From: Faecousia sp.
GTDB taxonomy: Bacteria; Bacillota; Clostridia; Oscillospirales; Oscillospiraceae
Assembly: GCA_045632785.1 (NCBI GenBank)
Contig: JAZQXK010000097.1
Coordinates: 1,536-65,535 of the forward strand
Length of the DNA: 64,000 bases
Direction: 5' to 3'
This document shows positions 1 to 64,000 of this stretch, in pieces (positions within the stretch are counted from its first letter, which is position 1; every line of letters starts with the position of its first letter). Made by a program: the position numbers and the translations under genes. Under the pieces are notes generated by a model. The model was not told the DNA's origin. It saw only the letters and a program-made list of their open reading frames with translations, and did no database searches.

Positions 1-922
1 GATGGATTAAGTCCAGTCTTCCTTCGATTTCCTCCAGTTCATCCCCGGAGTAGGCAAAATCATCCCGCTTATCCCGCAGTTCTTCTGCCGCATCCTGCAC
101 CTGATACATCAGGTCGGCAATCTTTTCATGAAGTGCTTCCAAGGAAGGGTCAAACCGGGAAATACGAGCCAAAGCTCGTTCTGCCTGTGTCAGTAGACTG
201 GCGGCTCCGTCACTGCTGTCCCCTCCGTAGAGGCTGTAGAAGGCATCGTCGATGCCATCGGACAGCTTTTCCGCATTTTGCAGCAGCTTACGACGGGCTT
301 CCAGTTTATCGTCTTCCCCATCCTTTAGATTGGCACGGGAAATTTCCTCGATCTGGAATTTCAGGGATTCCATTTTCCGCAGCTTTTCACCTTCGTCCAT
401 GGTAAGGCGCTGAATTGCTGCCCGAAGCTGCGAAACTGCCTGGTATTTTTCTATGTAAGATTGCTGGAGTGCTTCATTGCCTGAAAAGGCATCCAAATAT
501 AAAAGATGATAGTTTTCATCAAAAAGCTGCTGAGAGTCCCGCTGTCCGTGGATATTTATCAACTGCAAGCCCAATTTTTTTAGAACAGCAACGGAAACGA
601 TCTGTCCATTGACTCGGCAAGTATTTTTACCATCCAGATAAATGTCTCTTTGGATCAGGATTTCGTCCTCATAATCCACACCGTTTTCTTCAAACCAGGG
701 CAAATTGGGGACTTCGCTGAACACAGCCCGGACTGTTGCTTTACTGGTGCCGGTTCGGATCATATCCCTGTATGCCCGTTCACCCAAAATGGCGGAAATA
801 GCATCAATAACGATGGATTTACCTGCGCCGGTTTCGCCGGTCAGAACATTAAATCCCCGATCAAAGGAAATGTCGGCTTGCTCGATAACGGCAATATTTT
901 CAATATGCAGGTGTGACAGCAT
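1..922 (-). CDS. recN: DNA repair protein RecN (5' part; runs off the window start)
   Basis: My translation from ATG at 922 gives MLSHLHIENIAVIEQADISFDRGFNVLTGETGAGKSIVIDAISAILGER (SMC-type Walker A). SD-like AAGGGG upstream. Position after argR is the usual one. Absent from the ORF track because its stop lies outside the window. Confidence 0.95.
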   Translation of the reverse strand, partial: MLSHLHIENIAVIEQADISFDRGFNVLTGETGAGKSIVIDAISAILGERAYRDMIRTGTSKATVRAVFSEVPNLPWFEENGVDYEDEILIQRDIYLDGKNTCRVNGQIVSVAVLKKLGLQLINIHGQRDSQQLFDENYHLLYLDAFSGNEALQQSYIEKYQAVSQLRAAIQRLTMDEGEKLRKMESLKFQIEEISRANLKDGEDDKLEARRKLLQNAEKLSDGIDDAFYSLYGGDSSDGAASLLTQAERALARISRFDPSLEALHEKIADLMYQVQDAAEELRDKRDDFAYSGDELEEIEGRLDLIH

Positions 923-934
923 AATATCGCCCCT

Positions 935-1420
935 TTAAGCTTCTGTATTATTCTCAATAATTGTGGATTCAGGCTGCTCCGCAACTTGGACAGATTCCTT
1001 TTCTACAGGCTTCTTGGGTCTTCCGGCTCTCAAAATCAAAAAAACCACAACAACAGCTGCAATCAGAACCAAAACCATACCCAGCATCAGGCTTGCCTGC
1101 ACCCAGAAAGGAATAGTGTAGAGATAAGAAATCGTAACTGCCAGAACATTGGCAGTACACAGAGTGATCAGTGCTGTTGCAAACCTACCACAGTGGAACA
1201 ACAGCATCCGGAAGTTATCTGTTAAACCCTCAGTAACTTTGGGTGACTTTTCGAATTGCTCCAAAAAGGAAAGGCCCAAAGCGCTCATAACCAGAAAAGA
1301 TGACAAAACACAAAGTTGGGTTAGGGGCGCCACATCTTGAAACAGATACACAGTACCCAAAATTAACTGCAGGACACTGCCAAGGGTAAAAATACCCAGG
1401 GCAACCAGGATCTTTTTCAT
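935..1420 (-). CDS. Hypothetical multi-pass membrane protein
   Basis: ORF 935..1462. Start moved to MKKILVALG (ATG 1420, GGAGG upstream). About four hydrophobic segments and an acidic tail. Confidence 0.7.
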   Translation of the reverse strand: MKKILVALGIFTLGSVLQLILGTVYLFQDVAPLTQLCVLSSFLVMSALGLSFLEQFEKSPKVTEGLTDNFRMLLFHCGRFATALITLCTANVLAVTISYLYTIPFWVQASLMLGMVLVLIAAVVVVFLILRAGRPKKPVEKESVQVAEQPESTIIENNTEA

Positions 1421-1431
1421 AGTGCCTCCCA

Positions 1432-1884
1432 TCAGTTGAGCAGGTTGCGAATTTCTCCACAAAAAGTAGCAGCGGAATTCACATCACGCATGACCAAAAA
1501 AACAGTATCATCACCGGCAAGCGTGCCAACGACCACGGACATATTCATAGCATCAATGGCGGAAGCGGCAGCTGAAGCAAGACCGGGCAGAGTTTTAATG
1601 ACGATCATATTCTGTGCGTAATCATAGCTGGTAATACACTCCCGGAAGATGGTATTCAACTTGGTGGAGAACGCACTGTCACGGGTCCTTGCGGTGGCGG
1701 CATAACGGTATGTACCAAAGGAGGTCATCTCCTTGGTAATGCACAGTTCTTTAATATCTCTTGAAATGGTGGCCTGGGTGCTGGTGAAGCCATGTTCATG
1801 CAAGGCTTTCAGAAGCTGATCTTGATTCTCGATATCGCAGGTAGAAATGATTTCCATGATCTTTGCTTGTCTTTGCGCTTTCAT
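1432..1884 (-). CDS. argR: Arginine repressor
   Basis: RQAKIMEII..TQATISRDIKEL HTH and VGTLAGDDT arginine-binding motif. Start MKAQ at 1884 after GAGGTG. Confidence 0.96.
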   Translation of the reverse strand: MKAQRQAKIMEIISTCDIENQDQLLKALHEHGFTSTQATISRDIKELCITKEMTSFGTYRYAATARTRDSAFSTKLNTIFRECITSYDYAQNMIVIKTLPGLASAAASAIDAMNMSVVVGTLAGDDTVFLVMRDVNSAATFCGEIRNLLN

Positions 1885-1899
1885 ACTTTCCACCTCATA

Positions 1900-2760
1900 T
1901 TAGGGATTTTTGAATTTTGAGCCTACTACATCAAAAAAGCTGCGGTTGCGAAGCCGTACCAACTTAGTATCAAACTTAGATCTGGTAATATGAACTTCAT
2001 CGCCGTTATTAAGGCGAAGGGCTCTGCCACCGTCTACAGACATGTAGGCGTTGCGTTTGCTACTGCGGTCCAATCGAACCGTGATCTTTCTCCGGTCAGA
2101 GGCCACAATACAACGACTTTGGATATTATGGGCACAGATGGGAGTAATTAGCATGACGCCTGCATCCGGTTCCACAATGGGGCCGCCTGCGGACAGGCTG
2201 TAGGCGGTTGATCCTGTGGGCGTTGCAATGATCACTCCGTCACCGCCAAATTCCATAGCTTGCACACCATCGCACTGCACGCAAAGCCGAACAACACGGG
2301 CAATCGCACCCTTGGTAATGACCACATCGTTAAGACAAGCCTCGGTTTGGATCACTTGACCCTCTCTAACCACGACCACATCCAGCATCCGCCTTGCCTC
2401 GATGCTGTACTCTCCTGCGGCAATCTGGCGCAGCATAGATAGTTCTGTACTTTCCAGTTCAGCAATAAAGCCCATTGTACCTATATTTACCCCTAAAATG
2501 GGAATGTTTGCCTTAGTGGCAGCTTTGGATGAATGAAGGATCGTGCCGTCACCGCCGAAGCAGACCATCATATCCGCAGTGGGAAGCTCTGCTTCCAAAT
2601 CAGAAAAAACGATGTTTTTCGGCAGATCAAAGGTCTTATCTACATCAAAGGGCAGGCAAATCTTCGTTTCGATACCCCCTTCTTCCAGATACTTCTGGGC
2701 AGAGAGGACGAAACGGAAATTTTTATCCCGATATGGGTTTGGTGTGAGTACAATTTTCAT
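1900..2760 (-). CDS. nadK: NAD(+) kinase
   Basis: GGDGT, NDVVI and ATPTGSTAYSLSAGGP motifs. Confidence 0.96.
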   Translation of the reverse strand: MKIVLTPNPYRDKNFRFVLSAQKYLEEGGIETKICLPFDVDKTFDLPKNIVFSDLEAELPTADMMVCFGGDGTILHSSKAATKANIPILGVNIGTMGFIAELESTELSMLRQIAAGEYSIEARRMLDVVVVREGQVIQTEACLNDVVITKGAIARVVRLCVQCDGVQAMEFGGDGVIIATPTGSTAYSLSAGGPIVEPDAGVMLITPICAHNIQSRCIVASDRRKITVRLDRSSKRNAYMSVDGGRALRLNNGDEVHITRSKFDTKLVRLRNRSFFDVVGSKFKNP

Positions 2761-3569
2761 AGTGTATTCTCTCCCAGTTTTTGATGGGCTTGCTTTACAA
2801 TATCTGCGGTATCAGGCTCAATCCCCTGAACATCAGCAAGAGTCAAGTGACCCAGAAACTCAATATTTCCCTCCGGACCTTTTACAGGAGAATAGGTAAG
2901 CCCAAGGATGTTAAACCTAAGTTCGTGAGCTAGGGAAACAAAGGCATCCAAAACCTCTTTATGCACAGCCTTATCCCGTACGACCCCCTTCTTGCCCACC
3001 TTTTCTTTTCCGGCCTCAAACTGAGGCTTAATCAGGCACAGAACCTGGCCCGTAGATTTCAAAAGATTCTTAATAGCAGGAAGGACAATTTTAAGCGAAA
3101 TAAAGGAAACATCCACAACAGACAGATCCAGAGGTTCTCCCAAGTCATTCGGTGTTACATAACGGATGTTTGTCCGCTCCATGGTTACAACTCTGGGATC
3201 AGAGCGGATGGCCCATGCGAGTTGACCATAGCCAACATCAATGGCAAACACTTTTTTGGCGCCATGCTGCAGCAAACAATCAGTAAACCCTCCAGTGGAA
3301 GCACCGGAATCGCTGCAAACATAACCGGTAGGGTCAACACCAAAGTCCCGCAAAGCTTTCTCCAACTTTAAGCCGCCTCTGCTGACATAGGGGCAAACAC
3401 TGCCTCTGACTTCAATAGGAGCATTATCTTCGAAGGACATACCTGCTTTATCGGCCTTTTGTCCATTTACAAACACAAGGCCACTCATAATTAAGGCCTG
3501 TGCTTTTGCTCTGGATTCTGCGTACCCCTGCTCCACAAGGAGTACATCCAACCGCTTTTTACTTTTCAC
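2757..3569 (-). CDS. tlyA: TlyA-family rRNA methyltransferase (S4 + FtsJ)
   Basis: KKRLDVLLVEQG, YVSRGGLKLEKAL, DVGYGQL and LIKPQFEAG motifs. Likely GTG start at 3569, overlapping the dxs stop. Confidence 0.95.
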   Translation of the reverse strand: MKSKKRLDVLLVEQGYAESRAKAQALIMSGLVFVNGQKADKAGMSFEDNAPIEVRGSVCPYVSRGGLKLEKALRDFGVDPTGYVCSDSGASTGGFTDCLLQHGAKKVFAIDVGYGQLAWAIRSDPRVVTMERTNIRYVTPNDLGEPLDLSVVDVSFISLKIVLPAIKNLLKSTGQVLCLIKPQFEAGKEKVGKKGVVRDKAVHKEVLDAFVSLAHELRFNILGLTYSPVKGPEGNIEFLGHLTLADVQGIEPDTADIVKQAHQKLGENTL

Positions 3570-5406
3570 GGCGAAAGACCTCCTCTGCTCTTCGTACAAT
3601 TGCCTGTGTATCCAGATTTAATAAATTATACAGCTCATCCACAGTACCGTGCGTGACAAAATGATCGCCTACATTTTGTGCCCCAAACACCACAGGAATG
3701 CCTCTTTGGCTTAACTTTTCAATGAGTTCATTGCTTACGCTGCCAACACCCATAGCTTCTTCAACAACCAGCAGCCTGCCAGTCTTGCGGACAGAATTAG
3801 TAATTGTTTCCATGTCCAGAGGCTTAATCGAACGCAGGCGAAGAACCTCTGCTTCGATGCCTCTCTCCCTGAGAAGTGCTGCTGCCTCCAGAACCTTATT
3901 GGTTAGTGTGCCATAGGTAACGATGGTAATATCCTTACCGATACAATGTACAGTTTCTCTGCCGGATGTAAGGTGTTTTCCGTCGCCGCCCCTGGGATAG
4001 CGGATGGCAACAGGCCCCTCGCACTTTTCAACAGCCCAGGTAAGCATTTCTTTTAGCTCTTTCCGGCTGCTGGGACAAAGGACGGTCAAACCAGGCATCT
4101 GGCGTAGGAAGCCAACATCAAATAGACCATGATGGGTTTCGCCATCGTCCCCGACAAGACCGGCTCGGTCAACAGCAAAAATAACATGGAGATGGAGCAT
4201 CGCAACATCTTGCATAATCATATCGTATGCTCTCTGCAGGAATGTTGAGTATACGGCTACCACGGGGATCATGCCCGCCTTTGCCAGTCCGCCGGCCATA
4301 GAGACTGCATGTCCCTCTGCAATACCCACATCAAAAGTGCGTTCAGGGTAGGCATTCTGGAAAGGAGACAGCCCTGTACCGGAAGGCATGGCAGCAGTAA
4401 TGGCACAAAGCCGGGGCTCTCTTTTTCCCAGCTCCACCATGGTTTCTCCGAAAGCTGAGGAAAAGTTGGGAGAAGATGACTTCTTTGTCCCCCCGGTCTT
4501 TGGATCAAAGGGAGCAATGCCATGGAACCGGCTGGGTTCTTTCTCTGCCGGTGCATATCCCCTTCCCTTTTGGGTGGTTACATGAAGCAGAACCGGACAA
4601 GCCATCTCTTTTGCTACCTGCAAAAGCTGAATCAGTCTTGGCAAATCATGTCCATCCACAGGCCCAATGTATTCGAAGCCCATGTTTTCAAATATGGTCT
4701 GTCTAAGGAACTGATTCTTGACCATATTCTTGAGTTTTCTGGTTACACGATAGACAAATTTTCCGCCAGGCACCTTGTGCATAAAGGACTTATAAGATCG
4801 CTTTTTATTAAAATAACCTGGCTTTGCACGGATGCGGGATAAGTGCTGTGCAATACCGCCTACATTTTGAGCAATAGACATCTTGTTGTCGTTAAGCACC
4901 ACAATAATAGGCTCACCGCTGGCTGCAGCATCATTTAACCCTTCGTAGGCTAGCCCACCGGTGGTGGCGCCGTCACCGATCAGGGCGATTACATTGTAAT
5001 TTTCTTTTTGCAAGGTTCTGGCCCTTGCCATACCAAGGGCAATGGAAACAGAGTTGGAGGCATGGCCTGCAACGAAAGAATCGGTAATGCTTTCAGAGGG
5101 CTTCGGGAAGCCTGCAATACCGCCAAAACGCCGCAGAGAAGAAAATTGATCTCTGCGGTCTGTAAGAATCTTATGCACATAGGACTGATGACCCACATCG
5201 AAAACCAGTCTGTCTGTTCTTGTGTCAAACACAGTTTCCAATGCAAGAGTCAATTCAACAGCCCCCAAATTGGAAGCCAGATGACCACCGGTTTCGGAAA
5301 CCTTTTCAACCAGAAAATCCCGAAGTTCCTGACAAAGGGACTGTTGCTCGTTCGGTTTCAGTTTTATCAGATCATCATGACCTTGAATTCTATCTAAAAT
5401 ACCCAA
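3559..5406 (-). CDS. dxs: 1-deoxy-D-xylulose-5-phosphate synthase
   Basis: GGHLASNLG, FDVGHQSYVHK, GDGA..G, LNDN, DVGIAE and DGETHHG motifs. Confidence 0.98.
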   Translation of the reverse strand: MGILDRIQGHDDLIKLKPNEQQSLCQELRDFLVEKVSETGGHLASNLGAVELTLALETVFDTRTDRLVFDVGHQSYVHKILTDRRDQFSSLRRFGGIAGFPKPSESITDSFVAGHASNSVSIALGMARARTLQKENYNVIALIGDGATTGGLAYEGLNDAAASGEPIIVVLNDNKMSIAQNVGGIAQHLSRIRAKPGYFNKKRSYKSFMHKVPGGKFVYRVTRKLKNMVKNQFLRQTIFENMGFEYIGPVDGHDLPRLIQLLQVAKEMACPVLLHVTTQKGRGYAPAEKEPSRFHGIAPFDPKTGGTKKSSSPNFSSAFGETMVELGKREPRLCAITAAMPSGTGLSPFQNAYPERTFDVGIAEGHAVSMAGGLAKAGMIPVVAVYSTFLQRAYDMIMQDVAMLHLHVIFAVDRAGLVGDDGETHHGLFDVGFLRQMPGLTVLCPSSRKELKEMLTWAVEKCEGPVAIRYPRGGDGKHLTSGRETVHCIGKDITIVTYGTLTNKVLEAAALLRERGIEAEVLRLRSIKPLDMETITNSVRKTGRLLVVEEAMGVGSVSNELIEKLSQRGIPVVFGAQNVGDHFVTHGTVDELYNLLNLDTQAIVRRAEEVFRREK

Positions 5407-5427
5407 GGATAACCATCTACCTATAAT

Positions 5428-6033
5428 TTATTTCTTTTGGCAGCCCTTATTTCTCCCTAAAGAGAAGATACTGCGAACCCAGTGAATAACCTTTGCAGTA
5501 GTAAAAACGATGGAGGTGCATGAATGGATCGCCATGCTCTTGCCAATTGCCTTGCCACCAACAGTAAGACCTGCAACAAGCGCAGACAGCGCAAGACTAA
5601 TAACATCTTCCGGAAGTCCTTGGAAGTTCATCAAAACTCTGGCTGTAATAGTAGCTGCTGCAGCACCGGAAACAACGCCGCAAATATCACCTACAACATC
5701 ATTACAAACAGAAGAAACCCGATCCGCATTGCGAAGCAGACGGATAGCTTCCGCAGCTCCGGGGACTTTCTTAGCTGCCATGGAATGAAAGGGGCGTTCT
5801 TCCGCAGAAGCTACGGCAACACCGACCACATCAAAAATAATACCTAAAAGTACTATGAGCAATAAAATCAGGCAGGCAACCACCATCCCGGAGGCTTCCA
5901 TCAAAAGATCAGAAGCGAAGGAAATCGTACCAGAAACCAAAATGGTTGCCAGAAAAACACCGATTGCCCAACTGGTATTGGACTTTTTTTGCTTTTTATC
6001 TTGTTTGCCTGGATGAGGATCAGCTTTAGCCAA
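5428..6033 (-). CDS. oapA: OLE-associated protein A (DUF21/CNNM-like membrane protein)
   Basis: GIIFDVVGVA, PFHSMAAKK and CNDVVGDICG (DxxxD at D112/D116) motifs. Immediately downstream of the OLE-like RNA and upstream of dxs, the established oapA position. TTG start after GAGGTG. Confidence 0.88.
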   Translation of the reverse strand: MAKADPHPGKQDKKQKKSNTSWAIGVFLATILVSGTISFASDLLMEASGMVVACLILLLIVLLGIIFDVVGVAVASAEERPFHSMAAKKVPGAAEAIRLLRNADRVSSVCNDVVGDICGVVSGAAAATITARVLMNFQGLPEDVISLALSALVAGLTVGGKAIGKSMAIHSCTSIVFTTAKVIHWVRSIFSLGRNKGCQKK

Positions 6034-6067
6034 TCGAGATGCACCTCTTTAATTGCAAAAATAGTAA

Positions 6068-6671
6068 GGCGGCGGCAGTCAGGGTAAACTTTACGGCTTA
6101 GGTCGGGTTGGTTTTCCCCACCGAGAACTCCCCGTTGCCGAAGGAGCGGTTTCCCTTTGATCTCGGCCTCCGGTTGTTACCAAGTCGGCTACCCGATTGC
6201 CACTGAGTCCGTACTGCAATCCCCTGACTGCCTGAACTACAGCCTAGGTGATTTCCACAGCAGAACATTCCAACTCTTAGCCTCTTTTGCAGATATAGTT
6301 TCCGGGGCGATAGTTGCTTTAACCCTTGGCCACGAGCAAAGAACTTTTTTCCCCTTCCCCGCATACCCACGCAAGGCAGGCTACACTGCACACAGCACGC
6401 GATTCTGCGCACTGCAATGCAGGTTCACATCTGTTTCGTACGCGGTCTTGGAGCCACAGGGCTCGCCATAGCCGTCGCACAATAGCAGGTCTCCACGGAA
6501 ACCGGGTCGTATACTCCATGCCATTGGAGTGCGCCCGGGATCCTTAACCCCCAGCACCCACCCCAAACTGGGCGTAAGCAGCAGGCACAAGGGACTTCAT
6601 CGATATGCCCTTCAAAGGATTTTTAGGCCCTTCTTGGGAGTTGGCAGTTCCGACTAGGATACTGCGCCGCC
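6068..6671 (-). ncRNA. ole: OLE RNA (ornate, large, extremophilic)
   Basis: About 604 nt of GC-rich, hairpin-dense sequence without a credible ORF. The ends pair (5' GGCGGC-GCAGU ... ACUGC-C-GCCGCC 3'). The 5' GCAGUAUCCUAGUCGG and 3' CCCUGACUGC resemble OLE termini as I recall them. Length and ispA-ole-oapA-dxs synteny are those of ole. Confidence 0.88.
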
Positions 6672-6677
6672 AAATAC

Positions 6678-6706
6678 ATCATAACACATAATTTATGAAT
6701 ATACAA
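6678..6706 (-). promoter_or_regulatory. SigA-type promoter of ole
   Basis: TTGTAT-17 nt-TATGAT with a TG extension. The -10 box ends 6 nt before the predicted RNA 5' end. Confidence 0.65.
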
Positions 6707-6748
6707 GGGTTTATGCAAAATTTCTTCTACATAAACCCTTGTAAAATC

Positions 6749-7624
6749 TTATTTACTTCTGGAAATCAGGTAATTTGACAGTTCTTCCATAAAAACGTAG
6801 TCCGAGAATGTATGCAGGGCATTGACTGCAAGGCTTGTATGCTCTGCGACCATTTCTTCACACTTTTTTAAGCCAAAGAGACGACAGAAGGTGTTTTTTG
6901 CTTCATCTGTGCCAACTGCCTTACCAAGTTCCGTCGGATCGCCGACCACATCCAGGATATCATCCCGAATTTGGAAAGCAAGCCCCAGATTAGCCGCAAA
7001 GTCGGACGCGGCCTCTATTTGCTTTTCTGATCCGCAACCGGCAATCACACCCAAAATACAGGCGGCACGGATCAAAGCACCGGTCTTACGACTTTGAATG
7101 TCTAATATCTCCTGTTTGGTACATTCACGTGTTTCGGCAGTAATATCCAAAATCTGTCCGCCTACCATACCCAACTCGCCGGCACACCGGGAAAGCATCG
7201 ATACTGCCCTTACAATGGTGTCTGAAGGTAAAGGTGCTTTTGTCAACCAGCCAAAAGAGGCGGTAAGCAATGCATCGCCAGCCAAAACAGCAGTAGCCTC
7301 CCCATACACCTTATGATTTGTAGGCATTCCCCGGCGGAAGTCATCATCGTCCATACAAGGAAGATCGTCATGGATCAAACTATAGGTCTGGATCATCTCC
7401 ACAGCAGCGGCAAAAGGCATGGCATCTTCGTAAGTACCGCCGCACATCCTGCAAAACTCCAGCGTCATTACAGGACGAAGTCGTTTTCCTCCCGCAAGTA
7501 AGCTATAGCGCATAGAATCAAAAAGTGCCTGCTGAGGCTCTGTGGGGTAAATAAAGCAATTCTCTTTCAGGTAATTTTCAATTAGGGCTTGGCGGACCTT
7601 CAGTTCTTCAGCAAAATTATTCAT
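6749..7624 (-). CDS. ispA: Geranyltranstransferase / FPP synthase
   Basis: GGKRLRP, LIHDDLPCMDDDDFRRG and FQIRDDILD motifs. Start moved to MNNF at 7624. Confidence 0.96.
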   Translation of the reverse strand: MNNFAEELKVRQALIENYLKENCFIYPTEPQQALFDSMRYSLLAGGKRLRPVMTLEFCRMCGGTYEDAMPFAAAVEMIQTYSLIHDDLPCMDDDDFRRGMPTNHKVYGEATAVLAGDALLTASFGWLTKAPLPSDTIVRAVSMLSRCAGELGMVGGQILDITAETRECTKQEILDIQSRKTGALIRAACILGVIAGCGSEKQIEAASDFAANLGLAFQIRDDILDVVGDPTELGKAVGTDEAKNTFCRLFGLKKCEEMVAEHTSLAVNALHTFSDYVFMEELSNYLISRSK

Positions 7625-7856
7625 GGAATGCCACCTCCGATTCCTCCGGCTGTCCGTCTGCGCCAACAGTAATCATAGTAATTTTCTGTTGTGCAGACTC
7701 TAAAAGTTCATCACACCGACGAACAAGGGCAGTCCCCTCTTCCAGCAGCTTTAAGGATTCTTCCAGAGGGAGATCGCCCTGCTCCATTAAGCGCACAATC
7801 TCTTCCAATCGATTCATGGATGCTTCAAAGGTAGGCTCTGATTTCTTCTTAGCCAT
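7617..7856 (-). CDS. xseB: Exodeoxyribonuclease VII small subunit
   Basis: FEASMNRLEEIVRLME.GDLPLEESLKLLEEG motif. Follows xseA. Confidence 0.95.
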   Translation of the reverse strand: MAKKKSEPTFEASMNRLEEIVRLMEQGDLPLEESLKLLEEGTALVRRCDELLESAQQKITMITVGADGQPEESEVAFHE

Positions 7857-9075
7857 GCTTTTCTTCCTCCTTCAATTCAGTGATATCTGTAACGTTGGCT
7901 CGGATCAAGCCCTCCGCCAGTTGGATAGAGAGGTGTTCACCTACAGCGGTTTGTTTGGCCGAGCGAAGAATATCACCTTTATGATTCTGCACTACAGCAT
8001 AGCCCCGAGCTATGACTTTGAGGGGGCTCATAGCATCCAGGGATGCAGTCAGGCCAATGAACTTTTGCCGCTTTTGCGCAGTTTGCTTATCCATGGAAGC
8101 TGTTAGCCTTCTATGGAGATTATCTAAATACAGCCGCTTGTTGTCAAACAGCCCCTCCGGGCTCCTTAGGATTCTGGAACTCTTCAGGATCTTTAGCTTG
8201 TTCTCTGCGCCACGGAATTGCCTGCTGACAGATGACAGCATCGATCTGTTATATGCCTGCATCAAGGCCAAAAGCTCCTCTCGTTCTGGAACGGCGAGTT
8301 CAGCGCCATTGGAGGGCGTTGCTGCCCGAAGATCCGCTACATAGTCACAGATGGTCACATCCGGCTCATGTCCGACAGCTGAAATAATGGGTATTTCGGA
8401 ATCATACACAGCCCTTGCAACGATCTCCTCATTGAAAGCCCACAAATCCTCCATACTGCCGCCGCCTCTGCCGGTAATAATCAGGTCGCCTACGTGATGG
8501 GCGTTGGCATAGCGGATGGCAGAGGCTATCTCCCCTGGGGCTTCCGCACCCTGTACCCGAACAGGAAGGATGGACACTGCGGCAATGGGGTATCTCTTAT
8601 GCAGAATGCGAAGCATATCCTGAATAGCTGCTCCCGCAGGGGATGTAATAATGACGATCTTCCGGGGATATTTAGGGATTGGCTTCTTATGCTCCCGGTC
8701 AAACAAGCCCTGCTCTTCCAGTTTCTTTTTTAGCTGTTCAAACGCAACGTGGAGATCGCCCTTTCCATCATGCATAATTCCTGTGCAATAAAGCTGATAT
8801 GCACCGTCTCTGGGGTATACGGATATGCGGCCCATAGCCAGAACCTGCATCCCGTTTTCCGGCCGAAACCGCAGACGAAACGCACTGGACTTAAACATAA
8901 CACATTTTAACGCCCCGCCGGCATCCTTCAAACTAAAATAGTGGTGTCCGGATGGGTATACCTTATAATTGCTGATCTCGCCACGGATACAAAGCCCAGA
9001 AAGCAGTAGATCATTGTCCATCATATGCTGAATGTAGCTGTTAACTGCGCTGACTGATAAAATCTCCTGCTGCAT
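7849..9075 (-). CDS. xseA: Exodeoxyribonuclease VII large subunit
   Basis: GEISN..SGHHYFSLKD, GRGGGSMEDLWAFN, SAVGHE.D and ATPSNGAE motifs. Confidence 0.97.
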   Translation of the reverse strand: MQQEILSVSAVNSYIQHMMDNDLLLSGLCIRGEISNYKVYPSGHHYFSLKDAGGALKCVMFKSSAFRLRFRPENGMQVLAMGRISVYPRDGAYQLYCTGIMHDGKGDLHVAFEQLKKKLEEQGLFDREHKKPIPKYPRKIVIITSPAGAAIQDMLRILHKRYPIAAVSILPVRVQGAEAPGEIASAIRYANAHHVGDLIITGRGGGSMEDLWAFNEEIVARAVYDSEIPIISAVGHEPDVTICDYVADLRAATPSNGAELAVPEREELLALMQAYNRSMLSSVSRQFRGAENKLKILKSSRILRSPEGLFDNKRLYLDNLHRRLTASMDKQTAQKRQKFIGLTASLDAMSPLKVIARGYAVVQNHKGDILRSAKQTAVGEHLSIQLAEGLIRANVTDITELKEEEKHG

Positions 9076-10000
9076 TTTGCTCCTCCAGTATGTGCCACGC
9101 CAGAACAGCTACGCCAAGTGCGTTATCTGTTGCATACTGGGGTGGACAGAATACACAATCATACGGCTCCATGATCTTCCGAAGCATGGAATTGGAGGCA
9201 ACACCTCCGGAAAAAACCACCGGCAATCCGGGGAATCGGTCAAGCGCATTCTTTGTTGCTTTTTCTACGGCCCTGCAGACACACCTAAGTGCATAACCTG
9301 CGGTCTCTTCTTGGCTGCAGGTGTTACTCAGATACTCCTGCACCTTATTTTGTACACCAGACAAGGAAAAATATGTGTCAGGACACTTCACACGGAAATA
9401 GTCCTTGTTTTGTGCTGCTTTGCTCAATTCATCCAATGTTTTTCCTGCAGGAAAAGGCAGCTTTAATAGCTGACCGGTGCGGTCAATAAGCTGGCCTGCG
9501 GAAATATCTGTTGTGCCGCCAAGGATAGTGCAGTTTAAGTTACTGCCCATGGGTTCAACCAATAATAATTCTGTAGTCCCACCGGATAAATGCCATGCCA
9601 AAAAAGGCTCTTTGCGCAATTCCATGCACTGAGCCGAGCGCAAAACCGCAGCCAAATGACCCTGCTGATGAGAAACCTCGATCAGCGGAACATGAAGTAA
9701 CTGGGCAATGGTTTTTGCGTGTCCGATTCCAGCCAAAAAGCAAGGCATATAAGAACCTTCAACTGCTCTGGGTCTAGTGCTTACACCGACTGCACGAATT
9801 TCGGAAGGATCTACATTGAAAAAAAGCCTGTCGGTAAGTTCCGGCAGGCCAATTACATGATTGAATAGTGCATCGGACTGACGAAGACCCAACTCCCCCT
9901 CCTTCACCGGCAGTAGCTTGGACTGATTGTCCCATTGCTCGCCATCATACCAGGCAACGGAGGTGGTATAGTTACTGGTGTCAAATCCTAGTACCTTCAT
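9041..10000 (-). CDS. TsaD/Kae1-like (M22/glycoprotease-family) protein, atypical
   Basis: GFDTSNYTTS N-terminus, HQQGH metal motif, LSGGTTE, GGVASN and ATDNA motifs. Confidence 0.8.
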   Translation of the reverse strand: MKVLGFDTSNYTTSVAWYDGEQWDNQSKLLPVKEGELGLRQSDALFNHVIGLPELTDRLFFNVDPSEIRAVGVSTRPRAVEGSYMPCFLAGIGHAKTIAQLLHVPLIEVSHQQGHLAAVLRSAQCMELRKEPFLAWHLSGGTTELLLVEPMGSNLNCTILGGTTDISAGQLIDRTGQLLKLPFPAGKTLDELSKAAQNKDYFRVKCPDTYFSLSGVQNKVQEYLSNTCSQEETAGYALRCVCRAVEKATKNALDRFPGLPVVFSGGVASNSMLRKIMEPYDCVFCPPQYATDNALGVAVLAWHILEEQNAAGDFISQRS

Positions 10001-10476
10001 TGGGTGATTTCCTCCACATCGGACTGGACTGTTTTTTCTTCATCCCGGAGGAATGCACGAAGGATACCGTTAACAAAGGTGCCTGCTTCCGGCCCGTCAT
10101 ACTTCTTCGCCAGAGTGACAGCCTCATTGACGGCAACACCGGTAGGGACATCTTCCACAACCTTGCACTCAAAAATAGCAAGCTGCAAAATTGCCCTGGT
10201 GAGCCGGGAGATTCTGGATACATCCCAACCGATGGAATAGCGACCGATCAGTTCGTCCAGCTCCTGTGCCATATTGGCAGTGCCCACAACGACTTTGTCG
10301 ATGTAAGAAAGCTGCTTTCTGCTGGGGCGCTCAGCATACACATCGTTTTCTTGGGACAATGCGGCATAATAATCCTGCTCCAAGCGAATTTCAATGGCAG
10401 ACTCCGGTTCTTCCCCGGTAAAGGTTCTGCTGTAAATCAAATGTACTGCCAGTTCTCTGGCGTTTGACCTCGTCAT
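9997..10476 (-). CDS. nusB: Transcription antitermination factor NusB
   Basis: RSNARELAVHLIY, AILQLAIFE, AVNEAVTLAKKY and FVNGIL motifs. Confidence 0.95.
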   Translation of the reverse strand: MTRSNARELAVHLIYSRTFTGEEPESAIEIRLEQDYYAALSQENDVYAERPSRKQLSYIDKVVVGTANMAQELDELIGRYSIGWDVSRISRLTRAILQLAIFECKVVEDVPTGVAVNEAVTLAKKYDGPEAGTFVNGILRAFLRDEEKTVQSDVEEITQ

Positions 10477-10516
10477 AATCCGGTCTCCTTATCTTGTAAG
10501 GTTTTCTGATATATTC

Positions 10517-10894
10517 TTATTTCTGTTCGACAGAAATGCCGCAGATGTTAACATTGACCTCAACTGCGGTAATTCCAGCCATAGACTCGATTGCAGCGGT
10601 AATATTTTCCTGCACAGCCTTTGCCACATTTACAACAGCCGCACCGAAATTCACAATCAGGTTGCAAGTTACATAAAGCTTATCCTCATCGGTAATGGTA
10701 ACACGAATGCCGCTTTTACCGCGGGACTTAATGTTCATCATATCTACGATATCATTACCGGGGCGGGTATAGAAACCGGCAACTCCTTCTACCTCTCTGG
10801 CAGCTACGGTGACGATGGAAACAATAACTTCCTCAGAGATCTGAACCGCACCGTTCTCCTGAATCTGGGTAATATACTGCTTATTATCAGCCAT
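10517..10894 (-). CDS. Asp23/Gls24-family envelope stress protein
   Basis: ISEEVIVSIV..AAREVEGV and VAKAVQENITAAIESMAG..VNVNI motifs. Sits upstream of nusB. Confidence 0.9.
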   Translation of the reverse strand: MADNKQYITQIQENGAVQISEEVIVSIVTVAAREVEGVAGFYTRPGNDIVDMMNIKSRGKSGIRVTITDEDKLYVTCNLIVNFGAAVVNVAKAVQENITAAIESMAGITAVEVNVNICGISVEQK

Positions 10895-11052
10895 AAATAG
10901 TCCTCCTAATTTACACTACACCCTTGGGGTTTTGAAACTTTTTTATATTGTATCACAATTTCTCAAAAAAACAACCATATTTTAAGTCTGTCCGCAAAAA
11001 AATGGACACCACCCATTTGTGATGTCCATTTCATAGCCTTTGGTTACAGGAC

Positions 11053-13002
11053 TTATCTCTTGACTCCAGTCTTTTTACCCCTCACTGGGGTTGCTTTATT
11101 CTTGCCTGCTGCAGTAGTCTTGGCATTGCTCCTACTTTCAGGTTTCTTTGCAGAACCTTGTTGTTTGCTATTGACAACAGGCCGTTTCTTTTGATCAGAA
11201 TTCCTGGCCCATGGTGCTCTAATCAAACATTTCGGACTGGAGCCGATCAGGTCTTCCCTGCCCGCCTTAATAAGTGCCTCATGGACAAGGTGATAGTTCT
11301 TGGGGTTCTTAAACTGGATCAAGGCTCTCTGCATGGCCTTTTCGTGGGGATCTTTGGGAACATAAACAGGCTCCATGGTACGAGGATCTAAACCGGTATG
11401 ATACATAACCGTAGAAATAGTAGATGGTGTGGGATAGAAATCCTGCACCTGTTCCGGCATGTGTCCCATATCTCTTGCGAACTCTGCCAGCTCTACAGCC
11501 TCTTTCAAGGTAGAGCCGGGATGGGATGACATGAGATATGGTACGAGATACTGATTCATGCCATACTGCTTGTTCAGAGCAAAGTATTTTTCGCAGAACC
11601 GACGGTAAACCTCATTGCGTGGCTTTCCCATGCGATCCAAAACCTTGTCGGAAATATGTTCCGGAGCTACCTTGAGCTGGCCGGAAACATGGTACTGCAC
11701 CAATTCCTTGAAAAAAGTATCTTTTCCCTCAGCCAAAACATAGTCAAAGCGGATACCACTGCGAATAAAGACCTTCTTGACCCCGGGAAGCTTTCTAAGC
11801 TTCCTAAGAAGCGCCAGGTAATCGGAATGATCGGCACGGAGATTCTTGCAGGGGGTGGGAAATAAACACTGTCTGCCGGGGCAAGCACCCTTTGTAAGCT
11901 GCTTTTGGCAGGCCGGTGCGCGGAAGTCTGCTGTGGGGCCACCAACATCGTGAATATACCCTTTAAAGTTCGGATCGGCTATAACCTTCTCTGCCTCTTT
12001 CAGAATAGAATCATGGCTTCTGGTTTGAATGATCCTTCCTTGATGGAAAGTCAGGGCACAAAAAGAGCAGGCACCGAAACAGCCACGGTTGGAAACCAAG
12101 CTAAATTTTACTTCTTCAATGGCAGGCACACCACCAGCCTTTTCATAGCTGGGATGGTATGTCCTGCAGTAATCCAAATCATAGACACGATCCATTTCCT
12201 CCTGCGTCAGTGGCTTCTGGGGAGGATTCTGCACCACATACACATCATCCTCATAGGGCTCAGCCAGCCGCTTTGCTGTAAAGGGATCGGTATTCCGAGT
12301 TTGAAGGTGGAAGCTCTCCGCATAAGCCTTCTTTTTGGCAACAAGTCTGCTGTACGGAGGAAGAATGATTGTTGGCAAGCTGTTATCCAGTTCTGCAGTC
12401 TTATATACAGTGCCGTCGATGAATGTAATCTCAGCAGGTGTCAGCCCGTTGTTCAGGGCATCAGCAACTTCCACAATGCTTCTTTCGCCCATGCCATAGA
12501 TAAGCAGGTCAGCCTGAGAATCCAGCAAAATGGAGCGGCGCATAGCATCAGACCAATAGTCATAGTGCCCCAGACGGCGAAGACTGGCTTCTACGCCGCC
12601 AATGATAATGGGCACATCCCGGTAGATCTGCCGAATGAGATTGCAGTAGACAATGGTGGCCCGGTCAGGCCGTCTGCCCATAACTCCCCCGGGAGTAAAG
12701 GCATCTGTCTTTCGCTTGTGAAGGGATACGGAATAGTGATTCACCATGGAGTCCATATTGCCGCCGGATACCAAAAAACCAAGACGAGGCTCGCCCAAGG
12801 CATCAATAGACTTTGGGTTCTTCCAATTGGGCTGTGAAATAATACCCACCTTGTACCCTGCCGCCTCTAAAACACGGCTGATAATGGCGTGACCAAAGGA
12901 AGGGTGATCCACATAAGCATCGCCAGTGACATATACAAAATCGCACTGCTCCCAGCCACGATTCTTCATATCCTGCTTGGAAATGGGTAGAAATTCGCCC
13001 AT
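11053..13002 (-). CDS. YgiQ-family radical SAM protein
   Basis: [21 protein letters not shown] (CxxxCxxC), DVGGPTA and QVQDFYPTP motifs. Start moved to MGEF at 13002 (GGAGG). Confidence 0.93.
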
Positions 13003-13021
13003 ACTAATACCTCCTATGGGG

Positions 13022-14413
13022 TTATTCTGCGGACTGAACCACATTTTGCATCCATGTACCCTTCCGGATAATAAAGCCCCCAACAAAGCACTTCACCATC
13101 TCTGTTGCCTGCCCGATAAAATATAGGGGAACAATGGGGATCATGGTTCCGTATACAAGTCCTGCAATCAGGGGAATACAGACTACCCAAACAAAACAGC
13201 TATCAAAGAGGAAGGTAATAAAGGTCTTACCGCCGGAGCGGAGGGTGAAATAAGCTGCATTTGCATAGGCGCAGAAAGGCATAAACAGAGCACCAATGCG
13301 GATAAAGTGGCCTGCGAGCCCTCGAATATCATCGGTCGTCTTATAAATCCTGGGGAAAGCCCCGGAAATGGAGGCCAAAGCAGCACCAAAGAACAGACAA
13401 ACCATAATAGAGAAAGCAATCAGCTTTCTGTTGGTGTCTTTCAGGTGCTCCCTGCTCTCATTTGCTCCAAGTTTTTGTCCCATAATGATTCCGACTGCGT
13501 TGCCCATAGCCAGGAAGGAAACGCTGAAGACATTCCAAATAGTATTTGCAATGTTGATGGCAGGTACAACATCCAGACTGCGAACAGAATAGCACTGATT
13601 TAAAACCGCCATGCCGCTCGCCCACAGGAACTCATTGAGAAGCAATGGCATACTCTTTGCAATGATCTTTTTGGTAAGGGATACAGGGATGCGGAAGGAG
13701 CGGTATATACCCTTGCTATAAGGGGCTTTTTCATGGTTCAAATGTGTCCAACCGGCGACGAAAGCCAATTCCACATATCGGGAAACAACAGTTGCAATGG
13801 CAGCGCCCTCCACACCCATAGCGGGAGCACCAAGCTTGCCGAGGATTAGGATGTAGTTCAGAATCAGGTTCACAAAAACAGCAATAATGCCGCCAACCAT
13901 GGGAATAAGGGTTTGCCCGGTCTCTCGGAGTGTGCTTGCATAGGCATTATTCAACGCAAAAGGCAAAAGGCCAAATAGCATAATCAGCAAATAGTCCTTG
14001 CCGTACGCCAAGTATAACTCCGCATTGGCGGCATCGCCCTCACCTGTCAGATACAAACGGATCAGCGGCTCTCCCCACAACAGGAAGATACCAACACCCA
14101 GGGCAGTAAGGATGATGCAAACAAGGAGCTTAAATCGCAAGGTGTAGCGAATACCCTCGTGATTTTTTCTGCCGGAAAACTGCGCTGTAAAAATACCGGC
14201 ACCAGATACTGCACCAAAAACGCACAGATTAAACACAAAAATCAACTGGTTTACAATGGATACACCACTCATTTGTGCCGTACCAACTTGTCCAACCATG
14301 ATATTATCCAGCATACCAACAAAATTGGTAATTGCGTTTTGTACCATAATAGGCAGAGCAACCATCAGTGCCATTCGATAAAAACGCTTGTCGCCAATCA
14401 GACTTTTTATCAT
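13022..14413 (-). CDS. MATE-family efflux transporter
   Basis: About 12 TM segments. [15 protein letters not shown] and [14 protein letters not shown] motifs. Confidence 0.92.
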
Positions 14414-14495
14414 TTTCCTACTCCTTCATTATCCATGAAATTTATGAAACCCCATGAAAAAAGTGCGCTGCAGAGCCGCAACGCACTCTTTGAAC

Positions 14496-15563
14496 TTATC
14501 TCACCTGCGATGCGACCTTTTGAACGATCTCATTCATCTGCGTCCATTTGTTTTCTATATCGGAAACAAGCTTCAACTGGGATCTTGCACGAACCAGATT
14601 ATGCTCAGGATAGGCTGCTCTAAAATATACATCCCCGTCAATATAGTCAGTTAGGAAACGCATACCTACTTCCAATGTCATGGTATATGCACCCATGGGA
14701 AGCATCTCAATCTCCCGTTGCGTCAGAGAGGGACAAGCCTCCAGATAACCCTTTGTATAGATCTCAAACAAGTGCAGGTCAAGATGCATCTTTTCAGTGT
14801 CTACCTCATCTTCAGCGGCAGTTGCTGCGCCAAAACGGATGGAGTCGCCGAAATCGTAGACGGACAGGCCGGGCATAACAGTATCCAAGTCCAGAACACA
14901 CAGGGACTTTCTGGTGTCCTTGTCCAACAGGACATTGTTCAGCTTGGTGTCGTTATGGGTAACACGGAGAGGAAGCTCGCCGCATTCACGCATTCTTTGC
15001 AGTGTGCCAGCAACCTCTGCTCTTTTCAGAACAAAATCGATCTCTTTCTGCACAGAGGCTACCCTGCCCTTGGGATCGAGGGCAATGCTGTTGCGGAAGG
15101 TGCCATAGCGGAATATGGTGTTGTGGAATTCGGGAATAGTCTCAACCAGGGTTTCGGCAGGAAAATCAGCAAGCATTTCCTGAAAGCGGCCAAAGGCGAG
15201 GGCGCTCTGATAAAAATCATCATCAGATTCCGGAGCATCCAAACAGAAACCACCTACAAATTCATACATACGCCAGAATTGGCCCTTTTCGTCCTCATAA
15301 TAGAACTTTCCATCCTTTGTGGCAAGGAAGTGCAGGGCAGAGCGGGGATCCTTTACTCTCTCTCTTAAATAATCAGTTACAGAACCGGCATTTGACATAA
15401 GTCCTGCTGGATCCTTAAAAACATATTTATTGATCTGCTGGAGAATATATTCCGCACCGGTGTCTGTAGTTATCTTAAAAGTACTATTAATATGTCCGTG
15501 ACCGAAAGCTTTGCAAACGACCGGATTACCGTCGATTATAAAAGCAAAAACGGCTGATTCCAT
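14496..15563 (-). CDS. APH-like phosphotransferase (N-acetylhexosamine 1-kinase-like)
   Basis: GHINSTF, HNDTKLNNVL and LDLDTVMPG..DFGD motifs. Start moved to MESA at 15563 (GGAGG). Confidence 0.82.
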   Translation of the reverse strand: MESAVFAFIIDGNPVVCKAFGHGHINSTFKITTDTGAEYILQQINKYVFKDPAGLMSNAGSVTDYLRERVKDPRSALHFLATKDGKFYYEDEKGQFWRMYEFVGGFCLDAPESDDDFYQSALAFGRFQEMLADFPAETLVETIPEFHNTIFRYGTFRNSIALDPKGRVASVQKEIDFVLKRAEVAGTLQRMRECGELPLRVTHNDTKLNNVLLDKDTRKSLCVLDLDTVMPGLSVYDFGDSIRFGAATAAEDEVDTEKMHLDLHLFEIYTKGYLEACPSLTQREIEMLPMGAYTMTLEVGMRFLTDYIDGDVYFRAAYPEHNLVRARSQLKLVSDIENKWTQMNEIVQKVASQVR

Positions 15564-15761
15564 TATGTTCCTCCCAACTACCCAAAACAATAAAACTGTG
15601 ACAGGTACTATTTGTGGCGCCACCATTATATAGATGGCTCAAGATTCGCATTTCTTCTAGTATATCAGAATCAGCCATATATTGCAAGAATTACTTTCAT
15701 TTTTCCAAATTTCCAGGCAAAATCAAGCCGAAAATATAAAGATTTGCGTAATATATATAAG

Positions 15762-16685
15762 CTACAGGATACCATTAAGAATACTTCCCAGCAGTGAACC
15801 AAGCATAACACCACTAACAAACAGAACAGAAACAATGCCAAGATTCTCTTTCCTGTTGTGGTTCACGCGGAAAAGCACTAGAATACCTACTCCTGCATTG
15901 ACTAACAGCCCTGAAAGCATAGGCCCGACACCGATAACCCCCTGTACATAGAAATTGGTTATCATAACAGAAGATGCACAGTTGGGAATCAAGCCTATCA
16001 AAGCAGTAATGGCCTCCCCTAACAAAGGGATGCCGGTAATGCAAGCCAAAGCTTCCTTGGGAATAAAATGAAATGCGATTCCAACAACGCCAACAACCAC
16101 AAAAATCAAAAGTGAGATCTTTAGGGTATGTTTAACGGCAGAAAGCCAAATGCCACCTTCGCAAGAGCAATTTTCCTGCTGGCAGAAGTCATGGATCTCA
16201 CGCTGTCTTGAATTCTTCCTAAGGCTTAATACCCAGTCCACCAAAAAGCCAATAACCACGCCACAAATAAATTTTAATCCCAGAATCAAAAGGATTTTCC
16301 AGGGTTGGATCTGTGTGGAGATCAGAATGGGGAGCATCTCATCCGAAGTGGAAAGGAATATGGCCAGAAGTGTGCCCACAGTGATGGTGCCACCGGCAAA
16401 AAGGCTTGAAGCAGCGCCAGAGAAGCCGCACTGGGGAACCAATCCCAGTAACGCGCCAACAGCAGGCCCTGCCCCGCGGGAATTGCGAAGCAATCTATTG
16501 AGTTTACCGTTTTCGTGATGCTCCAAATACTCCATCAGTAGATAGGCCAGAAAGAGCAAGGGGATCAGCTTGAGGGTGTCCGTGAAAGCATGGGAAACCT
16601 CATGGAGCAGTTCATGAAGCAGCTCGCCGGAGTGTGCATGGTCTGAATGGTTACATGTGAAACCGCGAATCAGCTCTTGCAGCAT
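15762..16685 (-). CDS. Putative Mn/metal or arsenic efflux permease (ArsP-like) with a His-rich N-terminus
   Basis: Duplicated GxxPQCG / GLIPNCASS motifs, STSDE, multiple TM segments, and HSDHAH..HELLHEVSH. Confidence 0.75.
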   Translation of the reverse strand: MLQELIRGFTCNHSDHAHSGELLHELLHEVSHAFTDTLKLIPLLFLAYLLMEYLEHHENGKLNRLLRNSRGAGPAVGALLGLVPQCGFSGAASSLFAGGTITVGTLLAIFLSTSDEMLPILISTQIQPWKILLILGLKFICGVVIGFLVDWVLSLRKNSRQREIHDFCQQENCSCEGGIWLSAVKHTLKISLLIFVVVGVVGIAFHFIPKEALACITGIPLLGEAITALIGLIPNCASSVMITNFYVQGVIGVGPMLSGLLVNAGVGILVLFRVNHNRKENLGIVSVLFVSGVMLGSLLGSILNGIL

Positions 16686-16726
16686 GATGAACCTCCTGAG
16701 AAAATTTTAGAGAATTAGAGAATTTG

Positions 16727-16763
16727 AGAAAAAGAAAAGGTTCAACGCATAAAGCGTTGAACC
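16727..16763 (-). terminator. Intrinsic terminator of tRNA-Thr
   Basis: 10-bp stem GGTTCAACGC/GCGTTGAACC followed on the minus strand by TTTTCTTTTT. Confidence 0.8.
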
Positions 16764-16767
16764 TTGT

Positions 16768-16843
<76 letters not shown>

Positions 16844-16861
16844 ATTTCAGACAGCCATTAC

Positions 16862-16992
16862 ATTATATCAAAACAATCAGTACTTGTCAAGAGGAATTTG
16901 AAAAAAATTCAAATTTTTTCTTACTTCTTCTGGAAAGCATCCTTTTATTTCGACAGCTCTCGCATTATAGCAAAGGGAAGCGATCTTGTCAA
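16862..16992 (-). promoter_or_regulatory. Two tandem consensus SigA promoters for tRNA-Thr
   Basis: TTGACA-17-TATAAT at 16890..16862 and again at 16992..16964. Confidence 0.8.
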
Positions 16993-17028
16993 GCTATTTT
17001 TTAATATATTGAGAAGAAAATAAGGGCA

Positions 17029-17329
17029 GTCAAAACCTCCGGCTTAGCGGAGGCCTGATTAAGCCCTAAAAGGGCTTTTTACTGGCAGGCATCTAAAGAT
17101 GCACTGAAATTCTGAAGTCTGCATTAACTGCCCTGCCGCCCCTAAAGGGGCAATATATCGTTCGATTCGGACATTTCCTTAGACGATGCTACCCTAGATT
17201 GTCAATGTGAATCCCTCTCTATTGTAGATGTGTGGTCGGCAAACCACTTCTGCTCTACTGAGGGATTCTTTTTTTATTTCTTTTTTCACCGCTAAAGCTT
17301 TTTTATTCCCCCGGCTATGCCGGGGGTTA
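17029..17329 (-). mobile_element. Non-autonomous IS200/IS605-like remnant (ends only, tnpA missing)
   Basis: Subterminal hairpins CCCCGGCATAGCCGGGG and CCTCCGCTAAGCCGGAGG, three internal C(C/T)TTTAG-loop hairpins, and a GAATCCCTC..GAGGGATTC leader hairpin. No transposase ORF. Resembles firmicute IS200 ends as I recall them. Confidence 0.6.
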
Positions 17330-17349
17330 TCTTTGGTACAACCAATCGG

Positions 17350-17377
17350 AAACCGGGAAGCAGAGCCTCCCGGTTTT
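17350..17377. terminator. Intrinsic terminator downstream of the PfkB kinase
   Basis: AAACCGGGA..TCCCGGTTT hairpin 14 nt after the stop. Confidence 0.65.
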
Positions 17378-17390
17378 GAATGTAAAGCAT

Positions 17391-18323
17391 TTAATCTTTC
17401 ACATCAATGTCCAGGCCCAATTCACGAGGCAGGAATCTAGGGCAGACATTTTCTGATGTAGTAATGACAGATGCAGCCAAAAGAGAGCCGATTTCACAGG
17501 ATTCTCTCAGAGTTTTGCCGTAGGTTAGGCCAATGGCAGCGCCGGCGCAGAAAGCATCCCCTGCTCCGGTGGTATCCTTTACCTTTACCTTGCGGGCGGG
17601 GCAATGTCCCCTCTCGCCGTCCTTAGTAGCATAAACAGCGCCCATAACACCCATGGTAACGATCATCTTGGGGATCTGCGCAAGCTGCACACGCTGACCG
17701 ATCACGTCCACCATTTCCTCTACAGAAAGGCTGCTGAAATCATCAGTAAAGAGAATACCTGCCTCCTGTACATTGCAAACAAAGCAGTCTACACTCTGCA
17801 GGAAATCTCTGCGCTCTACTGCAATGCTCATATTGGCAACTACGGCATAGATAGGCTTATTGTATTTCTGTGCCAGCTTAAAGGCCCGCTTAACAACTTC
17901 CTTATCCATGTCGATCTCGATAATGACACTGTCTGCACTGGCAACGATTTCGTCGCCCACCTCGTCCAGGGTGTCTGCGATAGGACGCAGATTGGGTCTT
18001 TTGGAAATAGAGGCGCTGACATCGCCGTCATTGTCGAAAACTGCAAGCCAAGTACCCATGCCATCATCGGTAACGCGGACATATTGAGTATTGACCTTGT
18101 GACTCTGGAGCTTTCTGATAACATCACTGCCTGCACCTGTTCCGTCTACCAAGCTGACAAAGGTAGGGCGGAGCTCTACATTGGCAATATCCTCTGCTAC
18201 ATTACGGCCAACGCCGCCGTGGATCTGCTCCACACGGCCAACATTTCTGCCGGTAGGAATAAAGGTATCCTCCGGATAGCCCTTGATGTCTACGAAGACC
18301 GCTCCAATGACTGCAATACCCAT
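17391..18323 (-). CDS. PfkB-family carbohydrate kinase
   Basis: GGVGRNVAE and DTTGAGDAFCAG signatures. Start moved to MGIA at 18323 (GGAGG). Confidence 0.92.
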   Translation of the reverse strand: MGIAVIGAVFVDIKGYPEDTFIPTGRNVGRVEQIHGGVGRNVAEDIANVELRPTFVSLVDGTGAGSDVIRKLQSHKVNTQYVRVTDDGMGTWLAVFDNDGDVSASISKRPNLRPIADTLDEVGDEIVASADSVIIEIDMDKEVVKRAFKLAQKYNKPIYAVVANMSIAVERRDFLQSVDCFVCNVQEAGILFTDDFSSLSVEEMVDVIGQRVQLAQIPKMIVTMGVMGAVYATKDGERGHCPARKVKVKDTTGAGDAFCAGAAIGLTYGKTLRESCEIGSLLAASVITTSENVCPRFLPRELGLDIDVKD

Positions 18324-18531
18324 ATGTTTTACCTCCCAAAAATGGTTCCAATTTGAACCCATTATATCATAAATGTACGAAATTGCAACAAAATTCAAAC
18401 TCAGGCCTTTATTTTATTTCCCTCCGGAATCAGAAATACGCCCATGCTCCCCTTCATGTTTTCCGAAATCATTGACAAATACCGCTTTTTTGGGTAAACT
18501 TGAACAAAGTGCAAAAATTCAGGAGGCATCT

Positions 18532-19077
18532 ATGACTGATTTTTTAATGATTGCTGAAAACCGCCAAAGCTGCCGCAGCTATGACCCAAACCGAAAAGTA
18601 GAACAAGAGAAGATCGAAGCCTGTTTGGAAGCTGGCAGACTCTCCCCTTCTGCCTGCAACGCACAGCCCTACCACATTACCGTTGCTTCAGGCAGCCGTG
18701 CGCAGGATGTTGGCAAGCTTGTGCGCAGTATGGGCATGAACGGATTTACCAAAGAAGCCCCTGTCTTCCTGGTGATCACTGAGGACGACTATAACCGTAC
18801 AGCGGCCATGGGTGCAAAGCTAAAAAATCAGGACTACCGCTCTGTGGATATTGGTATCCTTGCAGCTTATATTACTGCTGAGGCTCATACACAAGGTCTG
18901 GGGTCTTGCATTCTGGGGTGGTTCGATGAAAAGAAGCTCCAAACCCTACTGAATACCTCGCAGCGCATCCGTCTGGTGATTTCTCTTGGGTATGCCAAGG
19001 AAGACGACCATCTGCGGAAAAAGGCAAGAAAAGACAGGAAAGCTCTTGTATCTGCTCTTGGGCAAGAGGAAGCATGA
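18532..19077 (+). CDS. Nitroreductase-family protein
   Basis: RQSCRSY, RLSPSACNAQPY and GLGSCILGWF motifs. Start moved to ATG 18532 (AGGAGG). Confidence 0.92.
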   Translation: MTDFLMIAENRQSCRSYDPNRKVEQEKIEACLEAGRLSPSACNAQPYHITVASGSRAQDVGKLVRSMGMNGFTKEAPVFLVITEDDYNRTAAMGAKLKNQDYRSVDIGILAAYITAEAHTQGLGSCILGWFDEKKLQTLLNTSQRIRLVISLGYAKEDDHLRKKARKDRKALVSALGQEEA

Positions 19078-19078
19078 T

Positions 19079-19606
19079 ATGCGAATTGCTATTTTAGGCT
19101 ATAGCGGCGCCGGTAAATCCACACTGGCTGCTGCACTTGGTCGAAAGTGCTGTCTCCCTGTTCTGCATCTGGACTGTGTTCATTTTCAAAAGAACTGGCA
19201 GGAACGCCCCGATGAACTGGCTCTTCAAATTCTAAAACCTTATATGAAGCAGGAAAACTGGATCATTGATGGTAACTACGACAGTCTGGCGATTCGCGAT
19301 CGATTAGAGCTTGCTGATGTCGTTATTATTCTGAAACTTTCCCGATTCCGCTGCCTGCTTCGTGCTCTGAAACGATACAAAATGTATAGAGGCAACACGC
19401 GCCCATCGATGGCTCCTGGATGCGAAGAGAAAATGGATAGAGATTTTTTGCGGTGGGTCCTGTTTCAAGGACGGAAACAAAACAGGCCCAGATATAATAA
19501 AATTTGTAAAGCTCACCGGGAAAAGGTCATAGTTTGCCGAACCCCCGGCTCTGTCCGCAGATTACTGAGAAACACAGACGAAATTCTAAGCCGTATTCAA
19601 TCTTAA
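19079..19606 (+). CDS. Topology-modulation / FlaR-like P-loop kinase
   Basis: MRIAILGYSGAGKSTLA, HLD, WIIDGNY and GCEEK.D motifs. Confidence 0.85.
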   Translation: MRIAILGYSGAGKSTLAAALGRKCCLPVLHLDCVHFQKNWQERPDELALQILKPYMKQENWIIDGNYDSLAIRDRLELADVVIILKLSRFRCLLRALKRYKMYRGNTRPSMAPGCEEKMDRDFLRWVLFQGRKQNRPRYNKICKAHREKVIVCRTPGSVRRLLRNTDEILSRIQS

Positions 19607-19633
19607 AGATCACCTTTTGAAACGAGGAACTCC

Positions 19634-20077
19634 ATGGAATTTATGACTAACTCCCCTGCTGAAACTGAAAATTTGGGCACAAAGCTCGCCGCACACATTA
19701 CTGCCGGCACTGTTATAGCCTTTCGAGGTGACCTTGGTGTGGGCAAAACAGCCTTTACCAGGGGTCTTGCAAGAGGGCTTGGCATTATTGACCCGGTAAC
19801 CAGCCCAACCTATACCATTGTTAATGAATATTTAGATGGAAGACTGCCTTTATTCCATTTTGATATGTACCGCTTACGCAGTGCAGACGATCTTTTTGAC
19901 ATAGGCTGGGATGACTATTTGGAGCGGGGTGGCGTTTGCGTGGTGGAATGGAGCGAAAACGTATCTGACGCCATGGAAAACCCCATCACCGTTACCATTG
20001 AAAAGATCCCCGGGCAGGACGATACCCGGAGAATTATCATAGAAGGAGGTCTCCCCTATGCGGATCTTAGCCTTTGA
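19634..20077 (+). CDS. tsaE: t6A biosynthesis ATPase
   Basis: GDLGVGKTAFTRG, VTSPTYTIV, HFDMYRL and VEW motifs. Confidence 0.96.
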   Translation: MEFMTNSPAETENLGTKLAAHITAGTVIAFRGDLGVGKTAFTRGLARGLGIIDPVTSPTYTIVNEYLDGRLPLFHFDMYRLRSADDLFDIGWDDYLERGGVCVVEWSENVSDAMENPITVTIEKIPGQDDTRRIIIEGGLPYADLSL

Positions 20078-20771
20078 AACATCTGCCAAGGCCGCCTCTG
20101 TGGCCCTTTTGGAAGATGACCGCCTGCTGGCAGAAAGCTACCAGAATACCGGCCTGACTCACAGCCAGACCATCTTGTCCATGGCTGAGAATTTGCTGAA
20201 AAGCTGCGAGCTTACCCCCAGAGACCTGGATGCCGTTGCCGTTGCTGCCGGACCGGGAAGTTTTACCGGAATTCGTATCGGTGTTGCGGCTGCGAAGGGT
20301 TTTGTCTGGGGCCTGATGCTTCCCCTTTACGGTGTGTCCACCCTGGAAGCCATGGCTCGATCATTGGGACAGGAGTATGGTATCATCTGCGCTGCCATGG
20401 ATGCCAGAAGAAACCAGGTTTATAATGCTCTGTTCCGTGTAGAAAACGGTGAGCTGCATCGTCTTTGCGAAGATAGGGCCATCAGCCTGGAAGACTTAAA
20501 AAAAGATCTCGAAAATCTCTCCGAGGAAATATTTATGGTTGGCGATGGCGCTGTTTTGTGCTATAATACCATAGGTAATGAATATGCAAAGTGTCATTTG
20601 GTGCAGGAGCATCGCCGCCACCAGAGGGCGGCCGGCGTTGGTCTTGCTGCACTGGAGCAAATCGCCATGGGCATTTTGCCCGATGCAGCCGCCATGCAGC
20701 CCAGCTACCTGCGGCTATCGCAGGCAGAGCGTGAACGGTTGGAACGGCAACAGGCTACAGAAAATCTCTAA
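20058..20771 (+). CDS. tsaB: t6A biosynthesis protein TsaB
   Basis: ILAFETSAK, GPGSFTGIRIG and MDARRNQVY motifs. Confidence 0.96.
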   Translation: MRILAFETSAKAASVALLEDDRLLAESYQNTGLTHSQTILSMAENLLKSCELTPRDLDAVAVAAGPGSFTGIRIGVAAAKGFVWGLMLPLYGVSTLEAMARSLGQEYGIICAAMDARRNQVYNALFRVENGELHRLCEDRAISLEDLKKDLENLSEEIFMVGDGAVLCYNTIGNEYAKCHLVQEHRRHQRAAGVGLAALEQIAMGILPDAAAMQPSYLRLSQAERERLERQQATENL

Positions 20772-20793
20772 AAACAGAAAGGAAAGATAAACC

Positions 20794-21423
20794 ATGGGTA
20801 ATCTGAATGTATTAAATCATCCCCTCATCCAGCACAAGCTGTCTATCCTTCGCAGCAAGGACACCTCCGTCAAGGAGTTCCGTGAGCTGGTTGGTGAAAT
20901 TTCTGCGCTGATGTGCTACGAGGCAACCAGGAACCTTCCCACAGAAGAAATTGAGATCGAAACCCCTGTATCCACAGCAAAGGTACGCGTTCTGGCAGGC
21001 AAGAAACTAGCACTGGTTCCCATCCTTCGTGCAGGCCTTGGCATGGTAGATGCCATGGTCGATCTGATTCCTTCTGCAAAGATCGGTCACATTGGTTTGT
21101 TCCGTGATCCGGAGACCCATGAGCCTGTAAAATACTACTGTAAGATGCCCAAGGATATTGCCGATCGTCAGGTCTTTATCGTTGATCCCATGCTGGCTAC
21201 CGGCGGCAGTGCCGTTGCGGCAATTACCTTCTTGAAAGAGTACGGCTGCAAGCACATCACTCTTATGGACATCATTGCCGCCCCCGAGGGCATTGCCGCT
21301 GTCCGTGCCGCCCATCCCGATGTAGACATTTTCGTTGCTTCTGTTGACGAAAAGCTGGACGATCATGCTTATATCGTTCCCGGTCTGGGCGATGCCGGCG
21401 ACCGTATTTTCGGTACGAAATAA
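20794..21423 (+). CDS. upp: Uracil phosphoribosyltransferase
   Basis: [28 protein letters not shown] and [12 protein letters not shown] motifs. Confidence 0.97.
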
Positions 21424-21469
21424 ACGCACCCCTACCCTTCCGGGACAGGCTGTGCAAAAACTGTTTTTC

Positions 21470-21497
21470 TTGACATGTTTTCCCAATTTGCTATAAT
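21470..21497 (+). promoter_or_regulatory. SigA promoter of the PRTase gene
   Basis: TTGACA-16-TATAAT. Confidence 0.65.
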
Positions 21498-21554
21498 TAT
21501 TTTGTTAATGTTTTATTTTTCGGGCCAAGTCCGAATATGAGAGGATGGTAAAAT

Positions 21555-22109
21555 ATGGTTTATCCCATGACAATCGCGGGGCTGGATCGTGAGCTGCCCC
21601 TGTGCAAAGTAACCGACGACCTTTATATTGGCGCTTTCGTTATTTTCGGCGATCAGGAGCTGACCGTTGCCTGCGCCGCTGAGCTTTTGAAGAAGGCTCC
21701 CGAGTATGATTACCTCATCACTGCCGAGGCCAAGGGCATCCCCCTGATTCATGAAATGGCCCGCCAGAATGGGGACCAGAAGTACATCCTGGCCCGCAAG
21801 GGTGCAAAGCTCTATATGTCCGAAGTATTTGAGTGTGTTGTCAACTCCATCACCACCGCCAAAGAACAGCGGCTTTATCTGGATGTGGTGGATGCCAACC
21901 TGATGAAAGGCAAGCGCATCCTCGTTGTTGACGATGTCATTTCCACCGGCGAAAGCCTGCGGGCTCTGGAAACTCTGGTCAACATGGCAGGCGGCAACAT
22001 TGTGGGCCGTATGGCAATTCTGGCTGAGGGCGATGCTCTGAAGCGGGAGGATATCATCTATCTGGAAGAACTGCCTCTGTTTAACGCCGACGGCACCGTG
22101 AAAAAGTAA
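21555..22109 (+). CDS. Type I phosphoribosyltransferase (APRT-like)
   Basis: TAEAKGIPL and LVVDDVISTGES PRPP-binding motif. Confidence 0.88.
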   Translation: MVYPMTIAGLDRELPLCKVTDDLYIGAFVIFGDQELTVACAAELLKKAPEYDYLITAEAKGIPLIHEMARQNGDQKYILARKGAKLYMSEVFECVVNSITTAKEQRLYLDVVDANLMKGKRILVVDDVISTGESLRALETLVNMAGGNIVGRMAILAEGDALKREDIIYLEELPLFNADGTVKK

Positions 22110-22120
22110 GTCAAAATGTT

Positions 22121-22163
22121 CAAAACCCCGACCACTCCCAAAGGAGAATGGTCGGGGTTTTTG
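22121..22163. terminator. Bidirectional hairpin, related to the one at 32357
   Basis: AAAACCCCGACCA..TGGTCGGGGTTTT between convergent genes. Confidence 0.75.
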
Positions 22164-22167
22164 CAGT

Positions 22168-23066
22168 TTATCTGTGGATTATGGCGCACCGATTCGGCTG
22201 TACCATAGTGGATGATATGCCCATCTTCGGTGGATATGAGGGCATAAAGCTGCCCACCGCCCGCATAGTTACGCTCAAAGCCGTTTTGATCAAAGTAAGG
22301 CCCTGGAAGCAGGCCAGGGCATACCCGTCATCATAGAACCAAACGTGCTTTGGAGCCATTGTACGTTCCTGCATACCGCTTTCTACCAAATAGTCATAGA
22401 GATCCCATGTGTAGTGACTAAAAGCCACATCTCTGCAATCTCCATGGCGTGTTTCTGCAGCTCCGGATTGTCATAGCGATGATCCAAGGGAAAATCCCAG
22501 CACAACCCCTGATCGTGAGCTTCATATGTTGCCTTCAAGTTAAATTCCAAAATGTGACCCAATTCCGGTTTCCGGGCATAGGTTGATATAGTAATCTCCT
22601 TCAGTTCATCCTTGACTTCGATCTTTGCACCTTTTTTGGAGTCAACCCGGTAGAAGGTAAGGGTGTCATCTTCGTCAAAATAAAAACCGTCCCCCATCCG
22701 AACCCGGAACCAATCTCTCCGGAAGATACCAGATCCCTCCTCCATGGGATAGTTTCCGGCAGTAACCCACTGTGTCCTGGAAATACACCAGAAATCATCG
22801 TGATATGGGCGAATAGAAATAGTGCCCAGGAATGTATCTGTAATAATAGAAATCACTTCGCCGTACCGGAGTATTTGGCAAACATAAAGACCTTCGTGAG
22901 GCTGTATATACGTGGTGCCATCCTTGCTGGCCCAGTCGTAGCCGTCATCAACAACACTGTGGGACCAAGTGCTGGTTTTTCGCAATTTTGTATAACTACC
23001 CGCAAGATGTCCGGATTTTGTTATCATTTCGGCTGTCTTCGGCTTTCTGGTGGGCTCAACTTGCAA
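22168..23066 (-). pseudogene. Doubly frameshifted homologue of the repeat-module lipoproteins at 56.5-59 kb
   Basis: Three successive frames give ..NPELQKHAMEIAE / AFSHYTWDLYDYLVE..DDGYALACF / PYFDQNGFERNYAGGGQLYALISTEDGHIIHY, matching the module motifs in order. No intact signal peptide or start found. Confidence 0.65.
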
Positions 23067-23152
23067 AAAGAACTGTTGTTATAGTGCAAGAAAACCAAAT
23101 TTTATCGTTTTGTTTTGTGTATCATAACTATACAAATTGTGAGGATCGAATA

Positions 23153-23181
23153 TTGCAAAAACATGAATTTTGTGTTATAGT
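23153..23181 (+). promoter_or_regulatory. SigA promoter of the giant protease gene
   Basis: TTGCAA-17-TATAGT with a TG extension, about 135 nt upstream of the ATG. Confidence 0.55.
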
Positions 23182-23316
23182 AGGAGCATCAAGGAGCGAA
23201 TTGCCGCTTTATCGACATAGAGCGGATAGGCTCTGCATAAACACAGTATCTGTCATGGCGTTTCACCATGTAGATATAGAAACGGGGCAACCCGGTAATC
23301 GAAAGGAAGTACCAAT

Positions 23317-26300
23317 ATGAAACAACTGTTAAGCAAACGCATTGTACCACTACTTTTGGTGCTGGCTATGCTGATGGGCTTCGCTGTACCTGCAAATGCA
23401 GCAAAACCCCACACCGGTACCACGTCTTTGGAGTTCTCTCCCACGGAAGATGATGTCTCCATGTCCAGACTGGAAGACCCTGTGGATGTGGAGCAGCTTC
23501 AGCAAGATCCCTTGTACGCTGACACGGATATCATTCGTGTTTCCATTTTCTTAGAGCAGCCCTCCCTTTTGGAAATGGGCTACTCCACCATTGATCTCAG
23601 CACCAACGACCAGGCTATGATCCATCGGGATGGCCTAATGAAGGAACAGGCCAAGGTTGCTGACCGGATTGAAATAGCCCTGGCCGACAAGCTGGATGTG
23701 GTCTGGAACCTGACTCTGGCTGCCAACTTGATCTCTGCCAATGTTCCCTATGGCAAGATCGAGGCTATTGCCAATGTTCCCGGTGTTAAGGCTGTCATTC
23801 CCGAAACCCAGTATGAACCTGCCGTTGTGCAGCAGGAAGAAGCCGACCCCACCATGATTGCCGCTACCCCCATGACCGGTGCTGACTATGCCTGGTCTGT
23901 TGGCTACACCGGCGCGGGCAGCCGTATCGCTGTCATTGATACCGGCCTGGATACGGATCATCAGTCCTTCGACGAGTCTGCTTTCCTGTATTCCCTGGCT
24001 CATCAGGCAGGCCTCAAGGGCGAAGAAGCCGAGTCCTATGTTGCCGGTTTGGATCTGCTGGATGTGGATGAGATCGCTGCTGTTCAGGACAAGCTCAACA
24101 TCTCCATTGATCCCGCGCAGACATTCCTGAGCCAGAAGGTTCCCTTTGCCTATAACTACGTAGATGTTGACTATGATGTGACCCATGACAACGATACCCA
24201 GGGTGGTCACGGTTCTCACGTTGCCGGTATCGCTACCGCCAATGCCTTTATTCCCAAGGATGACGGCACCTTTGCCAATGCTCTGACTGAAACCCATGTT
24301 CAGGGTGTTGCCCCCGATGCACAGATTCTGATTATGAAGGTCTTTGGCAAGAACGGTGGTGCCTTTACTTCCGACTATATGGCTGCTATTGAAGATGCCA
24401 TTATGCTGGACTGTGACACCGTAAATCTGTCTCTGGGCTCTGCCAACCCCGGCCTGTCCCACTCTGTAGGCTATGAAGACTTCATGGAAGCTTGGGAAGC
24501 CTGCGACACAGCTGTGGTTATGGCTGCCGGTAACTCCGGAGCATGGGCAGATAAGTCCAGCACCGGCGTTCCCTACCTCTACGCCGAGGACGTGAACTTT
24601 GATACTGTTGGTTCTCCCGGTTCCTGGAGATACTCCATGTCTGTTGCTTCTGCCAACAACAACAGCCAGCATGTGCAGTATATTCAGGTTGGGGACACTA
24701 TGGTGACCTACAACCAGAGTTCCTATTCCAACGCCCCCATTGTTACCATTGCAGGTGACTATGAATATGTGTACATTGACGGCTTGGGTTCTGTTGAAGA
24801 ATGGGCTGCCGTGGGCGATACTCTGGCAGGCAAGGTTGCAGTTTGCAGCCGTGGCACACTGTCCTTCGCTGAGAAAGCCAACAACGCCGTTGCCGCAGGT
24901 GCTGTGGCTGTCATGATTTACAACAATCAGGACGGCACCATCAATATGGACCTGACAGACTACACCTACACCGCTCCTGTTGTTTCCATTACACAGGCTC
25001 ATGGTGCTGTTATGAAGCAGAATGCCGAAGCCGTGACCGACGATGCAGGCAATATCCTTTACTATCTGGGCAAGCTAAGCATTAAGGCAGAGCCCGGTAT
25101 CACCTCCACGGAGAGCGAATTTGTCACTATGAGCAGCTTCTCCTCCTGGGGCGTTGCCAGTGACCTGATCCTGAAGCCCGAGGTCACCACCCCCGGTGGC
25201 AGCATCTACTCCGTAGATGGTGAAGTGGATGGCGGCAAGGCCTATGTTACCAACTCCGGTACCTCCATGGCTGCCCCTCACGCCACCGGCTTGACTGCCC
25301 TCATTGCCCAGTATATCCGGGAAAATGATCTGGTTGCCAAGACCGGGCAGAGTCCCCGCCATCTAATCAACAGCTTGCTCATGTCCACCGCTACCCCCGA
25401 AATTGAGGAAGCCAGCGGTCACTATTGGTCCATCCTAAAACAGGGCGCCGGTATGGCCAATGCACCCGGTGCTATCTCTGCCGGTACTTACATCCTGATG
25501 GGTGCCAGTGCTACCGAGTTCTGGGCTGACGGCAAGGTAAAAGCCGAGCTGGGCCACGACCCCCAGCGCACCGGCCAGTATGACTTCATGTTCACGGTCA
25601 ACAACTTTAGCGATGTGGATAAAGCATACACCCTCAATGCCGACTTCTTCACCCAGGATATCCTCACCATTGGTGAATATGACTATCTGGATACCAAGAC
25701 CACTCCTATTGCTGCCAATGTTACTTACATGGTCAACGAAGAGCTCTACCGTCCTATGGGTACACTGGAATGTGACCTGAACGGCGACGGCGTTACCGAT
25801 GCGGCCGATGCCCAGATGATTCTGGAGTACTGCGCCGGTAATCTGGAAACCCTGGATCAGAAGGCCGATGTAAGCGGTGACGGCGTTATCTCTACCTATG
25901 ATGCCCACATGATCCTGAACAACATGGAAACCCAGGCCTTCGTGGTAAAGCCCGGCGAAACTGCATATGTTGAGGTGCGGATTGAACTGGACGAGAATGT
26001 GAAGGCATGGCTGGATGAGAACTATGTCAACGGCGCATATCTGGAAGGCTATGTATTTACTCTTCCTGTTACCAATGAAGAAGGCGAGATGGGCTTTGCC
26101 CACTCCATCCCTGTACTTGGCTTCTATGGCGACTGGAATGATGCTTCCTACTTCGAGAAGTCTAACTATTGGGATAAGCAGTACGGCACAGGCAAGCTCA
26201 ATTACACGCCTGAGGATCCTGAGGTTGGTGCTATGTTTGTCGGCCGTAAGGATTCAACTGTTGTTCGTGCAAAGGAAGCCAATCCCTACATGATCGAGGA

Positions 26301-29300
26301 TGAGGTTCCCTATGACCGTCTGGCTGTCCGCAGCGATGATCAGCTCTACATGATCCCCCTGACTACCGTCCGTCCCTCTGCAGCCATTGCAGCTGTCGCA
26401 TTGGATGAAAACGGAAAGGTTTACCGCCTGTTCAATGTAGAAACGCAGGGCATTCCCGCTTTCTACTATGTCAATTCGGGTCAGTGGACGAATACCCGTA
26501 TTTATAAGTTCCTGGTAACCCATTTCGGCTCTATGGGTGCATCCGAAGGCGAAAAGGTCAACTTTGCCTTTGTTGCCATCCCTGAAATGTATCTGAAGAC
26601 TCTGGCGCCTACTACGGAAGATATCGTAGGCACTATCGACTCCGGTGTTCTGGGCAAGGGCTGTTATCAGATCTACAGCATGACCATTGATAACACCGCT
26701 CCCGAGCTGCTGGATGTAAATAAGAGCCTGATGAATGGCAACCTGACCATTACTGCAAAGGATGAGCACTACATTGCTTCCATCCAGGTTCTCAGCTCCG
26801 ATGGCATGACAGTTTATGCAAATGTTCTGCCTGAGGCTACTGAGACCGGTCAGACTACCGTCACTACCATTGACCTCACCGGCTGCAACATCGGTGAGAA
26901 GTGCGTCATTGCTCTGGGCGACTACGCCGGCAATGAGACTCTCTATACAGTAAACTATGGCGGCGATGAGGCCAGTGAAGTTGGCACTCTGTACGCCTAT
27001 ACCGCCGATGCGTCCCGTGACGAAAACTCCGGCTGGTACAAGGTAGACCCCGATACCCTGTGGTACTACAACGCCTTCAATCAGGGCGGCATGGGGTGGC
27101 AGGCTGATTGCGACCTGACCATCAAGGCTGCTGAATATGTTGACGGCAAGGTCTTCGTCGCTGCCGATGACGGAAACTTCTACGTCACCGACCACGGCAA
27201 GTGGGACGAATTCAGCTTTGTGTGTAACTATTCCAGTGTCGTAAATAACATTTTCGACATGGCTTACAATCCTCAGGATGGCCTGTTCTACATTACCCAG
27301 GGCAGTGCATCCAACCTGTACACCATGAACCCTGCTACCGGTGAAGTGGCAAAGGGCCCCAAGGTTGAAGGTACGAAGCCCACTGGCGGTGCGCCTATCT
27401 ACCGCTACGCAAGATCCATTGCCATTGCCCCCGATGGCACCTTCTATATCACCAACTGGGGCAGCGGTACAGCCAAGAGTTATGTTTACAGCTTTACTCT
27501 GGATCAGCTTGCAACCAGCTATAAGGTAAATCCTGTAGGTGAAGGAAACGCTCTGGGCGTCAACACCGCACAGAATCCTACCCTTGCCTGGAACGAAACC
27601 AACCAGACCCTGTATCTGGCATGCAATCTCAAGACTGAGGCAGAGGAAAGCCAGATCCTGTACACGGTAGACCTGGAAACCGGTCTGGCAGTCAATGCGA
27701 ATACTGATCCTTACTATGACATTTATGCTGGTATTCTGTACGTCTCCACACCTGCTCTGTACACCATCAGCGACACCGCAGGCATGCTTTCTACTGTGGA
27801 TGTAGCTACCGGAATTACACTGAATTACAATGAACTGACGGTTCTCAAGGGCGCTGAGGTCACATTGAAGGCATCCGTTACTCCCTGGAACCTGAGTAAC
27901 AAGGCGTTGACCTGGGCTTCCTCCGATAACAGTGTAGTCCGTGTTGGCGTAGACGGCACCATTACCGCTCTGCAGACTGGCACTGCTACCATTACCGTCA
28001 CCACTGTGGCAGAACCCAAGCTCACTGCACAGTGCGTTGTCACTGTCAATGAGCTTCCCGATGTGCAGCTCACCGCTCAGATCACCGATTCCACCGGCAC
28101 CTGGTGGGCAGACTTCACCACCACCGATCCTGCCGGTTACACCAAGCTGGCTGAAAGCGACCGGTATATCGGCGGTGCTATGATCGACGATGCTTACTTC
28201 GATGATCAGCTCCTGGTTTATAACGACCAGTATAACCTGATGCTGGGTGTTGATATGGATAGCTTCAAGGTCGTTGCTGACTACGGCTATCTGGAAGACG
28301 GATGGTACTGGTCCGATGCAGCTCCCTGTCCCACCACCAAGGAAGGTTACTTCGGAGGAGTTGCTACCATCAGCCACCGCGGTCGTTACTTCATGATTGA
28401 GCATCCTGAGCGTTCTATGGAAGACTACTGGGTTCTTTATGATCCTTTCCTGAAGGATCCAATGGCAATGATTGCTTATGCGGAAAGCAGCACATTTGAA
28501 GGCAATCCCGCTATTTGGTACAAGGTCCTCACTGAAGGCGGTAACCTTTACGATCTGGTTTACTTCACTGCCGATAGAGGTACAACCTACAATGTTGGCC
28601 TTGGCTATATTGGTCAGACCGGTATTCAGCTCCCCTCTGCCGGTGCTGCTGTTGGCGTCTCCTATGGCTCCATGGTTTATGATGCAGAATCCGGCTATCT
28701 GGTAGCTGTTGTAGCCCCCGATAAGCAGGAAAGCAGCATCTACATGATCGACCCCGTTACCGCCATTGCTACCAAGGCGGGCAGCTTCGGCAGTGATGTA
28801 TGGCCTGTAAGCACTCTAACCCAGTACAAGCGTGCAGCCGATCTGGAAGTTGTGCTGAACAAGACTGAAGGTACCATGTACATCGGTGACTCCACCACTC
28901 TGTATGCCAAGGTTCGCCCCGCAGCCTGCAGTGATGCAGAGGTTATCTGGACTTCTTCTGATGAAACCATCGCAACCGTAAGCGATAACGGTGTTGTCAC
29001 CGCACTGAAGGAAGGCAAAGTGGAAATTGCTGCAACTGTAACTCATCCCGAGGACGCAACCAAGACCGCAAAGTCTGTCTGCGCCATTGAGATTAAGCCC
29101 TTGATGGCTCTGGACACCATGGTAAGCGCGCAGGTAGAAACTGCCGATGGTGTATATTGGATGGATATAGACCTGTCCGATATGAGCACCACTACTGTCC
29201 ATACTGCGGATGTGAAATATTTCGGCGGCGGATACTCCAATGGTTTTGTCTATGGTTCTGTTGGTGATCTGGAAAATGGTGGTTGGCACTATGCCACTTA

Positions 29301-31098
29301 CATTGACCGCGACTATACGAGCCAGCGCTATTTCTATGGTCCTTTCGCAGCCAAGAGTTTGATTATGGATGCTACTAATGCGCCTGCTGTTACCTTTACC
29401 TATTCCAACAAGGAGTACACCCTCTTTGGTACCCCTGTTTACACCACAGCCGCAGAGATTGGCGTCTGTAAGAACCCTGACCCCATTGGCAACAGCAGCG
29501 CTGCTTCCAGAATCTTGGATTTCGCCTATGCAGCCGGCACCAATGGTGCTATTACCTTCTATGACTGGTACTTCACCCAGGCCCGTAATAGCGTACCCGT
29601 ATATGAATTCATGGTATTAGCTGACAACGGAAACCTGTACAAGGCAAAGATTACCTTTGATGCTACCGATAGCTTTAGTGGATATTATCTGGGTTTGTCG
29701 TACAGCACTGTGGGCAATGTAGGTATGCAGTTCAAGGATTACGCCGCATTGAGCATGACCACCTACCGTGACAATGAGAAGGGCATCAACGGCCTGATCG
29801 TTTCTGACTCCAGCTATGATAAGGTCTCTCTGTACTTCATTGATATGAATGCAGAAACTTTGGAATGTGCCAAGATCGGTGATCTGGAAGGCGCAATCGA
29901 TCTTGCCGCTATGTACAATGACTTCAACAAGATTACAGTTCTGGCGGATGTTCCCCGTAATGGTCCCGAAAAGCGCCCCGCTGCCGTTTCTCAGCCTGCT
30001 GTTCCTGCTACTGTAAACGGTATGCAGATTATCGCCGCCTCCACGGAACCCATGGAGGAAGAAGAACCCGTCCAGCAGCCCAAAAACCAGGAGAACCTCA
30101 CTGTTGCCGCAGGTGTTGTTGAACTGGAAATCACCGATGCCGAAGCTCTGACCAACGGTATCTTCCAGGTTACTTATGACGAGACCCTGCTGACCTTCGA
30201 GGGTGTTACCACCGGCCTGAGCAACACTGCCATTCGCAACGAAAACGGCACTTTGATCTTCGACTTCGCCGCTCCCTGGGCTGTGGATGCCGAGACTGTG
30301 CTGGCTACCCTGAGGTTTACCTTTGATGCTACCTGCATCGACACAGAAGTTGCTGTTAGTGCTCTCCAGAGAAATCAGGAGAATACTGTAGCAGAAGAAC
30401 CCACCACCTATGCTGTGGTTTACGATGCTGATGGTCATACCTGGGAAGCCAAGGAGAGATTGGACCCCACCTGCTTCGCCGATGGTTATGAGGTTCTGGT
30501 CTGCTCCGTCTGTGGCAATACTGTAACCAATGTTCTGGAAGCCAATAGTGATAACTGTCCCTGCAAGAACTTTGAGGATCTGGACTGCACCAAGTGGTAC
30601 CATGAAGGCCTGGACTTCGTCCTGAACAACGGCCTGATGAATGGCACCTCCGATACCAAGTTCTCTCCCAATGGCACTCTCACCCGCGCACAGGCTGTCA
30701 CAGTCCTGTATCGTGCGGTTGGCGAGCCTGAGACCGACGGTGCCAACCCCTTCACTGATGTGGCTGAGGGCAAGTGGTACACCGACGCAATCATCTGGGC
30801 TGTTGATCAGGGTATCGTGACCGGTATAGATGAAGACACCTTCGCTCCCGACCTTAATATTACCAGAGAGCAGCTGGCAACCATACTGTTCCGCTTCTCC
30901 GGAGAAACTGCTGTAGAAGAAGATGCTCTGGCAGAATTTACCGATGCTGCCGCAGTTAGCGGCTGGGCAGAGGAAGCAATGAATTGGGCTGTTGCTAAGG
31001 GCCTGATTCAGGGCGTGGAAACCGGTGTTCTGGCGCCCAGAGGGACTGCTACCCGTGCCCAGTTTGCAACCATTCTTCAGCGTTATTTTGAAGGTTAA
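23317..31098 (+). CDS. Cell-surface S8 subtilase, 2593 aa: signal peptide, propeptide, S8 + PA, dockerin, 2 Ig-like (Big_2) modules, cohesin-like, 3 SLH
   Basis: Triad VIDTG / HGSHVAG / GTSMAAP. PA insert SRGTLSFAEKA. Paired DxNGDG repeats at 25771-25920. Big_2 repeats near 27810 and 28845. Cohesin-like segment near 30090-30380. Three SLH repeats ending TRAQ, TREQ and TRAQ. Confidence 0.93.
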   Translation: MKQLLSKRIVPLLLVLAMLMGFAVPANAAKPHTGTTSLEFSPTEDDVSMSRLEDPVDVEQLQQDPLYADTDIIRVSIFLEQPSLLEMGYSTIDLSTNDQAMIHRDGLMKEQAKVADRIEIALADKLDVVWNLTLAANLISANVPYGKIEAIANVPGVKAVIPETQYEPAVVQQEEADPTMIAATPMTGADYAWSVGYTGAGSRIAVIDTGLDTDHQSFDESAFLYSLAHQAGLKGEEAESYVAGLDLLDVDEIAAVQDKLNISIDPAQTFLSQKVPFAYNYVDVDYDVTHDNDTQGGHGSHVAGIATANAFIPKDDGTFANALTETHVQGVAPDAQILIMKVFGKNGGAFTSDYMAAIEDAIMLDCDTVNLSLGSANPGLSHSVGYEDFMEAWEACDTAVVMAAGNSGAWADKSSTGVPYLYAEDVNFDTVGSPGSWRYSMSVASANNNSQHVQYIQVGDTMVTYNQSSYSNAPIVTIAGDYEYVYIDGLGSVEEWAAVGDTLAGKVAVCSRGTLSFAEKANNAVAAGAVAVMIYNNQDGTINMDLTDYTYTAPVVSITQAHGAVMKQNAEAVTDDAGNILYYLGKLSIKAEPGITSTESEFVTMSSFSSWGVASDLILKPEVTTPGGSIYSVDGEVDGGKAYVTNSGTSMAAPHATGLTALIAQYIRENDLVAKTGQSPRHLINSLLMSTATPEIEEASGHYWSILKQGAGMANAPGAISAGTYILMGASATEFWADGKVKAELGHDPQRTGQYDFMFTVNNFSDVDKAYTLNADFFTQDILTIGEYDYLDTKTTPIAANVTYMVNEELYRPMGTLECDLNGDGVTDAADAQMILEYCAGNLETLDQKADVSGDGVISTYDAHMILNNMETQAFVVKPGETAYVEVRIELDENVKAWLDENYVNGAYLEGYVFTLPVTNEEGEMGFAHSIPVLGFYGDWNDASYFEKSNYWDKQYGTGKLNYTPEDPEVGAMFVGRKDSTVVRAKEANPYMIEDEVPYDRLAVRSDDQLYMIPLTTVRPSAAIAAVALDENGKVYRLFNVETQGIPAFYYVNSGQWTNTRIYKFLVTHFGSMGASEGEKVNFAFVAIPEMYLKTLAPTTEDIVGTIDSGVLGKGCYQIYSMTIDNTAPELLDVNKSLMNGNLTITAKDEHYIASIQVLSSDGMTVYANVLPEATETGQTTVTTIDLTGCNIGEKCVIALGDYAGNETLYTVNYGGDEASEVGTLYAYTADASRDENSGWYKVDPDTLWYYNAFNQGGMGWQADCDLTIKAAEYVDGKVFVAADDGNFYVTDHGKWDEFSFVCNYSSVVNNIFDMAYNPQDGLFYITQGSASNLYTMNPATGEVAKGPKVEGTKPTGGAPIYRYARSIAIAPDGTFYITNWGSGTAKSYVYSFTLDQLATSYKVNPVGEGNALGVNTAQNPTLAWNETNQTLYLACNLKTEAEESQILYTVDLETGLAVNANTDPYYDIYAGILYVSTPALYTISDTAGMLSTVDVATGITLNYNELTVLKGAEVTLKASVTPWNLSNKALTWASSDNSVVRVGVDGTITALQTGTATITVTTVAEPKLTAQCVVTVNELPDVQLTAQITDSTGTWWADFTTTDPAGYTKLAESDRYIGGAMIDDAYFDDQLLVYNDQYNLMLGVDMDSFKVVADYGYLEDGWYWSDAAPCPTTKEGYFGGVATISHRGRYFMIEHPERSMEDYWVLYDPFLKDPMAMIAYAESSTFEGNPAIWYKVLTEGGNLYDLVYFTADRGTTYNVGLGYIGQTGIQLPSAGAAVGVSYGSMVYDAESGYLVAVVAPDKQESSIYMIDPVTAIATKAGSFGSDVWPVSTLTQYKRAADLEVVLNKTEGTMYIGDSTTLYAKVRPAACSDAEVIWTSSDETIATVSDNGVVTALKEGKVEIAATVTHPEDATKTAKSVCAIEIKPLMALDTMVSAQVETADGVYWMDIDLSDMSTTTVHTADVKYFGGGYSNGFVYGSVGDLENGGWHYATYIDRDYTSQRYFYGPFAAKSLIMDATNAPAVTFTYSNKEYTLFGTPVYTTAAEIGVCKNPDPIGNSSAASRILDFAYAAGTNGAITFYDWYFTQARNSVPVYEFMVLADNGNLYKAKITFDATDSFSGYYLGLSYSTVGNVGMQFKDYAALSMTTYRDNEKGINGLIVSDSSYDKVSLYFIDMNAETLECAKIGDLEGAIDLAAMYNDFNKITVLADVPRNGPEKRPAAVSQPAVPATVNGMQIIAASTEPMEEEEPVQQPKNQENLTVAAGVVELEITDAEALTNGIFQVTYDETLLTFEGVTTGLSNTAIRNENGTLIFDFAAPWAVDAETVLATLRFTFDATCIDTEVAVSALQRNQENTVAEEPTTYAVVYDADGHTWEAKERLDPTCFADGYEVLVCSVCGNTVTNVLEANSDNCPCKNFEDLDCTKWYHEGLDFVLNNGLMNGTSDTKFSPNGTLTRAQAVTVLYRAVGEPETDGANPFTDVAEGKWYTDAIIWAVDQGIVTGIDEDTFAPDLNITREQLATILFRFSGETAVEEDALAEFTDAAAVSGWAEEAMNWAVAKGLIQGVETGVLAPRGTATRAQFATILQRYFEG

Positions 31099-31206
31099 TC
31101 TATTTGCTTTAATTATCCATAGCTGACTTAAACCTTTCCTTTTGCCGGGGGTCTTCGGGCCCCTGGCAGTATCTTCTAAATCGATACCCAAATCAAAGAA
31201 AGGTGG

Positions 31207-32316
31207 GTGGTTGTGATAAAAATTACCACCTGTTACCAGCCCAGTATTCTCCATGAAGCTGTAGAGCTGGTGCATGCTTTTGTGAATGATATTCCTGTGG
31301 AGCAGTTATGTGTCCCAGGACCTTACAGCATTCCTCAAGAGGAGATTCTAAGGATTCGTGATGTTGCTTGCGAAGGATTGGATCGAGAAGGAGAGGAAAT
31401 TCAATTTTTCTTTCACAGTTTCCCCTTTGAGGATGCAAAGGGAGGACGCCTCAGTATCGCCCGGAGTATGGTTTATGCCTGGGCTGAGGAGATCTACTCT
31501 GATGCAGACAGTATGGGAGAATTCCTAGTTGACTACTGGCAAAAAAACCGAGGATCACTTAGAATTAAAGGTGTACATCTGTACGGATTGACAGTAGTTC
31601 CGGATGAGGAAGGGCATTTTCATAACTTGACAAAGGATGTTTTCAAGCTTCCGATTGCTGCTATGCACCAGATGCAGTTGGTGGAAGCAATGTCCCATTA
31701 TGAGTATTATTTGCAAAGGCTTATGACTTTGCTCCGCCCGGTGATTGAAAAGCTTCCTGTTCTTTTGCTTCCATGGGTGCAAAAGGCTGCGCCGCTGCTG
31801 CAGCAATGGGGGCGGTTCTTCTCCGATGAGAAGAACTTCCGTGAGTTTTTTCTCCAGCGTTCCGCTGTGGATTCCGAACTCCCCTGCCAGATGCGCCTGT
31901 ATCTGCGGTGCTTCTGGCCCCATATCAGTTACGCCTTCCCTTCCCACTCCTTCCAGGTTCTGAGCATCCACCTTGCCATGGGACAGGAACCGGGGCTGCA
32001 GGAGCTTAGAGAAGAAAAACTAAACATTGAAACTTCGGACTGTCAGATTTTACGTCAGTTAGCCAGTCCGGACAGAATGTCTATGTTGGTTGCCATGATG
32101 GATAATCCTATGGCTGCCATGGAGGTGGCCAGAAAACTGGATCTGCACCCCAGTTCTGTTTTCAGAGATATTAGTAGTATGGGGAATTCGCACCTTCTGA
32201 TCCAAGAAATCAAAGGCGGAAAGAGTACCTATCGTACCAACTACGCACTGCTGCAAAAACTCTTTGATAAGATTTTGTCTATGCTGGAGTATGCTAAGGA
32301 ATCTTCTAATAAGTAG
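31207..32316 (+). CDS. Transcriptional regulator with a C-terminal ArsR-type winged HTH
   Basis: C-terminus ILRQLASPDRMSMLV..AMEVARKLDLHPSSVFRDISSM..GKSTY. The ~290-aa N-terminal domain is unassigned. Confidence 0.75.
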   Translation: MVVIKITTCYQPSILHEAVELVHAFVNDIPVEQLCVPGPYSIPQEEILRIRDVACEGLDREGEEIQFFFHSFPFEDAKGGRLSIARSMVYAWAEEIYSDADSMGEFLVDYWQKNRGSLRIKGVHLYGLTVVPDEEGHFHNLTKDVFKLPIAAMHQMQLVEAMSHYEYYLQRLMTLLRPVIEKLPVLLLPWVQKAAPLLQQWGRFFSDEKNFREFFLQRSAVDSELPCQMRLYLRCFWPHISYAFPSHSFQVLSIHLAMGQEPGLQELREEKLNIETSDCQILRQLASPDRMSMLVAMMDNPMAAMEVARKLDLHPSSVFRDISSMGNSHLLIQEIKGGKSTYRTNYALLQKLFDKILSMLEYAKESSNK

Positions 32317-32356
32317 GTTTTTCCCAGCTTGCGCAAAACAAAGTGATCCCTAAAGC

Positions 32357-32404
32357 AAGAACCCCGACCATTTTCCTTCAACGAGGAGAACGGCCGGGGT
32401 CTTT
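32357..32404. terminator. Bidirectional hairpin, related to the one at 22121
   Basis: AAGAACCCCGACC..GGCCGGGGTCTTT between convergent genes. Confidence 0.7.
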
Positions 32405-32474
32405 ACTCATAATATGTGCTTAAAGAAGGCGTGCGGATCGGAAATGAACATCTACGCATCTTCCATATTCAATG

Positions 32475-33254
32475 TTACTCAAAAGCAAAAGCGAAATAAG
32501 CAGGTGCATCACCCTCCCATCCCTTCAAAGGATGAAATAACGCAAAAGGCTTTCCGTCTGCACTCGGGATGCGAAACTTCCCTTTACCTATGTTCAGTGC
32601 ATTTAAGATCCCGGGAATCTTTATCTCCGGATTTTGGCACAAAAGCTCTAACCCAAGAATGGTTCCGTCCTCCTTCCGCACAGCGGCCAGAAGCAGGTTT
32701 TCTCCGGCATACAGCGCCGCACTCCGAGCCAAAAATTCCAGATTGACCCCTTCCTGCGCCACCCCACCGTGGGGCAACAGCTTTCTGCGCAGCTCTTCAT
32801 ACTTCTCAGGGTTGACCTTCTGCAAGGAAACAGTTTTTCCGCAGGCAGTACCTCCAATGGTTTTCTGCATAGCACAGGGGGTATATCCACGCTTTTCATA
32901 GAAACGCACCAAGTCTACCGATCCGGGAACAAGAATAATACCGGCAACACCAAAGCCCTCTAAATGGACATTGAGATTCTCCATAAGCGCAGTCGCCAAG
33001 CCCTTACCTTGAAAAGCTTTCTTTGTAGCTACTGCATAGACATAGGCCAAATCCTGCCCACAACAGGAACAAGGAAACCAGTACAGAACCGCTGCAATCT
33101 CTTCTTTTACTGTTGCCAGCCTGCATCTTTCGGGAGAAAAGGCCACGGAATAGAAGGTGTCCAAATAGGCATCCGTATCTTCAAAAGCTTCTTTCCAAAT
33201 TTGCCTAAGCTCCATCACATCTTCCATCTTTCCGCAGCGGAACTTAAGGCACAT
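32475..33254 (-). CDS. GNAT-family (Eis-like N-terminal domain) acetyltransferase
   Basis: YVYAVATKKAFQGKGLATALM acetyl-CoA motif and LVRFYEKRGY. Confidence 0.85.
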   Translation of the reverse strand: MCLKFRCGKMEDVMELRQIWKEAFEDTDAYLDTFYSVAFSPERCRLATVKEEIAAVLYWFPCSCCGQDLAYVYAVATKKAFQGKGLATALMENLNVHLEGFGVAGIILVPGSVDLVRFYEKRGYTPCAMQKTIGGTACGKTVSLQKVNPEKYEELRRKLLPHGGVAQEGVNLEFLARSAALYAGENLLLAAVRKEDGTILGLELLCQNPEIKIPGILNALNIGKGKFRIPSADGKPFALFHPLKGWEGDAPAYFAFAFE

Positions 33255-34155
33255 AAAGATCCTCCTTCATAAAGCAGCGGTACTGCTCCACCATCTTATC
33301 TGGGTGGTATGACAGTTTCGCCTTCCGCAATCCGGGCAACCCCATATCGTCCTCCCTGTTCAGGTATTCCAAATTGGGGTACTTCTCCCAAAGATAGCGA
33401 GCGAAGGTGCGGTTGATCATAGCATAATCACCCTGAAGTTCACCAAGCGCCTTTTCAAAATGAATATCGAAAGTATTATCCGAGAGCGGGGATCCCATAG
33501 TCAGAGCAATAGCCTTATCACCTACAAAAAGGATTAAACCTTCCAAACCCAGCTTGTCATAATCCCGCAGAGCCCGTTCAACAGCACGCCGTTCCAAATG
33601 GTAGTCCATTTTAGGATCCAATTCCAAATGACGGGTATACCATTTATCCAGCAGTTCCCGACATAAAGGGATATTGTCCGCAGAAATCTCTTCAACACGC
33701 CAATCGGGGGCAGCTTCAAGAAAACGATTGATATGGTTGCGTTTCTGCTGGTATGCCTTACCTTTCAGCTCTGCCAGGTGCCCTATCTCATAGACGTAGT
33801 CGGAGCCATCTCTGTCCGGCACAAATTGGAATCGCCCGGGGAAGGCCATTTCCACCTTCTCGCAATCCTCCTTAATAAGAGCATTGATGCGGAAGGGTAT
33901 TCCACGCTCTCTGGCATCGGCTTCCATTTCCTTCAAAACACGGGTAGTATCCTCCTGCCCTGCTGGGAACAGATAAACACTATGTCCCATGTAATGAGAA
34001 AACACTACAAAATGCTCCCCAACCCAAGCCCCAAGTTGTTTGCCCCACAAATAGAGGTTGACAAAGGAGTACTCACAGCCCTCTCTGCTGCTCCTTGTAA
34101 AGCAGTCATAGATCCGCTGTCTATCTTGCAAAGAGAGTCTCTGAAAATCTATCAT
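33244..34155 (-). CDS. DUF2156 / LPG-synthase C-terminal-like standalone protein
   Basis: CEYSFVNLYLW, DYVYEIGHLAEL.G..KRNHINRF, HFEKA and NREDDMGLPGLRKAKLSYHP motifs. Confidence 0.88.
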   Translation of the reverse strand: MIDFQRLSLQDRQRIYDCFTRSSREGCEYSFVNLYLWGKQLGAWVGEHFVVFSHYMGHSVYLFPAGQEDTTRVLKEMEADARERGIPFRINALIKEDCEKVEMAFPGRFQFVPDRDGSDYVYEIGHLAELKGKAYQQKRNHINRFLEAAPDWRVEEISADNIPLCRELLDKWYTRHLELDPKMDYHLERRAVERALRDYDKLGLEGLILFVGDKAIALTMGSPLSDNTFDIHFEKALGELQGDYAMINRTFARYLWEKYPNLEYLNREDDMGLPGLRKAKLSYHPDKMVEQYRCFMKEDLYVP

Positions 34156-34262
34156 ATTGATACCTCAACTGATTTTTTCTTGATTATAACCTATTTAAGT
34201 CGAAATTACAAGGAGCTTATTATATCATGTAAAATGCGGGCGTACACACGCCCGCAGAATTC

Positions 34263-35480
34263 TTAATAACTATTTTGCAGCACCTCTAAACCGGCAGACT
34301 GTTCTTTGAGCTTACTTGCTGCATACAGAAGCTTCGCAGTGTCCAGTCGTGTCAGCGGCGCAGAAGGCTCATCCATAGTGATACCAACACCAGACATAGC
34401 CATAACAGCCTGCTCGGCCCAAACGGGGGCGTCTGTTCCCGCAGAATCAACTGTGGGCAGATCCAGGAGCTGATCCAAAATCATTGCAGCCTCCGCTCCG
34501 GTAATGGCATCATTGGGGCGGAAAACAGTCCTGCCATCTTCTTCACTTCCCTGAACGATTCCAATGCGCATAGCTGTTGCCAAATAAGGTCTAATCCAGA
34601 CTGCAGCATCGGCTTCATCAGAGAATCCGGAGGTAGTGACAACTTCATCAACAGGAACCTCCAGAAGCTTCATGGTCATAGCAAGAAAATCTCCCCGGCT
34701 AACCTGATCTTCAGGGCCGAAGCAGTTCTCACCAGCAACCTGAGATCCTGTATAAAGTCCTGTATTTGCCATCCACATTGCCTCAAACTGCCCTGTTTGA
34801 ACATCCCGATATAAGTTGGCCTGTAAAGGCTTCAAAATCTCAATTTTAACCGTGTGCTCCTGGGATACCGCACCATGCACATCCGTGGCGGTAAAGGTAA
34901 AGCTATCCTTGCCCACCTTGTTTTTCTTGGGGGTGTAGGTGAAAGTGCCGTCCTCATGGAGTACCACATTACCACGTCTAGGTTCAGATACCAGGTTAAA
35001 AGTCATGGACTCCCCTTCCGGATCTTTGGCATTCAATGTCCCTTTGTTCTCTAAATTTTTGTAGGTTTCAAAGGTGCTATCTGCTACCACAGGGGCTTGG
35101 TTCTCTCGTTTCATAATGGATACAGTCACAACCGCTTCCTGTTCCACATGATTCCCATAAATGGGCAAATAGCAAATCTGAACATCCTGGTTTGTTTCAG
35201 AATCGGCATAGAAAATCATATTACTAACCTGCTGAGCCGTCAGGAAATCGCCGCTGCGAATGATTCGATCACCCAGTTTTACGGTTCCTTTTGCGCTGTC
35301 AGGCACTTCGGTGATCATAACACCTGTCAGCTCCACCTCTTTTGATGCTACTACTTCAAATTCCTGGGAACTAAAGCAATACTGGGAGCCAGATTCCATC
35401 TCTGCAGCCATTGTGACTGTTCCAAGAAGCAGCATAGTAGCCATGACCAGGGAAACACTGCGCCATTTTTTGTTTTTCAT
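34263..35480 (-). CDS. Secreted Ig/cadherin-like + SLH-domain protein
   Basis: Signal peptide. DPEGESMTFNLVSEPRRGNVVLHEDGTFTYTP..DSFTFTATD repeat. SLH-like SRGDF and TGAEA segments. Start MKNKK at 35480 (AAGGAGG). Confidence 0.82.
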   Translation of the reverse strand: MKNKKWRSVSLVMATMLLLGTVTMAAEMESGSQYCFSSQEFEVVASKEVELTGVMITEVPDSAKGTVKLGDRIIRSGDFLTAQQVSNMIFYADSETNQDVQICYLPIYGNHVEQEAVVTVSIMKRENQAPVVADSTFETYKNLENKGTLNAKDPEGESMTFNLVSEPRRGNVVLHEDGTFTYTPKKNKVGKDSFTFTATDVHGAVSQEHTVKIEILKPLQANLYRDVQTGQFEAMWMANTGLYTGSQVAGENCFGPEDQVSRGDFLAMTMKLLEVPVDEVVTTSGFSDEADAAVWIRPYLATAMRIGIVQGSEEDGRTVFRPNDAITGAEAAMILDQLLDLPTVDSAGTDAPVWAEQAVMAMSGVGITMDEPSAPLTRLDTAKLLYAASKLKEQSAGLEVLQNSY

Positions 35481-35612
35481 GGGAATTACCTCCTTTTGAT
35501 TTCCAGAGGTATTGTTTGCTAAAAAACGCAATACTATACGGCTCAGGGAAAAATTACCGAGAAATAACCGACCCTCCAAAAGGAAGATCGGTTATTTGGG
35601 TCAAAGTATTGT

Positions 35613-37400
35613 TTAGGGATTGGGGTTGGTATCCGGAGGATCATTGGGATTGGGGTCTGGTTCAGGAGGTAGCTCCGTAGATAATTTATCTACCAGGATC
35701 TGCTTATCCCGCTTGGTGTAGAAGGAATAAGCCTCCACCTCCTTAGAGATACGCTTGCCCGTTTCTTTGTCGTACTTGACCTTGTAGGTTTTACCTTCAT
35801 AACCGGTGTAGGGGCTTACGATGGTATCACCAACCTTAAAGTCCTTGTACTTTTCTTTATTCTCTTCGGTGAGAAGAACCTCGATGGTTTCCCAATCGGT
35901 CCGCTCCTTCTCATCCCACTCCATTTTAATATAATAATCCTTGGTTTCAGTGCCGGTAAACTTCAGATTTACCTTGCCGTTGGCAACATTGACATTGATC
36001 TTCACGGGGTAATCTGTATTGTTCCTGAATTTGAAGTCCAAGGAGCCCCAATAAATGGTGGCATCACAGCCCATGGGGACATAGTCGACCTTAAACTTAT
36101 GGCAGGTGCGCTCCACGATCTCATAATCGCAAAGCAGTGCTGCATAATAGATTGTAGATGCTACCTGGCAAATACCGCCGCCAATCTGTTCAACGGAAGA
36201 CATACCGGAATAGACAGTAGCTTCCTTGTAGCCCTTTTCCTCGGTACGCTCACCAGTAATTTTATTAAAGGAGAAGACTTCACCGGGCTTTAGGATATAT
36301 CCATCAATTTCAGCAGATACAAGACGCAAATTGGTTGTACGGTTTGCATTTCTGGTGTGATTTGTGGAAAGTTCAATCAAAACATCCTTAAACAGTTCGC
36401 TCTCAATAGCAGTCTTTGTCTGCTTAGGGGGAACAAGCCAGAAATCCAGGGTAAATACATCGCCTTCACGGTACTGCTCAAGCGCAGCTACCAGTTCTTC
36501 CTTTATGAAAGCGTATCCAACACTCTCCTGAGAGGCAATGTAGGTTTCTGTGTCCAGCACGGAATCCACAGCTTCCGTACAATACTGGGCATAGATCTCA
36601 TCGGGATTCAAAGCATTGGGCTGTACCACAGAGTAGGTGGTAGAGATCTCGGTTAAATCAGCAGCGGAATATGCAGCAAGCACTTGGTCAATGAGAGCCT
36701 GGGTATCCAACTGACGCAATGCAGTACCCATAGTAACAGACAGGGACAGACCGCCCTCAACACCCTCCTGTCTCTCAGGATCAATGCGAATGAGCTGGTC
36801 GTTCTGCTCGCCATCTTCAGGCGGAATATAATCAGGCATGACATAGAGGCTCAGATCGGGCTTCTGGCCCTCCACTTTGACCTGGGGCTGTGTCAGGGGC
36901 GTGTAGATCTCCTGGCCAAGCTTTTCGATGGCCTGCTGAATGTATGCCTTGTCGAAGGTGATATACTGGGTGACATCAATCTCGTGGCTGCTGAGATCAG
37001 CAGCAGACCGAGCCTTAGCGCGCTGGAACATATTGCCTTCACGGCCATAATCAAAGGCAGCCTGGGCAATGGCAGCGGCATCCACCTGAACACCGATCTG
37101 TTCCGGAGTAAATACCAGTTTTCTGTCCTGAAGCTTGATCACAAGATCCTTATTATAGGCATCAGCAACACGCTTCTCTACAGTGGATTCCACTTGCTCC
37201 TGAGTCATGCCGCTGAGATCGGTGCCCATAACATAGACATTGTTGAAAATCAGGCCGTCATCTCTGGAATATGCCCAAAGAAATACACCAGTACCAATAA
37301 TCAAAATCATCAGCATGGCAACCAGAACACCAACAAAGCCGCGCTTCTTCTTTCTGGCTCTGGTTGGTTTTCTTCTTACGGGTTGGGAAGGTTGTGTCAT
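35613..37400 (-). CDS. VanW/YoaR-like membrane-anchored protein (PG-binding, VanW, G5-like)
   Basis: Single N-terminal TM, RTTNLRL, GGGICQVASTIY, DATIYWGSLDFKFRNN and a Pro/Asn-rich tail. The start may extend to 37499. Confidence 0.87.
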   Translation of the reverse strand: MTQPSQPVRRKPTRARKKKRGFVGVLVAMLMILIIGTGVFLWAYSRDDGLIFNNVYVMGTDLSGMTQEQVESTVEKRVADAYNKDLVIKLQDRKLVFTPEQIGVQVDAAAIAQAAFDYGREGNMFQRAKARSAADLSSHEIDVTQYITFDKAYIQQAIEKLGQEIYTPLTQPQVKVEGQKPDLSLYVMPDYIPPEDGEQNDQLIRIDPERQEGVEGGLSLSVTMGTALRQLDTQALIDQVLAAYSAADLTEISTTYSVVQPNALNPDEIYAQYCTEAVDSVLDTETYIASQESVGYAFIKEELVAALEQYREGDVFTLDFWLVPPKQTKTAIESELFKDVLIELSTNHTRNANRTTNLRLVSAEIDGYILKPGEVFSFNKITGERTEEKGYKEATVYSGMSSVEQIGGGICQVASTIYYAALLCDYEIVERTCHKFKVDYVPMGCDATIYWGSLDFKFRNNTDYPVKINVNVANGKVNLKFTGTETKDYYIKMEWDEKERTDWETIEVLLTEENKEKYKDFKVGDTIVSPYTGYEGKTYKVKYDKETGKRISKEVEAYSFYTKRDKQILVDKLSTELPPEPDPNPNDPPDTNPNP

Positions 37401-37682
37401 GCGGGTGTAATCCTGCTCCAGTCTTGCATTGCTCCGAACACCGGGAGCAGGTCTGGGCGTTCTTGCCCCCTGTTCAAACTTACCTTTTTTGATTTTAATC
37501 GCGCTCCTATCTTACATCGGACATAATCCGAGCGAATCAAACAAACTTCTACCCCAGTTTTCACTGTTATATATATTCTACCACAATTCGCCCAGAATGC
37601 AATTACATTTCTGAATCAAGATGTAACAATTATATGAACTCACGGAAACAATTTCTATCACTTTCGCTGAAAAATTACGATC

Positions 37683-40600
37683 CTAAGTTGCATTAGAATA
37701 CCGCTCCACAAAGAGCATACTTTGATGCAGGCTGTTTGAGCCTTGATTTAGCCGAAGTCGAACGGTAGGCTTCTTATTTTCAGGAACCAGAAATACTCTC
37801 CCATCATACTTGTCATCACTGCAGATGGAGGTAAAACAGACGAAATCCAGCTCTGTCAAGGTAAAATAAACCTCTGAACCCTTCTGCCGAATGTCGCAGA
37901 TGCCAACCTCTTTGGCCTTCGCACGGAGCAGCGCCACATCCACCAGGTTCATAACACCCTTGGGCGGTTCACCATAGCGGTCAACAATCTCATCCAGAAG
38001 ATCATCAGCATCCTCTTGATTTCGGATTGCGGCCATACGGCGGTAAAGATCCATCCGTTCCTCGCCACGAGAAACATAATCCTTTTGGATATGAGCGGTA
38101 ATATTTAGATCTGCCGTACATTCCGGAAGTATCGGCTCTTTCCCCTGTTCTTCCCGCACAGCTTCATCCAAAAGTTTCAGATACATATCATAGCCTACGG
38201 ACATCATATGGCCCGACTGCTCCGCACCCAGCAGGTTGCCCGCACCACGAATCTCCAAGTCACGCATGGCAATCATAAATCCTGAGCCGAACTGGGCAAA
38301 ATCCCGTATAGCTGCCAATCGCTTTTCCGCAATCTCAGACAGAGCTTTATCTGGCTTGTAGGTAAAATAGGCATAAGCATGCCTGCTGGATCGTCCCACA
38401 CGGCCTCTGAGCTGATGAAGCTGGCTAAGTCCCAGTCTATCCGCATTTTCAATAATCAGGGTATTGGCATTAGGTATATCCAGGCCGGTTTCTATGATGG
38501 TTGTACATACCAAAACCTGAATCTGCCCCTCTGCCATCGCAGTCATAATGGTACCCAGATCCTCTTCGCTCATTTTGCCGTGGGCAACTGCAATGTTCAC
38601 CTCCGGCATTCTTTGCTGCATAGAGGCAGCTACCCGGTCAATGGTCTCCACTCGATTGTGCAGATAATAGACTTGGCCGCCTCTGCCGACTTCTCTGCGA
38701 ATCGCATCGTCCAAAAGCTCCTGCTTATGTTCCATAACAAAAGTCTGCACAGGATAACGATCAGCCGGTGGAACCTCAATGGTTGACATATCCCGGATGC
38801 CGGAAAGGGCCATATTGAGCGTTCTGGGAATGGGCGTTGCAGAAAGTGTCAGTACATCCACACCTTTGGAAAGTTCCTTTAACCGTTCTTTGTGGCTGAC
38901 ACCGAACCGCTGCTCCTCATCAACCACCAAAAGTCCAAGATTCTTAAACTCAATATTTTTTTGCAGAAGCTTGTGTGTGCCTACAATAATGTCAACAACA
39001 CCGGCTCTCATATCTTCCATTGTCTTTTTTTGCTGCTTGGGCGTACGGAAGCGGCTTAGCATGTCTACATTCACCGGGAACCCTTGGAATCTGCTCAAGA
39101 TGGTTTGATAATGCTGCTGTGCCAAGACTGTTGTGGGGGCAAGAATGGCAACCTGCTTGCTGTCCAGAACTGCTTTCATAACCGCACGCAGGGCAACCTC
39201 GGTTTTTCCGAAGCCTACATCGCCGCAAAGGAGCCGATCCATGGGCACATAGGATTCCATGTCCCGCTTGATCTCTCCGATGCAGCGAAGCTGATCATCA
39301 GTTTCCGCATAGGGGAAGTTGTCTTCAAACTCTTTCTGCCAAGGAGAATCAGGAGAAAACGCAAACCCGGTCTCCCCTTTTCTTGCGGCATACAGCTTGA
39401 TCAGCTCACCAGCCATATCCTTAGCAGCTTTTCGTGCCCTGGTCTTTGTCTTTTGCCAGACATCAGAGCCCATTTTACTGAGTTTGACCTGGGCATTTTC
39501 TCCCCCGCCAATATATTTACTGATAAGATCTAAACTGGTAGCGGGAACATATAGCACATCTGTTCCGTGATAGGCGATCTTGATATAATCCTTGATCGCA
39601 CCATCAACTCGGATCTGCTCCATGGCAAGGAACTTACCAATGCCATATTGATCATGTACAACCAGATCACCTGGAGAAAGATCCGTAAATGAAGCAAGTT
39701 TTTGTCTGTTTGTAGCACCGGTCTTTTTGCTCTTGGGCTTAGGAGTTTGTGCTGCCATGAGCTGTCCCTCTGTGAGAACAGCCAGCTTCATATCCGGGTA
39801 TTCCATACCAAAGGGAAGACTCCCCTCAGCAAGTAAGATCTGGCCGGGCTGGGGCAAGGTAGTCAGCGGGAACGCCAGGAAACAGGACAGATTTTTCTCC
39901 CGGAGCATAGTTTGCAGCAGTTCGGCCCTTCGTCTTGAGCCACAAAGCACCAGGCTTCTGAACTCCAACCGCTGATAATGGGCGAGGTCAGCAGCAGCCG
40001 TTTCCAGATTGCCGCCATAGCCGGGAAGCTGCTTCGCTGTGAAAGCAATCAGATCCTGGGGCCGCCTTTCTTCGGGGTAGCTGCTGGCTGCAAAGGGATC
40101 CAAATAAGCAACCGTTCGGTTCGCCAGTCTGGACGTAAATTCCTCCCACTGCATTTCAAACTCGCAAAGCTCCCCTGCCAGCGTGCCTGCCTGCAAAAGA
40201 CTGTCTAACTGTGCACCTAATTCCTCCGTACGATGCTGTGCAGTTCTGCGGATGCTTCCCTGATCGCAAAGGATCAGCAATGTATTCTGAGGAAGATAAT
40301 CCAGTGCTGTACACATTTCTTCGTAAATAAGAGCCGCATATCGGTCTGCACTGAAAAGGCTGACACCGGATTCCAGCCGTGTCTTGTCCTCTTCCAATGT
40401 ACGAATCAGGGCTTCATTTACATTTTTGCGCCGTTTTTGTTTTGCAATGATGCCACCTAACGCTTCTGCAAGGCCGGATATGCCCCCTACATGAAAGCCT
40501 GGCTGGATTTCTGCCACGGGAAGAATCAAAATTTCCTGTACATTTTCAGTTCTGCGCTGGGTGTTGGGGTCAAAGTAGCCCATAGTATCGATTTCATCCC

Positions 40601-41186
40601 CAAAAAATTCAGCACGAATGGGAGATTCCTCACCCGGAGAATAGAGATCCAAAATACCGCCACGAATGGCAAACTGACCGGGGCCTTCAACCATGGGCGC
40701 ACGCGTATAGCCCATAGAAACCAGATGACTTGCCAAATCATCCAGTTCTCTCTGATCTCCTACACTAAGGTGGAAAGAAGTAGATAAAAGGATCTCTTTT
40801 GGTATAGTGCGCAGGGCCGCCGACTCCCAGGAGAGGATTTGAAGCTCTGTCTTTCCGGAAGACAGGTCATATAGCTGACAGAGTCGCCGCTGCTCCCAAA
40901 TTCGGGAGGTAACAGCAGTTCCGTACAAATTCAAATCCCGACAAGGCATAACCGGAGCATCAAAATTCAAAAAGGCTTTCAGTTCTTCCTGCATCCGCTT
41001 TGCAGCAAGGTCATCCTGACACAAAACGGCAATGGGTCTTCTGCACTGCTGGTACAGCCCAGCGATCACATGGGCTCTGTTGATCTGTGCCAAGCCTGTT
41101 GCAGCCACAGCACCACCCTTATGAATTACGCTTAGCATTCTGCTAAACTCTTTCAGTTCTTTTAATGACAGGCGTAACAAGTCCAT
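37683..41186 (-). CDS. mfd: Transcription-repair coupling factor
   Basis: DRLLCGDVGFGKTEVA, DEEQRFGV, TLSATPIPRTL and QLRGRVGRS motifs. Start moved to MDLL at 41186. Confidence 0.98.
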   Translation of the reverse strand: MDLLRLSLKELKEFSRMLSVIHKGGAVAATGLAQINRAHVIAGLYQQCRRPIAVLCQDDLAAKRMQEELKAFLNFDAPVMPCRDLNLYGTAVTSRIWEQRRLCQLYDLSSGKTELQILSWESAALRTIPKEILLSTSFHLSVGDQRELDDLASHLVSMGYTRAPMVEGPGQFAIRGGILDLYSPGEESPIRAEFFGDEIDTMGYFDPNTQRRTENVQEILILPVAEIQPGFHVGGISGLAEALGGIIAKQKRRKNVNEALIRTLEEDKTRLESGVSLFSADRYAALIYEEMCTALDYLPQNTLLILCDQGSIRRTAQHRTEELGAQLDSLLQAGTLAGELCEFEMQWEEFTSRLANRTVAYLDPFAASSYPEERRPQDLIAFTAKQLPGYGGNLETAAADLAHYQRLEFRSLVLCGSRRRAELLQTMLREKNLSCFLAFPLTTLPQPGQILLAEGSLPFGMEYPDMKLAVLTEGQLMAAQTPKPKSKKTGATNRQKLASFTDLSPGDLVVHDQYGIGKFLAMEQIRVDGAIKDYIKIAYHGTDVLYVPATSLDLISKYIGGGENAQVKLSKMGSDVWQKTKTRARKAAKDMAGELIKLYAARKGETGFAFSPDSPWQKEFEDNFPYAETDDQLRCIGEIKRDMESYVPMDRLLCGDVGFGKTEVALRAVMKAVLDSKQVAILAPTTVLAQQHYQTILSRFQGFPVNVDMLSRFRTPKQQKKTMEDMRAGVVDIIVGTHKLLQKNIEFKNLGLLVVDEEQRFGVSHKERLKELSKGVDVLTLSATPIPRTLNMALSGIRDMSTIEVPPADRYPVQTFVMEHKQELLDDAIRREVGRGGQVYYLHNRVETIDRVAASMQQRMPEVNIAVAHGKMSEEDLGTIMTAMAEGQIQVLVCTTIIETGLDIPNANTLIIENADRLGLSQLHQLRGRVGRSSRHAYAYFTYKPDKALSEIAEKRLAAIRDFAQFGSGFMIAMRDLEIRGAGNLLGAEQSGHMMSVGYDMYLKLLDEAVREEQGKEPILPECTADLNITAHIQKDYVSRGEERMDLYRRMAAIRNQEDADDLLDEIVDRYGEPPKGVMNLVDVALLRAKAKEVGICDIRQKGSEVYFTLTELDFVCFTSICSDDKYDGRVFLVPENKKPTVRLRLNQGSNSLHQSMLFVERYSNAT

Positions 41187-41308
41187 AAAGTGCCTCCCTC
41201 CTATACGTCCAAATAGATGGCAAATAACATTATGGTTAAACATTCGCTCCACGCAGGAACGCGGAAAGGGGAAAATTCCCCTTTCCGTGATATAATATAT
41301 ATGTGTAA

Positions 41309-41896
41309 TTATTTTCTGTTAAACTTAGCGGAAGCCTTTTCGCAACCCACATCCACAATGGCAAGAGCACCTTCAGCAGCCTTTTCCCACACAGATTCAA
41401 GCGCTTTCTCTTCTTGTGCAGAGAAGGAAGAAAGTACCCAATCCGCAAGATCGTATTCCGGGTGTGGCTTTGCTCCCACACCGATTTTGACACGGGGAAA
41501 ATTCTGGCTCTGCATGCAGGAAATAATGCTCTTTAAGCCATTGTGTCCACCGGCAGAACCTTCAGCACGAATGCGCAGTCTTCCGAGGTCGAGCGAAATA
41601 TCGTCCAAAAGCACAATGATTCGCTCCGGGGAAATTTTATAGAATCGTGCGGCCTGAGAAACACACTCTCCAGACAGATTCATAAAGGTTTGGGGCATAA
41701 GAAGAATCAGCTTTTGACCCTTATAGCTTGTCTGGCACATAAGTCCACGAAACTTACCCTTATCCACCCGGCAGGATAGGAGCTTACTAAGTGCGCCCAT
41801 AGCGCGGAAACCAGCATTATGCCTTGTATTATCGTACTTGCTTCCGGGATTCCCTAAGCCAACGATCAACCAATCAGCAGAAGATTTTTCAAACAT
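41309..41896 (-). CDS. pth: Peptidyl-tRNA hydrolase
   Basis: LIVGLGNPG..TRHNAGF, PQTFMNLSG and GGHNGLKS motifs. Confidence 0.97.
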   Translation of the reverse strand: MFEKSSADWLIVGLGNPGSKYDNTRHNAGFRAMGALSKLLSCRVDKGKFRGLMCQTSYKGQKLILLMPQTFMNLSGECVSQAARFYKISPERIIVLLDDISLDLGRLRIRAEGSAGGHNGLKSIISCMQSQNFPRVKIGVGAKPHPEYDLADWVLSSFSAQEEKALESVWEKAAEGALAIVDVGCEKASAKFNRK

Positions 41897-42861
41897 CAGA
41901 ACAAACTAGAGATAGAACTCTCGGTATAAATATGGTTAATAGCCTTTGAAAATAGCGGAGCTACGTCTAATTGACGGATCTTTTCTCCATGGTAGCCTTC
42001 CGGCAGTGGGATGGTATTGGTCACAAGAAGCTCTTTAATATAACTGTTTTCAATCCGCTCCACAGCAGGCTCCGAGAGAACGCCGTGGGTAGCGCAGGCA
42101 TAAACTTCCTTTGCACCGCCCACTTCAACCAGCGCGGCAGCGGCATTGCATAAAGATCCGCCGGTATCCACCATATCGTCATAGATCAGACAGGTTTTGC
42201 CCCGGACATCACCAATCACATTCATAACCTCGCAGACATTAGCCTTCTGGCGGCGCTTGTCTACAATGGCCAGATCCATGTGTACCTTCTCCGCAAATCC
42301 TCTTGCCCGGGCAACTGAGCCAGCATCGGGAGCGATCACAACAAATTCACTGTGATCGAACTTATCCTCCGGAAACTTATCCATGTAATACTTCACGAAA
42401 ACAGGAGCACCGTGCATATTATCCACAGGAATGTCAAAGAAGCCCTGAATCTGGGCAGCATGGAGATCCATAGTCAGAACACGGTCAGCACCGGCCGCCG
42501 TGATCATGTTGGCTACAAGCTTTGCCGAAATAGGATCACGACCTTTGGCTTTGCGATCCTGACGGGCATAGCCAAAATAAGGAATGACCGCAGTAATCCG
42601 GCCTGCAGAAGCACGGCGGAACGCATCGATCATGATCAAAAGTTCCATAAGGTTGTTGTTTACGGGCTTACAGGTGGGCTGGACTACAAAAACGTCACAG
42701 CCACGTACCGTTTCCATAACAGATACAGAAACCTCACCATCAGCGAAAGCCTTGACCTCACTTTTCCCCAACTCTAAGCCAAGCTCATCGCAGATGCCGT
42801 AAGCGAACACAGGGTTAGCGTTACCGCAGAATACCTTAATTTCATTGCCGTGTGCAATCAT
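41896..42861 (-). CDS. prs: Ribose-phosphate pyrophosphokinase
   Basis: FADGE, PYFGYARQDRK, DLHAAQIQGFF and DDMVDTGGS motifs. Confidence 0.98.
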   Translation of the reverse strand: MIAHGNEIKVFCGNANPVFAYGICDELGLELGKSEVKAFADGEVSVSVMETVRGCDVFVVQPTCKPVNNNLMELLIMIDAFRRASAGRITAVIPYFGYARQDRKAKGRDPISAKLVANMITAAGADRVLTMDLHAAQIQGFFDIPVDNMHGAPVFVKYYMDKFPEDKFDHSEFVVIAPDAGSVARARGFAEKVHMDLAIVDKRRQKANVCEVMNVIGDVRGKTCLIYDDMVDTGGSLCNAAAALVEVGGAKEVYACATHGVLSEPAVERIENSYIKELLVTNTIPLPEGYHGEKIRQLDVAPLFSKAINHIYTESSISSLF

Positions 42862-43083
42862 CGGGAGTTACCTCACTTAATCCTCATTCAAACTCATTTC
42901 AGCTTTCCTCAGTGATACTGCATCTAAACTTTGATCCTCGCCTAATCATTATAGCCGCATTGGAACAGAAAGGCAACTGTTTTCGGGAATGTTATCATAA
43001 AAAAGCCGACAGAGCTATTTGGGATAATATTAACATCATTTGGAAAGCCGCCGGAACCTAATTCCCGGCGGCTAAATTCGTTC

Positions 43084-43851
43084 TTACAGTCCCTTATCCT
43101 GCCGAATCAGAAGCTTCAGTGCCTCAACACCTACACGGATAGCTGCGGAGGTATCTTCACTCATATCCTGGTCACAACCAGCCTTTTCTCTCTCCTGGTT
43201 CCAAATCACATGGAAGCAACTGCCGCAGCGGACACCCAGGGCAGCAGCGACCACGAACAGAGCAGCAGACTCCATTTCACTAGCCTTAACGCCCAGACGC
43301 TTCCAAGCTTCCCACTTCTGCAGAAGCTCATAGGAAACAGGCATTCTGTCAGGTTTGTGCTGACCGTAGAAAGCATCCTTGCACTGCACGATGCCTACAT
43401 GGGTTGTCTTGCCCATAGCCAGAGAAGCCTGACGCAGAGCGTTGGTAATGTCCAGGTCTGCCACAGCAGGGAACTCGATGGGTGCGTACTCCATGGAGGT
43501 GTGCTCAAAACGAACCGCGCCTGTAGCAACAACTACATCACCGGACTTAACATTGATATCGATACCGCCGCAGGTGCCTACACGGATGAAGGTATCGGCA
43601 CCGATGGCCTTCAGCTCTTCCATGGCAATGGCAGCAGAGGGGCCGCCGATACCGGTGGAGCAAACGGAAACCTTCTCACCCAAAAGATAGCCGGTATAGA
43701 TGTTATACTCACGGTTCATGCCAACATGAACCGGATTGTCGAAAAGCTTGGCAATGGCCTCGCAGCGGCCGGGGTCACCGGGAAGAATGCAGTAGCGGCC
43801 AACATCGCCCTCTACGCAGTGAATATGAAACTGCCTGCCTGTATCTTGCAT
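43084..43851 (-). CDS. udp: Uridine phosphorylase
   Basis: [32 protein letters not shown] and EMES motifs. Confidence 0.93.
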
Positions 43852-43978
43852 AATTAGTCACCTTTCCTTAATGAAATAAAAATACAAAGTAATTATATCA
43901 CAAGTCAATTGTTATTGCAATGCGCTCCCATGTGGATTTCCGTAGAGAAATTTTGTGTACTTTGCACATCGGTGCAAA

Positions 43979-46900
43979 CTAGAACAGGCTTACTTGACTG
44001 GTTTCAGGGAGATTGCCAAAAGCACCTGCCGCTTTGAGCTGTTCAATATGGGTTTTAGATACCTTAGGACAAGCCGCAGCAAATTCCTCAATAGAAATGA
44101 AGTCTTTTCCTTCTCTGCCCTCCATAATATCCCAGGCAGCGGTTTCTCCTAAGCCGGAAACGGATACAAAGGGAGGCAAAAGCATGCCATCTTTAATCAG
44201 GAATTTTGTTGCATGGGAATCATAAAGACTCATAGGTGCAAACCGGAAGCCACGAATATAGAACTCATAGCAGACCTCCAAGGTGGTCAGCATATCTTCA
44301 TCCTTATCCGTTGCATCGTCATTTCCATCAATGGAAGCAATATGTGCCTTGACCTTTTCCAAGCCTCCGGTCATCATGGCAGCATCAAAGCCACCTTTCT
44401 GGCTGCGTCGATAAAAATAAGCCGCATAGAAAGCCAGAGGGTAATGCACCTTAAACCAGGCAATACGGAAGGCCATCATAACATAAGCTACGGCGTGGGC
44501 CTTGGGAAACAGATACTTGATCTTCTTGCAAGAATCGATGTACCACTCCGGCACACCAGCCCCCCGCATTTCCTCCTCTGCGCCATCGGGAAGTCCCCTG
44601 CCCTTTCGCACTGCTTCCATGATCTTAAAAGACCGCTTGTCCGGCATACCGCACTTAATGAGATAGTTCATAATGTCGTCACGGCAGCCGATGGCCTGGT
44701 CAACAGTTGCCTTGCCGCTAACAATCAACTCTTTCGCATTACCCAGCCAAACATCCGTGCCATGGGAAAAACCGGAAAGACGAAGCAGGGTATCAAATCT
44801 GGTGGGCATGGTGTCCATCAGCATGCCTCGTGTAAAGCGGGTGTTGAACTCTGGAATGGCGACTGCGCCGGTTGGCCCGAGAATAGGGTCATTTTCGTAG
44901 CCGAGTACCTTAGAGGATGTGAAAATAGACATAGTCGCCTTGTCATCCAGAGGGATGGTCTTGGCATCCACGCCGGTCATGTCCTCCATCATACGGATCA
45001 TGGTGGGGTCATCGTGACCCAGCATATCCAGCTTCAGGAGGTTTTCCTCCATGGAGTGATATTCAAAATGGGTGGTAATTGTTTCTGCCTTGGGGTCATC
45101 CGCAGGATGCTGCACGGGGCAGAAGTCCCAGATTTCATTCTCCTGAGGAATAACAACCAGACCGCCGGGGTGCTGTCCTGTCGTCCGTCTTGCACCGACA
45201 CAGCCGGAAGCCAGCCTTCCTTCCTCTGCCTTGGAAACAGACAGCCCCCGCTCTGAAAGATACTTTTTTACATAACCGAAGGCAGTCTTATCCGCCACTG
45301 TACCAATGGTTCCGGCACGGAAAACATGAGATTTGCCGAACATTTCCACACAGTAGGCGTGGGCCTTGGCCTGATACTCGCCGGAGAAGTTCAGGTCAAT
45401 ATCCGGCACTTTGTCACCACCGAAGCCCAGGAAGGTTTCAAAAGGAATATCAAAGCCATCCTTTTCCAGATTGGTGCCACACCGGGGGCACTGCGCATCA
45501 GGAAGATCAGCGCCACAGCCAAATCCGTCCGGAACGTCAAAGGTTGTGTATTTGCAGTCCGGGTTGGGGCAGCGGTAATGAGGCGGAAAGGAATTAACCT
45601 CTGTAATGCCTGCCATGTATGCAACAATGGAAGATCCTACAGAACCACGGGAGCCAACCAGATAGCCATGCTCCAGGGAGTTTTGCACCAGCTTCTGAGC
45701 AGACATATAGATCACATCATAATGGCAGCTTATAATATCGCCCAGTTCCGTTTCTACACGCTTTACAATTCGTTCCGGGGGATTCTCACCGTACAGACGA
45801 TGCATCTTGCCATATACCAAAGATTTCAGGTCTTCTACAGAGTTTTCAATTTTAGGAGCGAACAGATTATTTGGCACAGGCCGAAGAATCTCGCACATAT
45901 CCGCAATGAGGTTCGTGTTTCTAACCACAACTTCATAGGCCTTTTCCTCACCCAAATACGAGAATTCCTTGAGCATTTCATCGGTAGTTCTAAAATACAG
46001 CGGATTGGGCTCATCACAGTCCTCAAAGCCCTTGGTTGCCAAAAGGATATGGCGATAAATCTCATCTTCCGGGTTCAGGAAATGCACATCGCCCGTAGCG
46101 CACACAGGAATACCGAGCTTTTCACCCAAACGGACAATGGTTCGGTTATAATCTCGGATTTCCTCCACACTCTGCACCATATTCTTGCGCACCATAAAAG
46201 CGTTATTGCTCACAGGCTGGATCTCCAGGAAATCATAGAAGGAGGCAATTCGCAGGAGTTCATCCTCACTTTTATGTCCTAAAACAGCCTGATACAGCTC
46301 TCCGGCTTCACATGCGGCACCGATAATCAGACCTTCCCGATACTTAATCAGTTCTGACTTGGGCATTCTGGGGAATCGTTTATAATATTCCAGGTTGCTT
46401 AGAGAAATGATGTGGTACAGATTCCGCAGACCGGTTTGATTCTTAGCCAGAAGGATAATATGCCGCAGCTTCCGATCACCGATCTTTTGCTTTGCACGGA
46501 ACTCAGGCATTGCATCATTGATCTGCTGAATATGGGTCAGTCCTATTTCCTCAAGCTTTTTACTAAGAGCGACATAGACCATGCCGCAGGTCAGGGCATC
46601 GTCTGCTGCCCGGTGGTGTCGAAAATCCGGAAGCTCTAAGGCTTCTGCAACCACATTAAGCTTAAACTTGCCAAGTTGAGGCAAGAGATTTTGAGACAGA
46701 ATCAGGCTATCTACATAAGTTGGGGCATAGTCGATCCCCAATTTTTGGCAAGCAGCAGCCACAAAGCCCACATCAAAATCTGCATTGTGGGCAATGAGCG
46801 GCCTGTTTCCACAGAATTCCAGGAATTTCGGGAGAATCTCACCAATTTCAGGCGCACCAATGAGCATTTCGTCATGGATGCCGGTCAGTTCTACCACTTT

Positions 46901-48307
46901 GAGGTCTAAACTTCTTCCGGGCGCAACAAAGCTCTGGAAGCGGTCTACTTCCTGACCACCCTTCAAAAGAACTGCACCAATCTCGATAATTACATCAGTT
47001 TGAGAGGAAAGACCCGTAGTTTCCAAGTCGAAAGCTACAAACTCTCCGTTTAGCGGTGAATCTTCCCTACCATGAATTACAATGCGGTCATCCACATCAT
47101 TGACATAGTAGCCCTCACAGCCATAAAGCACCTTAATCGGATTGTCTGTGCCAGCTACCTTTGCCTTGCCCGCCGCCTTCATGGCATCAGGGAAGGACTG
47201 GGCGCAGCCGTGGTCCGTAATGGCAATGGCTTGGTGGCCCCAAGCTGCAGCCTGTTTAACAGCAGCGCCAGTGTCTGTTAAAGCATCCATCATAGACATG
47301 GTGGTGTGCAAATGCAGCTCCACACGCTTATCTGTAGCAGTATCCAGTCGCTTTGGTGCTTTATGTGGCATAATGGCAATGGGGTCGATGACCATTTCGT
47401 TGTCGAATCGGTTAATAATTGGCTTGCCCAAAACCTTGATCCATGTGCCAATCTTCGCTCCATCCACAATAGCCTGACCTTTAGCCAGATCTCTTTCTCG
47501 GAAATAGCGGTTAATGCAAATGGAACCGGTATAGTCCGTGATGCTAAAATTCACCACAATGGCATTGTTTTTGGACAGCTCTTTATGTTCCGCAGAAAAG
47601 ACTCTGCCTACCACACAGACAGTACGCATATCAAGAGATACGCCGGAAATATCTATGGGTGTATCCACAAAAGGCCTGCCAAAAATGGTTTCCGGATCGG
47701 ATGCAGGCTGAAAACTGTTCTGACTCTTGGAAGCTGCCGGTGCAGCCTTGCTTTGAGGAGGTGTAGGTGCAGCAGGAAGCTGCTCCATCATGTGATACCG
47801 CATATCCTGCATATGGTCAAGAAGGGCCTGCCCTTCCAGCTCCAGGCCGGGGACAAGCTCCACAGTGATCTTCCTTCTAAATCGTTCCTGGATATAGCGG
47901 CACAGGCATGGCACACAGGCTTCCAGATCCTTCTTTCCATTGGCGGGAAGCAGTACACGAAGGCAGGCCCCTTCCCATTGCCACTGGGCGCCGGAAAGGG
48001 TGCCCCAGGAACGGGAATCCTGAGAAACAAACTGCTGCATGAGCTCCTGATGCTCAATTTCAGGAAGACTCTCAGCAGGGAAATGGGGCAAAATAACAGC
48101 CTTGCGAACATCATATGCACCGGTCAGATCCATTTCCACCTTTTCAAGATACCTGGCAGGAATGTAACGGGGGCAGTCCAGTTCCAGGAAGATAGTCCTA
48201 CCCTCTACATCCATTTCAGCATTGCAAATCTGCGATCCTTCTAAAAATTCAAAAATCTGCTGAGAGGGGGTGTATTCAGAAAACATTTGGAAAAACGGTA
48301 TGTACAT
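43979..48307 (-). CDS. polC: DNA polymerase III alpha subunit, PolC type
   Basis: OB fold, PHP (ELHLHTTMS, AITDHG), embedded DEDD exonuclease (FDLETTG), GSRGSVGSS, PDIDLNFSG and FPKAHA. No intein seen. Confidence 0.98.
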   Translation of the reverse strand: MYIPFFQMFSEYTPSQQIFEFLEGSQICNAEMDVEGRTIFLELDCPRYIPARYLEKVEMDLTGAYDVRKAVILPHFPAESLPEIEHQELMQQFVSQDSRSWGTLSGAQWQWEGACLRVLLPANGKKDLEACVPCLCRYIQERFRRKITVELVPGLELEGQALLDHMQDMRYHMMEQLPAAPTPPQSKAAPAASKSQNSFQPASDPETIFGRPFVDTPIDISGVSLDMRTVCVVGRVFSAEHKELSKNNAIVVNFSITDYTGSICINRYFRERDLAKGQAIVDGAKIGTWIKVLGKPIINRFDNEMVIDPIAIMPHKAPKRLDTATDKRVELHLHTTMSMMDALTDTGAAVKQAAAWGHQAIAITDHGCAQSFPDAMKAAGKAKVAGTDNPIKVLYGCEGYYVNDVDDRIVIHGREDSPLNGEFVAFDLETTGLSSQTDVIIEIGAVLLKGGQEVDRFQSFVAPGRSLDLKVVELTGIHDEMLIGAPEIGEILPKFLEFCGNRPLIAHNADFDVGFVAAACQKLGIDYAPTYVDSLILSQNLLPQLGKFKLNVVAEALELPDFRHHRAADDALTCGMVYVALSKKLEEIGLTHIQQINDAMPEFRAKQKIGDRKLRHIILLAKNQTGLRNLYHIISLSNLEYYKRFPRMPKSELIKYREGLIIGAACEAGELYQAVLGHKSEDELLRIASFYDFLEIQPVSNNAFMVRKNMVQSVEEIRDYNRTIVRLGEKLGIPVCATGDVHFLNPEDEIYRHILLATKGFEDCDEPNPLYFRTTDEMLKEFSYLGEEKAYEVVVRNTNLIADMCEILRPVPNNLFAPKIENSVEDLKSLVYGKMHRLYGENPPERIVKRVETELGDIISCHYDVIYMSAQKLVQNSLEHGYLVGSRGSVGSSIVAYMAGITEVNSFPPHYRCPNPDCKYTTFDVPDGFGCGADLPDAQCPRCGTNLEKDGFDIPFETFLGFGGDKVPDIDLNFSGEYQAKAHAYCVEMFGKSHVFRAGTIGTVADKTAFGYVKKYLSERGLSVSKAEEGRLASGCVGARRTTGQHPGGLVVIPQENEIWDFCPVQHPADDPKAETITTHFEYHSMEENLLKLDMLGHDDPTMIRMMEDMTGVDAKTIPLDDKATMSIFTSSKVLGYENDPILGPTGAVAIPEFNTRFTRGMLMDTMPTRFDTLLRLSGFSHGTDVWLGNAKELIVSGKATVDQAIGCRDDIMNYLIKCGMPDKRSFKIMEAVRKGRGLPDGAEEEMRGAGVPEWYIDSCKKIKYLFPKAHAVAYVMMAFRIAWFKVHYPLAFYAAYFYRRSQKGGFDAAMMTGGLEKVKAHIASIDGNDDATDKDEDMLTTLEVCYEFYIRGFRFAPMSLYDSHATKFLIKDGMLLPPFVSVSGLGETAAWDIMEGREGKDFISIEEFAAACPKVSKTHIEQLKAAGAFGNLPETSQVSLF

Positions 48308-48373
48308 CGTATCACCCTCGGGTATAACTCACAAATTGCGGCGGGATAAACTCCTGCCGCAATCTATGAAGAA

Positions 48374-49411
48374 TTACAACTTATCAATATAGGAAAGTAA
48401 GGTGGGTAAAAGCTGCTCGTAGGGCACTTTCTCTTTAGGCTCGCCCTTTAAGAAAATCACGCCGCAGCCATCGCCGCCGGCGATGCCCACATCGGCTTCT
48501 CTGGCTTCCCCAGGGCCGTTGACCACGCAGCCCATGACAGCCACAGTAATGGGCTTCTGGCAGTCCGCAAGCGCTTTGTCCACCTGCTCCACCAAACCAA
48601 TGAGGTCAATGGCAGTTCTGCCGCAGGTGGGGCAGGAAATGATGTTGACACCGGCCTTTCTCAGTCCGGCAGCCTTCAAAATTTCCTTGGCGGCATAGAC
48701 TTCCTCCACCGGGTCAGCAGTGAGGGAAACTCTGAGGGTATCTCCAATACCATCTAAGAGAAGTGAGCCGATGCCCATAGCAGACTTAATTAGACCCATG
48801 CGCACAGGGCCGGTTTCAGTGACACCAATGTGCAGTGGATACTCGCACTTAGAGCGGAACACCCGGGCAGCTTCCACCATGGTGGGAACTGAGGAAGACT
48901 TCATAGAAACGCAGCATTCATAGAAACCTTCTTTTTCCAGCAGTTCCAAATGGGAGAAGGCACTTTCAACCAGCGCTTCTGCTGCGGGGTGACCATACTT
49001 TTCCAGCAGCTTTTTGTCCAGGCTTCCCCCGTTGACACCAATGCGAATGGGGATATGGCGCTCCTTACAGACCTCCACAACAGCCCGAACACGATCGCTG
49101 CCTCCAATGTTGCCGGGGTTAATACGGATCTTAGCCGCACCGCCCTCAGCGGCTGCAATCGCCAGCTTATAATCGAAGTGAATGTCGGCAACCAGTGGCA
49201 AGGGAGAATGGGCAGCAATTTCTGCAAATCCCTTGGCAGCATCCATATTGGGAACTGCCAGACGGGCAATCTCACAGCCAGCTGTTTTCAGGGCTTTGAG
49301 CTGGTTGAGGCTGCCTTCTACATCCGTTGTTTTGGTATTCAGCATAGACTGAATGGATACAGGAGCGCCGCCACCAATCGCCACATTTCCAACAATGATC
49401 TGTCTAGTCAT
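48374..49411 (-). CDS. ispG: HMBPP synthase
   Basis: IRINPGN, LHIGVTE, GIGDTLRVSL, CPTCGR and MGCVVNGPGE motifs. Confidence 0.98.
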   Translation of the reverse strand: MTRQIIVGNVAIGGGAPVSIQSMLNTKTTDVEGSLNQLKALKTAGCEIARLAVPNMDAAKGFAEIAAHSPLPLVADIHFDYKLAIAAAEGGAAKIRINPGNIGGSDRVRAVVEVCKERHIPIRIGVNGGSLDKKLLEKYGHPAAEALVESAFSHLELLEKEGFYECCVSMKSSSVPTMVEAARVFRSKCEYPLHIGVTETGPVRMGLIKSAMGIGSLLLDGIGDTLRVSLTADPVEEVYAAKEILKAAGLRKAGVNIISCPTCGRTAIDLIGLVEQVDKALADCQKPITVAVMGCVVNGPGEAREADVGIAGGDGCGVIFLKGEPKEKVPYEQLLPTLLSYIDKL

Positions 49412-49422
49412 ATCTACTTACC

Positions 49423-50502
49423 TCATCGCACAATAAAAAATATATCCTTAAAGAAAATCAAAACCATCAGCGCAAGGAGCAGAACCATGCCAATGCCATG
49501 AACATAGCCTTCAATCTTGGGGTTCAGCTTTTTCTTAGTGATGCCCTCAATAACCGCTGTCAGGAAGACGCCGACCACACGGCCGCCGTCCAGTGCTGGG
49601 ATGGGAAGAAGGTTCATTACACCAAGATTGGCCGCAATCAAAGCACCAATACTAACGAAATTAAGGAAGCCATCGGAAACACTTTCACTACCGCTGCCTA
49701 CATCCGCCATTGCTTTTACAATATATACCGGTCCGCCAAGGTCTTTGAAGCTCAAAGCTCCACGGAACAGCATTTTTAGGCTCAACCAGACAGAGCGCAC
49801 ATGATTACAGCAAAGATTCCAGCTATAGGAAGCGGTATTCCAGAGATTTCTCTGAGAAACCTGGAAATTCAGACCCAGCCGCAACCGGATTTCCCCATTA
49901 TAATCGGGAAGCTCCCGTGCCTCGGTGTTCATATCGCCAAAGAACAGCTTTTCTCCGTTCCGAATGACCGTTATATCGTGAACATCCGCTTTACCGGAAA
50001 GGTTATAAGCCATTAAACCGGTTACATCACCGGTTGCGAAAACTTTTTCTCCATCGATCTCGAGGATTCGGTCACCGGGCTGCAGGTACCCCTCAAAAGA
50101 GCTGCCAACCTCAACACTTTCCAAGGTGGTATGGGGAATTTCCTTATAATAGGAGGAAAATCCAACCATGAAGAACACAAGAAGATAAGCCAGCAGCAGG
50201 TTCATAAAAGCACCGGCAACCAAAACGATGATCTTCTTCCACCATTTTGCATTGCCAAATGCTCTTGGGTCATCGCTGTCTTCATCCTCCCCTTCCATGG
50301 CGCAATAGCCCCCGATTGGGATGCAGCGCAAAGCATAAAGGGTCTCCCCTTTTTGCTTCTTCCAGATGGCAGGGCCCATGCCAATGGCGAACTCGTTGAC
50401 CTTGATTCCAAAAAGCTTGGCGGTGCTGAAATGTCCAAATTCATGAACACCGATGAGGATACCGAAAAACAGGATTCCTAAGAAAATATAGAGAATATAC
50501 AA
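49423..50502 (-). CDS. rseP: RseP/RasP-like M50 intramembrane protease with PDZ
   Basis: HEFGH and NLLPIPALDGG motifs. TTG start at 50502 after GGAGG. Confidence 0.92.
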   Translation of the reverse strand: MYILYIFLGILFFGILIGVHEFGHFSTAKLFGIKVNEFAIGMGPAIWKKQKGETLYALRCIPIGGYCAMEGEDEDSDDPRAFGNAKWWKKIIVLVAGAFMNLLLAYLLVFFMVGFSSYYKEIPHTTLESVEVGSSFEGYLQPGDRILEIDGEKVFATGDVTGLMAYNLSGKADVHDITVIRNGEKLFFGDMNTEARELPDYNGEIRLRLGLNFQVSQRNLWNTASYSWNLCCNHVRSVWLSLKMLFRGALSFKDLGGPVYIVKAMADVGSGSESVSDGFLNFVSIGALIAANLGVMNLLPIPALDGGRVVGVFLTAVIEGITKKKLNPKIEGYVHGIGMVLLLALMVLIFFKDIFFIVR

Positions 50503-50517
50503 GAATATAACCTCCAA

Positions 50518-51666
50518 TTAAGGCTTATGGGTCAAAACATATTCCCGAGCCAGTCTATCCGCTTCAATGATCTGCTCCAAAGTAGGTTCTTTTACAAAAG
50601 GAACAGAAGACATTGCACCGGACACCAAATTAGAAATATCATAAAAAGCGATTTCTTCCTTGAGGTACAGACCTACAGCTACCTCATTGGCTCCGCTGAG
50701 AACTGCGCCCATAGTGCCGCCGGCTTTTGCCGCTTCGTAAGCCAGAGCCAAACAAGGGAATGCTTCCAAATCCGGAGCAGCAAAGGTCAGACTTCCGCAG
50801 GTGAGCAAGTCCAGTTCGGGAGCAGGACAGGCCGTGCGGTCAGGCCAGGTCAGAGCAAGCTGAATAGGCAAGCGCATATCGGGCGTACCCAACTGCGCCA
50901 AAACAGCGCCATCTGTATACTCCACCAGGGAATGAATCACGCTCTGCCGATGAATGACCACTGCCATCTGCTCCAAGGGCATTTCGTACAGACGCATGGC
51001 CTCGATGACTTCCAAACCCTTGTTCATCAGGGTGGCGCAATCAATAGTGATCTTTGCGCCCATTTTCCAGTTAGGGTGCTTGAGGGCATCTGCCTGGGTG
51101 ACGGAAACCAGTTCTTCTCTGGATCTGCCGAAGAAGGGGCCGCCGGAGCAAGTAAGGATCAGTCGCTTTACCTGGGATTTATCCCTACACCCGGCTAAAC
51201 ACTGGAAAATGGCGCTATGTTCAGAGTCAACAGGAATAATCTCTGCGCCATGCTCCTTAGCAGCCTTCATGACCAGTTCGCCTGCACAAACCATAGTTTC
51301 CTTATTGGCAAGGCCGATTCTCTTTCCAGCACGGATAGCAGCCATGGTTGGCTCTAAACCTACCATTCCAACCACAGCCGTAATCACCGTATCCGCCTCT
51401 TCCATAGAAGCTGCACGGAGAAGGCCCTCTTTTCCAAAAGCGACCTCAGTAGGCAGATCGGATATCAAGTTCTTCAGCGCTTCTGCTGCATCAAGGCTGC
51501 TCATAACAGCCAGTCTGGGACGAAACTCACGGCACTGCTCTGCCATGCGCTCTGCATTAGAGCCTGCAGTCAGTGCGCAAACCGGAATACCCAGTCTGCC
51601 GGCAACATCCAATGTCTGCCTGCCAATAGAGCCCGTGGAGCCCAATACAGAAATACACTTTACCAT
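50518..51666 (-). CDS. dxr: DXP reductoisomerase
   Basis: LGSTGSIG, LANKE, PVDSEH and MGAKITID..MNKGLE motifs. Start moved to MVKC at 51666. Confidence 0.98.
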   Translation of the reverse strand: MVKCISVLGSTGSIGRQTLDVAGRLGIPVCALTAGSNAERMAEQCREFRPRLAVMSSLDAAEALKNLISDLPTEVAFGKEGLLRAASMEEADTVITAVVGMVGLEPTMAAIRAGKRIGLANKETMVCAGELVMKAAKEHGAEIIPVDSEHSAIFQCLAGCRDKSQVKRLILTCSGGPFFGRSREELVSVTQADALKHPNWKMGAKITIDCATLMNKGLEVIEAMRLYEMPLEQMAVVIHRQSVIHSLVEYTDGAVLAQLGTPDMRLPIQLALTWPDRTACPAPELDLLTCGSLTFAAPDLEAFPCLALAYEAAKAGGTMGAVLSGANEVAVGLYLKEEIAFYDISNLVSGAMSSVPFVKEPTLEQIIEADRLAREYVLTHKP

Positions 51667-51667
51667 A

Positions 51668-52522
51668 TCAGCCCACCCCCGCAGTGGCAACTGCCAGAGG
51701 CAGCATCAAAATGAGAACTTCTGTCACAGGTGCAACCAGCATCATGCTGTCAAACCGATCCAGAATACCGCCGTGGCCGGGAATCAGGTTGCCATAGTCT
51801 TTAATGCCAACCTGCCGCTTAATCACGGAGAAGGTCAGATCGCCCAGAATGGAGATCACAGAGCCAACAACACCGTAAATAATGCCGTACCAGTAGATCA
51901 CATCAAAACCAAATGCGGCATCCAGAATGAAGGCATAAAGCTCCAGCAGAATTACTGTAGCGGCAATGCCGCCAAGTGCGCCCTCAATGGTCTTCTTGGG
52001 GCTGATAATGGGGGCAAGCTTGTGCTTGCCGAAGGCTCTGCCCACAAAGTAGGCAGCAGAATCCGCAGTAAAGGCCAAAATACAGGGAATGATAATCAGG
52101 AACTTGCCCAAACGTGTATCGCCAGGATCAATTCCATCAAACATGGCACGGATGCGCACAATAGCCGTGAGCAAATAAGGCATCAAAAGACCTGCAAACA
52201 GGCAGAGCACCACCTTTTCAAAGGGAAGCTTTCCGTGACTGACCAGCATTTCCACAAAAAGTACCACCAAATAGGCCATAACGCCCAAGGCAGCAATATG
52301 GGTGCTTTTGCTCAAACTCCAAAAAGAAGTCAGTACAGCCATAGCCATAGCATAGATTACCATGCGGTTGTGCTTGACAAGGCCCGTGCGGTACAGAAGC
52401 TCATAGGCTGCAATAGCTCCGCAAAGGCCAAAGAGAATGGCTGTGCCCCATGCGGGCAGAAGCAGAACAACAATCAAAAACAGGGGCAGCAAAACGGCTG
52501 CTGCAATGATTCTGGTTTTCAT
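51668..52522 (-). CDS. cdsA: Phosphatidate cytidylyltransferase
   Basis: ISPKKTIEG and KDYGNLIPGHGGILDRFDS motifs. Confidence 0.96.
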   Translation of the reverse strand: MKTRIIAAAVLLPLFLIVVLLLPAWGTAILFGLCGAIAAYELLYRTGLVKHNRMVIYAMAMAVLTSFWSLSKSTHIAALGVMAYLVVLFVEMLVSHGKLPFEKVVLCLFAGLLMPYLLTAIVRIRAMFDGIDPGDTRLGKFLIIIPCILAFTADSAAYFVGRAFGKHKLAPIISPKKTIEGALGGIAATVILLELYAFILDAAFGFDVIYWYGIIYGVVGSVISILGDLTFSVIKRQVGIKDYGNLIPGHGGILDRFDSMMLVAPVTEVLILMLPLAVATAGVG

Positions 52523-52524
52523 AT

Positions 52525-53262
52525 CTATTTCGCACCTCCGAACCGCCGATTGCGGCGGTGGAATTGTTCTATTGCACTGTCAATATCCTTCGGGCCAAAA
52601 TCGGGCCAAAGGATGTCCATAAACACATACTCGGAATAGGCAGACTGCCACAAAAGGAAGTTGCTGATCCGCTGCTCTCCGGAAGGACGGATAATCAGCT
52701 CCGGATCGGGCACATCCACTGAGTACAAATAACGGGAAAACTCTTCTTCTGTCAGTTCCTCCGGGTTCTTCTCACCCAAAGCGACCTGTCGGGCATACTC
52801 ACGCACACCCCTTACAATCTCATCTCTACCGCCGTAATTCAGGCAGAAGTTCACCTGCCACTGAGAAAACACCTTGGAGCGTTCCTCTGTGTCACGGCAC
52901 ATTTTTTGCAGCTCCGGGGATAACTTGGAGATGTCACCAAAGAAGACAAATCTTGCCTGATTTTTCTCCATATCCCGCAGGGCTTCTTTCAGATACCTCT
53001 CGAGCAGCTTCATAATGCCGGAGATCTCTTCCTGAGAACGCTTCCAGTTTTCTGTGGAAAAAGCATAGACCGTTACATATTTAACACCAATATCACGGCA
53101 ATAGTTCACCGTGCGGCGGAAGCTCTCTGCACCAGCCGCGTGACCGGCAGTCCTCGGAAGCCCCCTCTTTTTTGCCCAGCGGCCGTTGCCGTCCATAATA
53201 ATGGCAATGTGCTGGGGTGGCGGTAAGAAACTTTCCGCCTTTTTCTTTTTGAATAAGCCCAT
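52525..53262 (-). CDS. uppS: Undecaprenyl diphosphate synthase
   Basis: HIAIIMDGNGRWA, AFSTENWKR and RPSGEQRISNFLLWQ motifs. Confidence 0.98.
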   Translation of the reverse strand: MGLFKKKKAESFLPPPQHIAIIMDGNGRWAKKRGLPRTAGHAAGAESFRRTVNYCRDIGVKYVTVYAFSTENWKRSQEEISGIMKLLERYLKEALRDMEKNQARFVFFGDISKLSPELQKMCRDTEERSKVFSQWQVNFCLNYGGRDEIVRGVREYARQVALGEKNPEELTEEEFSRYLYSVDVPDPELIIRPSGEQRISNFLLWQSAYSEYVFMDILWPDFGPKDIDSAIEQFHRRNRRFGGAK

Positions 53263-53390
53263 AAACTACTCCAACCTGGCCCAATTGGCCCTTTGATAAC
53301 CACAATCGTACTCTTTTGAGCAGATTACGGTTAGAGGGCGAGGTCTCCCCCGCCCCCACTTGGCGATTTACAGGAAACGAGCAAAGCCTA

Positions 53391-53945
53391 TTAAATGGCC
53401 ATAAGTTCCTTTTCCTTCACAGCGCAGACATCGTCCACCTTCTTGATGTACTTGTCTGTAATGTCCTGCAGATCCTTCTCTGCCTTCTTCTGGTCGTCTT
53501 CGGTAATCTCACTCTTCTTCTTCAAAGCCTTGATATAGTCCATGGCATCCCGGCGAATGTTACGCATAGCAACCTTTGCTTCCTCTGCATACTTGCGAAC
53601 CTGCTTGGTCAGTTCACGGCGGCGCTCCTCAGTGAGCTGAGGGAACACAAGGCGGATTACTCTGCCGTCGTTCTGGGGGTTAATGCCCAGGTCGGAAACC
53701 TGGATTGCCTTCTGGATGTCCTTCAACAGCTTGGCATCCCAGGGCTGGATCACCAGAGTACGGGCATCAGGGGAAGAAATGTTGGCAACAGAAGCAAGGG
53801 TAGATGCTACACCATAATATTCTACAGTGATTCTATCCAGAACCTTGGGATTGGCACGGCCTGCACGGACTGCATCAAAATTATCCTGCAGTACATCCAA
53901 AGTCTTTTCCATCTTCCGGGTAAATTCCTTAAAATCAACGCTCAT
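53391..53945 (-). CDS. frr: Ribosome recycling factor
   Basis: RAGRANP, DLGINPQNDG, LTEERR and RNIRRDA motifs. Confidence 0.98.
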   Translation of the reverse strand: MSVDFKEFTRKMEKTLDVLQDNFDAVRAGRANPKVLDRITVEYYGVASTLASVANISSPDARTLVIQPWDAKLLKDIQKAIQVSDLGINPQNDGRVIRLVFPQLTEERRRELTKQVRKYAEEAKVAMRNIRRDAMDYIKALKKKSEITEDDQKKAEKDLQDITDKYIKKVDDVCAVKEKELMAI

Positions 53946-53948
53946 TGT

Positions 53949-54668
53949 TTAGTCCTCCTTAACGATCGTTCCGATATTCTCTCCCTGAAGCACCCGGATA
54001 ATATTCTGGGGGTTCTTCAGTTCAAATACAATAATGGGCATATGGTTATCCATAGCCAGGGTCATGGCAGTGGTATCTGTAGCCTGCAAATGACGGGCAA
54101 GAACCTCGTCATAAGTAAGGCTGTCAAAACGCACCGCATTGGGGTCTTTGCGGGGATCGGCAGAATACACGCCGTCAACATTCTTAGCCAACAAAATGGC
54201 ATCGGCTTCAATTTCCACACCGCGAAGCACCGCACCTGTGTCTGTGGAGAAATAAGGGTTGCCGGTGCCGCAGCAGAAGAACACCACTTTACCCTCTTTC
54301 AAATACCGTTCTGCCAGATCTCTGGTGAAATACTCGGCAAACTTAGGCATTTCCACAGCGGACAGTACCCGGCTGGGAACACCTCTTTTTTCCAGAGCAT
54401 CCGCAACAGCAATGCAATTCATAGCCGTTGCCAGCATACCCATGGAATCGGCATGACTGCGCTGCATCTTGTCAGCGCCGTCTTTCACGCCACGCCAGAA
54501 ATTGCCGCCACCGATGACGATACCGACCTCAACACCCATGGCATGACAAGCCTTGACTGTTTCGCACACTTCACCGATCACAGAAAAATCAAGGCCGGTG
54601 TGCTTATCTCCGGCAAGGGCTTCGCCGGACAGCTTTAACAGGATTCTTTTGTACCGAAGCTGAGACAT
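53949..54668 (-). CDS. pyrH: UMP kinase
   Basis: RILLKLSGEAL, GGGNFWRG and GTGNPYFSTD motifs. Start moved to MSQL at 54668. Confidence 0.98.
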   Translation of the reverse strand: MSQLRYKRILLKLSGEALAGDKHTGLDFSVIGEVCETVKACHAMGVEVGIVIGGGNFWRGVKDGADKMQRSHADSMGMLATAMNCIAVADALEKRGVPSRVLSAVEMPKFAEYFTRDLAERYLKEGKVVFFCCGTGNPYFSTDTGAVLRGVEIEADAILLAKNVDGVYSADPRKDPNAVRFDSLTYDEVLARHLQATDTTAMTLAMDNHMPIIVFELKNPQNIIRVLQGENIGTIVKED

Positions 54669-54976
54669 GGGAATCCACTCCTTTCTCTCTTGTGGGTTCA
54701 AGCTAATTTCGCTTCTCCTATTTTATAATATCTTTGCCAGAATGACAACTGCTATTTTCGCTTTTTCTAAATGTTTTCCGAAATTTCACAATTTACACAG
54801 TCCCTTTTCATCCTTTTATACTCCTTGAAGCCAATTTTGATAGCCGTACAACTGAAAAAGCCCCAACTTTTTTGAAACTCTTTTCAAAAAATGTGAATGC
54901 CCACTTGTAAATTGCCACAATTTGGCGTATACTCTTACACATGACCATTCCAGTATTTAAAAGAGAGGTATACATT

Positions 54977-56368
54977 ATGGAAACCGTAAGTATTCGGGAG
55001 CTGTTCCGCGACACAGCCTCCTATGTAGGAAAGACCGTCACCGTTGGCGGCTGGGTGCGCTCTGTCCGTGCCAGCAAGGCCTTTGGTTTTATTGTGCTGC
55101 ATGACGGCACCTTCTTCACTCCTTTGCAGGTAGTGTATCACGACACTCTGGGTAATTTCCAGGAGATCTCCAAGACCAATGTAGGCGCTGCCCTGATTGT
55201 CACCGGTCAGATCGTAGAGACCCCCGATGCCAAGCAGCCCTTTGAGATGCAAGCTGAGTCTGTTCTCATTGAGGGTGCTTCCGCTCCTGACTATCCCCTG
55301 CAGAAGAAGCGTCACAGCATGGAGTTCCTGCGCACCATGACCCATCTGCGCCCCCGCACCAACACCTTCCAAGCTGTGTTCCGTGTGCGCAGTATTCTGG
55401 CCTATGCCATTCATAAGTTCTTCCAGGAGCGGGAGTTTGTTTATGTTCACACCCCCCTCATTACCGGCTCTGACTGCGAAGGCGCAGGCGAGATGTTCCA
55501 GGTAACAACTCTGGATCTGCAGAATGTCCCCCTGACGGAAGACGGCAAGATTGACTACTCCAAGGACTTCTTCTCCAAGCCCACTAACCTGACTGTTTCC
55601 GGACAGCTCAATGGCGAGACCTACGCCATGGCCTTTAAGAACATCTACACCTTTGGCCCCACCTTCCGAGCCGAAAACTCCAACACCACCCGCCATGCTG
55701 CGGAATTCTGGATGATCGAGCCAGAGATCGCCTTTGCCGACCTATCCGATGATATGCGCCTGGCTGAAGACATGATTAAGTATGTCATTGCCTATGTTTT
55801 GGAGCACGCCCCCGAGGAAATGGCCTTCTTCAATCAATTTGTGGACAAGGGTCTGCTGGATCGGCTGAACCATGTTTTGAACTCCGATTTCGGCCATGTG
55901 ACCTACACCGAGGCCATTGAGATTCTGGAGAAGCACAATGATCAGTTTGAGTATCCCGTTCATTGGGGCAGCGACCTGCAAACCGAGCATGAGCGGTATC
56001 TGACCGAGGTAGTCTTCCAGCGGCCTGTCTTCGTCACCGACTATCCCAAGGACATCAAGGCTTTCTACATGAAGCTGAACCCCGATGGAAAGACCGTTGC
56101 AGCTATGGACTGCCTGGTTCCCGGTATCGGCGAGATCATTGGCGGCAGCCAGCGAGAAGACAACTATGATGTTCTCATGGCTCGTATCAACGAGCTGGGT
56201 CTAAACCCTGATGACTACGGCTTCTATATGGATCTTCGGAAGTACGGCTCTGCCCGCCACGCCGGTTTCGGCCTGGGCTTCGAGCGTTGCGTCATGTACC
56301 TCACCGGCATGGGCAACATCCGTGATGTGGTTCCCTTCCCCAGAACTGTCAACAACTGCGAGCTGTAA
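54977..56368 (+). CDS. asnS: Asparagine--tRNA ligase
   Basis: GWVRSVR OB fold, [27 protein letters not shown] and GFGLGFER motifs. Start METV at 54977 (GAGGT). Confidence 0.98.
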
Positions 56369-56381
56369 TTACAAATTTAAT

Positions 56382-56416
56382 GCGGAGAGCCGTTCAAATC
56401 GGTTCTCCGCTTTTTT
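56382..56416 (+). terminator. asnS intrinsic terminator
   Basis: GCGGAGAGCCG..CGGTTCTCCGC followed by TTTTTT. Confidence 0.85.
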
Positions 56417-56452
56417 GTGTGGAATAAAATTAACTTTAAATTTGAAAAGTTA

Positions 56453-56504
56453 TTGACAGAATAGTCTAAGTATGTTAGACTTATACTGTCTAAAGACTAT
56501 AGAC
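56453..56504 (+). promoter_or_regulatory. SigA promoter overlapped by four GTCTA/TAGAC half-sites
   Basis: TTGACA-17-TAGACT. GTCTA 56464, TAGAC 56476, GTCTA 56488 and TAGAC 56500 (exact 12-bp phase). Confidence 0.7.
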
Positions 56505-56520
56505 CAACATGGAGGTAAAT

Positions 56521-57594
56521 ATGATGAAAAGACTGCTTTGTATGATGCTTCTTATTGTTCTTATGCTCTGCGGCTGTTCCGGGTTAAAGGAATCGGACAG
56601 AATGTCCCATATCTATTATGATGGCACGGATTGGGTAGACATTCTCTGGAGGGATTTCAGCTTTGAGGAACAGGAAGCCGGAATGCGCGGAGAAATCGCA
56701 CTCACCAGAAACAAGGTTTTTGGAGACAGCAAACTGCAAGAAGCGGCCAAAAAAGCGGCTCGGCGGCTAAATCTAACGGAAGCCGCAGACCTGCTGGAAT
56801 ACGCTGCCCGCATAACCCCGTCTGTGATCGAAAGCGGCTATCTGTCGGAAGCACCAAATCTTAAACAAGATAATCGTGATTGGAAGCTGTACTTTATTGT
56901 CGTAATGAATGACGGCGTAGCCTTACTTCACTATGATGAAAAAGCCGCCCCGGAGTATGAAAATGGAATCAAACTGGAAGCTCGTTATGGAAAAAAGGAC
57001 GGTGGCTCCTATGTGATCGTATCTCTTTTAGATGGGCACATCATCGGCTTCCAAGGTGCACATTATGGTCTGATTTCCGGCAAAGAACCGGGCACATGGA
57101 CAAAGGAGAAGGATTTTGAAATTCCACCCCATCCGCCTGTAGAGCGCATAGCATTTCATGCAATCACAATGGAAGAAAAGTTTTACTATGAATACCAACA
57201 CTGCCGGAAAGATGATGCTACATACCATGCTGTTCCTACCAGTAGGGATGCACGGATCCCAGATGAGAAATTACAGGATAGCGCAAAGGAACTTACTGGC
57301 GGTTTGGATATCTCCACCCCGGAGGGTATGGCAGAATATCTTGTAAAACTGGGTGACCGGTTCCTCGACACAAATTATCAAATTTGCGGACCGGATTTTG
57401 AGGTATATGGTATTGATCGATACGTTGACGGTGTATGGTCGATCGACTATACAAGCAAATTTACAGACACGACCGGGAAAGAAACCATAGAACGCAGTAG
57501 TGTTTACGTATCCGAGGATGATGGGCATCTTGTGTGCATCATCGATTGGAATGGTAAAGTGATAACCGGCAATTCCAACACTGACTATTACTAA
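56521..57594 (+). CDS. Uncharacterised lipoprotein with two internal repeat modules
   Basis: MMKRLL..LMLCGC lipobox after GGAGG. Two LQ..A..L..EY / DG / S..DGH modules. Confidence 0.8.
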   Translation: MMKRLLCMMLLIVLMLCGCSGLKESDRMSHIYYDGTDWVDILWRDFSFEEQEAGMRGEIALTRNKVFGDSKLQEAAKKAARRLNLTEAADLLEYAARITPSVIESGYLSEAPNLKQDNRDWKLYFIVVMNDGVALLHYDEKAAPEYENGIKLEARYGKKDGGSYVIVSLLDGHIIGFQGAHYGLISGKEPGTWTKEKDFEIPPHPPVERIAFHAITMEEKFYYEYQHCRKDDATYHAVPTSRDARIPDEKLQDSAKELTGGLDISTPEGMAEYLVKLGDRFLDTNYQICGPDFEVYGIDRYVDGVWSIDYTSKFTDTTGKETIERSSVYVSEDDGHLVCIIDWNGKVITGNSNTDYY

Positions 57595-57611
57595 ATAAGG
57601 GAGGTATCCCC

Positions 57612-59012
57612 ATGAAAAGACTATTTGCTCTTATTCTGCTCATAACCCTAATGCTCTGCGGCTGTGCCAAGCCTGAAGAACCGGAACGGTTATCACGGAT
57701 ATTTTATGACGGCACAGACTGCTTTGGGCTAAGTTGGATGGGCTGCACCTACGAGGAAGACGAAATTGCAATGCGTGGAGTTTCTTTACTGTCCCGAAGC
57801 AAAGCATTTGGTGACAGGAAACTGCAGGAAGCAGCCAAAGATGCTGCTATGGGATTGGAGCTTACATCGGCTACAGACCTTTTAGAGTACGCCGTCCGCC
57901 TGACCCCGGCGGTGCTGGAAAGCGGCTATTTTGAAGACGAGTATAATAAGGCAGAAGATGTGGCAGGTTGGAAGCTGGACTTTGCCAACCTTTACAGCGA
58001 CGGTATCGCTGTGTTCCACTTCGACGAGAAGCCCGCCCCGGAGTATGAAAACGGATATAAGCTGCAATACCGCCCCGCAAAATATGACGGGGGTGCTTAT
58101 GCGGTAGTGTCCCTTCTGGATGGGCATATTATAAGCCTGCAGGATGGTTGGAATCGAGCCATTTCCGCCAAAGAGACGGATACCCGGGTAAAGGAAAAGG
58201 CTTTTGCAATGCCCACCATGCCTTTTGACCTGGACATAGACTTCACGGATGTTACGCTGGAAGAACATTTTTACAGTACATACCAATCCCTGCATAAGGA
58301 TGATACCCTTTTTCATGCCGCACCCAAAAGCAGCAAGGAAAAACTCAAGGACAATCAGTTACAAAAAAATGCCATGGAACTTGCCCACGGCTTAAACCTA
58401 AAAACCCCGGAGGGCATGGCAGAGTATGCCCTGGAGCTGGGAGAGCTGCTGATTGACTCAGACTACAATATGTGCCGCCAAGGCTTTCAGATTTCTAGTA
58501 TCGAGCGGTATACAGACGGTGTATGGGCCATCAATTATAGTAATGCAGTCACACGCATAGACGGAAAAGAGACAACAAAATGGAGCACAGCCTATATTTC
58601 TGAGGAGGATGGGCACATCATCTGCATGACAGATCTGGCGAATGGGCTGGTCCTGGGCGAATCTGACATACGATATAAGGCGCCGCAGGTAAAAATTGAC
58701 GAGGAACAATCATTTTTTAGTGATTTCAAGGTGGACAACGGAAAGGTAACCATCAAATGCCACATTGTTTTGATCAATACCGTACACTATCCCATAGAGG
58801 CTTCCTTACTGGCAGACTTTACGGAGGATGTGGTGGGTGGATTGTTGCAGGAGGCTAAGATCCTTGGGGCGTCGGCAAGCAATCACAATATAAAATCCTT
58901 TCTCGTAAGTCCGGGTGGCAAAGCCTTTGAGATAGATTTTTGCGGCACTTTTGCCGGCACAATGCAGAAGCAGGATCGCCTTCTTCCGGAAATCGAAATT
59001 ATCGAGCATTAA
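57612..59012 (+). CDS. Paralogous lipoprotein with an extra C-terminal ~110-aa domain
   Basis: MKRLF..LMLCGC lipobox. Colinear similarity with the upstream gene. Extra tail ending GTFAGTMQKQDRLLPEIEII. Confidence 0.8.
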   Translation: MKRLFALILLITLMLCGCAKPEEPERLSRIFYDGTDCFGLSWMGCTYEEDEIAMRGVSLLSRSKAFGDRKLQEAAKDAAMGLELTSATDLLEYAVRLTPAVLESGYFEDEYNKAEDVAGWKLDFANLYSDGIAVFHFDEKPAPEYENGYKLQYRPAKYDGGAYAVVSLLDGHIISLQDGWNRAISAKETDTRVKEKAFAMPTMPFDLDIDFTDVTLEEHFYSTYQSLHKDDTLFHAAPKSSKEKLKDNQLQKNAMELAHGLNLKTPEGMAEYALELGELLIDSDYNMCRQGFQISSIERYTDGVWAINYSNAVTRIDGKETTKWSTAYISEEDGHIICMTDLANGLVLGESDIRYKAPQVKIDEEQSFFSDFKVDNGKVTIKCHIVLINTVHYPIEASLLADFTEDVVGGLLQEAKILGASASNHNIKSFLVSPGGKAFEIDFCGTFAGTMQKQDRLLPEIEIIEH

Positions 59013-59117
59013 TTATGAATGAACGGGCCGAGCCAATCAATGAGTTCTCCGCATTCTTGTATAAAGAAAAGGAGGCAAAAGCCTCCATGATTTAATTGCA
59101 AGGAGCAATTAAAAGTA

Positions 59118-59331
59118 TTCAATGATGCATCGCCTGACAGCGATATGATGTTATGCTACGCATAATGGTGTTGCTCATTTCATTCGCACTAGTGCAATGT
59201 TTGCCAAATAACATTAGCGAAGCGACATCTTTAGGCGTAGCCGTCATCATAAGCAATGCGACATCATTTGCTGAAGGCAAACACAATTCAAAAAAGCCTG
59301 ATCTGTCCACCGGACAAATCAGGCCTTTTTG
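59118..59331. repeat. Multi-hairpin palindromic element A (ATGATG-type) plus terminal TGTC/GACA hairpin
   Basis: Starts TTCAATGAT-GC-ATCGC..GCGAT-ATGAT, with repeated ATG(A/G)TG units and inverted CATC/CATT units. Ends in AAAAAGCCTGATCTGTC..GACAAATCAGGCCTTTTT. Confidence 0.65.
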
Positions 59332-59389
59332 TTGCGTAAGAGTGACTAAAAGTAGCGTAAGTAGGGGTAAGAAACACAAAAAGTACACC

Positions 59390-59872
59390 TTAAATTTGGC
59401 ACCAAAGCTTAATCTTCTTTATATTTGTTGCGCTTAAACACCAAACAACATAACGCTTGTTATCCACAGTCGTAATGATTACTTTGTTCGACGATCCGAC
59501 TCTACCTGATTCAAGCTTATGTTTGATAGATTGAATGTGCTTTTTATGTATCGCACTGCTTCCAGCCCAGATCAACCAATCCTTGCTCAAATACAATGTA
59601 GTTTCGAGGTGGTTTGCATCGGTGTCTGAGAACACCGTATCATACAACGATTCTTGTCGCACAATCATTTTCCGGAAGCGAATAATTGGCAACAAACTGA
59701 CCAAAACACAAATAAGAGCGATGGGAAATGGGACAAATGCAATAATCAAATCATAAGATAATACATCATAAACCAAACTAACGATAAGCAAAGGAATAAA
59801 AACAAGTGTCGCACAAATCAAAGCGACAATACTGTTTCTTTTTAGATATATTTTTATGTATTTTTCGACCAC
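59390..59872 (-). CDS. Small AT-rich membrane protein
   Basis: ORF 59390..59980 trimmed to GTG 59872 (AAGGGGTG SD). Two TM helices followed by a small beta-rich soluble domain. Confidence 0.7.
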   Translation of the reverse strand: MVEKYIKIYLKRNSIVALICATLVFIPLLIVSLVYDVLSYDLIIAFVPFPIALICVLVSLLPIIRFRKMIVRQESLYDTVFSDTDANHLETTLYLSKDWLIWAGSSAIHKKHIQSIKHKLESGRVGSSNKVIITTVDNKRYVVWCLSATNIKKIKLWCQI

Positions 59873-59891
59873 AACATCACCCCTTTGCATT

Positions 59892-59920
59892 ATTATATCA
59901 TCATTTATTGCACTTTTCAA
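59892..59920 (-). promoter_or_regulatory. Hybrid SigA promoter whose -35 box is supplied by element B
   Basis: TTGAAA (59920-59915, inside the element terminus)-17-TATAAT (59897-59892). Confidence 0.6.
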
Positions 59921-60128
59921 TGATATATCGCTTGTGCGATATGATATACGGTGTTGCCGTATGATATACTTGCTTCGCAAGCATGATATAATATCCGTTC
60001 CTACATACGCGAAGCGTATATCATCGCACGATAGTGCGATATCATATCGAAGATATATCGCCCGTTCTGGCAGGAACGGATATCATTGAAAAAAGTCACC
60101 TTTGTCAGTAGACAAAAGTGACTTTTTT
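59914..60128. repeat. Multi-hairpin palindromic element B (ATGATATA-type) plus terminal TGTC/GACA hairpin
   Basis: 13-bp terminal IR TTTTCAATGATAT/ATATCATTGAAAA, ATGATATA x4, inverted units x4, and about 7 small hairpins. Ends in AAAAAAGTCACCTTTGTC..GACAAAAGTGACTTTTTT, which doubles as the tRNA terminator. Confidence 0.8.
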
Positions 60129-60130
60129 CG

Positions 60131-60214
60131 TGGTGCGGGAGATGGGACTCGAACCCACACGGCGGTCACCACACGCACCTCAAACGTGCTTGTCTACCAT
60201 TCCAACACTCCCGC
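60131..60214 (-). tRNA. tRNA-Leu(GAG)
   Basis: GCGGGAGTGTTGGAATGGTAGACAAGCACGTTTGAGGTGCGTGTGGTGACCGCCGTGTGGGTTCGAGTCCCATCTCCCGCACCA. 84 nt, long variable arm, CCA encoded. Confidence 0.97.
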
Positions 60215-60233
60215 ATAAATTGAATGCTCGCTT

Positions 60234-60262
60234 ATTATAGCCAAACAGGTATGATTTGTCAA
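60234..60262 (-). promoter_or_regulatory. Consensus SigA promoter of tRNA-Leu
   Basis: TTGACA-17-TATAAT. Confidence 0.85.
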
Positions 60263-60349
60263 CACCTTTTTCGAAAAAATCAACATCAACTTTTGTACGT
60301 CGAATGAGGATTTCTGGCTTAGTTCACCTGTGAGCAGATGGTCAAGTCC

Positions 60350-60491
60350 TGTGGAAAACTCCGTTTTTGCTTCAAAAATTCGACTTGTTCTGACGGCTCT
60401 CCCCTGATTTCACCATAGGTTAGTTAACAATAATCCTGTTTTCAAGTCTTATACACATATGTTTTCCACATTATCCACAGGTTTTTCCACA
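60350..60491. promoter_or_regulatory. Cluster of five DnaA boxes (TTWTNCACA)
   Basis: TGTGGAAAA 60350 (reverse), TTATACACA 60449, TTTTCCACA 60462, TTATCCACA 60471 and TTTTCCACA 60483. Confidence 0.7.
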
Positions 60492-60742
60492 GTTATGTTT
60501 ACCGTATGGACACCAGAAGTTAGAGATAGCTGCCATTTCGTGAAGATACCATAACTATTTACCAGCATTTCAAATAAACCCCGGAATTTAACATAATTTT
60601 ATGATCCCATTCTCTTTCTTTCGATGCAGTACAGGAGGAAGCTGTCAAAAAAGTTGCATGACTGTATTAAAGTGGGATATGAGTGGTTTATTTCAGAGAT
60701 AAGGAGGAAATATAGAAAAACCCGGAAGCATTCTCCGGGCTT

Positions 60743-61483
60743 TTACTTGGCAACCTCTAAGAGTTGCCGTGTATAGGGGTGCTGAGGATTGCGGAAAACT
60801 TCCTCCGCAGTATTGAGCTCCACAATATGACCGTTTTTCATCACCATGACCCTGTCGCAGATCTGGTAGACCACATTAAGATCGTGACTGATAAAGAGAA
60901 CACTCAAATTATACTGCTTACGCAGCTCCAGAATAAGCTTCAAAATCTGCCCCTGAACGGTAACATCCAAAGCACTGACAGGCTCGTCTGCCACGATCAA
61001 CTTGGGATGGGTAATGACAGCAGCACCCAATGCAACTCTCTGCCGCTGACCGCCTGAAAGCTCATAGGGCAGTCGGTTCGTATACTCCTCCCCCAGTCCG
61101 ATCTGCTCCAGAATCCGCAAAACTTCCTGTTTCCTTTGCGCCTTATTCAGTTTCCCCTGAATACGCAAAGGCTCTTCCAAAATCCTGCCCACTGTATAAC
61201 TTGGGTTCAGGCTGCTGTACGGATCCTGGAAGACCATTTGCGGCAACTTAGTATCACATAGGATCAGACCCTCATAGTCCTGCAGAAGCCCTGTAATGGC
61301 CTTGGAGAGGGTCGTCTTTCCACTGCCGCTCTCCCCTACCAAACCTAAGATCTCACCCTCATAAAGAGAGAAAGAGACATCGTGAAGAACCTGCTTCCGT
61401 TTTGTCTTTGAGGCAAAAAGGACGTGCTCATCCTCATAAAAGCTATTAAGATTTTGAACAGACAAAACAGCTTTCTGCTCCAC
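60743..61483 (-). CDS. Peptide/nickel ABC transporter ATPase (OppF/DppF-like)
   Basis: GESGSGKT, FQDPYSSLNP, LSGGQRQR and ADEPVSALD motifs. Confidence 0.92.
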   Translation of the reverse strand: MEQKAVLSVQNLNSFYEDEHVLFASKTKRKQVLHDVSFSLYEGEILGLVGESGSGKTTLSKAITGLLQDYEGLILCDTKLPQMVFQDPYSSLNPSYTVGRILEEPLRIQGKLNKAQRKQEVLRILEQIGLGEEYTNRLPYELSGGQRQRVALGAAVITHPKLIVADEPVSALDVTVQGQILKLILELRKQYNLSVLFISHDLNVVYQICDRVMVMKNGHIVELNTAEEVFRNPQHPYTRQLLEVAK

Positions 61484-61504
61484 GGGGTTTCCCTCCTTTT
61501 TATT

Positions 61505-62296
61505 CTATGAATCTCTATGGGGTATGGCTGCGATCAGTTTCTTTGTGTATGGGTGGCTGGGGTTTTGATAGACTTCCTGGGTCTGCCCCTGCTCTACCAG
61601 CTTGCCCCGTTCCATCACCGCAACCCTGTGACACAGCTTCCGCACCACATGAAGGTCATGACTGATGAAAAGTATGCTCATACCGGTTTCCCGGTTCAGC
61701 TTCTGCAAAAGCTCCAAAATCTGAGCCTGAACTGTTACATCCAGAGCCGTAGTTGGCTCGTCTGCTAAAAGCAGCTTGGGACGACTGATAATGGCGGCGG
61801 CAATCATGGCTCTTTGAAGCTGGCCCCCAGACACCTGATGGGGATACTTATAATAAATAACTTCCGGTTCAGGCAGTTCTACCAGCGCCAAAGCTTCCAA
61901 TGCATGCTTCTTCCGTTCCTTAGAGCTTAGTTTTTCATGAACACGAAGGCTTTCTTCTACCTGCCTGCCAATGGTAAGCAGTGGATTCATGGCAGACATA
62001 GGTTCCTGAAAAACAACAGCGATCTCTTTCCCTTGAATATGACTCAGTTCCTGTTCTGTGCAGGAAAGAAGCTCCTTGCCGGAAAGGGTGATGCTTCCTT
62101 GCAGTTCCGCTCTCTTTCTGGGAAGCAAGCCACTGATACACATAGCCGTAACGGTTTTTCCACTGCCGCTCTCCCCTACCAAGCCTAAAATCTCTCCTTC
62201 GCCCACAGAGAAGGTGACCCCGTCTACGGCATAACGGTCTGGGGCAGCATTGTGGAAATGTACCCGAAGATCATCGACTTTTAGAAGTTCCTGCAC
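61505..62296 (-). CDS. Peptide/nickel ABC transporter ATPase (OppD/DppD-like)
   Basis: GESGSGKT, FQEPMSAMNP, YPHQVSGGQ and ADEPTTALD motifs. Confidence 0.92.
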   Translation of the reverse strand: MQELLKVDDLRVHFHNAAPDRYAVDGVTFSVGEGEILGLVGESGSGKTVTAMCISGLLPRKRAELQGSITLSGKELLSCTEQELSHIQGKEIAVVFQEPMSAMNPLLTIGRQVEESLRVHEKLSSKERKKHALEALALVELPEPEVIYYKYPHQVSGGQLQRAMIAAAIISRPKLLLADEPTTALDVTVQAQILELLQKLNRETGMSILFISHDLHVVRKLCHRVAVMERGKLVEQGQTQEVYQNPSHPYTKKLIAAIPHRDS

Positions 62297-62302
62297 AGCT
62301 TC

Positions 62303-63106
62303 TTACCCCCTTTTATCATCCCGGTTCAGTCCCTCAGCCAGAAGGCTAAAGCCTAAGATCAGCAGAACCATAGTACCGCCCACCCCAAGGGCATACCAGG
62401 GCGCACTTTGAAGATATGTCTGGCTGTCACTGAGCATAGAGCCCAGAGAAGCATCAGGAGGCTGAATACCCAGACCAAGGAAGCTCATACTGGCCTCGCT
62501 CAAAATGGCATTGTTAAAGCCGATGACCAGAGCAGGAAACAGAACTGTTCTAATATTGGGCAGGATATGCAGCACCATAATCCGAAGATCCCCTGCCCCC
62601 ATCAGCTTTGCACTTTTTACATAGTTTAGCCCACGGCATCGAGAAAACTCCGCACGAACCACTCTGGCAAAACTGGGTACAAAGAGAAGCCCCAAAACCA
62701 GAATAATATTCCGTAACCCACCTTCAACCAAGCTAAGCACAACAAGTGCCAAAAGAATGCTGGGAAAGGCTGTTAGAGTGTCGCAAATACGGGTCAGAAT
62801 CAAATCCGGCAGTCCTCCGTAATAGCCGCACAAACCACCAAGGATGATCCCCAAAATGCAGCCGATGCAAACGAGAGACACCGCAACTAGAAAAGAAGTG
62901 CCTGCCCCTTCCAGAACACGGCTGAAAATATCTCTGCCAAAGTTGTCCGTTCCCAAAAGATGATCAAAGGAAGGAGCTTTATTGATGGCTGTAACATCCA
63001 TTTCCGTAGTGCTGTAGGGCTTCCAGAACAGGCCCATTACCACCAGGACAGTCATCACAAGTGCAATCGTACCGCCTACACAAAGGAAGAAATTTCTTTT
63101 TTTCAT
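62303..63106 (-). CDS. Peptide/nickel ABC permease (OppC/DppC-like)
   Basis: LGTDNFGRDIFSR, YVKSAKLMGA and EASMSFLGLG motifs. Confidence 0.92.
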   Translation of the reverse strand: MKKRNFFLCVGGTIALVMTVLVVMGLFWKPYSTTEMDVTAINKAPSFDHLLGTDNFGRDIFSRVLEGAGTSFLVAVSLVCIGCILGIILGGLCGYYGGLPDLILTRICDTLTAFPSILLALVVLSLVEGGLRNIILVLGLLFVPSFARVVRAEFSRCRGLNYVKSAKLMGAGDLRIMVLHILPNIRTVLFPALVIGFNNAILSEASMSFLGLGIQPPDASLGSMLSDSQTYLQSAPWYALGVGGTMVLLILGFSLLAEGLNRDDKRG

Positions 63107-63118
63107 GATCTTCCCTCC

Positions 63119-64000
63119 TTAGGACTTACGCAGCCGGGGATCCAGCAGGCGGTTCAGCATATCCGCAAGGAAATTGACCACCACAATCCATGCAGCCAAA
63201 ATCACCACGATTCCCTGAACCACAGGGAAATCTCGATTGCTGATACTGGCCAGGAGTAACCGCCCAATACCGGGAACGGTAAAGACCTGCTCGATGATAA
63301 TGCTGCCGGTGAGGATCTCTGCCATGGAAACTGCCAGAAATGTAATGACCGGAAGCAGGGCGTTCTTCAGCACATGGGAGAACAGAATCTCCCGGCGGTA
63401 GCAGCCACGGCTCTGAGCAGTAATCACATATTCCCGGCTCAGCTCCTTTTGGATCGAGCCACGGAGCATCTTGACTGTCATGGCAATTCTGGGAACTGCA
63501 ATGGAAATTGCCGGGAAGATCAGATAGGAAATACAGCCCCAGAAACTATCTTCATAGGAAACGAAAGCGCCGGGCACAAACATACGCAGAAGCAGTCCGC
63601 AGACATAGCAAACCAGCATTCCCAAAAAGAAAGCGGGAATGCTCATAAAAAGCTGATTGGTAATGACCATGGTTTTATCACCAGCAGAACTGCGGATGCT
63701 TCCTGCAAGTGTGCCAAGGGGAATGGACAAAATCACTGTAAAGACAAAGGACAGCAGAGTCAGCAGGGCTGTAACCGGCAACTTTTCTCCAATGAGCTGG
63801 GCTACAGGCATCTTATAGCTAAAGCTTGTACCCATATCCCCTCTTACAAAGTCCCACAGCCAGGCAAAATACCGAGTAAGAACCGGCTTGTCCAAGCCCA
63901 GCTCAGCCCGCAGAGCTGCCACCGCTTCCGGGGTAGCCTCTGTACCAAGCATTTTGGTGGTGGGATCACCAGGAATGATCTGAAACGCAAGGAAAGCGAG
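63119..64000 (-). CDS. Peptide/nickel ABC permease (OppB/DppB-like); start lies beyond the window end
   Basis: In frame to the window edge (LAFLAFQIIPGDP). EYVITAQSRG, IIEQVFTVPGIG, RDFPVVQG and DPRL motifs. Confidence 0.92.
   Translation of the reverse strand, partial: LAFLAFQIIPGDPTTKMLGTEATPEAVAALRAELGLDKPVLTRYFAWLWDFVRGDMGTSFSYKMPVAQLIGEKLPVTALLTLLSFVFTVILSIPLGTLAGSIRSSAGDKTMVITNQLFMSIPAFFLGMLVCYVCGLLLRMFVPGAFVSYEDSFWGCISYLIFPAISIAVPRIAMTVKMLRGSIQKELSREYVITAQSRGCYRREILFSHVLKNALLPVITFLAVSMAEILTGSIIIEQVFTVPGIGRLLLASISNRDFPVVQGIVVILAAWIVVVNFLADMLNRLLDPRLRKS

Follow-up and report, generated by a model that had tools for sequence, protein, structure and literature searches.

A full-length OLE RNA gene and its partner gene oapA, preceded by a conserved promoter-like element, in a gut Faecousia genome

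Introduction

OLE RNA is among the largest structured RNAs of bacteria that still lack an assigned biochemical function. In the alkaliphile Halalkalibacterium (Bacillus) halodurans, OLE RNA dimerizes and is held by the protein OapA at the membrane, which the RNA possibly spans (PMC12265935, PMC11332333, PMC9723947, PMC7936274). Two further proteins, OapB and OapC, bind defined sites of the RNA and are needed for its function (PMC7936274, PMC9723947). The H. halodurans OLE particle helps cells to grow when Mg2+, alcohol, cold or the carbon source causes stress (PMC12265935, PMC11332333, PMC9723947, PMC7936274), and a single polycistronic RNA covers the gene cluster in which the OLE gene lies (PMC12265935). 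An Infernal scan of GTDB yielded 2,822 OLE RNAs in Bacillota, including anaerobic and gut lineages (Fernando and Breaker 2024, PMC11332333). According to the same study, OLE correlates with OapA, OapB and OapC and anticorrelates with MpfA; OapA is weakly homologous to the MpfA CNNM domain, and its DxxxD motif is distinctive, having no counterpart in CNNM domains (PMC11332333).

A 64,000-nucleotide stretch of DNA from Faecousia sp., referred to below as the window, was analysed here. The original prediction for this DNA had placed an OLE RNA gene with its own promoter between ispA and oapA, and had suggested that this copy of the system, taken to be divergent, might be new.

Results

The ispA-oapA gap contains a full-length OLE RNA gene

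The gap between ispA and oapA (6034-6748) is 715 nt in length, and the list of open reading frames showed only short frames of 66-104 aa in it, on both strands. It is thus long and noncoding, as had been predicted; the predicted GC-richness is real but mild, as the OLE stretch has a G+C content of 54.3%, whereas the window as a whole has 48.5% and the genome 51.5%. A covariance-model search had been proposed as a check. When the Rfam covariance models were run over the whole window, OLE RNA (RF01071, gathering score 50 bits) was matched at 6053-6686 on the minus strand with a score of 434.9 bits and an E value of 2.2e-124, and it was the sole Rfam family matched in the gap. The match, which includes a few flanking model bases, spans positions 1-616 of the 616 in the model and is untruncated. 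A scan of the complete assembly (2.26 Mb, 190 contigs) reproduced this match and revealed no second one, so that the OLE copy number in the genome is one. Together with the OapA features found directly downstream (see below), the RF01071 match supports the identification of the locus as an OLE/OapA system.

The ends of the RNA were also expected to base-pair. A closing helix of 7 bp was found, in which GGCGGCG (6671-6665) pairs with CGCCGCC (6074-6068), and the outer limits of this helix, 6671 and 6068, are exactly the ends that had been predicted. The mature OLE RNA bounded by the helix would therefore be about 604 nt in length (6068-6671, minus strand). In an alignment of the window copy with 20 related OLE genes, all 147 of the 147 cells of the closing helix contained standard pairs, and changes on both sides were seen in five of the seven pairs. 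Values as high as these did not occur in any of 500 shuffles, and the pairing collapsed when the partner columns were shifted by one or two positions. Covariation was tested separately for the closing helix only, and the other OLE helices rest on the model score.

The RF01071 alignment also showed that the conserved bases on either side of P5, CGAUGAAG... and ...CUGGGGGUUAAGG, which make up the kink-turn for OapC (binding sites according to PMC7936274 and PMC9723947), agree with the consensus, and that P13 is capped by a GCAA loop of the GNRA type, with a one-base gap in the 3' strand of P13. Both features are shared with the H. halodurans RNA. Using the variant definitions of PMC11332333, the RNA belongs to the full-length type and not to the reduced variants 1 or 2, as P7-P9 and the OapB site in P13 are present; model region 200-380 is matched as well, with extra loop bases and no deletions. 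The departures from the Rfam consensus are terminal-loop insertions of 17 nt and 8 nt, which make some terminal loops longer than in the model, and the absence of one small hairpin (model positions ~425-436). The insertions and the missing hairpin are common to the relatives in the 21-sequence alignment, so that the loss of the hairpin is a feature of the lineage and not a sign of decay.

The downstream gene encodes OapA

The gene following the RNA, oapA (5428-6033, minus strand), starts with TTG and encodes a helical membrane protein of 201 aa, with hydrophobic segments at approximately residues 19-45, 47-79, 113-135 and 140-164. The DxxxD motif predicted for this gene at D112/D116 was found as DVVGD (codons at 5686-5700, minus strand). 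It is the sole motif of this kind in the protein and lies inside an invariant block, CNDVxGDICG. The motif was invariant in 81 of 81 relatives, and in 31 of 31 sequences of a second set. More than 536 relatives of OapA were found, the best of them being 80% identical. In most of the relatives examined the start codon, at the corresponding position, is TTG or GTG, and the relatives have an xKxDP motif near the N-terminus in common. The start of oapA may therefore be misplaced by gene-calling programs with a preference for ATG.

Consistent with published observations on OapA, the similarity of the protein to the Mg2+ transporters of the MpfA/CorB/CNNM type (DUF21) is weak. The match to the Pfam CNNM model reached 23.4 bits (E 5e-5), which is below the cut-off of 28.4. 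An AlphaFold2 model built with 31 sequences was all-helical with a mean pLDDT of 74, a moderate value, and the four best PDB matches of this model in Foldseek were all to the archaeal CNNM protein MtCorB (7m1t/7m1u), a first rank which was non-significant (E 0.12, TM 0.34). Unlike the transporters, OapA has neither the CBS pair nor the CorC/HlyC domain, and it carries the DxxxD motif that is absent from CNNM domains (PMC11332333).

Gene neighbourhood

On the minus strand the genes are ordered asp23, nusB, a TsaD-family gene, xseA, xseB, ispA, ole, oapA, dxs, tlyA, nadK, argR, a gene for a small membrane protein, and recN. The upstream neighbour ispA (6749-7666, minus strand) encodes farnesyl diphosphate synthase (polyprenyl_synt 195.7 bits; NF045485 308 bits), and the downstream neighbour dxs (3559-5406, minus strand) scored 672.8 bits with TIGR00204. 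Between nusB and xseA, the TsaD-family gene (9041-10000, minus strand; 319 aa, 91 bits) occupies a position often taken by folD in other species. A hydrophobic ORF of 175 aa (935-1462, minus strand) between argR and recN had no match in Pfam or NCBIfam. A cluster of this kind is the canonical OLE gene cluster of H. halodurans and other species (PMC12265935), and ispA, dxs, tlyA, nadK, argR, recN, xseA/B and nusB are all shared with that of H. halodurans. Elsewhere in the window, a tRNA gene was found at 16771-16843 (minus strand, 72.6 bits), with the anticodon GGU (Thr) read from the alignment. A borderline match to Gut-1 RNA at 60013-60088 (minus strand; 51.2 bits against a gathering score of 50) is consistent with a gut origin.

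Candidate genes for OapB and OapC, and the absence of an MpfA match

The genome search for oapB and oapC, which had been suggested with the original prediction, produced a candidate for each, at the usual positions in ribosomal operons as in H. halodurans. The OapC (YbxF) candidate is a 93-aa protein encoded on contig C50 (413-694, plus strand) directly upstream of rpsL-rpsG-fusA. Its best PDB matches were to YbxF of B. subtilis (4lck/3v7e; E 2.6e-14), and a glycine that is mutated in a published suppressor is aligned (VVGVKQ with IIGTKQ). The best NCBIfam model was PRK13602 (L7Ae-like) with 78.7 bits, below its cut-off of 113, while the model of the paralogue YlxQ gave 19.6 bits. One further weak L7Ae match was present in the genome, in a 253-aa frame on contig C4 (18.8 bits).

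The OapB (YbzG) candidate, 96 aa, is encoded on contig C103 (15052-15342, plus strand) in the gene order secY-adk-map-candidate-infA-rpmJ-rpsM. In Bacillus subtilis, ybzG is likewise located between map and infA. The candidate was not found by every route. No OapB was detected in the genome with the Pfam KOW model (PF00467), the sole locus that it matched, on contig C103, being probably rplX/L24, and two patterns based on Bacillus YbzG found nothing in the genome. It came from a looser motif pattern and was then compared with the PDB, where its best match was OapB itself (7k9b), a weak one of 25 bits (E 1.4e-4; residues 4-84 with 5-86). The Gly-Arg loop and a conserved glycine are aligned (AGRD with KGRD; ANGKDR with ADGDKR), and the candidate had no match among the Pfam and NCBIfam models.

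No MpfA/CNNM protein above cut-off was found in the genome, a metagenome-assembled genome of 190 contigs that is 94.5% complete, for which absence is not proof. Besides OapA there was one other weak CNNM match, on contig C164, which was considered as MpfA and rejected, since the protein is YidC. The lack of an MpfA match in a genome that carries OLE fits the published anticorrelation of OLE with MpfA.

Distribution among relatives

All 20 related oapA loci had a full-length OLE RNA gene directly upstream, in the same ole-oapA order and with scores of 404-461 bits. Among 121 Oscillospiraceae genomes sampled, OLE was present in 33, corresponding to 32 of 120 genera or about a quarter, and the full or nearly full-length matches in this family sample had scores of about 355-505 bits. 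The score of the window copy (435 bits) lies inside both ranges, and the copy is thus mid-range and typical, not divergent. The suggestion of a divergent and perhaps new copy does not hold for this reason, and also because OLE RNAs of gut and anaerobic bacteria have already been catalogued (PMC11332333). Metagenome-assembled genomes of Faecousia and other Oscillospiraceae from human and animal guts supplied the closest relatives of OapA. As Faecousia belongs to the Oscillospiraceae (Bacillota; Clostridia) and the host is thus a gut member of this family, the view that it is a mesophilic anaerobe, which had also been put forward, is reasonable. Such a host agrees with those usual for OLE, which are Bacillota and typically anaerobes or extremophiles.

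One contig labelled Barnesiella intestinihominis (Bacteroidota), CAVJLG010000040.1 (locus L086, 2286-3558), carried a full-length OLE RNA gene (442.8 bits) and an oapA that is 49% identical to that of the window. This is probably a mis-binned Bacillota contig; similar OLE matches outside the Bacillota were noted by Fernando and Breaker (2024, PMC11332333).

A conserved promoter-like element and the flanks of the RNA gene

For a comparison of the promoter region, 21 related loci were anchored on the conserved sequence GCAGTAT. A promoter-like element (6678-6706, minus strand) was recognised only through this comparison of relatives. It consists of a -35 hexamer TTGTAT (6706-6701), a spacer of 17 nt and an extended -10 sequence, TGT-TATGAT (6686-6678). 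The same layout, a -35 block and a variable spacer followed by TGnTAtnAT, was present in 20 of the 21 relatives. From the end of the extended -10 sequence it is 6 nt to where the closing helix begins, and the predicted start is near 6671. A strict sigma-70 consensus scan reported neither a promoter nor a terminator at the borders of OLE, and TTGTAT matches the -35 consensus at three of six bases. The predicted promoter thus stands as a promoter-like element that is conserved among relatives, but it is not called by consensus.

Over the -35 region there is a 12-nt block, CTTGTATATTCA (6696-6707, minus strand), which occurs exactly or with 1-2 mismatches in 20 of 21 relatives, whereas the neighbouring sequence varies; it is nearly invariant among species whose OapA proteins are about 50-80% identical. 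Enrichment of CTTGTATATTCA elsewhere in the genome was not found, as there were 8 sites with at most one mismatch compared with about 10 expected, and thus there is no sign of a regulon. A reading of CTTGTATATTCA as an ArgR box was set aside: its ATTCA half-site resembles ARG boxes and argR is part of the cluster, but a full box is not present.

Just after the stop codon of ispA, a strong hairpin with a 19-bp stem was found (6702-6743, minus strand; -27.3 kcal/mol, z = -9.3). It is terminator-like but without a clean U-tract, and its 3' arm overlaps the -35 block. Judged by eye, two close relatives (L007 and L011) have different bases in the stem but preserve it. At the other end, the spacing between OLE and oapA is only 34 nt and includes the ribosome-binding site AAAGAGGTG (6042-6050, minus strand), which is separated by 8 nt from the TTG codon that begins oapA; the consensus scan found no terminator-like site between 6034 and 6067. 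Given this short spacing and the lack of a terminator, oapA is probably read from the same transcript as OLE.

Discussion

The RNA encoded at 6053-6686 and OapA encoded at 5428-6033 almost certainly make up an intact, functional member of the OLE system. Some features of the host could be taken to mean that the OLE gene is a decaying, non-functional relic in a reduced gut genome: the genome is small, at 2.26 Mb, the model hairpin at ~425-436 is missing, and variant OLE RNAs that lack parts and partners have been described from reduced lineages of the gut (PMC11332333). However, the window RNA is matched over its full length with the conserved nucleotides intact, compensatory changes keep the helices across relatives (as tested for the closing helix), the intact oapA encodes an invariant DxxxD, the genome has candidates for oapB and oapC, and the small hairpin is missing clade-wide, all of which makes a relic highly improbable. 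It is still harder to maintain that the gap is not OLE at all but a coding region, an oapA leader or riboswitch, or another large RNA class. The short ORFs of 66-104 aa that can be drawn on both strands would allow for the first of these possibilities, yet the related loci keep the RNA structure and no reading frame, and OLE, with 435 bits over the whole model, is the one Rfam family matched there; there is hardly any chance that this explanation is correct.

How the RNA is expressed can be stated with less assurance. We favour a dedicated promoter for OLE, with a start near 6671, as the probable arrangement. Alternatively, OLE could lack its own promoter and be cut from a long operon transcript starting upstream, in the nusB/xseA/ispA region, in which case the conserved block would be a processing or terminator/antiterminator signal. 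A dedicated promoter need not exist, since in H. halodurans one polycistronic RNA spans the cluster (PMC12265935), and both the silence of the consensus scan and the poor match of TTGTAT to consensus are in keeping with such a transcript. On the other hand, TGnTAtnAT stands at a fixed distance from the closing helix and is preceded by the -35 block at 17 nt; both are conserved in 20 of 21 relatives, amid a spacer and surroundings that vary freely. A 19-bp hairpin directly after ispA would also hinder read-through. Taken together, these observations make a purely read-through origin possible but rather unlikely. It is also possible that the dedicated promoter and processing from a read-through transcript are both in use. 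A more elaborate proposal is that the ole-oapA pair of this clade is its own transcription unit, insulated from ispA by the hairpin and driven by the extended -10 promoter, with CTTGTATATTCA as the operator of a stress regulator. The conservation of CTTGTATATTCA exceeds what recognition by sigma-A needs, and a regulator setting the levels of the OLE particle in response to stress could use the block as its operator; the complete proposal is nevertheless doubtful.

By analogy with H. halodurans, the RNA of about 600 nt would fold into an ornate structure, with its two ends brought together in the closing helix, and the small CNNM-like membrane protein OapA would bind this RNA and hold it at the membrane, its paired aspartates (D112/D116 here) being presumably essential for function. 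OapB, a KOW-motif protein, would dock on the P12.2/P13 GNRA hairpin, and OapC, the L7Ae-like YbxF, would bind a kink-turn beside P5. The particle would be expected to help cells under stress caused by Mg2+, alcohols, cold or poor carbon sources. As far as the sequence indicates, OLE and oapA of this clade would be transcribed from the dedicated extended -10 promoter just after the ispA hairpin.

The resemblance to H. halodurans thus includes a full-length OLE RNA of about 600 nt with an oapA carrying DxxxD immediately downstream. The differences are that the host here is a mesophilic gut anaerobe, whereas H. halodurans is an alkaliphile, and that ole is preceded here by a hairpin resembling a terminator and by the conserved promoter-like element, while in H. 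halodurans transcription treats the cluster as one unit. In comparison with the full-length OLE RNAs from GTDB (PMC11332333), no substantive difference was seen: P7-P9 and the OapB site are present, the host belongs to the Bacillota, OapA and candidate OapB and OapC co-occur, and MpfA was not found. As OLE has already been catalogued across the Bacillota, the present locus is a rediscovery of a known system and typical of a class for which many members are on record.

Comparative data grow with every intact locus that has all the partner genes, and otherwise the value of the present one is its correct annotation. A mesophilic gut member of the Oscillospiraceae keeps the full-length RNA, the DxxxD motif of OapA and the OapB- and OapC-like genes, with no MpfA found, which is the pattern expected from published phylogenetic profiling. 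The promoter block and the hairpin are a small detail at the level of the clade and leave knowledge of the OLE class unchanged; within that clade, the conserved promoter-like block and the ispA hairpin could be of help in expressing or regulating OLE in gut Clostridia.

Follow-up and report, generated by a model that had tools for sequence, protein, structure and literature searches.

What kind of genetic unit places a small, AT-rich gene between two arrays of hairpins directly behind a tRNA gene? Such an arrangement lies downstream of tRNA-Leu(GAG) in a 64,000-nucleotide stretch of a Faecousia sp. assembly (GCA_045632785.1, JAZQXK010000097.1:1536-65535; hereafter the window), where two palindromic elements, A (59118-59331) and B (59914-60128), flank a single gene. 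The initial annotation took the whole for a mobile cassette of the form element-gene-element, similar to integron attC cassettes or REPINs, belonging to no named family and mobilised in trans by an enzyme that recognises single-stranded DNA hairpins. Part of this interpretation stands, i.e., a cassette that is anchored at tRNA genes, has variable cargo and spreads horizontally, whereas the unnamed family and the boundaries of the unit did not hold up and the proposed enzyme found no support.

Layout of the locus behind tRNA-Leu(GAG)

Reading positions 58500-60800, we found A and B in the same direct orientation, as first described, with a common opening (TTCAATGAT-NN-ATCGC-loop-GCGAT-ATGAT) and a common close, a hairpin of the type A-run / ..TGTC-N-GACA.. 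/ T-run; the array ends read TTCAATGAT...ATCATTGAA. The succession of direct and then inverted units, with variable hairpins between them, was likewise borne out in B, where four hairpins linked by (A/G)TGATAT are followed by three linked by ATATCAT. Starting from the tRNA, the features are as follows (positions counted from the first letter of the window):

60234-60262, minus strand: tRNA-Leu promoter, TTGACA-17-TATAAT, 12/12 consensus matches (consensus scan)
60131-60214, minus strand: tRNA-Leu(GAG), CCA encoded (tRNA match, 48.4 bits); the cassette stack begins 2 nt past its 3' end
60088-60129, both strands: bidirectional intrinsic terminator opening unit B, with A-run, GTCACTTTTGTC / GACAAAGGTGAC and T-run (arms 60088-60106/60111-60129, 95% complementary)
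60013-60088, minus strand: tRNA-proximal half of array B, four flush hairpins with (A/G)TGATAT heptamers between (Rfam Gut-1, 51.2 bits)
59918-59994, plus strand: distal half of array B, three hairpins with ATATCAT linkers as read from the tRNA (Rfam Gut-1, 47.6 bits)
59892-59920, minus strand: outward sigma-70 promoter, TTGAAA-17-(TG)TATAAT, 11/12 consensus matches (consensus scan)
59390-59872, minus strand: cargo gene, 160 aa, GTG start behind AAGGGGTGA
59332-59389, minus strand: cassette tail, two direct copies of a ~20-nt unit (TACTTTTTGTGTTTCTTAC / TACTTTTAGTCACTCTTAC), ending in ..CGCA, where the conserved block ends
59289-59331, both strands: bidirectional terminator opening unit A, which also terminates the cargo gene (consensus scan; arms 59289-59308/59312-59331, 90% complementary)
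59118-59288, minus strand: array A, ATGATG-linker subtype, mildly decayed (alignment to related arrays)
59103-59117, minus strand: possible tail unit (TACTTTTAATTGCTC) straight after array A, a weak call (80% repeat; compare C95:7021)

B does adjoin the CCA end of the tRNA, as had been claimed, with 2 nt between them. A strong terminator separates the tRNA from the array, and the consensus scan found no promoter directed into the array. The -35 hexamer of the cassette promoter lies within the terminal repeat of array B (ATATCATTGAAA) and is kept in 10 of the 12 related arrays as well as at other loci, and the inner TTTGTCTAC-N-GACAAA of the B terminator is common to units behind other tRNAs.

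The AT-rich membrane gene reported between A and B was confirmed, and its base composition is foreign to the genome (36% GC, versus a genomic 51.5%). It encodes a protein of 160 aa with two hydrophobic, transmembrane helices, for which Pfam, NCBIfam and PADLOC returned no match. In a confident structure model (pLDDT 88), a seven-stranded sandwich is capped by a C-terminal helix and the structures it most resembles, at weak scores, are those of PH domains, so that the C-terminal domain is predicted to have only a generic PH-like fold. Homologues of the protein number 83, most of them on short contigs and most commonly 160 aa long; exact-protein look-ups of the cargo and of both flanking genes gave no match.

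The proposed kinship of A and B holds in so far as both are heptamer-hairpin arrays, but A as a copy of B was rejected: it belongs to the ATGATG-linker subtype and has no Gut-1 match at E <= 10 in the Rfam scan. Its fold is no better than that of shuffled sequences (z = -0.96, 32/200 shuffles). It is 76-84% identical to ATGATG-linker arrays both in its own genome (behind tRNA-Glu, C21) and in other genomes. Alignment with four such arrays revealed that A has three to four changes in otherwise invariant linkers (GAATTGTG for GAATGATG, AAAGATG for AATGATG, CACCATT for CATCATT), which identifies it as a mildly decayed member of this sister subtype. Neither a usable promoter nor a gene was found behind array A. 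Since the sequence after the cassette tail differs in every context, A opens the next unit, one without a gene, and is not the right-hand bracket of the B cassette. That unit is probably the older one and has lost its promoter and gene, or never had them; the putative tail behind array A, in itself a weak call, looks as if a promoter and a gene had been lost. As an exact pattern, the A terminator is absent from the JGI metagenomes.

Gut-1 arrays, tRNA genes and PF05635

Within B lie two convergent matches to the Rfam motif Gut-1 (RF01706), of which the minus-strand one (51.2 bits against a gathering score of 50) was also recovered by a scan of the whole window at gathering thresholds, while the distal one on the plus strand (47.6 bits) falls just under that score. 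Given these two matches, B does not belong to an unnamed family; the initial annotation had itself set an Rfam match as a finding that would speak against it. B is a convergent pair of the known motif Gut-1 plus a bidirectional terminator. The motif was reported in 2010, from metagenomes of the human gut, as a probable non-coding RNA without a known function (PMC2864571). In the literature library searched, there was no later work on Gut-1 and no link of either Gut-1 or the protein family PF05635 to the flanks of tRNA genes. With the published motif (RF01706; PMC2864571) B shares the three to four short covarying hairpins, the conserved (G/A)UGA(A/U)AU linker and the provenance from uncultured gut bacteria. 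However, Rfam describes a 77-nt RNA in a single orientation and without a known role, whereas B consists of two facing copies with a terminator on one side and a promoter on the other, which follow a tRNA and head a gene cassette, and A represents a sister subtype that the Rfam model misses.

The single-strand fold of B is much more stable than those of its shuffled versions (z = -7.9, 0/200 shuffles). Across 12 aligned B-type arrays, double changes are seen at 13 hairpin pairs while the linkers are invariant; since linker-linker pairs never vary, they are uninformative on a long-range pairing of the two halves into a stack of four-way junctions. The spacers between the heptamers of B measure 9-18 nt, and each is self-complementary. 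Because their lengths vary and the self-complementarity is always kept, the heptamers are not phased on the double helix and would become adjacent only when the hairpins fold. Copies of the cassette differ mainly in two hairpins, the stems of which have been replaced by other, still perfectly paired sequences. As regards a MITE, in which terminal inverted repeats go with a target-site duplication, B has inverted repeats that are perfect over 13 bp (TTTTCAATGATAT / ATATCATTGAAAA) and no evident target-site duplication.

The expectation that the elements are multicopy was confirmed by 44 Gut-1 matches at E <= 1 in the 2.26-Mb assembly, 18 of them over the gathering score and many at contig ends. 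They fall into two classes, i.e., ~20 single-orientation, intergenic copies ("type 1"), which have their own start and end motifs and several of which directly follow stop codons, and ~14 arrays paired in the manner of A and B. One layout is common to all paired arrays of the genome: tRNA, CCA plus 0-2 nt, A-run, terminator hairpin (inner sequence often TTTGTCTAC-N-GACAAA), T-run, (C/G)AATGA(A/T)AT, forward units, centre, inverted units, AT(A/T)TCATTGAAA, 17 nt, TATAAT, ribosome-binding site and small gene. In "reverse-order" arrays (C120, C137, C95, L045), it is the antisense half that lies next to the tRNA.

Accumulation at tRNA 3' ends was also upheld. Eight of the genome's 48 tRNA genes (Glu-TTC, Tyr, Ala-CGC, Asp-GTC, Leu-GAG, Leu-TAA, Gly-GCC and Gly-CCC) are directly followed by a paired array, which starts at each of these different tRNAs 0-2 nt plus a terminator past the CCA, where ~0.1 of the ~14 paired arrays would be expected by chance. 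Given that the 300 nt behind tRNA transcription units account for <0.5% of the genome, this is a very strong enrichment. Others take the second place in a stack or follow a tRNA end that is truncated by a contig boundary. The tRNA-Thr gene of the same window is followed by a plain terminator, without an array.

PF05635 is a large family that, to our knowledge, is known only from the Avd proteins of diversity-generating retroelements and from rRNA intervening sequences. Six PF05635 genes are present in this genome, four of them (including one pseudogene) directly behind paired arrays; the fifth directly follows tRNA-Lys, where the hairpin array is replaced by contiguous AATAGTG heptads, and a contig end bears the sixth. 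In a sample of 151 genomes from the order, Gut-1 and PF05635 occur together in 61, Gut-1 by itself in 6, PF05635 by itself in 14 and neither in 70, a co-occurrence (odds ratio 51, p = 2e-21) that is counted at the genome level, without phylogenetic correction. Within the family to which this genome belongs, most of the other genera lack both. The cassette in the window lies behind a tRNA, with a gene other than PF05635 as its cargo. We also considered whether similarity among the PF05635 proteins tracks the heptamer type, which was not seen in the small sample of six: the protein beside the ATGATAT array of L032 is 60% identical to one beside a GTGATGC array and just 44% identical to one beside the ATGATAT array of C120.

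In common with the known PF05635 systems, sister cassettes here encode small four-helix-bundle proteins whose genes are linked to those of stable RNAs and to inverted repeats. In contrast to the Avd proteins of diversity-generating retroelements, those of this genome occur in an assembly without a reverse transcriptase, and unlike the ORFs within 23S rRNA intervening sequences, they are located after tRNA genes and not inside 23S rRNA; the window cassette itself differs from both in carrying a membrane PH-like protein.

The unit that travels

Owing to the homologues of the cargo protein, the contigs of which provided further contexts of the cassette, the extent of the unit can be read from its copies. 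It was found with 91-94% identity over 810-885 nt in five to six other contigs (L043, L044, L048, L049 and L050). The conserved block runs from the A-run after the CCA through the tail, ...TACTTTTAGTCA(C/G)TCTT(A/T)CGCA. To its left lie tRNA-Val(CAC) in L044, a pseudo-tRNA end in L043 and tRNA-Ser(GGA) in L048, while in L049 and L050 the block follows other ends that resemble a tRNA. Past the tail nothing is shared any more, with four different right flanks in the other contigs and A in the window: L043 and L044 continue with a GTGAAGT-type array, L048 with a reverse-order ATATCAT array, and L049 and L050 with other terminators, and the right flank of every copy begins with a new A-run and terminator. 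As the block is conserved from terminator to tail while all right flanks differ, the travelling unit is terminator-array-promoter-gene-tail, and A is part of the next one. The element-gene-element unit proposed at first is thus not what recurs, and on the evidence of the aligned copies the mobile unit is a 0.8-kb sequence of terminator, 4+4 heptamer-hairpin array, promoter, one gene and short repeated tail.

The tRNAs on the contigs of these copies are only 80-88% identical to those of the genome studied here, and the contig flanks have no match to it at all. The MAGs L048, L049 and L050 each bear the name of a different species-level bin (Acutalibacteraceae/Eubacteriales), and L043 and L044 are unbinned metagenome contigs. 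Heads and genes are also re-assorted: the same cargo occurs after an A-type array behind tRNA-Gly(CCC) in another Faecousia (L051), after a reverse-order array behind tRNA-Ser in L045 and, without a recognisable array, after tRNA-Leu(GAG) in L047. Conversely, within the genus, tRNA-Leu(GAG) is followed in G024 by a B-type array and a PF05635 gene, and in G019 by a plain terminator and a housekeeping gene. Among the cargo of further cassettes, in this genome and in related ones, are small lipoproteins and more uncharacterised proteins, a C_GCAxxG_C_C protein and PF05635 genes. The suggestion that cargo would vary was therefore sound, with different genes behind the arrays and the same cassette behind different tRNAs in different genomes. 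In blastn searches, the cassette was absent from phage and plasmid collections. Taken at sequence level, these comparisons support the view that gut Clostridia exchange such cassettes between genomes and between the 3' ends of different tRNA genes, with no recombinase gene linked to them. The sharp boundaries of the block could, however, merely mark the end of homology between heads and not site-specific insertion.

How the arrays may be read and moved

We consider the chances to be slightly in favor of B being the head of a self-contained 0.8-kb cassette at the tRNA-Leu junction, with the array read by PF05635 proteins and the cassette moved by exchange at the tRNA end. The cassette would have been placed between the CCA end of tRNA-Leu(GAG) and the former downstream sequence of this tRNA. 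Its bidirectional terminator would shut off tRNA transcription and be followed by the 4+4 array, in which the heptamer ATGATAT, and then ATATCAT, recurs between flush hairpins that vary in sequence and length; a strong outward promoter, with its -35 inside the last repeat, would drive the one cargo gene ahead of the short repeated tail. The function best supported for the array is that of a cis-acting cassette head, i.e., an insulating terminator, a putative protein-docking array and a promoter.

The PF05635 proteins are likely the readers of the array, as four of the six PF05635 genes of this genome directly follow arrays and the family co-occurs with Gut-1. We postulate that the array is a docking platform for the four-helix-bundle proteins of sister cassettes, supplied in trans, and that folding of the hairpins brings the heptamers side by side, which would amount to recognition of an extruded or single-stranded nucleic acid. 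Binding over the -35 may control the cargo promoter, mark the cassette's recombination junction, or both. Movement would proceed by recombination at the junction of (pseudo-)tRNA end and terminator, through either a trans-acting recombinase or homologous exchange between conserved heads; the data fit either. An enzyme recognising single-stranded DNA hairpins, as originally proposed, found no support here and is at most a possibility. Speaking against the docking and cassette explanation are a cargo that is not PF05635, PF05635 similarity that departs from heptamer type in the six proteins compared, a cassette that is not flanked by a duplicated tRNA 3' end, the lack of a linked recombinase and the chance-level fold of A.

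Runs of direct and inverted heptamers at a promoter have a counterpart in the operators of the omega repressor of plasmid pSM19035, where 7-bp repeats (WATCACW), both direct and inverted, just upstream of or overlapping promoters are reportedly read cooperatively by a small protein. The omega heptads, however, are contiguous double-stranded DNA read by a ribbon-helix-helix protein, whereas those described here have hairpins of varying length between them, with a four-helix bundle as the candidate reader.

An alternative that we regard as unlikely is that Gut-1 is, as filed in Rfam, a structured non-coding RNA, made for instance as a 3' trailer by read-through from the tRNA or serving as a sponge of an RNA-binding protein, and that its position behind tRNAs stems from the needs of expression and not from mobility. 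Avd-type proteins bind RNA in diversity-generating retroelements, which agrees with such a role, as do the hairpin covariation in the 12 arrays, the Rfam model itself and the ~20 type 1 intergenic copies, several right after stop codons. Weinberg et al. (2010), too, judged it likely that Gut-1 is a non-coding RNA (PMC2864571). Yet a strong terminator stands between tRNA and array and no promoter leads into the latter, just half of the pair is sense on any one transcript, and in the reverse-order arrays (C120, C137, C95, L045) the tRNA-proximal half is the antisense one. The joint travel of the whole block from terminator to tail between tRNAs would also be left unexplained.

This genome has 11 tyrosine recombinases (PF00589), several of them beside tRNA genes with 7-kb islands that are bounded by exact repeats of the tRNA end. 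In addition, an exact copy of the local tRNA 3' end, 18-23 nt long and embedded in a palindromic block, closes some of the sister units (tRNA-Ala on C91, Gln on C79, Leu-CAA on C95, Ser in L045), a signature of site-specific integration. Both observations would suit a second alternative, to which we give a rather small probability, namely that the cassettes are debris of integrase-driven tRNA islands (integrase-less remnants left by tandem accretion) and the arrays arm-type or accessory attP sites. Against it, no copy of the tRNA-Leu 3' 18-mer (<=2 mismatches) occurs within 8 kb, and a decayed tRNA-Leu fragment after the cassette, plausible by eye, was rejected because 1834/5000 shuffles score as well. 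Moreover, one array type lies behind at least eight different tRNAs, unlike the sequence-specific targeting of integrases, and arm sites would not need covarying hairpins. The absence of a recombinase nearby, on which the initial annotation was correct, extends to the whole contig of the cassette, and none of the 11 PF00589 matches adjoins any array-bearing tRNA. Islands that grow behind tRNAs by tandem accretion are known as CIMEs, derived from streptococcal ICEs, and as the tycheposons of Prochlorococcus. The cassettes resemble them in that cargo stacks behind tRNAs, that some units are integrase-less and that partial tRNA repeats separate some of them (C91, L045), but they are only 0.6-1.2 kb long, use many different tRNAs and bear a heptamer-hairpin head; in contrast to CIMEs, the units in the window show no tRNA repeat, although a tRNA-end repeat is present in sister units on C91, C79 and C95 and in L045.

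It is very improbable that the arrays are selfish hairpin repeats of the REPIN or MITE kind, which a Y1/HUH transposase acting on single-stranded DNA would spread in trans, and that the gene just happened to be caught between two of them: the perfect 13-bp terminal inverted repeats of B, the many copies, often at contig ends, and one RAYT-like Y1 gene (C121:4237-4530) would fit, but this sole Y1 gene is flanked by GTAG-hairpin REPs (GTAGGGAACGGC..GCCGTTCC) unrelated in sequence to the heptamer-hairpin arrays, so that the link to REPINs drawn earlier falls, the paired arrays are not scattered and sit at tRNA ends with a fixed polarity (terminator tRNA-ward, promoter away), and the gene travels with one head, not between two. 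Reverse-transcriptase or tRNA-primed copying, considered because the boundary falls exactly at the CCA and the partner is Avd-like, was rejected, as the genome has no RVT_1 match.

Returning to the cassette with a putatively PF05635-read head, it resembles integron cassette arrays (attI/attC, IntI), where cassettes of one gene each are likewise stacked one after another at a set place in the chromosome, every cassette has an imperfect palindrome that forms a hairpin, and the cargo differs between strains. The units described here, however, have neither IntI nor attI, and the RYYYAAC/GTTRRRY cores of attC are absent. Their palindromic element precedes the gene and carries its own promoter (11/12 consensus) and terminator, and their anchor is the CCA end of many different tRNA genes. 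The comparison to attC cassettes made at the outset fails on the near-consensus outward promoter of each head, integron cassettes being promoterless. More tentatively, and with odds that we would put well short of even, Gut-1 arrays, terminators and tails may together form a gene-cassette platform of gut Clostridia that is new to the literature and functionally analogous to the integron, with one-gene units that would be inserted at the CCA|terminator junction of practically any tRNA gene, built up in tandem stacks and traded between species, and with the folded array as the site of recognition and control by PF05635, without a dedicated recombinase in the cassette.

Gut-1, which has had no function since 2010, and the PF05635 family are now tied to a concrete genetic unit with exact boundaries, the CCA plus 0-2 nt on one side and the ..CGCA tail on the other. 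This unit occurs with cargo other than PF05635 and, by comparison of its copies, appears to move between tRNA genes and between species. If the array is indeed read in its folded state, it would be a new kind of nucleic-acid recognition site, in which heptamers are joined by the folding of their spacers, and if the movement is site-specific, gut Clostridia would have a new route to acquire and express small accessory genes.

Repeats and structured RNAs outside the arrays

The whole genome (G000) also holds a second class of the Gut-1 motif (RF01706), which comprises about 20 copies in single orientation with fixed ends (type 1), as against paired arrays such as elements A and B. Each type-1 copy starts with a hairpin, GNGCC-N4-GGCNC, followed by CA(A/G)TGA(A/T)AT, and continues through three to four hairpins to GTTGNGGTGTCCC-N4-GGGAC-GATTTGAAAT. 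Several directly follow stop codons and resemble REP or BOX elements.

Type-1 Gut-1 copies in G000 (about 12 others were found)
C4:6171-6245
C32:2441-2515
C41:4071-4264
C46:6585-6654
C163:829-891
C163:1423-1485

Within C121:4000-4650, G000 carries one RAYT-like Y1 gene, which is flanked, and apparently also interrupted, by classic REPs of the form GTAGGGAACGGC-loop-GCCGTTCC; this REP type often closely follows type-1 Gut-1 copies (C140, C181). A full-length OLE RNA, a known family, is present in the window (6053-6686, minus strand; RF01071, 434.9 bits).

Lipoprotein genes and iterons

Two tandem paralogous lipoprotein-like genes of the window, neither with a Pfam match, converge on element A:
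56509-57594, plus strand, 361 aa
57612-59012, plus strand, 466 aa

Nearly identical 251-aa lipoprotein genes occur in the second unit after tRNA-Ala and also after tRNA-Leu(TAG). At the following places, five or six AATCGTTAAA iterons spaced by about 20 nt separate the promoter of a lipoprotein cargo gene from the array or terminator; L045 is a contig where the window's cargo gene follows a reverse-order array behind tRNA-Ser:
G000 C91:22490-22590
G000 C91:23735-23835
G000 C16:34210-34310
L045:3830-3925

Palindromic blocks and possible exchange of array parts

Some cassettes are kept apart by a palindromic block of 150-240 nt, found behind tRNA genes in G000, in L045 and in L043, an unbinned metagenome contig with a cassette copy:
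G000 C79:2200-2445
G000 C95:6797-6955
G000 C91:22810-22910
L043:1330-1450
L045:3560-3712

In the block, the tRNA 3' end recurs imperfectly and in inverted orientation, together with internal GC hairpins, and then as an exact copy of 18-23 nt of the local tRNA 3' end, CCA included. The block looks like an att-type or foldback recombination site.

In G000 (C25:267-425), a PF05635 gene lies directly behind tRNA-Lys; its AATAGTG heptads are contiguous, in direct and then inverted order, without hairpin spacers, and may represent an unspaced form of the array type of site. Array-less, gene-less units (G000 C95:6951-7040 and C103:290-400) consist of a B-type terminator and CAATG(ATAT), followed directly by a tail motif or unrelated DNA; such units may have arisen by deletion or may be platforms that are empty. 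Between cassette copies otherwise about 97% identical (window 60030-60060 versus L044:325-355, on another unbinned contig; alignment A2, columns 190-230), two hairpins are replaced wholesale by different stems that are still perfectly paired, a pattern that points to exchange of modules or correction of palindromes and not to drift one position at a time.
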